In this document: positions 1-32,000 of the stretch, piece by piece | Numbering within the stretch: position 1 is the first letter of the stretch | How the letters are laid out: each line of letters opens with the position of its first letter | Source: Pseudoalteromonas tetraodonis | GTDB taxonomy: Bacteria > Pseudomonadota > Gammaproteobacteria > Enterobacterales > Alteromonadaceae | Assembly: GCF_002310835.1 (NCBI RefSeq) | Contig: NZ_CP011041.1 | Location: 1,380,001 to 1,412,000, forward strand | Direction: 5' to 3' | Length of the DNA: 32,000 nucleotides | Notes under the pieces: generated by a model | Seen by the model: only the letters and a program-made list of their open reading frames with translations | Database searches by the model: none | Told to the model about the DNA's origin: nothing | Translations under genes and position numbers: made by a program

Positions 1-7
1 AGATAAA

Positions 8-430
8 GTGGCGAGTCAGTTTATTTGGTTAGAGTACACCCGGTTTAAAAAAATCCCCAAAGAAGTGAGGAAAATTTTTTCTAAGCGTCGTCAGCAAAAC
101 AAACAGGCGGCGCAATGGCTGCATTTTGCTAGTGAAACTCGGGTAAGTGCTAAAGAATTTTTGCCAGGCTACGATAGCTTGCAGCAAACGCTGCAATTTA
201 ATCTCGCGCCGTTTGCACGTTATTTAAAAAAAGGGGAAGGGAAGCTCTATCATTTAGAAAACAATAAAATTTCTAAACAGGGAGTCGAAAGACGCTATCA
301 GTTAAACATGGTATTGGTTCTAACCGAACCGAATAAAACGCTCTATCAGCGTTACAAAATCACTTTAAACCGCAGTAAAATAGTCAACATAGAGCTTATT
401 TACACCAGCGATGAAAAAAAAGAGGAATAA
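8..430 (+). CDS. Hypothetical protein, possibly 5'-truncated by the window edge
   Basis: 140-aa ORF from the track. The frame is open back to base 2, so the real start may lie upstream of the window. I recognise no family. The stop codon sits inside the hairpin at 422-447. Confidence 0.4.
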   Translation: MASQFIWLEYTRFKKIPKEVRKIFSKRRQQNKQAAQWLHFASETRVSAKEFLPGYDSLQQTLQFNLAPFARYLKKGEGKLYHLENNKISKQGVERRYQLNMVLVLTEPNKTLYQRYKITLNRSKIVNIELIYTSDEKKEE

Positions 431-447
431 CATACGTTATTCCTTTG
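422..447. terminator. Hairpin between convergent genes, a possible bidirectional terminator
   Basis: GGAATAAC (424-431) / loop ATAC / GTTATTCC (436-443), followed by TTT. It lies between the + ORF ending at 430 and the - ORF ending at 454. Confidence 0.5.
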
Positions 448-453
448 TTGTCC

Positions 454-708
454 TTATTTATCCGTTAGCCCTTTTTTGCTGTAAAGCGTTACTTTGTCTG
501 ATACCAGGGTAATTTCGATGTTTTTAGCGTCATCACCCCAAGTACAGCTAGTATGTAATGTTTTTTCTACACAGTTATCAGCACTGCCTAAAAGTGCTTC
601 AACTTCTGTTTTGTCCATACCAATTTTAATTTTTTCGTAATTTTCCATGCTTACTTTTGAACAAGCAGCAAGACTCAGTGCTGCAGCAATTATTAGGAGC
701 TTCTTCAT
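454..708 (-). CDS. Small lipoprotein, DUF3862/BLIP-like fold family
   Basis: I start it at ATG 708 (MKKLLIIAAALSLAAC), with an AGGA Shine-Dalgarno 9-12 nt upstream and an LAAC lipobox. The motif ENYEKIKIGMDKTEVEALLG is typical of DUF3862-type lipoproteins, from memory. The track's longer 99-aa version is probably over-extended. Confidence 0.65.
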   Translation of the reverse strand: MKKLLIIAAALSLAACSKVSMENYEKIKIGMDKTEVEALLGSADNCVEKTLHTSCTWGDDAKNIEITLVSDKVTLYSKKGLTDK

Positions 709-724
709 TATTATTTTCCTACTG

Positions 725-1561
725 TTAATGGTTAAATTTTCGAATTTGTACAATCATACCCATACGAGGATGATCAAAGTAATGAATATCTTCGCTGAAA
801 ACGCGTCTAAATTGTGAAAAACGGGCTGATTCTAGCTCACCATTATCTTGCTTTTCACTAATGTCGAAATCCGCATTAATGTATAAATAATGGCGTAAAT
901 GTATTTTCAATAAGCCATCTAACTCCCATTTCATGGTCGGAGACTGTGCTTTATTAAACAATGGCTCAGGAGTATCAAGTAAGCTAATAAAGTCGGAATT
1001 GGCGTAACTAAAACCGGTGTTCATATTGTTTTTTAATTGGTTGCCTGCAAATAAGTGCATACTAGGGGAGCGTGATTTACTTGCGCCTTCAAACCGCCAG
1101 CCGGTATGTAATATAGGGGTGAGTCCTTTGCGGTCTAAAGCTTGACGTTGCGATTCGAACTGCAATTGCTCAGGGGCTAACAGGTAAGTTTGCTCCATCG
1201 TCTCTAGTGCTGGTGCCTGAGGGGTTACTGGCAGCACATCGTAACTTTTTACATAATCAATGCTGTCGTTACACGCTGCAGACTGTGGGTTTGAATTAAC
1301 CAAAGTGTCAGCAAATGTGCGTGTTTGAAAGCGTGGGTCACCGTTTATACACGCGTCCATTGCTTGGTTTTTATAAGCAGAGGCCAATAAATCTAAGGTG
1401 TTTTTATCTTCAATGGCGTCATGCTTTAAGCTAAAGTCTTCTTGTAAGTAAGGAGCAGGGCGCTGTTTAAATATTAACACTTCTACTTCAAACCAGCGCT
1501 CTGCAAATGCAGTACTGCTAAATAAGCAGCATAAAATAACCAGCGATTTTTTCAGCAACAT
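725..1561 (-). CDS. Secreted CsiV-family (peptidoglycan-associated) protein
   Basis: Signal peptide MLLKKSLVILCCLFSSTAFA, then ERWFEVEVLIFKQ, the N-terminal signature I associate with the CsiV/DUF2803 family. It sits immediately downstream of mfd, as in Vibrio. The start ATG overlaps the mfd stop (TAATG), which suggests translational coupling. Confidence 0.55.
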   Translation of the reverse strand: MLLKKSLVILCCLFSSTAFAERWFEVEVLIFKQRPAPYLQEDFSLKHDAIEDKNTLDLLASAYKNQAMDACINGDPRFQTRTFADTLVNSNPQSAACNDSIDYVKSYDVLPVTPQAPALETMEQTYLLAPEQLQFESQRQALDRKGLTPILHTGWRFEGASKSRSPSMHLFAGNQLKNNMNTGFSYANSDFISLLDTPEPLFNKAQSPTMKWELDGLLKIHLRHYLYINADFDISEKQDNGELESARFSQFRRVFSEDIHYFDHPRMGMIVQIRKFNH

Positions 1562-4500
1562 TAATGGCTAACCTTTTTTTCGAAATCTGCAATCATAGCA
1601 GTGATCATTTTTAAGCGTTCACGGGCATTCGCCTCGCTAATGGCAAAGCGTAATTTATTTGCGCCATCCATTTTATAAATGTGTGGCGCACTTTGTATCA
1701 AACCAATAATGAAGCTAGGATTAACCTTGGTATTTTGACTAAACTCAAAGTAGCCTCCTTTCGGGTTAGCTTCTATTTTGGTTATGCCCAAATTGCTCGC
1801 CTGCATTTTTAGTTGTTGTAAACTAAATAGGTTTTTAGCTGCATCAGGTAATAAACCAAATCGATCTATCAATTCTACTTGCAGTTCATCAATATCAGCA
1901 AGGTTAGCACAACTTGCTACACGCTTGTACATACCTAAACGCGCGTTAACATCATGAATATAATCATCAGGTAACAAGGCAGGTAGCTTTAAATCAACTT
2001 CGGTTTGTTTTTGTAATAAATTTTCAAGGGTTGGCTCTTGACCATTTTTAAGCGCGTTAACAGCCTGTTCAAGCATTTCCATGTATAAATTAAAGCCAAT
2101 GGTTTGTATTTGTCCAGATTGATCGTCTCCTAATAGCTCACCGGCACCACGAATTTCTAAATCGTGGGTTGCTAAGGCAAAGCCTGCGCCTAAATCTTCT
2201 AATGAGGCAATGGCATCTAAACGCTTTTTCGCATCTTTAGAGAGCGCTTTAGGGTTACCTGTGAGTAAATAAGCATAGGCTTGGTGATGACTTCTACCAA
2301 CACGTCCGCGTAATTGATGCAGCTGAGCAAGACCGAGTTTATCGGCTCTGTCCATAATAATGGTATTTGCTGTGGGTACATCAATGCCGGTTTCAATAAT
2401 CGTAGTACATACCAGTACATTGTATTTTTGGTGATAAAAATCGGTCATGATCTGCTCAAGCTCTTGCTCTCGCATTTGCCCGTGGGCTGAGGTAACTGTT
2501 GCCTCAGGCACCCATTCGCTAATTTCTTGAGCAACACGCTCAATGGTTTCTACATTGTTGTGTAAAAAGTACACCTGGCCGCCGCGTTTAATTTCACGCA
2601 GTACCGCTTCGCGAATAAGCTCTTCGTCGCGTTGGCGCACAAACGTTTTAACGGCTAAGCGTTTAGCCGGTGGGGTAGCAATAATAGATAAATCGCGCAT
2701 ACCACTCATGGCCATATTTAAAGTACGGGGGATAGGCGTAGCGGTCAGGGTGAGTATGTCAACATCAGCTCTCAGGGCTTTAATTTTTTCTTTTTGGCGC
2801 ACCCCAAATCGGTGTTCTTCATCAACAATTAACAGGCCTAAATCTTTAAAGTTGATGTCTTGTTGAATTAGTTTGTGCGTGCCAATAACCACATCAAGCT
2901 TGCCATTACTCATTTTTTCAAGGGTTTCTTTTTGCTCTTTGGTCGAATTAAAACGTGACAGCACACCCACTTCAATTGGAAAATCAGCAAAGCGGTCTTT
3001 AAAATTATCGTAGTGTTGCTGAGCAAGTAGGGTGGTAGGGACTAAAATAGCCACCTGCTTATTATCGTTAACTGCTACAAAGGCTGCACGCATAGCTACT
3101 TCGGTCTTACCAAAACCTACATCACCACATACTAAGCGATCCATGGCTTGTTTTGACTGCATGTCACCAAGCACCGCTTCAATGGCGTTACGTTGATCAT
3201 CCGTTTCTTCAAACGGGAAGCTATCGCTAAATTGGCGATAAGCTTGGCCATCAAGCGTAAACTTATTACCAGGCTTAGCTTGGCGTTGTGCATATATGTC
3301 GAGTAACTCTGCGGCTACATCACGTACTTTTTCGGCGGCGCGCTTTTTCGCTTTATCCCAGGCATCAGAGCCGAGCTTATGCAGTGGCGCACTGGCCTCT
3401 TCACCGCCGGAGTAACGACTAAGCATATGAAGTGCCGATACCGGCACATAAAGCTTTGCTTCACCTGCATAAGTAATAGTTACAAATTCAGTCACCACAC
3501 CGGCGGCATCAATCGTTTGCAGCCCTTGATAACGGCCCACACCATGGTCAAGGTGCACAACCGGTTGACCTTCTTTAAGCTCTGCTAAGTTACGAATTAG
3601 TGCGTCTTGGCTTGCTTCATACTTGTGCTTACGACGTCTGCGTTGTGATACTTTGATCCCAAGCAATTCTTGCTCGGTAATAATGCTCAAGCTTGGTTTA
3701 GTACTAAGCACTACACTTTGCTCAAGCGGACTGACAATTAAACCAACGTCATTACTGCTGTTGGTAAACTGCTCAAAACTATCAAATTCTTTAAATTTTA
3801 AGCCGCTAGGTTTTAATATACTCAGTAATGATTCGCGTCGACCGTCCGACTCAACACTGATGACAACTCGGCCTTTTTTCTTTTTTTGTTCTGCCACATA
3901 ATTTATAAATGCATCGTAGGGTTGATGTTGTTTATGATCGATGCGTACATTGGGCAATTCATTAACTGCGAGGTTTTTATTACCTGCTTTGGTGCCTAGC
4001 TTTGCTTGCGATAGGCGAATGCGGCCATAATTGCCTAAATTGGAAAACAGCTCATTAATTGGCTGATATAATTCATCGGGCGGTAATAGTGGACGCAGAG
4101 GATCTACACGGCGGTTCTCATAACGCACATTAACATCGTGCCAAAAGTTATCCGCTGCATGCTCTAAATCCCCTAACTGCATGACGGTTGTTGAGTCAGG
4201 TAAGTAGTCGAATATGGTTGCTAAGCCTTCAAAAAACAGCGGCATGTAATACTCTATACCTGCTGGCCAATTGCCTTTACTGACCTGCATGTAGACTGAG
4301 TCTTGCTCAGCACTTGCGCCAAATTTTTCACGATAGCTTATTCTGAAACGTTCAATATCTGATTCGTTAGTAGGGAACTCATGAGCAGGCAGTAGCTCAA
4401 TTTTGTCTACTTTTTCGTCTGAGCGCTGAGTTTCCACATCAAATAAACGGATGGTATCTAGCTCATCATCAAAAAAGTCGAGCCTAAATGGATGCTTACT

Positions 4501-5034
4501 CCCCATGGGGTATAAATCAACAATAGAGCCGCGTATGGCATATTCGCCATGTTCCATGACTTGTTGCACATGTAAGTAACCCGCTTGCTCTAAATTTTCT
4601 CGCAGGGCATGGGTGTCTAATCTATCGCCTACTTTAAAATTCAGCGTTGAGCCGTATATAAATGATGCTGGTGCAGTACGCAGCATCAAGGTTGATACCG
4701 GCACAATGAGCACGCTTTGTTGCTCTTTTTTCAGTGTATTGAGTGTTGCTAAGCGCGCTGAAATAATATCTTGGTGGGGAGAGAAGTGATCATAAGGCAA
4801 TGTTTCCCAATCTGGAAAAACCATCACTGGGTTATCAGGCAGCAAGTACTCTAATTCTGTTTCAAGGCGCAGAGCACTTGGAGTATCAGGGGTAACAATT
4901 AACACCAAGTTATCTTGCTGTTTTACACCTTGTGCAATAGCAATGCTTAAGCCACTGCCTAAAAGTTCGCCCCATTGAATTTTATCTTTTTGAGATTTTA
5001 CCCAAGGCAAGGCTGCCCATTGCTCAAACGCCAT
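1561..5034 (-). CDS. mfd: Transcription-repair coupling factor Mfd
   Basis: 1157 aa (about 1150 aa in E. coli Mfd, from memory). It has a UvrB-homology N-terminus, the Walker A motif GDVGFGKTEVA, the DEEH box (LLIVDEEHRFG), helicase motif VI (QLRGRVGRS) and a TRG/CarD-like region. Confidence 0.97.
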   Translation of the reverse strand: MAFEQWAALPWVKSQKDKIQWGELLGSGLSIAIAQGVKQQDNLVLIVTPDTPSALRLETELEYLLPDNPVMVFPDWETLPYDHFSPHQDIISARLATLNTLKKEQQSVLIVPVSTLMLRTAPASFIYGSTLNFKVGDRLDTHALRENLEQAGYLHVQQVMEHGEYAIRGSIVDLYPMGSKHPFRLDFFDDELDTIRLFDVETQRSDEKVDKIELLPAHEFPTNESDIERFRISYREKFGASAEQDSVYMQVSKGNWPAGIEYYMPLFFEGLATIFDYLPDSTTVMQLGDLEHAADNFWHDVNVRYENRRVDPLRPLLPPDELYQPINELFSNLGNYGRIRLSQAKLGTKAGNKNLAVNELPNVRIDHKQHQPYDAFINYVAEQKKKKGRVVISVESDGRRESLLSILKPSGLKFKEFDSFEQFTNSSNDVGLIVSPLEQSVVLSTKPSLSIITEQELLGIKVSQRRRRKHKYEASQDALIRNLAELKEGQPVVHLDHGVGRYQGLQTIDAAGVVTEFVTITYAGEAKLYVPVSALHMLSRYSGGEEASAPLHKLGSDAWDKAKKRAAEKVRDVAAELLDIYAQRQAKPGNKFTLDGQAYRQFSDSFPFEETDDQRNAIEAVLGDMQSKQAMDRLVCGDVGFGKTEVAMRAAFVAVNDNKQVAILVPTTLLAQQHYDNFKDRFADFPIEVGVLSRFNSTKEQKETLEKMSNGKLDVVIGTHKLIQQDINFKDLGLLIVDEEHRFGVRQKEKIKALRADVDILTLTATPIPRTLNMAMSGMRDLSIIATPPAKRLAVKTFVRQRDEELIREAVLREIKRGGQVYFLHNNVETIERVAQEISEWVPEATVTSAHGQMREQELEQIMTDFYHQKYNVLVCTTIIETGIDVPTANTIIMDRADKLGLAQLHQLRGRVGRSHHQAYAYLLTGNPKALSKDAKKRLDAIASLEDLGAGFALATHDLEIRGAGELLGDDQSGQIQTIGFNLYMEMLEQAVNALKNGQEPTLENLLQKQTEVDLKLPALLPDDYIHDVNARLGMYKRVASCANLADIDELQVELIDRFGLLPDAAKNLFSLQQLKMQASNLGITKIEANPKGGYFEFSQNTKVNPSFIIGLIQSAPHIYKMDGANKLRFAISEANARERLKMITAMIADFEKKVSH

Positions 5035-5053
5035 TAATTACTCCATTAAATTA

Positions 5054-5074
5054 GGCTCTTAACGAGTAAGAGCC
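5054..5074 (-). terminator. Hairpin downstream of aguB
   Basis: GGCTCTTA / loop ACGAG / TAAGAGCC, an 8-bp stem 11 nt after the aguB stop on the minus strand. It is followed by an A/T-rich tail, but the T-tract is weak. Confidence 0.4.
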
Positions 5075-5084
5075 ACATTATTAT

Positions 5085-5978
5085 TTAGTCACGGTAAATT
5101 TTTGTTAAATCTTGATAATGATCAATTCTACGGTCGCGTAAATACGGCCAGATACGTCTTACGTTCTCGCTGCGTTTTTGATCAAGTTTTACCATTAATA
5201 TTTGTTCATTTTGGTTATCAGCCTCTGCCAACATTTCACCTTGAGGGCCTGCAATAAACGAGTTGCCCCAAAATTGAATACCGTCACTTTGACCGCTCGG
5301 GTCGCGCTCAAGGCCAACACGGTTACAACTAATCACCGGAACGCCATTAGCAACCGCATGCGCTCGCTGTGAAATAACCCAAGCATCTTTTTGGCGGGTT
5401 TGCTCGTCTTTATCATCGCGAGGGTCCCAGCCAATAGCTGTTGGGTAAATTAAAAGCTCAGCACCGGCCATTGCCATTAAACGCGCGGCTTCAGGAAACC
5501 ATTGATCCCAACATACCAGTACACCTAGTTTACCTACTGAGGTTTGAATAGGCTCAAAGCCTAAGTCCCCAGGAGTAAAGTAAAACTTTTCATAAAACCC
5601 TGGGTCGTCTGGAATATGCATTTTACGGTATTTACCTGCAATGCTGCCGTCTTTTTCAAGCACCACGGCGGTATTGTGGTAAAGGCCCGTAGCACGTTTT
5701 TCAAATAATGACGCTACAATCACAATACCAAGCTCTTTGGCGAGTTCACCTAAAATATTACTACTTGGGCCTGGTATTGTTTCGGCCAAATCAAATACAT
5801 CAACGTCTTCGGTTTGGCAAAAATATAAACTACGGTGTAATTCTTGAAGTACAACAAGTTGCGCGCCTTTACTTGCTGCATCGCGAATGCCCGCAATTGA
5901 CTTTTCAATGTTATGTTCAGCGTTGTCACTGTTGCTTTGTTGCACTAAGGCAACTGATAAATGTGCAGGGCTTGTCAT
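5085..5978 (-). CDS. aguB: N-carbamoylputrescine amidase (carbon-nitrogen hydrolase family)
   Basis: 297 aa of the nitrilase/CN-hydrolase superfamily, with motifs VVLQELH, YRKMHIP and the catalytic-Cys context GVLVCWDQWFPE. It overlaps the upstream agmatine deiminase gene by 4 nt (ATGA). Confidence 0.85.
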   Translation of the reverse strand: MTSPAHLSVALVQQSNSDNAEHNIEKSIAGIRDAASKGAQLVVLQELHRSLYFCQTEDVDVFDLAETIPGPSSNILGELAKELGIVIVASLFEKRATGLYHNTAVVLEKDGSIAGKYRKMHIPDDPGFYEKFYFTPGDLGFEPIQTSVGKLGVLVCWDQWFPEAARLMAMAGAELLIYPTAIGWDPRDDKDEQTRQKDAWVISQRAHAVANGVPVISCNRVGLERDPSGQSDGIQFWGNSFIAGPQGEMLAEADNQNEQILMVKLDQKRSENVRRIWPYLRDRRIDHYQDLTKIYRD

Positions 5979-7030
5979 TGTGCTGCTCCAGCTAAAAATC
6001 CACGGGGTAATTGCATTGTAATGCAGTGAAGACTGCCAAATTGCTCAATAATAGGTAAACAATTTACACCAATAATTGTGTGCTCTGGGTATGCCTTTTG
6101 AACTTGCGTTAAAGCGCGTTGGTCGCTTGCATCGTCATAAGTAGGCACTAATACCGTATTATTAATAATTAAGTAATTTGCATAGGTGGCGGGTAGACGC
6201 GTATTTTCATCATCATACACGGCTTTTGGCCACGGTAACTCAATTAGCTTATATGGGGTGTTATCAGCGGTTTTAAAGCTTTTTAGTTGTTTTTCCATGG
6301 CATCTAGCGCGCTAAAATGCTCATCGCTTTTATCGTCACATTGCACATACACAAGGGTATTATTTGGTGCAAAACGCACTAAGGTATCAATGTGGCTGTC
6401 GGTGTCGTCACCTGCTAAATAGCCATGATCAACCCATAAAAAGTCTGTTGCGCCCAAGTGCGCTTTTAAAAGCGCTTCTATGTCACTTGGGTTTAAATTT
6501 GGGTTACGGTTTTTATTAAGCAAACATTCGCTGGTTGTTAGCAACACACCATGCTCGTTTATTTCAATACCGCCACCTTCAAGTACCATATCGAGCGCTT
6601 GATAGTGGTTTTTTTTGCTACTTAACTCTTTTACCAAAGTACGATTAATTTGATTATCTAATGCGCTTTCAAATTTATTGCCCCAACCATTGAAAGTAAA
6701 ATCATATACTTTTAGTTGCTCGGGTGAGTCAATAGCGCTACAAGTAAGCGGGCCATGATCGCGAGCCCACGTATCATTGGTAGGGGTTACTACAAAATGA
6801 ACACGATTCAAAGGGATGTTAGCGCTATTTAGCAATGCTGTAATATGCATTTTTAAGGCGCTATTATGCGCCACAATCACAAGCTTTTGCTGCGTTGTTA
6901 TATGCTTAGCAAGCTCAATATATACAGGTTCTACACGGGCTAAATTATCAGCCCAATCTGTGTCTTTATGCGGCCATGTAAGCATAACAGCGTCTTGCTC
7001 GGCCCATTCAGGTAAAAGTCTAAAGTTCAT
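5975..7030 (-). CDS. aguA: Agmatine deiminase
   Basis: 351 aa with typical agmatine deiminase/PAD_porph motifs: LPEWAEQDAVMLTWPH, TWARDHGP, GGGIE, DTDSHIDTLVRF and the C-terminal GSLHCITMQ with the catalytic Cys. Confidence 0.9.
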   Translation of the reverse strand: MNFRLLPEWAEQDAVMLTWPHKDTDWADNLARVEPVYIELAKHITTQQKLVIVAHNSALKMHITALLNSANIPLNRVHFVVTPTNDTWARDHGPLTCSAIDSPEQLKVYDFTFNGWGNKFESALDNQINRTLVKELSSKKNHYQALDMVLEGGGIEINEHGVLLTTSECLLNKNRNPNLNPSDIEALLKAHLGATDFLWVDHGYLAGDDTDSHIDTLVRFAPNNTLVYVQCDDKSDEHFSALDAMEKQLKSFKTADNTPYKLIELPWPKAVYDDENTRLPATYANYLIINNTVLVPTYDDASDQRALTQVQKAYPEHTIIGVNCLPIIEQFGSLHCITMQLPRGFLAGAAQ

Positions 7031-7144
7031 GGATTTTTAATACAAATAAAGATGGGGCTAGTTTAGCAGTTCAATTACTGCTAAGTCACTTCTAAATGAG
7101 CGTTTGGCTCACAATTTTAAAGCGATTTGAGAAGTAAATAAACG

Positions 7145-7753
7145 CTAGCTTTTATCGTTTGTACTCTCTTTGGCTTTTTCAAGTTGCTGGCGCTTTTTAA
7201 GCTGGCGAGTTTGCGCATGTAAGCTGGCTCTTACAACCAGCTCTTGGTCGCTGTCTCTTATTGATACAAATAACAGGGTATATTGGTAGTGCTCATTATC
7301 TTGTTTTTCAATGGCAACCACTTCGCTATAACAATACACCGCAGAGGCCTCGTGTTGTAAAAAAAGTTTAGTACGAAACTTTTGCCCTAATGTATACAAA
7401 TGTTCACTGGTAAACTTAATGCCGCCACCGCCGTAACTGTCGCAATAGATTGAGTTATCTTCAGGTTGTTCAGAGGCTAAAATATGACTCATGATCAAAT
7501 CTATTTTGCGCGATTGAGCTTGTAAAAAAGTAGTTAGTTCTTGGGCAATATCACCTAAATTACGCAAAGGACCTAAGGCGCTTTGCTCTAAACTGCTTAC
7601 TTCGTTAGCAAGTTTAAATAAAGGCGGAATATCAGCCTCAAGTTCAGCTAAGCTTTTTGGCACAGCCGAATCATCTACGGCAAACAGATTGACGCGATTA
7701 CTTTCATCAATTTGAAAATAAAGCTCAAAATCTGATAATTTTTGATTATTCAT
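7145..7753 (-). CDS. PilZ-like domain protein with degenerate c-di-GMP motifs
   Basis: 202 aa with AGGAG 6 nt upstream of the ATG. The C-terminal half has a PilZ-like beta-barrel pattern (CDSYGGGGIKF resembles D/NxSxxG). The upstream RxxxR motif is not evident; only QSRKIDL is there. Confidence 0.45.
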   Translation of the reverse strand: MNNQKLSDFELYFQIDESNRVNLFAVDDSAVPKSLAELEADIPPLFKLANEVSSLEQSALGPLRNLGDIAQELTTFLQAQSRKIDLIMSHILASEQPEDNSIYCDSYGGGGIKFTSEHLYTLGQKFRTKLFLQHEASAVYCYSEVVAIEKQDNEHYQYTLLFVSIRDSDQELVVRASLHAQTRQLKKRQQLEKAKESTNDKS

Positions 7754-8053
7754 ATGTAACTCCTATCCGTTAATAGTAGCGTTGCGACTACTAAATTACT
7801 ACACAACACGCCAATAAAATTAAGCTAAATATCTGTTTGCCCTCATTATAAAAAGCCAAATCAACTAAAATTGCGCTAACTTTCAATATTTACCAAACAG
7901 GCATAATGATTAAAAAAGTTTTAAAAGGTAATACGTTTACATTGCACTATGTATGTTAGCAACTAATAAATAACCAATAATTAACAAAACTCCTTGTAAT
8001 TAGCCCTAAAACTCGTAATCTTACGGTAATAATAATAACAAGGGACTACCCAC

Positions 8054-8611
8054 GTGGCTCGAGGACTTAAATTAGCCAGTACATTCTCAGACATATCCAC
8101 GCAACTGCGGCGCTTCGTGTCTAAAATTGTGTTGCCTGACGATGTTGATGATATTGTTCAAGAAACCTTTGTTAAAAGTTATGAAGCTGAATTAAAGCAA
8201 GATATTCAATACACCCGTAGCTACATGTTAAAAACAGCTAAACACCTAGCACTTAATCATATAGCTAAATGGGATAATAAATTTAGTACCCCTTTAAATC
8301 ACGAAACTGAACTCCCCAAATTGCTTAAATCAATGCAATTAGAAGACGAATACACCTCTAAAGAACGTTTTTTATTATTTTGTCGGGCGACTGAGCAATT
8401 AAGTCCTGTTGTAAGAAAGTGCTTTATTTTAAAAAAAGTCTATGGAATGAGCCAAAAAGAGATCGCACAGCAAATGCAGCTAAGTCAAAGTACGGTAGAA
8501 AAACACATTGCCAAAGGGTTATTAAATACCATGCTATATATGCGCGAACAGTCACACGATGAGAGCGACCATTGCCAACAAAGTGCGGACATAATGAGGG
8601 CAGCAAAATGA
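8054..8611 (+). CDS. ECF (group IV) RNA polymerase sigma factor, FecI-like
   Basis: 185 aa from a GTG start. The region-2 pattern is DDIVQETFVKSYE...YMLKTAKHLALNHI. The region-4 helix-turn-helix is MSQKEIAQQMQLSQSTVEKHIAKGL. Its stop overlaps the FecR start (ATGA). Confidence 0.85.
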   Translation: MARGLKLASTFSDISTQLRRFVSKIVLPDDVDDIVQETFVKSYEAELKQDIQYTRSYMLKTAKHLALNHIAKWDNKFSTPLNHETELPKLLKSMQLEDEYTSKERFLLFCRATEQLSPVVRKCFILKKVYGMSQKEIAQQMQLSQSTVEKHIAKGLLNTMLYMREQSHDESDHCQQSADIMRAAK

Positions 8612-9684
8612 ATAACATCCATCAATTTACTTCAAAAGAATTAATCTTAGAAAAAGCATCGCAATGGATCAGTGCTATTGACCGTGGCCTTACAAAAGAA
8701 GAGCAAGAACAATTTAAACTGTGGATGCTACAAAGTACTGCTCATCAAAATGCGGTGTATGAATTAGCTCAGCTTTGGGATGACCTGAGTGTACTTAACG
8801 AACTCAGCGTATTATTTCCAAATAAACAATCGGCTAATAGCAAAACAAAGCCTGCGTATGTATTTGGCATGGCAGCAAGTATTGTTGCTGCATTAATGAT
8901 GTGCAGCTATTTATTGCTAAATATAGATAGCAATTTCAACAAAAATTTAGCTAAAGTAAATTATACAAAAATTTATAAAACAAAGGTTGGCGAGCAAGCA
9001 ACCTATGTTTTACCAGATGGCACAATAGTTCAGCTTAATACCAATAGTTCATTGGAAGTAGCTTATAGCCAAGGGCGCAGACAGTTATTACTAAGCCGTG
9101 GGGAAGGACGTTTTAACGTAGCTAAAGATGCATCACGACCATTTAGTGTGATGGCGGGTGACAAAAGCTTTACCGCACTTGGTACAGTCTTTAATGTGCA
9201 GCGCAATACCTCATCAGATCTCGAGTTGGTAGTCACTGAAGGTAAAGTGATGATCACCGATCCCAGTGTTGCTGTTAATGCTGACGATTTTAAAGCTTAT
9301 CAGCAAGCGAGCAACAGTAACCAAGAAATCCGCAAAATCAATGCCAATATTGTGATATCAGGTGAAAAAGCAGTTATTGAACAAAGCGTTACAAAACCAA
9401 TCACACAGTTATCGGTTGATGACGTACAACGTGATTTAGCTTGGCAAAATGGCATGTTGATTTTTAATGGTGAACAGTTGGTTGATGCCTTAAACGAGGT
9501 TAGCCGTTATACCGCCACGCGGTTTGAATTATCATCTGATGAATTAGCGCGCATTAAAGTGGCTGGCGTCTTTAAAGCAGGTGATGTTGCAGGGCTGTTA
9601 GAGAGCTTACAAAATAATTTTTCAATTGAGCATGAACGTTTAGGCGAGCATGTTGTTAGTTTAAAATATCAAAAAAAATCATAG
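8608..9684 (+). CDS. FecR-family transmembrane anti-sigma factor / sensor
   Basis: I start it at ATG 8608 (MNNIHQF...), overlapping the sigma gene stop. It has an N-terminal anti-sigma domain (ASQWISAIDRGLTKEEQEQFKLWM), a single TM segment (AYVFGMAASIVAALMMCSYLLL) and a periplasmic FecR domain (LPDGTIVQLNTNS...GEGRFNV). Confidence 0.85.
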   Translation: MNNIHQFTSKELILEKASQWISAIDRGLTKEEQEQFKLWMLQSTAHQNAVYELAQLWDDLSVLNELSVLFPNKQSANSKTKPAYVFGMAASIVAALMMCSYLLLNIDSNFNKNLAKVNYTKIYKTKVGEQATYVLPDGTIVQLNTNSSLEVAYSQGRRQLLLSRGEGRFNVAKDASRPFSVMAGDKSFTALGTVFNVQRNTSSDLELVVTEGKVMITDPSVAVNADDFKAYQQASNSNQEIRKINANIVISGEKAVIEQSVTKPITQLSVDDVQRDLAWQNGMLIFNGEQLVDALNEVSRYTATRFELSSDELARIKVAGVFKAGDVAGLLESLQNNFSIEHERLGEHVVSLKYQKKS

Positions 9685-9762
9685 GTAATGGTAATGAAAA
9701 TCACGCCATTGTTAATCAATGTTACTCATAAGGGTGTAAAAAGTAATTTAAAGATTAAAAAA

Positions 9763-12726
9763 ATGATAAAAACCTATAGAGGATTTTTGTTTGCTAACTG
9801 TTTATATAAGTTGCGCAGTAACCATACGTGTTATTTAAGTCCGCTGGGACTCGTTGCACCGCTGTTTTTTAGTATCAGTGTGCACGCGAGTCAAACTGAG
9901 GGACAAATGATGCAGTTTGATATAAAAGCGCAACGAGCAGACAAAGCCTTAATAGAATTTGCTAAGCAAACTGAACAAACAGTGGTTTTTTCGTATGAGC
10001 TTGCTAAACAGTACGAGGCAAATTCATTATATGGATTTTATTCTCAACTCGATGCGTTAAACGCATTGTTAGCTGAGACTGAGCTCGATGCGGTTGTTGA
10101 TCAAAATGGTTTACTGAGTATTAAACTCAAACAAATCAATAGGAAAGATAACAACATGATGAAGCTTTCAGGAGTTAGTGCTGCCGTATTACCTGCTTTA
10201 CTTGCAGTTAATTCACAAGGAATAAATGCCGCTGAACAAAGCGCAGAACAAAACATCGAAAAAATTGCTATTGTAGGTAGTCGTGTCGCAGGACGTTCAG
10301 TTGAAGACTTACCTGTCCCCGTTGATATTTTAAGTGCAGAAGCACTCGAAAACACCGGCCAAACAGAAGTTGGCCGCATGCTTCAAGCTATCGCACCTTC
10401 TTTTAACTTTTCAAGTTCATCTATTAGTGATGGTACTGATGCATTAAGACCTGCAACGTTACGTGGCCTTGGCCCGGATCAAACATTGGTATTGATCAAT
10501 GGCAAGCGTCGTCACCAAGCAAGTATTATTCACATTAATACTTCTGTTGGTCGTGGTACTGCGGGTACTGACATGAATGCGATTCCAGCCTCAGCAATTA
10601 AACGTATTGAAGTGCTTCGCGATGGCGCTGCAGCTCAATATGGTTCGGATGCAATTGCCGGTGTTATTAATATCGTGCTAAAAGATGGCAGCGAAGGTGG
10701 TAAAGCGGCCGTTAACTACGGTGAGTATTCAGAAGGTGATGGCGAAACCGTTAATATCGACTTTAATAAAGGCTTTGCTTTAGGTGATAACGGTTATTTA
10801 AATACAACTATTAATTACCGTGATCGTGCACCAACTAACCGTGCGGGCCTTCATGGCTCATGCCAGTTCTATGGCTGTACTGAACTTTCTGATGGCACCT
10901 TGCTTGCAGGTGATCCACGCGAATTAACCGCGCCACGTGATACATTCAGAATTGGCGATGCTGATTCTCAACAATTTGGTTTAACAGTTAACACCGGCTA
11001 CGAATTAGGAGCGGGTGAACTATACGGTTTTATTACCTATTCAACTCGTGATAACGAATCAGCGGCATTTTTCCGTCATAATGCCAATGCAGGTGGTAAT
11101 CCGGTACTTCAAGATGGCGATGCAACTATCCCAGCTGGCTTCTTACCTAAAATAAATACCACGATTGATGATATTTCCTATAACTTTGGTTATAAAACTG
11201 AATTTGATAACGACTCAAGCTTAGATTTATCGTACACCTATGGTGAAAACAGCATTGACTACACAACCAGCGATACTATTAACGGCTCTTACGCGAATTT
11301 TTTACGTTATGATCAAGGCCTAAGTGCAGCAGATATTCGCGCCACGATTCCACGTCAAGGCTATGCTTATGGCATGGAGCTATCACTGCAAACGATTAAT
11401 CTTGATTTTACTCAAAATTTTGATGATTACTCATTGGCAATGGGTGCTGAAATTCGTACCGATGAGTACCGAATTTTAGAGGGTAGTGAATATGCATATC
11501 GCGATTACGATACCAGCAACGGTGTTAATATTTACGATGGGCTAAGCGGTGGTATTGGCAGCGAAAACGCATCCGGTGGCACACAAGGCTTTGGTGGTTC
11601 ATCGCCAGCGTCGTCGGTTGATGAATCGCGTGATGTGATCTCGTTTTACTTAGACGCTGAAGCTTACGTTATTGAAGATGTAATTATCTCAGGGGCGTTA
11701 CGTTACGACAATTACAAAGGGTTTGGCGATACAGTTAACTTTAAACTAGCCGGTAACTGGTCAGTAACTGAAGATATTTCACTTCGTGGTGCGCTTAGCT
11801 CAGGCTTTAGAGCACCTTCAATGCAGCAGTTGTATTTTAACAACATCAGCACACAGTTTGTTGTAGGTCCTAATGGTAATTTAGTGGCTGAAGAAGTGGG
11901 GACCTTTAGAAACGATTCAACCCTTGCGCAAAGTTTAGGTATTCCTAAATTAACAGAAGAGAAATCTCAAAACCGCAGTTTAGGTATCGTTTATAACGTA
12001 AGCGATAATATTAATGTAACGCTTGATTACTACTCAATCGATATTGACGACCGTATTGTAATTAGTAATCGCTTAGGCAAAGGTTTATCAAACAGTCTTG
12101 ATGCCGCGTTATTGAGCTCGGGTGCTGGTGCAGGACAGTTTTTCTTAAATGGGGCTGACACTGAAACGCAAGGTATCGACTTTGTAGCTACATGGAATAC
12201 AGAAGGCCTAGGCGGCACGCTTGATTTTACATTAGCGGCTAACTTTACCGAAACCGATGTCGTGTCGTTATTTACACCTGCAGGTTCTGGTCTTGAAACC
12301 GTGCCAGTCGATGATGTGTTTTCTGATCAAGAAATTTCTATCATCGAAGAATGGCAACCAGAAGATCGCATTAACTTAAGTGCACTTTATCGCCGTGACG
12401 ACTGGACTGTTAATTTATCACTTAATCGTTTTGGTGAGTACACAGTTGAAGATGGCGGTCGCCAGACTTACGGTGCTGAAATTTTAACTGACATTAAAGT
12501 TAATTACTTTGTAACTGATAACTTATCGGTAAATATTGGCGCAAATAACTTATTTGATGTTTACCCTGATGAAAACACCATAGGTAATTCACGTTCAGGT
12601 ACTATTGTAGATGCTCAAGGTAATACCATTGTCAGCAGTGATGGGGTATTTAAGTACTCTCGTCGTTCAGCGCCATTTGGTTTTAACGGTGCTTACTACT
12701 ACGTAGGTGCAGAATACCGCTTTTAA
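9763..12726 (+). CDS. TonB-dependent receptor/transducer with an N-terminal STN signalling domain
   Basis: The ORF is open from 9688; ATG 9763 gives a plausible long signal peptide ending VHA/SQ. It contains an STN domain (FDIKAQRADKALIEFAKQTEQTVVFSY...LLSIKL) and a plug (IEKIAIVGSR, LRGLGPDQTLVLINGKRR, IKRIEVLRDGAAAQYGSDAIAGVINIVLK). A beta-barrel follows, ending in the terminal aromatic YRF. The start codon is uncertain. Confidence 0.85.
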   Translation: MIKTYRGFLFANCLYKLRSNHTCYLSPLGLVAPLFFSISVHASQTEGQMMQFDIKAQRADKALIEFAKQTEQTVVFSYELAKQYEANSLYGFYSQLDALNALLAETELDAVVDQNGLLSIKLKQINRKDNNMMKLSGVSAAVLPALLAVNSQGINAAEQSAEQNIEKIAIVGSRVAGRSVEDLPVPVDILSAEALENTGQTEVGRMLQAIAPSFNFSSSSISDGTDALRPATLRGLGPDQTLVLINGKRRHQASIIHINTSVGRGTAGTDMNAIPASAIKRIEVLRDGAAAQYGSDAIAGVINIVLKDGSEGGKAAVNYGEYSEGDGETVNIDFNKGFALGDNGYLNTTINYRDRAPTNRAGLHGSCQFYGCTELSDGTLLAGDPRELTAPRDTFRIGDADSQQFGLTVNTGYELGAGELYGFITYSTRDNESAAFFRHNANAGGNPVLQDGDATIPAGFLPKINTTIDDISYNFGYKTEFDNDSSLDLSYTYGENSIDYTTSDTINGSYANFLRYDQGLSAADIRATIPRQGYAYGMELSLQTINLDFTQNFDDYSLAMGAEIRTDEYRILEGSEYAYRDYDTSNGVNIYDGLSGGIGSENASGGTQGFGGSSPASSVDESRDVISFYLDAEAYVIEDVIISGALRYDNYKGFGDTVNFKLAGNWSVTEDISLRGALSSGFRAPSMQQLYFNNISTQFVVGPNGNLVAEEVGTFRNDSTLAQSLGIPKLTEEKSQNRSLGIVYNVSDNINVTLDYYSIDIDDRIVISNRLGKGLSNSLDAALLSSGAGAGQFFLNGADTETQGIDFVATWNTEGLGGTLDFTLAANFTETDVVSLFTPAGSGLETVPVDDVFSDQEISIIEEWQPEDRINLSALYRRDDWTVNLSLNRFGEYTVEDGGRQTYGAEILTDIKVNYFVTDNLSVNIGANNLFDVYPDENTIGNSRSGTIVDAQGNTIVSSDGVFKYSRRSAPFGFNGAYYYVGAEYRF

Positions 12727-12757
12727 TTAATAACTCTCCTATTGTTATTTAACAACC

Positions 12758-12780
12758 AAAGGGCCGCAAGGCCCTTTTAT
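12758..12780. terminator. Bidirectional rho-independent terminator
   Basis: AAAGGGCC / GCAA / GGCCCTTT with flanking A and T tracts. It lies between the convergent receptor gene and the 12792-13235 gene. Confidence 0.8.
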
Positions 12781-12791
12781 AGTTTTTAAAC

Positions 12792-13235
12792 TTAATGTTT
12801 TTGCATTTTACTCATTTCAGCATGACAGCTTTGCATGGTAAGCAATACCTTTGACAGCGCCGCTTCACAATCATGTGATTGAGGCTTTTTTAACGCTGTT
12901 TTAATTTCTTCTAAGGTTTTATCTTCTACTTCTTCAAGCTCTTTAATGTAGGTTTGGTCGTTATCGCTAGTGAATGTACTGAGCAAAGCGGTAAATGCTC
13001 TGCGTGCTTCTACCGCGAACGAAGAGCCATCTTCACGTGCACCTTGTTGATTAATTGCATAGGGTTGTAAGCTTTCAACACTTACTTTGCGGGCGTCGAT
13101 CATGCGCTGAAATAATGCACTTACGCTAGGATCTTGTACTTTATCTTGTGCTTTTTCGTAAAAGTCGATACCGCTATTCATTACTTGGATAATGTCGGTG
13201 ATATGATTTATCTCTTGTCCTTGATGGGTGCTCAT
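12792..13235 (-). CDS. PA2169/DUF2383-type four-helix-bundle (ferritin-like) protein
   Basis: I start it at ATG 13235 (MSTHQGQEINHI...), with a GAGG Shine-Dalgarno upstream. The pattern NSGIDFYEKAQDKV...ALFQRMIDARK is the N-terminal signature I associate with this family. Confidence 0.6.
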   Translation of the reverse strand: MSTHQGQEINHITDIIQVMNSGIDFYEKAQDKVQDPSVSALFQRMIDARKVSVESLQPYAINQQGAREDGSSFAVEARRAFTALLSTFTSDNDQTYIKELEEVEDKTLEEIKTALKKPQSHDCEAALSKVLLTMQSCHAEMSKMQKH

Positions 13236-13407
13236 AATAATGACCTCTGTTAATTTAAAATACATAGATAACTAAGCAAGCGGCATTCCAACGCGGTTTT
13301 ATTTTTTAACTAATTGTTTTTCATGGTTTTATTATTGTGAAGAGGTCTAGGCAAGCTTGCTAACATGCTGCTAGCAAGCAAAATTTACATAAAAGCATGT
13401 AAGAAGG

Positions 13408-14346
13408 TTATTTAAGCTCTTCAGCTACTTCGGCCACTTTTTGACGTAACCAAATATGGCTAGCATCTCTGTGTAACAAAGGGCTCCATATCATATCAAG
13501 TTCAAATGGTGGAATTGGAAAGGGTGGTTCAAGTATTTTAAGCCCCGGATCGTCTACATAAATATTGGCCGCTTTTGAAGGTAAAGTCGCCACGAGGTTT
13601 TTTTCTTTCGCTAAATGAATCGCAACATGGTAGTTACGAGTAAACGTGGCAATATTTCGATGCTTCCCAAAATGAGCGAGCGCTTCGTCAACCCAACCCA
13701 GCTTTTGCACATCTTTTGGATCCATGCCAACCCCAACACCAAAGCCTGTTTTACTTACCCAAATATGACGGGCTTTTAAATAGCTATCTAGGCTAAAGTT
13801 TTCAATAATAGGGTTGTCGGATCTTACTAAACAGCAAAAGCTATCTTTCCAAATTCGCTTATGATGAAACGATTGCGGTAAGTTCTCGAAGCGGTTAATT
13901 GCCATGTCTACTTTACCGTTTTCTACATCATGGAAAGTTACATCGCTGGGCGTTAAAATATCTAATGTGGTGTCTGGGGCTTCTTCATGTAATTTCCCTA
14001 ACAAACGCGGTGCCATGGTACTGGCTGCATAGTCACTGGCCATAATTCTAAACACGCGTTTACTTTGTTTAGCTTCAAATTCGCGATTAGGTGCTAGCGT
14101 TTCTTCAAGCGTCATCAAAATACCGCGAATAACAGGCTGTAACTCAATAGCGCGCTCGGTCGGCACCATACCATCGCTGGTACGCACTAAAATAGGATCG
14201 TTAAAAAGGTTACGTAGGCGTTTAAGTCCATTACTCATTGCCGGTTGAGTAATACTAAGCTGGTTAGCAGCACGAGTAACGTTACATTCGCGCAGTAATG
14301 TATCGAGGTAAACCAGTAAATTTAAATCTATTTTACTTATATTCAT
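13408..14346 (-). CDS. LysR-family transcriptional regulator
   Basis: 312 aa. The N-terminal wHTH is IDLNLLVYLDTLLRECNVTRAANQLSITQPAMSNGLKRLR, followed by a LysR substrate-binding domain. Confidence 0.9.
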   Translation of the reverse strand: MNISKIDLNLLVYLDTLLRECNVTRAANQLSITQPAMSNGLKRLRNLFNDPILVRTSDGMVPTERAIELQPVIRGILMTLEETLAPNREFEAKQSKRVFRIMASDYAASTMAPRLLGKLHEEAPDTTLDILTPSDVTFHDVENGKVDMAINRFENLPQSFHHKRIWKDSFCCLVRSDNPIIENFSLDSYLKARHIWVSKTGFGVGVGMDPKDVQKLGWVDEALAHFGKHRNIATFTRNYHVAIHLAKEKNLVATLPSKAANIYVDDPGLKILEPPFPIPPFELDMIWSPLLHRDASHIWLRQKVAEVAEELK

Positions 14347-14362
14347 TGTGTGTCCTTAACGT

Positions 14363-16081
14363 TTACCAGTAATGGATAAAACGCTGTGCTGTAGGATAGG
14401 GATAAATATGACTCACCTTTCCATTTTTTATATTTTGTTGTGCTTGTTTCCAAAAGCTCACATCAAGTAGTTCAGGGTGCGTACTGGTTAAAAATTGTTT
14501 ATATGTTGGGTTAGGCATTACAAAGGTACATAATTGCTCTGGAAATACATCTTGCGGAGCAACCGAGTAACTTTGTTCATCCATCAAATAATCATCATAA
14601 CTTTTTGCTTTGGGTAGTGCTCTAAAGTTCATGTCTGTTAAATATTGCACTTCATCGTAATCATAAAAAATAATACGTTTGTGCTTACTTACACCAAAGT
14701 TCTTTAACAGCATATCGCCAGGGAAAATATTCACGGCAATCATTTCTTTAAGCGCCTGGCCATACTCTTCAATGGCATCGGCGGCACTTTTTTCGTCTGC
14801 ATTTTCTAAAAACAAATTAAGCGGTGTCATTCGCCGTTCAATGTATAAATGTTTTATGATTAACCAGTCACCCTCAATCACCATCGATGAGCCAATGGTT
14901 TTGTGCAACTGTGCTAACAAGTTACTATCAAATCGTGCCAAAGGAAATACGACGTTTGAATACTCTATGGTGTCAGCCATTCGGCCAACACGGTCATGAC
15001 TTTTAACCAGTTGATAGCGTTTTAATACCGTATCGCGACCAAACGGCTTACTTTCACCAAATTTATCTTTAATAACTTTAAATACATAACCAAACGAGGG
15101 TAGGGTAAATACCATCATCACCATACCCGGTGTACCGGGAGCAATGGTAAATTCATCATTAGAATGGGTTAAATGATTCAAAAACTCGCGATAAAACTCG
15201 GTTTTACCTTGTTTATGAAAGCCTATGGCGTTGTAAAGCTCGGCGAGGGTTTTATTAGGCATAAGTTGATTTAAAAACCGCACTAACGCTGAAGGAGCAT
15301 GAGTTTCTACCATAAAATAGGCACGCGCAAAGCCAAAAATAACGCGCATTTGTGACGACTTTGTAAGTAAGGCATCTAAATAGAGGCCTTTATCTTCATG
15401 GTGTAACACGGCAATAATAAAAGGCTGAACGCCACTTTGCGATACAACGCGCCCCACAATGTAAGCGGCTTTATTACGATAAAACGGGGTATGTAATATA
15501 TCAAAACGCATTTGCCAATGCTGGTGGTGTGTATCGGGTGCTTGTTTATAAAAGGCTTTAACTAATAAACGAATATCGCGTTCTAGATTGACAAAGTCGG
15601 CCTTAAAATCAAAGTGATTAATAATACGCTTAATGGTGGGCTTTAAACCATCTACAACAGGAAAATAACTACGGTATTCAGCTTCAACGGGCACAGAAGG
15701 CGCATCTTTGAGCGTGGCTTCTACAAAAATAAAGTCATTGTGAAAATAGCGGCGGTGGTACAGGCGGCAGAATACTGAATTATAAAATGTTTCAGCAAGT
15801 TCTGCTTGCGGATGAAAACATAAAAAGTGTTGGTAAAGCTTTTTCACTTCAAGCCATAAGCTCTCGTTTAGCGCGTCTGTTTGCTGGCGTTCTCGTAGTG
15901 TTTTTGTTGTTTCGTTTACCCGATCATCGTAATAGCTTATACGCAGGCGACTTATATCATTAATAGCTTGCCAGTCTCTTTTAGCAAAAGCGTAGGGAGC
16001 CTTGGCTGTTGTTCTTTGAAACAGCAAATAATGCTTTTTAAAACCGGTTAAAATTAATTCAGCAATTTGGCGTGGTTGCAT
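14363..16081 (-). CDS. aceK: Isocitrate dehydrogenase kinase/phosphatase
   Basis: 572 aa (similar in length to E. coli AceK, from memory). It is collinear with AceK, including the N-terminus ILTGFKKHYLLFQ, the kinase core GTPGMVMMVFTLPSFGYVFKVIKDKF and DMLLKNFGVSKHKRIIFYDYDE. Confidence 0.9.
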   Translation of the reverse strand: MQPRQIAELILTGFKKHYLLFQRTTAKAPYAFAKRDWQAINDISRLRISYYDDRVNETTKTLRERQQTDALNESLWLEVKKLYQHFLCFHPQAELAETFYNSVFCRLYHRRYFHNDFIFVEATLKDAPSVPVEAEYRSYFPVVDGLKPTIKRIINHFDFKADFVNLERDIRLLVKAFYKQAPDTHHQHWQMRFDILHTPFYRNKAAYIVGRVVSQSGVQPFIIAVLHHEDKGLYLDALLTKSSQMRVIFGFARAYFMVETHAPSALVRFLNQLMPNKTLAELYNAIGFHKQGKTEFYREFLNHLTHSNDEFTIAPGTPGMVMMVFTLPSFGYVFKVIKDKFGESKPFGRDTVLKRYQLVKSHDRVGRMADTIEYSNVVFPLARFDSNLLAQLHKTIGSSMVIEGDWLIIKHLYIERRMTPLNLFLENADEKSAADAIEEYGQALKEMIAVNIFPGDMLLKNFGVSKHKRIIFYDYDEVQYLTDMNFRALPKAKSYDDYLMDEQSYSVAPQDVFPEQLCTFVMPNPTYKQFLTSTHPELLDVSFWKQAQQNIKNGKVSHIYPYPTAQRFIHYW

Positions 16082-16436
16082 CAGTACTCCTTAATAGACG
16101 CCTTTAGGTGTTTAGGATAATGCCGGTGGTTATACCAATTTTATTAAAAACATGATCATTCTAGCGTTTTAAATAGTCCGCTAGCTGCGTTAAAAATTAT
16201 TTATATAGAACAACTATGTATCATAATTTTCGCCTTGTTATCGACTTATTTCTTTGTCGCTATAATAGATCACTAATTTAATGCAATTGGTATTAGTATT
16301 AAATCCGAAAAAGGTGGTCAAAGGAAATTACACCACTAAACACACAATAGAGTTTATGCTCTATAGATGTTAAGGGTATGTTATTTTATATTTAAAACCA
16401 AGCTAATTAAGATGATATTTATTGAAGTTAGTCTGA

Positions 16437-16919
16437 TTAAGGTTGATAGGCATCAATCTTTTTTTGTAACTTTTTAATACGCTTTTCAATCAATGCTTTA
16501 TCTTTTTTATATTGCTTATCTAATTTTTTCTGTGTGTTTCTAATATCTTTGCTAATACGCTTTTTATCATCTGCGCTCAATATATGATTTAAACGCTGCT
16601 GTTGTTTAAAATCAGCCCTGTCTTTTTCTCGTAAAAGTATTGCTAACTTATGCTGATTACTGCGCAGCTCTGCTTCTAGGTTGGAAATAATCGTATCTCG
16701 TTCCAGCTCGTTTAACTGTTTGGTATAGTTTATTTCTTTACCGGTTTGCTTAGGCTCAGTGGCGGTTATTGTGTGTGAGGTAGCATTATCACTACAGGGA
16801 AACTGAGAGAAAGTGGTGCCTTTGGGAGTGACGCACTTGAAATAGGTGGTTTGAGCTAATGCAAGAGAGCTAAAACATAAAATACAGACAGTAATGATCA
16901 GATTAATAACGCTGAACAT
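16437..16919 (-). CDS. Secreted DUF4124-like protein with a lysine-rich coiled-coil tail
   Basis: It has a signal peptide (ILCFSSLALA/QT). YFKCVTPKGTTFSQFPCS resembles the DUF4124 beta-hairpin motif. The rest is predicted coiled coil (KKLDKQYKKDKALIEKRIKKLQKKI). Confidence 0.45.
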   Translation of the reverse strand: MFSVINLIITVCILCFSSLALAQTTYFKCVTPKGTTFSQFPCSDNATSHTITATEPKQTGKEINYTKQLNELERDTIISNLEAELRSNQHKLAILLREKDRADFKQQQRLNHILSADDKKRISKDIRNTQKKLDKQYKKDKALIEKRIKKLQKKIDAYQP

Positions 16920-17026
16920 AATGATTATCCTTTGTATATTCTGATCGAGTTAATAATTTTTAATGATAAAAACTATAACCTAGCTTGGGGGGATAGCAAG
17001 TGCAAAGGAGTAATAACAGAAACTAA

Positions 17027-17049
17027 GCGAGTCATTTTTAATGACTCGC
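17027..17049 (-). terminator. Hairpin downstream of the yejM-like gene
   Basis: GCGAGTCATT / TTT / AATGACTCGC, a 10-bp perfect inverted repeat 16 nt past the stop. It has no strong T-tract, so its terminator function is uncertain. Confidence 0.35.
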
Positions 17050-17064
17050 TCGTATTATGAGGTG

Positions 17065-18561
17065 CTATTGAGAAAATGTTTTAAGCTTTTTAATACCATG
17101 CACTAAAAATGGAATATCAAGCCCTTGTTCAATTGAAAACCCTTCAGCGGCAGAGATATTTCTAAAATTTCCATCACGATCAATAAGCGTGATTCTATCT
17201 TTTTTGTAAGCAATCACCACGCCTTGCGAGTAATTAACCCCAATATTATTACTTTTACTGTACAAGTTTTCGCCCAGCATAGTTTGTTGCGCAAGCGCAT
17301 TACAGTTTAAGTATTGGCCAAGGCTCGTAGCGATAATATCGCTAGGCTGAATTAAACCGTTCACCTTAGAAATAAATTTATCGGAACTGTACAATGTTGA
17401 CGTGGTTACAATTTCATTGCTATTTTGCGAGATACTAAAAGCAAAAAATTCAGTAGCGTCATCACGTACAGTGGCGTTTTCAGCCCCTTTGACAATTCTT
17501 ATTGCACTGTCTTTGTGTGCTTGCTCGTTAATAAAGCTCAGCTCATCAATACCGGCCACTTCCACACTACGACGTTGGCTTTGCCAAACGGGTAAAGTTT
17601 GCTGCTCAATAATGTTCGTTTTGTAAAATGCTGGCAAGCCGTACACAAGCCCAAATAACATATCACTATGATCGGTGGGTTGTAAAAATTGCGTGTTTTT
17701 ATAAATACTTTGTTGGCTGGCAACAAATTTTGCTAGCTGCTCGTCATTATCAAACACCAAGATATCAACTTTTGCTGCGCTGTAATCTTCACATTTTTCT
17801 AATGGAGCAGGTGCTTGATAATTAATACCTTGGTTATTAATTTTAACGTTGTGCGCTTGCTCGTAGCTTTCAACATCCAGCAAATCGTTTTTAGCGAGTA
17901 AGCTTTTTGCCGTAGTCGGGTACGAAAGTGGTAGTACATTATCTTGTTTAGTGATATCAAATTTTAAATTGGCATCAGCCCAAATATGAATGCTGTGGCT
18001 TAGCGCAAAACAAATCACTAAAAATGAACCGGCATAACGGGCAAATTTAAACTGTTTTAAACGCCCTAAATGATGCCAAGTAAAATTACTAACAGTCAAT
18101 TGAAACGCTAATATTGCTAACACTATGCTGCCTGCTAGCAAGGTAGTAAGTGCGGGTGAGTTTGTTACACGATGCCACAACAGTGAAATAATTTCAGGCA
18201 GTGCAGAGGCATTTAAGTGATAACCTAAGTTAAAGTAGACGTAAGCGTCTAAAGTAAGGATAGAGGCCCCGACAGTTGCAATCACTGCTGCCATACCACG
18301 TATATGCCGTGGGTAGGGGAATACTAAACTCAAAGGGAAAACCGTCAGCACAAACGCTAAAAATGCAATAAAGCTAGTGTGGCTTAGCCAAGTAACCATC
18401 ATATAGGTTATACCCATATAAGTGGTCGGTGGCGAATCGGCAAATAAATAGCTTAAGCTAATTAAAAGCGCTAAGCCAATATTGGCAAATGTAAACCAAT
18501 GACCCCAACTTAATAATTGACTCGCTTTCGATGAAAACTGGTTGTGCTGCGATAAATTCAT
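17065..18561 (-). CDS. yejM: YejM/PbgA/LapC-like inner-membrane protein (DUF3413 plus a sulfatase-like periplasmic domain)
   Basis: 498 aa with about 5 N-terminal TM helices. The periplasmic region TDHSDMLFGLVYGLP aligns with E. coli YejM TTDNGIFGLFYGISP, from memory. Synteny with yejL and yejK matches E. coli. It appears shorter than the E. coli protein as I remember it. Confidence 0.7.
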   Translation of the reverse strand: MNLSQHNQFSSKASQLLSWGHWFTFANIGLALLISLSYLFADSPPTTYMGITYMMVTWLSHTSFIAFLAFVLTVFPLSLVFPYPRHIRGMAAVIATVGASILTLDAYVYFNLGYHLNASALPEIISLLWHRVTNSPALTTLLAGSIVLAILAFQLTVSNFTWHHLGRLKQFKFARYAGSFLVICFALSHSIHIWADANLKFDITKQDNVLPLSYPTTAKSLLAKNDLLDVESYEQAHNVKINNQGINYQAPAPLEKCEDYSAAKVDILVFDNDEQLAKFVASQQSIYKNTQFLQPTDHSDMLFGLVYGLPAFYKTNIIEQQTLPVWQSQRRSVEVAGIDELSFINEQAHKDSAIRIVKGAENATVRDDATEFFAFSISQNSNEIVTTSTLYSSDKFISKVNGLIQPSDIIATSLGQYLNCNALAQQTMLGENLYSKSNNIGVNYSQGVVIAYKKDRITLIDRDGNFRNISAAEGFSIEQGLDIPFLVHGIKKLKTFSQ

Positions 18562-18566
18562 AGAGT

Positions 18567-18779
18567 TTACTTAACCGACTGCGCGAGTGCTTTTGCAAAG
18601 TTCTCGGTAACGGCTTGTCTTTTCCCTGTTGGTACATGCTCTTTTAAGATATGCGTGATAGAATTTCCTAAACACATAAGACTTAAATCAACCGGCGCAT
18701 TATGTTTTGATAAAACATCAATAAGCTGATCGACGATTTGTTCTACTTCTTCATTAGAGTATTTTGATAAGATTGGCAT
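18567..18779 (-). CDS. yejL: UPF0352 protein YejL
   Basis: From ATG 18779 it reads MPILSKYSNEEVEQIVDQLIDVLSKHNAPVDLSLMCLGN, close to E. coli YejL ([39 protein letters not shown]). The track's TTG start at 18791 is probably 4 codons too long. Confidence 0.85.
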   Translation of the reverse strand: MPILSKYSNEEVEQIVDQLIDVLSKHNAPVDLSLMCLGNSITHILKEHVPTGKRQAVTENFAKALAQSVK

Positions 18780-18842
18780 CAGTTGGTTCAATAAAAAGAG
18801 TTATATTCCCGTATTTTAACACCAGAGGCGTGAAAAACAAAG

Positions 18843-19859
18843 ATGGCAATAGATGTTAAAAAATTAGTCGTACACTATGTAGACAAAAAAGATGACGATA
18901 CTCAAATTCACCTTCGTAACGACGAAATGACAATCAATGATAAAGTGGCTGTATTCATTGAGCAATTACACCATGCCTATAATGGCAAGCCAGGTAAAGG
19001 GTTTTGTGCTTTTAGTGGCGAAAAAAACAGTATTGTAGCCTCTACTATGCAAAGCTATCGCAATAATGAGCTTGGCTTTTGGCACATGACCGAGCAGGCA
19101 TCAACGGTGCTAAAAGAAGAGTTAGATAAATACGCCTTTAACGAAACCGGCTATTTAGTATTTTGTCACTATCAGTACGTGGCGACTGATTATATGTTGA
19201 TTGCCATGATCAATATTAAAGAGCATTACTCAATGACCTCTGAGCTTGATTTAGCCGCATCGCGTCATTTAGATATTTCGCGTATGCAATTGGCTGCTCG
19301 TATTGATTTAACCGCATGGGATACCCAGGCAGAAGACAATCGTTATATTTCATTTATTAAAGGTCGTGCAGGGCGTAAAGTCGCTGACTTTTTCTTAGAC
19401 TTTTTAGGTTGCGAAGAGGGCATTGATCCTAAGCAGCAAAGTCAAGTGATGCTCAATGCGGTAGAAGACTACTTATCAGAGCAAGAGTTTGATAAGTCTG
19501 AAAAAGACGAGTTACGTAAGCAAGTATTTGATTACTGTAACGACTGTGTTACCACGGGTGAAGAAGCTAATGTGAGTGAACTTTCAGCAACGCTTACCAA
19601 AGGTGACGACAACCCGTTTGAAAGTTTTTGTAAAGAGCAAAGCTATGACTTAGAAGAGTCATTCCCGGTTGACAAAAAAACGGTAACCAGCATGGTTAAA
19701 TTTTCAGGCTTAGGCGGTGGAGTCAGTATCAGTTTTGAGCGTAAGCATTTAGGCGAGCGTGTAACTTATAATGAAGCCACTGATACGTTAGTGATCAAGG
19801 GCATTCCACCAAACCTAAAAGATCAACTACAGCGTTTTATGGAACAACAGCAAGATTAA
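18843..19859 (+). CDS. yejK: Nucleoid-associated protein YejK (NdpA)
   Basis: 338 aa, collinear with E. coli YejK. Shared motifs are ARIDLTAWDT...RYISFIKGRAGRKVADFFLDFLG and TDTLVIKGIPPNLKDQLQR. Confidence 0.92.
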   Translation: MAIDVKKLVVHYVDKKDDDTQIHLRNDEMTINDKVAVFIEQLHHAYNGKPGKGFCAFSGEKNSIVASTMQSYRNNELGFWHMTEQASTVLKEELDKYAFNETGYLVFCHYQYVATDYMLIAMINIKEHYSMTSELDLAASRHLDISRMQLAARIDLTAWDTQAEDNRYISFIKGRAGRKVADFFLDFLGCEEGIDPKQQSQVMLNAVEDYLSEQEFDKSEKDELRKQVFDYCNDCVTTGEEANVSELSATLTKGDDNPFESFCKEQSYDLEESFPVDKKTVTSMVKFSGLGGGVSISFERKHLGERVTYNEATDTLVIKGIPPNLKDQLQRFMEQQQD

Positions 19860-19866
19860 ACTCACA

Positions 19867-20049
19867 GCGGGCTGCGAGCTACGGGTTTCGGGATCAGGCT
19901 CGTAATCCGATCCCCGCAGCCCGTTAACTTTCGATTGTAACTTTACCCTCTAAAAGCGCAGTGTCTCTTAGCCCTCTTTGTGAATAATTTTCTTAAAGAT
20001 CTTATTGCACTGAGAGAAGATAATGAGGAGTAAATGAGAAGATAAAACA
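19867..20049. repeat. Intergenic direct repeat, copy A (GC-rich hairpin module plus an AT-rich tail)
   Basis: A 183-nt unit, roughly 95% identical by eye to 20289-20464. Differences are a 7-nt indel, a short substituted patch in the hairpin and 3 point differences. It opens with a nested hairpin, CGGGCTGCG...GGGATC...GATCCC-CGCAGCCCG. Confidence 0.85.
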
Positions 20050-20110
20050 AGGGTTAGGGATTAGGCCCGTAGCACGCTCCCCACAACCCGTTAACTTTAC
20101 CTCTATCTTT
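20050..20110. repeat. Degenerate third copy of the GC-rich hairpin module
   Basis: GGGTTAGGGATTAGGCCCGTAGC...CCCGTTAACTTTACCTCT contains an inverted piece and then a direct piece of the copy A/B hairpin arm (CCCGTTAACTTTACCCTCT). Confidence 0.45.
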
Positions 20111-20288
20111 ATTTTTGAACCACGGAGTACACCGAGGCGCTACGCGCTGCACCGAGAATACAAAACAAAAACCAATACCCTGTACTTTTTAATTTCATAA
20201 CATTTGTATTTAATCATTTCCTCTGTTTTCTCCTATCCTCTGTGGTAAATAAATCACTAAAATCTTATTGTCATGCTTGCGGCAATTT

Positions 20289-20464
20289 GCGGGCTACGGG
20301 TTTCGGGATCAGGCTCGTAACCCTAACCCCGCAGCCCGTTAACTTTCGATTGTAACTTTACCCTCTAAAAGCGCAGCGTCTCTTAGCCCTCTTTGTGAAT
20401 AATTTTCTTAAAGATCTAATTGCACTGAGAGAAGAGAATGAGGAGTAAATGAGAAGATAAAACA
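20289..20464. repeat. Intergenic direct repeat, copy B
   Basis: A 176-nt unit matching 19867-20049 (see copy A). Confidence 0.85.
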
Positions 20465-20529
20465 GGTATTAGCAGATAACTTGTAGACATAGAGCTTGAT
20501 CTCGTGTGAAGCGAAGCTTCGAATGTTTT

Positions 20530-20585
20530 AACCTTTAACCTTTAACCTTTAACCTTTAACCTTTAACCTTTAACCTTTAACCTTC
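20530..20585. repeat. Heptanucleotide microsatellite (AACCTTT) x7 perfect plus 1 imperfect
   Basis: Read directly: AACCTTT repeated head-to-tail from 20530 to 20578, then AACCTTC. Confidence 0.95.
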
Positions 20586-20653
20586 AGTCTTTAATCCTTA
20601 CCCGATCCTCGCAGCCCGAACCCCGTTTGCCAGATACATAAATGCCAGGCATT

Positions 20654-20690
20654 AAAAAACCGCGTTAAAATCAATTAACGCGGCTTTTTT
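20654..20690. terminator. Bidirectional rho-independent terminator (rne 3' end)
   Basis: AAAAAA-CCGCGTTAA / AATCAA / TTAACGCGG-CTTTTTT: a 9-bp stem with an A-tract on one side and a T-tract on the other. It lies 24 nt beyond the stop at 20714-20716. Confidence 0.85.
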
Positions 20691-20713
20691 ATGCTCTTAG
20701 CTAAACTCAGTGC

Positions 20714-21502
20714 TTATTCAGCACTCAGCGTTTTAGTCATTGCTGAGCTTGCACGACCGGCAGGTTTTACCGAGCCAGGGCGAAGGCCGCTGTCAGGGAT
20801 TAACTCACGTTTGTCATGTGCCATTGCAACCGATGTATGCTTGGTTTCGCTATCGGCTACAGGCGCAGGCTGTGCCATTGGCGCACTTGCATGTCCTGCT
20901 GTAATCACTGTTTTAGCGTTTACATTAGCTGAACTCGTTTGCGAAACTGCCTTAGGTTTATTTTCAACCACAGGTGCTTCTTTCGCTTCTACAGGTGTTT
21001 CAGTAGCGCTAACCGGTGCTGTTTCAGCTTCAACAGCAACTTCTTCAGCTGGTACTGATTCTTCAGCTTTTACTGGTTCTTCAGCTTTTACTGGTTCTTC
21101 AGCTTTTACTGGTTCTTCAGTTTTCACTGGTTCTTCAGCTTTCACTGGTTCTTCAGCTTTCACTGGTTCTTCAGCTTTCACTGGTTCTTCAGTTTGCACT
21201 GGTTCTTCAGCTTTTACTGGTTCTTCAGCTTTCACTGGTTCTTCAGTTTTTACTGGTTCTTCAGTTTTTACTGGTTCTTCAGTTTTTACTGGTTCTTCAG
21301 CTTTTACTGGTTCTTCAGCTTTTACAGGCTCTTCAACTTTCGCTAATTCTTCTTCAACAATGTTTTGTTCAACTGCATCAGAGGCATCAACGGCCGTTTT
21401 ATGTGCTTTTGCTTTTAGCTCTGCTTCGTATTCAGCAGCGGCTTGATCCGCAACTGGAATGAAAGCAGGCGCTTCATCAGACTTCTCTTGCGTGCCTTCA
21501 CC
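20714..21502 (-). CDS. rne: Continuation of the rne reading frame: RNase E C-terminal scaffold region (262 codons) downstream of an in-frame TAA
   Basis: It is in the same frame as 21503..23893 and contains no stop. I translated it by hand: GEGTQEKSDEAPAFIPVADQAAAEYEAELKAKAHKTAVDASDAVEQNIVEEELAKV(EEPVKA)n...GHASAPMAQPAPV...TKTLSAE*. The tail resembles the E. coli RNase E C-terminal end (NHATAPMTRAPAP...). The track only shows the 173-aa part from GTG 21235. Confidence 0.7.
   Translation of the reverse strand, partial: GEGTQEKSDEAPAFIPVADQAAAEYEAELKAKAHKTAVDASDAVEQNIVEEELAKVEEPVKAEEPVKAEEPVKTEEPVKTEEPVKTEEPVKAEEPVKAEEPVQTEEPVKAEEPVKAEEPVKAEEPVKTEEPVKAEEPVKAEEPVKAEESVPAEEVAVEAETAPVSATETPVEAKEAPVVENKPKAVSQTSSANVNAKTVITAGHASAPMAQPAPVADSETKHTSVAMAHDKRELIPDSGLRPGSVKPAGRASSAMTKTLSAE
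21047..21334 (-). repeat. Coding tandem repeat, 18 bp x 16 (EEPVKA/EEPVKT/EEPVQT ... EESVPA)
   Basis: On the minus strand the unit is GAAGAACCAGTAAAAGCT, repeated head-to-tail with a few A/G and A/C substitutions. It creates stop-free shadow ORFs on the + strand. Confidence 0.95.
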
Positions 21503-23893
21503 TTAAGGACGACGACGACGTTGGCCAGATGCACGAAGATGACGCGGTGAACGACGTGAGCGAGTACGTGTTTGCTCTTGCTCTTCATCTTGTGTTGCCA
21601 CGTTATCGTTTGCATCAACAACAGCCTCAGCTTGTTCTTTAGCAGGTGCAGGTGCTTTTTCATCAGATACCGGCGCTTGCTTTTCAACAACAGGAGCTTG
21701 CTCTTTCACTTGTGGCTTGTCTTCTTTAACCACTGGTTGCTCAACAGCTTGCTCAGTTGTTTGAACTTGCTCTGTGCTTTCGTCTTGTACGCGAACTTTT
21801 TTACGTAAATTACGACGTTGACGACGTACCTTAGGCTTTTGCTCTTTTGGCTCAGCATTCTTATCAGATTTAACTGCAGTATCCGTATTTTGAGTTGCCT
21901 CTGCTTTTACTTGCGTTTTATCTTCAGTTTTATGCTCAGGACGTTTACGCGTATTTGAATTACGACGGCGCTTATTGCGATTCTCATTCTTTTCTTGCGT
22001 ATCATTTACAGGCGCCGACTCATTTTTAGCTTCAGCGTCTGCAGTACGTTCGTTACGCGGTTTATTACGAGGGTTATTATTACGACGACGTTGGTTGTTA
22101 TTACGACGACGATTATCATTACCACGATTATTACTAGGGCGATCTTGCGATTGCTTTTCAGTCTGTTTTTCTGATTTTTGCTCAGTATCAGACCCAAATA
22201 ACGACTTAATCCATTTACCTAATGCGGCAAATAAACCAATTTCAGCTTTTGCTTCTACTACCGGCGCAGCTTTTGCTGCCGCTTGTGGCGCAGGCGTTGA
22301 AGGCATAACGACGCCTTTAAGCTTCGGCTCTTCACGAACAGGTGCCGCTGGCGATTTAGACATTTCAAATGCTTCAGGCTCAGGCGCAACAACTTGCTCG
22401 TAGCTTACAGTTTCAAGTGTTTCGTCTTTACGTAAACGCATTACTTCGTAGTGAGGTGTTTCCATGTGTTGATTAGGAATAATCACTACATCACATTTAT
22501 GATGCTTTTCAATACGGTGAACGCTACGACGTTGCTCATTCAATAAATAAGCGGCAACAGCAACAGGCACTTGAGCATTAACTTGAGCGGTGTTGTCTTT
22601 AATCGCTTCTTCTTCAATTAAACGAAGAATAGACAATGCGATTGATTCGTTAGAACGAATAGTACCTTGACCACTACAACGTGGACAAACACCTTGGCTT
22701 GCTTCACCTAGTGAAGGGCGAAGGCGTTGGCGCGACATTTCAAGTAAGCCAAAGCGAGAAATTTTACCAATTTGTACGCGCGCACGATCTGGGCGAGCAG
22801 CATCTTTTAAGCGGTTTTCTACTTCACGTTGATGACGTGGAGGTGTCATATCAATAAAGTCGATAACAATTAAGCCACCTAAATCACGTAAACGAAGTTG
22901 ACGTGCAATTTCATCTGCCGCTTCTAGGTTGGTGTTAAGCGCTGTTTCTTCAATATCGCCGCCTTTTGTTGCTTTAGACGAGTTGATATCGATAGAGGTA
23001 AGTGCTTCAGTAGGGTCAATTACAATAGAACCACCTGAAGGTAAGCGCACTTCACGTTGAAACGCAGACTCAATTTGGCTTTCAATTTGGTAATGTGTAA
23101 ATAACGGTGTATCACCTTGATAAAGCTTAACGCGACTCATGAAATCAGGACGAAAACGCTCTATGTGCGCTTTAGCTTCTTCAAAAACACGAGGCTTATC
23201 AATTAAAATTTCGCCAATGTCACGACGTAAATAATCGCGAATTGCACGGAAAATCACGTTGCTTTCTTGGTGAATTAAAAATGGTGCTTTTGCACTGTCT
23301 GCCGCTTGTTGAATGGCTTCCCAGTGGACTAATAATGCTTTTAAATCGTAGTTTAGTTCTTCAAACGACTTACCAACACCTGCGGTACGTACAATTAAGC
23401 CCATACCTTTTGGAAGTTCTAAGCGGCTTAGCGACTCTTTAAGTTCAGTTCGCTCATCACCTTCGATACGGCGAGAAATACCGCCAGCGCGAGGGTTGTT
23501 AGGCATAAGCACTAAATAACTACCTGCCACGCTGATAAAGGTAGTCAGTGCTGCCCCTTTTTGGCCGCGCTCTTCTTTATCAACTTGTACAATAACTTCT
23601 TGACCTTCTTTGATCACGTCGCGAATATTCGGACGACCATGAAAGGTGTAACCTTGCGGGAAGTAAGTACGGGCAATTTCTTTTAAAGGAAGGAAACCAT
23701 GACGATCAGCACCGTAATCAACAAATGCTGCTTCTAAAGATGGTTCAATACGTGTGATTTTACCTTTGTAAATATTGGCTTTTTTCTGTTCGTGACCTGG
23801 GCTTTCTATATCTAAATCATATAGGCGCTGGCCGTCAACCAGTGCTACGCGCATTTCTTCTTGCTGCGTTGCATTGATTAGCATACGTTTCAT
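21503..23893 (-). CDS. rne: Ribonuclease E: catalytic domain, membrane-targeting helix, Arg-rich RNA-binding segments and an RhlB-site motif; ends at an in-frame TAA
   Basis: 796 aa. The N-terminus [30 protein letters not shown] is almost identical to E. coli Rne. It has the Zn-link CPRCSGQG, the amphipathic [20 protein letters not shown] and [12 protein letters not shown]-type AR segments. It ends ...[17 protein letters not shown], compared with E. coli SRSPRHLRVSGQRRRRY... Confidence 0.95.
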
Positions 23894-24300
23894 AATGTTA
23901 CTCTACTAGTTTGTGTCGCTGACATGACGATGTTTTCTCGCCTGTTCAGGTGTTCCTATTTTTAGAATGTGCAGCCTCACGACTGGGTCTTTAACGGAAC
24001 GGCTCTGTATTTAGTAAGCAGTATTTTAAATGCCGGCAAACAATAGGGTGTAATCACGCTATTAAATTCTAAGGGGATACAAACGTGTCGGCTTTTTAGC
24101 TCAATACTCGTTTTATCCAGAAGTTGGCCTGTCATAACAATCTTATTAAATGCATTCATATTAGGTGCGTAGGGCTCTTTAGCTTCAAACCATAGTTTCG
24201 TTTTTAAAACTACCGTTATCGTTTTTATGAGCAAAAATCGCTACCGATGTTAATGAACGCTTATTTATTAGATTTTTTTAGTTCTAAATAAGCTGCTGTA
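23894..24300 (-). promoter_or_regulatory. Probable long structured rne 5' leader (autoregulatory UTR expected from E. coli)
   Basis: A 770-bp non-coding gap separates divergent rne and rluC. E. coli rne has a long RNase E-responsive leader of several hundred nt. A 9-bp inverted repeat GCTTATTTA...TAAATAAGC (24259-24293) and other hairpins are present. The boundaries and the promoter are not determined. Confidence 0.35.
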
Positions 24301-24663
24301 CGGTACTACAATATTTGAGCGAATTCTGAACGGCGTTTTTTTACGCCGCCACTATCAGACAAATTATCTGTTCATTGCTTTTATTATCACTTTAAAAATC
24401 AATTCATGTTCAAACTTAAGCAGCAATATATTACGCGCATTGCCGTTAGTTGTGCGCACGTGTTAACTGGGTATGTATAAAAGCTTTGGAAAACTTAACT
24501 CGGATCTGTATGATCGGTTACCCAGAATGTGCATCACGAATGTTTTAATGTGTTAAAAAGCACCGTTGTTATTTGCAAATACTAAATATTTGCGCTGCTG
24601 ATTATCCCACTATTATAACTGTGTTAGCAACTAAATTATTTTACTTAAATCAGTGATTAGGCA

Positions 24664-25623
24664 ATGTCAGAAAAAACCGGCTTACAAGTAACTTTTGTCA
24701 CTATCAACGAAGACCACCTAGGTCAGCGTATTGATAACTTTCTTATTACCCATTTAAAAGGGGTGCCTAAAAGCGCAGTTTACAAAATTCTTCGTAAAGG
24801 TGAGGTGCGTGTAAACAAAAAACGCATTAAACCTGTGTATAAATTGCAGCTAGACGACGTTATTCGTATACCACCAATCAGAGTGTCAGAGCGTGAAGAG
24901 TTTGTCCCTTCAAAACTCGATAAAGTAACTCGCCTTGAAGACGATATTCTATTTGAAGACAAATACCTGATGGTTATTAACAAGCCATCGGGTATGGCTG
25001 TGCATGGCGGCAGTGGCCTAAGCTATGGCCTTATTGAAGCATTACGTGTTTTACGCCCAGAAGAGCGCAGCCTTGAGCTTGTGCATCGTTTAGACCGTGA
25101 TACATCAGGTTGTTTACTCATTGCTAAGCGCCGCTCTGTGCTGACTGCCTTGCATGAGCAATTGCGTGAAAAAACCATGGAAAAAAATTATTGGGCACTT
25201 GTTGAGGGTCAATGGGACTCTAAAACAAAAAATGTGACTGAAGGCTTGCGCAAAAACACCCTAAAATCGGGTGAGCGCGTAGTACGTGTTGATAATACCG
25301 AGGGCAAACCGTCGCATACCCGCTTTAAAGTGCTTGAGCGTTTTAACGATTGCTCATTAGTACAAGCATCCCCTGTAACCGGTCGTACTCACCAAATTCG
25401 TGTGCATACTCAGTGTCAAGGTCATGCTATTGCCTGTGATGACAAATATGGCGATCAAGGGTTTGACGAGTCAATGCGTAAACGTGGTTTAAACCGCTTA
25501 TTTTTACACGCCCATGATTTAAGTTTTTACCACCCTAAAAACGAAACCACCATGCGAGTAGAAGCACCGCTTGATAAAGCACTATCAAGCTGTTTAGTTA
25601 AACTTAGAGCAGCAAAAGCGTGA
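24664..25623 (+). CDS. rluC: 23S rRNA pseudouridine synthase RluC
   Basis: 319 aa (similar in length to E. coli RluC, from memory). It has an S4 domain (RIDNFLITHLKGVPKSAVYKILRKGEVRVNKKR), the catalytic motif HRLDRDTSGCLLIAK and GRTHQIRVH. It is divergent from rne, as in E. coli. Confidence 0.93.
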   Translation: MSEKTGLQVTFVTINEDHLGQRIDNFLITHLKGVPKSAVYKILRKGEVRVNKKRIKPVYKLQLDDVIRIPPIRVSEREEFVPSKLDKVTRLEDDILFEDKYLMVINKPSGMAVHGGSGLSYGLIEALRVLRPEERSLELVHRLDRDTSGCLLIAKRRSVLTALHEQLREKTMEKNYWALVEGQWDSKTKNVTEGLRKNTLKSGERVVRVDNTEGKPSHTRFKVLERFNDCSLVQASPVTGRTHQIRVHTQCQGHAIACDDKYGDQGFDESMRKRGLNRLFLHAHDLSFYHPKNETTMRVEAPLDKALSSCLVKLRAAKA

Positions 25624-26279
25624 TCTCACCCACCATGAAAAACTACAAGCTGGTGATTTTTGATTGGGACGGCACCATTATGGATTCAATTAGCAAAATA
25701 GTTAATTGTATCCGCAAAAGTGCGCAGTTACTCAATATTGAACCGCCGAGCGATACCGCCAGTAAAAATATTATTGGCTTGTCGCTTGAAAACGCAATAG
25801 CGAGCTTGTTTCCTGATTACAGTGAGCATCATGAAGCGCTTATTGCAGGTTATAAACAGCAGTATGCGCTTGATACCACCCCAACACCGGTGTTTGAGCA
25901 CGTTGAACAGGTGCTCACTGAGTTAAAAAATCAAGGCGTAATATTGGCGGTTGCCACAGGTAAAAGTCGGGTAGGGTTGGAGCGTCTATTGGATGAGAGC
26001 CAGCTGCGTCATTTTTTTAGTGCTACGCGTACCAGCGACGACGCCAAATCAAAGCCAGCTCCTGATATGCTCTATCAACTACTTGAAGAGCTGGCTATAA
26101 GCGCCGACGAAGCATTGATGATAGGCGACACGCAAATCGACATGGCAATGGCAAAAGCTGCAGGTATGGATAGACTAGGAGTAACCATGGGCGTGCACAA
26201 CGCTGCGCAATTAAACGAGTTTACGCCTATTGCAACCGCTGACAACTATCAGCAGTTGCAACAACTTTTACTTAGTTAG
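25620..26279 (+). CDS. HAD-IA family hydrolase (phosphoglycolate-phosphatase-like)
   Basis: HAD motif I is [12 protein letters not shown], motif II is VATGKS, and motif III/IV is KSKPAPD...[15 protein letters not shown]. The GTG at 25620 overlaps the rluC stop. ATG 25635 (MKNYKLVIF) is an equally plausible start. Confidence 0.85.
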
Positions 26280-26868
26280 TTTGTGCGCTTAATACATCTA
26301 AGCCAAACTCAGCCAATAATTGGCTGAGTTTAATGAGTGGTAAACCAATTAAACTATTTGGGTCATCACCACTGAGCTTTTCAAATAAACAAATACCCAA
26401 GCCTTCACTTTTAAAACTTCCTGCACAATTATAAGGTTGCTCTGCATCGCAATAAGCACTTATTTGCGCCGTTGTTAACGTTTTAAAAGTGACATTAAAG
26501 GGCTCAACAAGGGTTTTGCTTTGCTTAGTGTCTATATCGTACACACACAAGCCAGTTAAAAAAGTGACCGTTTGCCCACTAAATAAGCTGAGTTGTTTTA
26601 TGGCGTTTTCTTTATTGTGTGGTTTACCTAATATTTGGTCATTAAATACAGCAACCTGATCGGAGCCAATCGCTAAGCCTTGGCCAAAATGCTCGACCGC
26701 AGCTGCGGCTTTTAGTTCGCTTAAACGTTTAACAAGATCGTTAGGTGTTTCGTTGCTGTGAGGCGTTTCGTCAACATCGGGCGAAAACGTTTCAAAAGGC
26801 AGATTAAATTTTTGTAATAAAGACTGCCTAAAAGGCGAGCTTGAGGCTAATATAAGAGAGTGCTTCAT
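26272..26868 (-). CDS. yceF: Maf-family nucleotide pyrophosphatase, YceF subfamily
   Basis: 198 aa, collinear with E. coli YceF ([45 protein letters not shown]). It lies upstream of and divergent from yceD, as in E. coli. Confidence 0.9.
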
Positions 26869-26961
26869 GGCATGTTTTCCTAGCGTAAATCAGATTGAGT
26901 TAGGATAAATCAGATCCGTGAGTAAAACACGTGAAAAACAACGTAAAATTGGTTTTTTACT

Positions 26962-26990
26962 TTGACTAACCCACTAACTATCTATATGAT
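26962..26990 (+). promoter_or_regulatory. Candidate sigma70 promoter for yceD-rpmF-plsX
   Basis: TTGACT (26962-26967), an exact 17-bp spacer, then TATGAT (26985-26990). The predicted transcription start is only about 2-4 nt before the yceD ATG at 27000. Confidence 0.45.
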
Positions 26991-26999
26991 GCAGCCCCT

Positions 27000-27524
27000 A
27001 TGCAAAAGGTGAAAATTCCCATCACCCTTCATCCGGGCAAAGCAGCGCAACACCGTTTAAAGTATGACGGCATTGTACCGCTTGAGAAACTTCCTCGTTT
27101 ACGAGGGGTTATCCAGGAAGAAGTAGGTGAAATAGCGGTAAAAATTCATTGCAAAAACGATGAGCAAGGTTTAGTTGTGATTAGTGGCAATTTGTCCACA
27201 CACGTAACTGTCACTTGTCAACGTTGTAATGGTGATTTAGGGTTGGATTTGGATCAAGACTTTGTGTATTCGCCAGTCGGTTTGGATGCAGAGTCAGATG
27301 ATCTTCCAGAAAGCTACGACGAAGTAGCACTTGATGAAAATGGTGAAATAGACGTATTTGAGTTAATCGAAGACGAACTTATTTTAGCAGTGCCATTAGT
27401 GCCTACCCACAACGAAGCTTCATGCAGTTATACAGCAGAGCCTGCCAGCTTTGGTGTTTTAAAGGCGGAAGATGATAAACCAAATCCATTTGATATTTTG
27501 AAACAACTTAAGAAAGATTCTTAG
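27000..27524 (+). CDS. yceD: Large-subunit ribosome accumulation protein YceD (DUF177)
   Basis: It starts MQKVKIPITL, like E. coli MQKVKLPLTL. The CQRC motif and the C-terminal KPNPFDILKQLK are conserved. Confidence 0.92.
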   Translation: MQKVKIPITLHPGKAAQHRLKYDGIVPLEKLPRLRGVIQEEVGEIAVKIHCKNDEQGLVVISGNLSTHVTVTCQRCNGDLGLDLDQDFVYSPVGLDAESDDLPESYDEVALDENGEIDVFELIEDELILAVPLVPTHNEASCSYTAEPASFGVLKAEDDKPNPFDILKQLKKDS

Positions 27525-27533
27525 GAGAAGACT

Positions 27534-27704
27534 ATGGCTGTACAAAAAAGCAAAAAGTCTCGTGCAAGACGCGGCATGCGCCGTTCACACGATGCGATCA
27601 GTGGTCCAACTTTAACTGTAGACCAAACATCTGGTGAGACTCATCGTCGTCACCATGTGACTGCAGATGGTTACTACAAAGGCGTTCAAGTAATTTCTAA
27701 CTAA
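27534..27704 (+). CDS. rpmF: 50S ribosomal protein L32
   Basis: It is absent from the ORF track because it is short. I translated it by hand: [56 protein letters not shown] (56 aa). A GGAG Shine-Dalgarno lies 7 nt upstream. Confidence 0.95.
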
Positions 27705-27716
27705 GAGATTGCTTAT

Positions 27717-28757
27717 ATGCTGACCAATCTAACCATAGCGTTAGATATGATGGGGGGCGATTATGGCCCCCGTTCATCTATCCCCGCAGCCGTTTCCGCG
27801 GTAAATGCTAATGCCAACTTAAAACTGATTTTATGTGGCAACGAGCAAGTAATAGCTAAACAATTAGAATCACTCGATTCACTTTCTCATCCCAGATTAA
27901 TAATTCGCCATTGTAATGACGTTGTCACCAATGCTTGCGAACCCGCTGTTGCTATACGCTCAAAAAAAGATTCCTCAATGCGTGTTGCCCTTGATTTAGT
28001 TAAATCGGGTGAAGCGCAAGCCTGTGTTAGCTCTGGCAATACTGGGGCGCTATTTTTTATGGCGCATTACGTATTAAAAATGCTTCCAGGAGTGAAACGT
28101 CCCGCACTCATATCGGCTGTACCCACTGAACGAAAAAATCCTGTTTACTTACTCGATTTAGGTGCCAACGTACACTGTGATGCGCAAATGCTGTATCAGT
28201 TTGGCATTATGGGTTCGGTAGTGGCAGGACAAGCACTCGGGTGTGATAACCCAAAAGTCAGTTTATTAAATATTGGCGCCGAAGACATCAAAGGTCACGA
28301 CGAAATTAAGCAAGCCGCGCAGTTAATGCAACAAAGCGAGCTGATTAATTATATTGGCTACAGCGAAGGTAGCGATATTTTTTCTGGCAAAGCCGATGTT
28401 ATCGTCTGTGAAGGGTTTGTCGGTAACGTTGCACTTAAAACCTGCGAAGGTATTGCCAAACTTATCATGAAAAAGTTCACCCGTGCCCTCGAAAAACACG
28501 TTGTTTATAAGTGCATGGCGTTTATGTTGGCGCCAATCATAAAAAAACTCTATAAAAGAGTGAACCCCGACCAGTATAACGGCGCTTCTCTGGTAGGATT
28601 GCGCGGTATTGTTGTTAAAAGCCATGGAAATGCCTCAGCTAAAGCATTTCATGCCGCAATCGACGAAGCAGTGAAAGAAGTAGAACGTCAACTTCCGGAT
28701 AAAATTGCTGCTATCTTCGAAAAAACACATTCTAAAGACACGGTGGCCAATCAGTAA
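27717..28757 (+). CDS. plsX: Phosphate acyltransferase PlsX
   Basis: 346 aa. The N-terminus [14 protein letters not shown] matches E. coli LTLALDVMGGDFGP. It also has VSSGNTGA and [11 protein letters not shown]. Confidence 0.95.
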
Positions 28758-28810
28758 ATTGATGTGCCGTGTTATACATTATTTATTTTGTTTAATTAAA
28801 AGAGCAAACT

Positions 28811-29737
28811 ATGGCACAAAAAATTGCACTTCTTTTTCCAGGTCAAGGCTCGCAAACTGTGGGTATGTTAAACGAGCTACTTGAAAGCTCAGACATAGTA
28901 AAAGCCACATTTGCAGAAGCATCAACCGCACTAGGATACGACCTAGCAGATCTCGTTCTTAACGGTCCAGAAGAAAAACTAAATCAAACTCACCGTACTC
29001 AACCTGCTTTATTAACAGCAAGCGTTGCTATTTACCGTCATTGGTTAGCAGCAAATCCAGATGCAGACGTTGTCATGGCAGGTCACAGCCTAGGCGAATA
29101 CTCAGCACTAGTATGTAGCGATGTGATCAGCCTAAGTGAAGCCGTAAAACTGGTTGAAAACCGTGGTTTATACATGCAAGAAGCCGTCCCTGCGGGTGTG
29201 GGTTCTATGGCCGCTATTATTGGTTTAGGTGATGACGAAATTAAAGCGGCATGTGAAGCGTCTGCACAAGGTGAGGTTGTTTCACCGGTTAATTACAACT
29301 CGCCAGGCCAAGTGGTTATTGCCGGTCATAAAGATGCAGTAGATAGAGCATCAGTAGCTTGTAAAGAAGCCGGCGCAAAACGTGCGCTACCATTATCGGT
29401 CAGCGTACCGTCGCATTGTGAACTTATGAAACCTGCGGCTGAAAAATTAGCCGCCGATTTAGCGGCTTTAATATTTAATTCACCTAAGTGTGATGTAATT
29501 AATAATGTTGATGTAAAAGCTGAAGGTTCAGCCGATGCAATTAAAGACGCATTAGTACGTCAGTTATACAGCCCAGTTCGTTGGACTGAAACAGTGCAAG
29601 CATTAGTTGCACAAGGCGTAACGCAAAGTTATGAATTTGGCCCTGGTAAAGTATTAACAGGACTTGCAAAACGCATTGATAAAGCGATGGTGTGTGGCTC
29701 AGTTAACGACCTTGCATCAATCGATACAGCTAAATAA
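28811..29737 (+). CDS. fabD: Malonyl-CoA:ACP transacylase
   Basis: 308 aa with FPGQGSQTVGML, the active-site motif GHSLGEYSAL, and VSVPSHC. Confidence 0.96.
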   Translation: MAQKIALLFPGQGSQTVGMLNELLESSDIVKATFAEASTALGYDLADLVLNGPEEKLNQTHRTQPALLTASVAIYRHWLAANPDADVVMAGHSLGEYSALVCSDVISLSEAVKLVENRGLYMQEAVPAGVGSMAAIIGLGDDEIKAACEASAQGEVVSPVNYNSPGQVVIAGHKDAVDRASVACKEAGAKRALPLSVSVPSHCELMKPAAEKLAADLAALIFNSPKCDVINNVDVKAEGSADAIKDALVRQLYSPVRWTETVQALVAQGVTQSYEFGPGKVLTGLAKRIDKAMVCGSVNDLASIDTAK

Positions 29738-29748
29738 GAGTATATAAT

Positions 29749-30495
29749 ATGAGTAATTTATTTTCTTTAGATGGCAAAGTTGTCCTGATCACCGGCGCTA
29801 GCCGTGGTATTGGTAAAGCGATTGCAAACACCTTAGTGGCACAAGGCGCAAAGGTAGCGGGCACAGCGACAAGCGAGTCAGGTGCGGCTAAAATTAGCGA
29901 ATACTTAGGTGATAACGGTAAGGGTTATGCGCTTAACGTCACCGATCCTGCGTCAATTGAGGCAACATTAGCGGCAATTAAAGCCGATTTAGGTGATATT
30001 GATGTTTTAGTGAATAATGCCGGTATTACGCGCGATAATTTATTAATGCGCATGAAAGAGAGTGAGTGGGACGATATTATCGACACCAACTTAAGCTCTA
30101 TTTTCCGTTTATCTAAAGCGGTACTTCGCCCAATGATGAAGAAAAAGAACGGCCGTATTATCAATATTGGCTCAGTAGTGGGCACTATGGGTAACGCTGG
30201 CCAAGCGAACTACGCGGCCGCTAAAGCGGGTGTTATCGGTTTTTCTAAATCATTAGCGCGTGAAGTTGCTTCTCGTGGTATTACTGTTAACGTGGTTGCA
30301 CCGGGATTCATCCAAACAGACATGACGGATGATTTGACAGATGAGCAAAAAGCAGCAACGCTTGCAAACGTACCTGCGGGTCGTTTAGGCCAGCCAGATG
30401 AGATTGCAGCAGCTGTGTGTTATTTAGCATCTGACGCCGCTGCGTACGTATCAGGTGAAACTTTGCATGTAAATGGTGCGATGTACATGGTTTAG
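29749..30495 (+). CDS. fabG: 3-oxoacyl-ACP reductase
   Basis: 248 aa SDR with TGASRGIGKAIA, NNAGITRD, and the catalytic Y/K context NYAAAKAGVIGFSKSLA. Confidence 0.96.
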   Translation: MSNLFSLDGKVVLITGASRGIGKAIANTLVAQGAKVAGTATSESGAAKISEYLGDNGKGYALNVTDPASIEATLAAIKADLGDIDVLVNNAGITRDNLLMRMKESEWDDIIDTNLSSIFRLSKAVLRPMMKKKNGRIINIGSVVGTMGNAGQANYAAAKAGVIGFSKSLAREVASRGITVNVVAPGFIQTDMTDDLTDEQKAATLANVPAGRLGQPDEIAAAVCYLASDAAAYVSGETLHVNGAMYMV

Positions 30496-30745
30496 CTTCG
30501 CAATGCGAAATAGTTAAACCACAAATTACCAATGAGTTTGCTAAAAAATATTGAATTTTTCGCAAACTTGCTTTAAACATACTTGAAATCGCTGTGAAAA
30601 TAAGCGATAAAAGATAAAATAAACACTCAAGAGGTTTGACCAGCAAATTATTTATGGTCAAAAGATTGAATCAGAGAATTATCGGACGTAAACTACGCCG
30701 CAATCTGAAAATAACGCATTGGCGTTTTTAATAAAGGAAAGAAGA

Positions 30746-30982
30746 ATGAGCGATATCCAAGAACGCGTAAAGAAAATTATCATCGAACAGCTAGGTGTTA
30801 AAGAAGAAGAAGTTAAAAACGAAGCTTCATTCGTTGATGACCTAGGTGCAGACTCTCTTGATACTGTTGAATTAGTAATGGCTCTTGAAGAAGAGTTCGA
30901 CACTGAGATCCCAGATGAAGAAGCTGAAAAGATCACTACAGTACAATCTGCAATCGATTACGTTACAGCTCACGCTGAGTAA
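30746..30982 (+). CDS. acpP: Acyl carrier protein
   Basis: From ATG 30746 it reads [73 protein letters not shown]. It is near-identical to E. coli AcpP and includes the DSLD phosphopantetheine attachment site. An AAGGAAAG Shine-Dalgarno lies upstream. Confidence 0.97.
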
Positions 30983-30998
30983 TTAATCGCAAATTAAG

Positions 30999-31017
30999 GG
31001 CAGCATCCGCTGCCTTT
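30999..31017 (+). terminator. Weak hairpin after acpP, a possible attenuator
   Basis: GGCAGC / ATCC / GCTGCC followed by TTT only. It could permit partial read-through into fabF. Confidence 0.35.
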
Positions 31018-31181
31018 AATCTTTATATCCAAACCACCTCAAAGTACATGATTCAATTCCAAACCCTCACCTATCATCAGCAATTAAGTTGTTATTGCTC
31101 AGCGTTGGTTATTGGTTTGAGACTCGCACTTTGAGGTAGCTTGGGTATGATCATCCCCAATACTAATAACATAACTAGCAA

Positions 31182-31195
31182 CAGCGTTAACGCTG
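31182..31195. promoter_or_regulatory. Perfect 14-bp palindrome CAGCGTTAACGCTG, a candidate operator upstream of fabF
   Basis: Read directly; the sequence is its own reverse complement. It is centred about 32 bp upstream of the extended -10 at 31218-31226. Confidence 0.3.
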
Positions 31196-31217
31196 AAATA
31201 AACTGAGCTAAGTTAAT

Positions 31218-31226
31218 TGGTATAAT
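31218..31226 (+). promoter_or_regulatory. Extended -10 promoter element (TGGTATAAT) for fabF
   Basis: TGnTATAAT consensus match, 26 nt upstream of the fabF GTG. A GGAGG Shine-Dalgarno at 31241-31245 follows. Confidence 0.4.
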
Positions 31227-31251
31227 AATAATTCCTTATTGGAGGCAAACC

Positions 31252-32000
31252 GTGGCTAAACGTCGTGTCGTCGTAACTGGCTTAGGAATGTTGACGCCGC
31301 TAGGCAATGATGTGCAATCAACCTGGCAAGGCTTATTAGATGGTAAAAGTGGTATTCAAAATATTACCCACTTTGATACATCAAAATTTGGTACTCACTT
31401 CGCTGGTTTAATCAATGATTTTGATGCATCGGCTTATATGTCGCCAAAAGATGCTAAAAAAATGGATTTATTTATCCAGTATGGCATTGCAGCGGGTGTT
31501 CAAGCTTTTCAAGATTCAGGCCTCGAAGTAACAGAGCAAAACGCAACCCGTATTGGTGTAGCGGTAGGTTCAGGCATTGGTGGCTTAACCCTAATCGAAG
31601 AAAACCACATTAAATTACTAAACAGCGGTCCACGAAAGTTATCGCCGTTTTATGTACCGTCTACCATTATTAATATGATCTCGGGTCACTTATCAATAAT
31701 GCACGGTTTGCGTGGTCCTAATATTTCAATTGTAACCGCATGTACCACAGGTCTGCATAATATTGGCCATGCAGCGCGAATGATTGCCTACGGCGATGCC
31801 GATGCAATGGTTGCTGGTGGCGCAGAAAAAGCGTGTACGCCAATTGGTATGGGTGGCTTTAATGCCGCACGTGCGCTTTCAACGCGTAACGACGATCCAC
31901 AAGCAGCGTCGCGTCCGTGGGATAAAGACCGTGATGGCTTTGTGCTTTCTGATGGCGCTGGTGTGGTGGTTGTTGAAGAATACGAACACGCTAAAGCACG
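31252..32000 (+). CDS. fabF: 3-oxoacyl-ACP synthase II (partial; continues beyond the window)
   Basis: It is absent from the ORF track because there is no stop inside the window. From the GTG start at 31252 it reads (M)[34 protein letters not shown]...ITACTTG, against E. coli Fab[25 protein letters not shown] lies 6 nt upstream. Confidence 0.93.

Follow-up and report, generated by a model that had tools for sequence, protein, structure and literature searches.

A premature stop codon probably truncates RNase E in the type strain of Pseudoalteromonas tetraodonis

The rne gene of the P. tetraodonis type strain GFC very likely carries a real, recent and strain-specific nonsense mutation that changed the Glu797 codon GAA to TAA, a reading to which we assign a probability of about 85%. 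Translation would end one codon past the second arginine-rich segment of RNase E (AR2), giving a 796-residue enzyme that keeps its catalytic half and would lack the distal part of its degradosome scaffold.

The interrupted reading frame and its relatives

The window, i.e. the whole stretch of DNA analysed, comprises 32,000 nucleotides from strain GFC of this marine bacterium. Translation of its minus strand between positions 20600 and 23950 gave the sequence MKRMLIN...TKTLSAE* with one internal stop, at codon 797 of 1059. The elements of the interrupted gene are as follows:

21503..23893, minus strand: truncated rne ORF, 796 codons plus the TAA stop (ORF table and translation)
21503..21505, minus strand: premature stop TAA, codon 797; ancestral codon GAA (Glu), mutated base at window position 21505
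20714..21502, minus strand: orphaned 3' remainder of rne, with 262 sense codons and the original TAA (20714-20716), in the rne frame

The coding strand has cgt cgt cct TAA ggt gaa ggc across the junction, and the base change there, at window position 21505, is G to T. A first-pass annotation had described an in-frame TAA within rne, with the same frame open for another 262 codons and a combined length of about 1059 codons. Both the translation and the codon sum (796 + 1 + 262 = 1059) bore this out, and the additional stop that it had allowed for between 21502 and 20717 was absent. The 262-codon open stretch past the stop is not a product of chance: the orphaned tail shows residue-for-residue homology to the C-terminal portion of the full-length enzyme encoded by related genomes.

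Comparison with related sequences indicated that the truncation is the derived state, since a sense codon was found at the site in every orthologue read. Four metagenome contigs, 96-99% identical to the window at the locus, have CCT GAA GGT GAA GGC at this position. In three of them (L045, L046 and L047), rne is complete and runs without interruption for 1059-1065 codons, with GAA where GFC has TAA; in the fourth (L044), the 5' end is missing and the frame is open across the site of codon 797. GAA, GAG or GAT (Glu or Asp) occupies the site in 21 other Pseudoalteromonas rne genes, namely those in which the motif was found. All but one of these 21 form an uninterrupted ORF (1050-1206 codons); the remaining one runs off the end of its contig. 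The alignment with related genomes proposed in the annotation thus returned a sense codon throughout, which is the opposite of the outcome it had considered, that orthologues might all terminate here.

GFC has 9 private sites in 3.6 kb, 6 of them within rne, and the stop is the only one in the gene that changes the protein. Stop aside, the GFC protein differs from the RNase E of the three complete metagenome genes only at positions where it matches at least one of them, and its orphaned tail is collinear with the near-identical contigs and has no GFC-private residue. One of the three contigs carries an extra EEPVKA unit. Because the G-to-T change is the sole GFC-private non-synonymous difference in rne, the lesion appears to be both recent and strain-specific.

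The genome scan listed at least 37 loci, all from other species; the species' own representative and its nearest named relatives were not among the matches listed. Two cluster members were left out of the comparison, their rne ending at a contig edge before the junction. When the protein query spanned the junction and the EEPVK repeats, low-complexity matches dominated and four sequences were usable; repeat-free protein searches returned only short contig-end fragments, with no named isolate of the same species carrying a full-length gene. Exact look-up in the protein collection found neither the hypothetical Glu-containing protein of 1059 residues, nor the 173-residue tail ORF with Met as its first residue, nor the three full-length RNase E proteins of the metagenome contigs.

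Authenticity of the stop and fate of the downstream frame

A sequencing or assembly error, with an artefactual TAA in place of a genomic GAA, was the first of the readings put forward in the annotation. The sequence differs by one base from every relative and the downstream frame is perfectly intact, as an error would also leave it. However, the exact 796-residue product is present in three separate GenBank protein records (ATD02888.1, GEN39687.1 and GLQ02477.1, 'ribonuclease E [Pseudoalteromonas tetraodonis GFC]') and is encoded on 11 contigs, among them GCA_007991235.1, a contig of 3.4 Mb and raw runs assembled by Logan. The TAA was found in all four contigs inspected (GCA_007991235.1, SRR5690248, SRR5690249 and SRR5690253), its letters being read directly in two of the four. 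The last three are Logan assemblies of raw runs, which do not rely on the submitter's assembly or polishing and whose independence from the GenBank assemblies is assumed. Moreover, the change is a substitution outside any homopolymer. These data contradict an error, which we regard as hardly credible. Together with the sense codons of the relatives, they support another of the annotation's proposals, a real nonsense allele with a truncated degradosome scaffold. Over 5-10 kb, the four inspected contigs match the window at 100% identity, and all data sets bearing the TAA apparently represent one clone.

A genuine stop could still be compatible with a functional tail. Read-through, either programmed or by a suppressor tRNA, would yield two isoforms including a useful full-length RNase E, and the intact tail frame without private amino-acid changes fits this reading, although a very recent mutation accounts for it equally well. 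No near-identical contig or other congener that was read has the stop, so nothing about it is programmed or conserved. The stop is followed by G, and TAA-G is a strong termination context in gammaproteobacteria; the 32-kb window contains no tRNA gene and no Rfam family at gathering score, and a permissive Rfam scan of 19800-24700 returned a single chance-level match. Read-through found no support and has a slim chance of being correct. Slimmer still is that of separate synthesis of the tail by re-initiation, which would produce a free PNPase-binding peptide and which the annotation had also entertained. Gene callers do predict a 173-aa ORF from GTG 21235, but this is the first start codon of the downstream piece in the rne frame, no in-frame ATG, GTG or TTG occurring within 90 codons (270 nt) past the stop. 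The subsequent GTGs are Val codons of the EEPVK repeat, with a predicted anti-Shine-Dalgarno pairing of only -1 to -2.3 kcal/mol and no Shine-Dalgarno-like sequence at the first start. The true rne start also pairs weakly, so that this measure is not decisive alone. The tail has no promoter-like site on the minus strand, and the arrangement is conserved in no relative. The same comparison bears on a conserved split arrangement, in which separate genes for RNase E and for its tail would be the norm in this lineage. No evidence in its favour was found, and on the sequences read it is already refuted by the continuous rne of the three near-identical contigs, the open frame of the 5'-cut fourth and the 20 of 21 congeneric ORFs that are unbroken (the other being ended by a contig edge); its probability is practically nil.

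A terminator-like structure was found 20 nt past the original rne stop:

20649..20694, both strands: bidirectional terminator-like hairpin with 20-nt arms and T runs on both strands

Between the TAA at codon 797 and this hairpin, the minus strand has no terminator-like site. Transcription probably still runs through the 789 nt past the stop to the original terminator, leaving them as an untranslated 3' region. No other gene is affected, since the next one is convergent. An Rfam match to Leu_leader (22.8 bits, where the gathering score is 50; E=0.2) overlies the hairpin and was dismissed as chance.

Retained and lost parts of RNase E

Pfam searches of the 796-residue product identified three domains, all full length: S1 (PF00575, aa 36-117), RNase_E_G (PF10150, aa 121-390, covering model positions 1-269 of 270 with E=4e-101) and a thioredoxin-like domain (PF20833, aa 402-486, model positions 1-85 of 86). 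According to the called genes, rne is flanked upstream by the divergent rluC, with maf/yceF, yceD, rpmF and plsX further out, the same gene order as annotated in E. coli. The non-catalytic half was mapped by pairwise alignment to E. coli Rne, using the microdomain coordinates of PMC4435900. The membrane-targeting sequence (MTS), AR1, the RhlB (helicase) binding site (HBS) and AR2 of GFC RNase E follow one another in the expected order, and all are retained:

22193..22240, minus strand: MTS, aa 552-567, aligning with E. coli MTS 565-582
22046..22141, minus strand: Arg/Asn-rich, AR1-like RNA-binding segment, aa 585-616, aligning with E. coli AR1 604-644
21788..21826, minus strand: RhlB binding site motif, aa 690-702, aligning with E. 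coli HBS 719-731, RRKQRQLNQKVRY
21509..21565, minus strand: arginine-rich segment AR2, aa 777-795, aligning with E. coli AR2 796-814

AR2 ends one codon (Pro796) short of the premature stop. The first-pass annotation had placed the stop in the RhlB-binding motif, which proved wrong: the sequence concerned, SPRHLR(V/A)SGQRRRR, corresponds to AR2 (E. coli 796-814), and the RhlB site (E. coli 719-731), a motif conserved between E. coli and P. haloplanktis (PMC4435900), lies upstream. Its broader description, in which the catalytic domain, the membrane anchor and the Arg-rich segments are kept and the distal docking region is lost, agreed with both the Pfam results and the alignment.

The product would lack the last 263 residues, about the last quarter of RNase E. 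Three elements of this part were recognised:

21407..21472, minus strand: genus-conserved motif APAFIPVADQAAAEYEAELKAK, ancestral aa 808-829, at the position of the E. coli enolase site (alignment)
21041..21340, minus strand: 18-bp tandem repeat, 16.7 copies, encoding EEPVK(A/T) (Tandem Repeats Finder, 93% matches)
20717..20896, minus strand: conserved C-terminal segment GHASAPMAQPAPV...AMAHDKRELIPDSGLRPGSVKPAGRASSAMTKTLSAE, equivalent to PBS3 (genus alignment)

Among the 17 full-length sequences that were compared, the core VADQAAAEYE of the first element is the same in every one and AELKAK is present in 15; as judged from these alignments, AFIPVADQAAAEYEAELKAK is a genus-invariant motif that would be missing from the GFC product. 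The copy number of the EEPVK repeat and the positions of its Ala and Thr residues vary among the near-identical contigs. The C-terminal segment is highly conserved across the genus, P. haloplanktis included, and this PBS3-like segment is encoded in the DNA, yet outside the ORF, downstream of the TAA at 21503-21505. According to PMC4435900, PBS3, at the C-terminal end, is the experimentally shown PNPase site of P. haloplanktis RNase E. By analogy, the C-terminal segment of P. tetraodonis is likely a PNPase docking site. The enterobacterial PBS model PF12111 had no match in the tail, and a PDB sequence search across the junction returned nothing meaningful. 'Cementoin', the sole Pfam match of the tail, was rejected as a low-complexity artefact of the repeat.

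Meaning and comparison with known systems

The allele is an ordinary strain-specific lesion and points to no new mechanism. The nonsense mutation would produce an RNase E that keeps everything from the catalytic half to AR2, with the membrane anchor, AR1 and the RhlB-binding site in between. It would lose the AFIPVADQAAAEYEAELKAK motif, the EEPVK repeats and the C-terminal segment, which in the related species P. haloplanktis is where PNPase docks. A degradosome uncoupled from PNPase would be expected, as in viable engineered C-terminal truncations of E. coli RNase E. The lesion, its recurrence across data sets, its absence from relatives and the motifs to either side of it are seen in the sequences; we infer a loss of PNPase binding and a physiological effect in GFC, and the mutation may have arisen in nature or in culture. 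We consider it unlikely that selection favoured the truncation, whether in the pufferfish-associated niche or in laboratory culture, through an advantage gained by uncoupling RNase E from PNPase and from the partner of the AFIPVADQAAAEYEAELKAK motif; a less likely variant of this idea has low-level read-through or a separate tail giving two functional products. If selection had acted, the type strain would be a natural degradosome-rewiring mutant.

The main value of the observation is a caution on type-strain data. The RNase E of the type strain, the reference for the species, is very probably unable to dock PNPase, judging from its P. haloplanktis counterpart, and RNA-decay, cold-adaptation and small-RNA physiology recorded in GFC may therefore misrepresent the species. 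The 796-residue 'ribonuclease E' entries in the databases represent a truncated allele. GFC also offers a ready-made natural truncation in which only the distal scaffold is gone, which could help to assign a function to the AFIPVADQAAAEYEAELKAK motif.

The GFC allele resembles the rne131-type and scaffold-deletion alleles of E. coli in that the protein ends prematurely in its disordered non-catalytic half, with the catalytic half intact and docking sites gone. The rne131 allele ends near residue 584. GFC RNase E is cut later, so that the membrane anchor, AR1, the RhlB site and AR2 stay and only the distal part is gone. Unlike the E. coli rne131-type alleles, it is found in a natural isolate, the type strain of a species in another genus. 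E. coli strains without the RNase E scaffold domain are viable (PMC3991390). Another counterpart is P. haloplanktis RNase E, from the same genus and with the same order of motifs; its degradosome is described as RNase E-RhlB-PNPase, without enolase (Ait-Bara and Carpousis 2010, cited by PMC4435900). P. haloplanktis ATCC 14393 shares four conserved elements with the ancestral sequence of P. tetraodonis, namely the RhlB site, AR2, the AFIPVADQAAAEYEAELKAK motif and the C-terminal segment. In contrast to P. haloplanktis, the GFC equivalent of the C-terminal PNPase site sits behind a stop codon.

A premature stop codon in rne

Translation of window 20600-23950 yielded a typical RNase E, which begins at 23893 on the minus strand and ends at TAA 21505-21503, beyond which the same frame continues for 262 further stop-free codons, up to TAA 20716-20714. 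When read through, rne is made of 1059 codons with a single internal stop, codon 797, and the base after this TAA is G. The minus-strand translation and the junction DNA agreed with the first-pass annotation on coordinates, frame arithmetic and the TAA-then-G context. We consider a nonsense mutation truncating the RNase E scaffold in the P. tetraodonis type strain GFC, the source of the window, to be the main explanation (probability of about 0.85).

The first-pass annotation had also offered a sequencing or assembly error. The 796-aa product was found as an exact match in the protein collection (ATD02888.1, GEN39687.1 and GLQ02477.1, all named ribonuclease E from P. tetraodonis GFC) and on 11 contigs, the longest of 3.4 Mb, including GCA_007991235.1 (BJXY01000039.1) and Logan assemblies of raw sequencing runs. 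The four contigs read (GCA_007991235.1, SRR5690248, SRR5690249 and SRR5690253) were 100% identical to the window across 5-10 kb, and TAA was seen directly in two of them. This recurrence across records and contigs, together with the direct reading of TAA, contradicts that proposal and makes an assembly or polishing error very unlikely. The data sets carrying TAA seem to originate from one clone. Logan contigs end approximately 200 nt past the premature stop, within an 18-bp repeat.

Codon 797 in related sequences and fate of the tail

A genome scan with conserved junction motifs returned at least 37 Pseudoalteromonas loci. The SPRHLR..GQRRRR motif was present in 21 of the 37 listed; at the stop position, these encode Glu (GAA or GAG, 18 loci) or Asp (GAT, 3 loci). 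The closest species among the matches listed reads CCT GAA GGT GAA, and the window CCT TAA GGT GAA. One unbroken rne ORF of 1050-1206 codons was found in 20 of the 21 motif-bearing loci listed; in the remaining one (L005), the ORF leaves the contig end. A metagenome scan using the pattern CGTCGTCGTCCTNAAGGTGAAGGCAC, with the first base of codon 797 left free, matched four contigs displaying 96-99% identity to the window over the rne locus. This base was G in all four. Three contain a complete rne (1059, 1059 and 1065 codons), the fourth being cut at its 5' end. The RNase E protein alignment of GFC with these contigs contained 28 variable columns; GFC alone differed at one, the stop. Nine DNA sites in 3.6 kb were private to GFC, differing from every compared sequence. 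Of the six inside rne, five are synonymous, the sixth being the G-to-T substitution at window 21505. The sense codon in relatives and the stop as lone GFC-private protein change indicate, on sequence grounds, that the lesion is derived, strain-specific and recent. By the same comparison, decay of the orphaned tail has not begun.

These data bear on the other readings of the locus. A conserved arrangement with RNase E and its tail as two genes, which the first-pass annotation had left open, is refuted: the four near-identical contigs and the 21 motif-bearing congener loci carry a sense codon at the stop position, and rne is continuous in all of these that are not cut by a contig end. Read-through of TAA to yield full-length RNase E finds no support, since the stop is not conserved in relatives and TAA followed by G is a strong termination context. 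The Rfam scan returned no family at threshold and no tRNA genes were found in the window; a suppressor tRNA elsewhere in the GFC genome is possible. Re-initiation within the tail to produce a separate polypeptide is likewise unsupported. The first 90 codons past the stop contain no in-frame start; candidate starts appear first among the repeat's Val codons, where anti-Shine-Dalgarno pairing is weak. Taken alone this measure is not decisive, because it also gives the genuine rne start a low score. No promoter-like sites were found on the minus strand inside the tail.

Microdomains retained and lost

E. coli rne was fetched and aligned to the window protein, using microdomain coordinates from PMC4435900.

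Microdomains retained in the P. tetraodonis product, by alignment
Membrane-targeting sequence: E. coli 565-582, P. tetraodonis 552-567
AR1: E. coli 604-644, P. tetraodonis 585-616
Helicase (RhlB) site: E. coli 719-731, RRKQRQLNQKVRY, P. tetraodonis 690-702
AR2: E. coli 796-814, P. tetraodonis 777-795

Only one codon, Pro796, separates AR2 from the premature stop. The motif at the stop, assigned to the RhlB-binding region in the first-pass annotation, is thus AR2.

Elements downstream of the stop
21407-21472, minus strand: genus-conserved motif APAFIPVADQAAAEYEAELKAK
21041-21340, minus strand: 18-bp repeat, 16.7 copies, encoding EEPVK(A/T)
About 60 residues: C-terminal segment GHASAPMAQP...AMAHDKRELIPDSGLRPGSVKPAGRASSAMTKTLSAE

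Among the 17 full-length RNase E sequences from Pseudoalteromonas that were compared, the 21407-21472 motif was essentially invariant; near its end, two species carry E in place of A and RT in place of AK. The C-terminal segment was highly conserved across the genus, P. haloplanktis included. Pfam PF12111, the enterobacterial PBS model, did not match the rne tail, in keeping with the statement that PBS sequences vary from lineage to lineage.

The EEPVK(A/T) repeat is polymorphic among near-identical contigs, metagenome contig L047 having one more unit and several units Ala/Thr-swapped. It breaks short-read assemblies, so many 'RNase E, partial' database entries of the genus end there. Plus-strand ORFs antisense to this region (20691-21446, 251 aa; 21016-21462, 148 aa) are most likely not genes but artefacts of a repeat that lacks stops.

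Predicted consequences and comparison with known degradosomes

The 796-residue product would most likely still be a catalytically complete RNase E, attached to the membrane and with RhlB and RNA binding preserved; PNPase and the partner of the AFIPVADQAAAEYEAELKAK motif would most likely no longer be recruited. Transcripts would probably retain the 789 nt past the premature stop as untranslated 3' sequence. Just past the original stop lies a terminator-like hairpin (20649-20694), the only one on the rne strand. A polar effect on other genes is not expected, since rne is followed by a convergent gene (PF04245, plus strand, 18843-19859).

This hairpin has 20-nt arms flanked by A and T runs and could be a bidirectional terminator for rne and the PF04245 (NA37) gene; an Rfam Leu_leader match over it was at chance level (E=0.2). 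The 850-nt spacer downstream of rne is filled by a 185-nt direct repeat (19873-20057 and 20288-20472, 95% identical) and shorter related copies (20051-20098 and 20595-20618), which resembles an intergenic repeat element. In the part of this spacer between the rne terminator and the PF04245 gene, TTTAACC is repeated perfectly in tandem 8.3 times (20527-20584), with weaker copies to about 20603. BLAST against L044 and L047 indicated that the spacer arrangement differs in these near-identical metagenome contigs. On the other side, rne and the divergent rluC are 770 nt apart (23894-24663), making a long rne 5' untranslated region probable; no Rfam family was found in this interval at gathering or permissive thresholds.

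The main import is a caveat for annotation and strain choice, and the lesion offers a convenient natural allele. The mutation may date from the wild isolate or from later culture; adaptation is a possible but unsupported origin. E. coli survives without the scaffold domain, although its RNA decay is altered and regulation by small RNAs is weakened (PMC3991390); that a strain with this allele can be cultured is therefore unsurprising. We infer the functional consequences of the truncation (PNPase loss, altered RNA decay). PMC4435900 describes P. haloplanktis RNase E as associating with RhlB and PNPase without enolase, and its C-terminal motif PBS3 as the experimentally shown PNPase-binding site. 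The APAFIPVADQAAAEYEAELKAK motif aligns with the position of the E. coli enolase site, yet the P. haloplanktis degradosome is reported without enolase. The rne lesion does not represent a new mechanism; it adds a further case, this time in a type strain, to a known class of lesion, RNase E scaffolds truncated by nonsense mutation.
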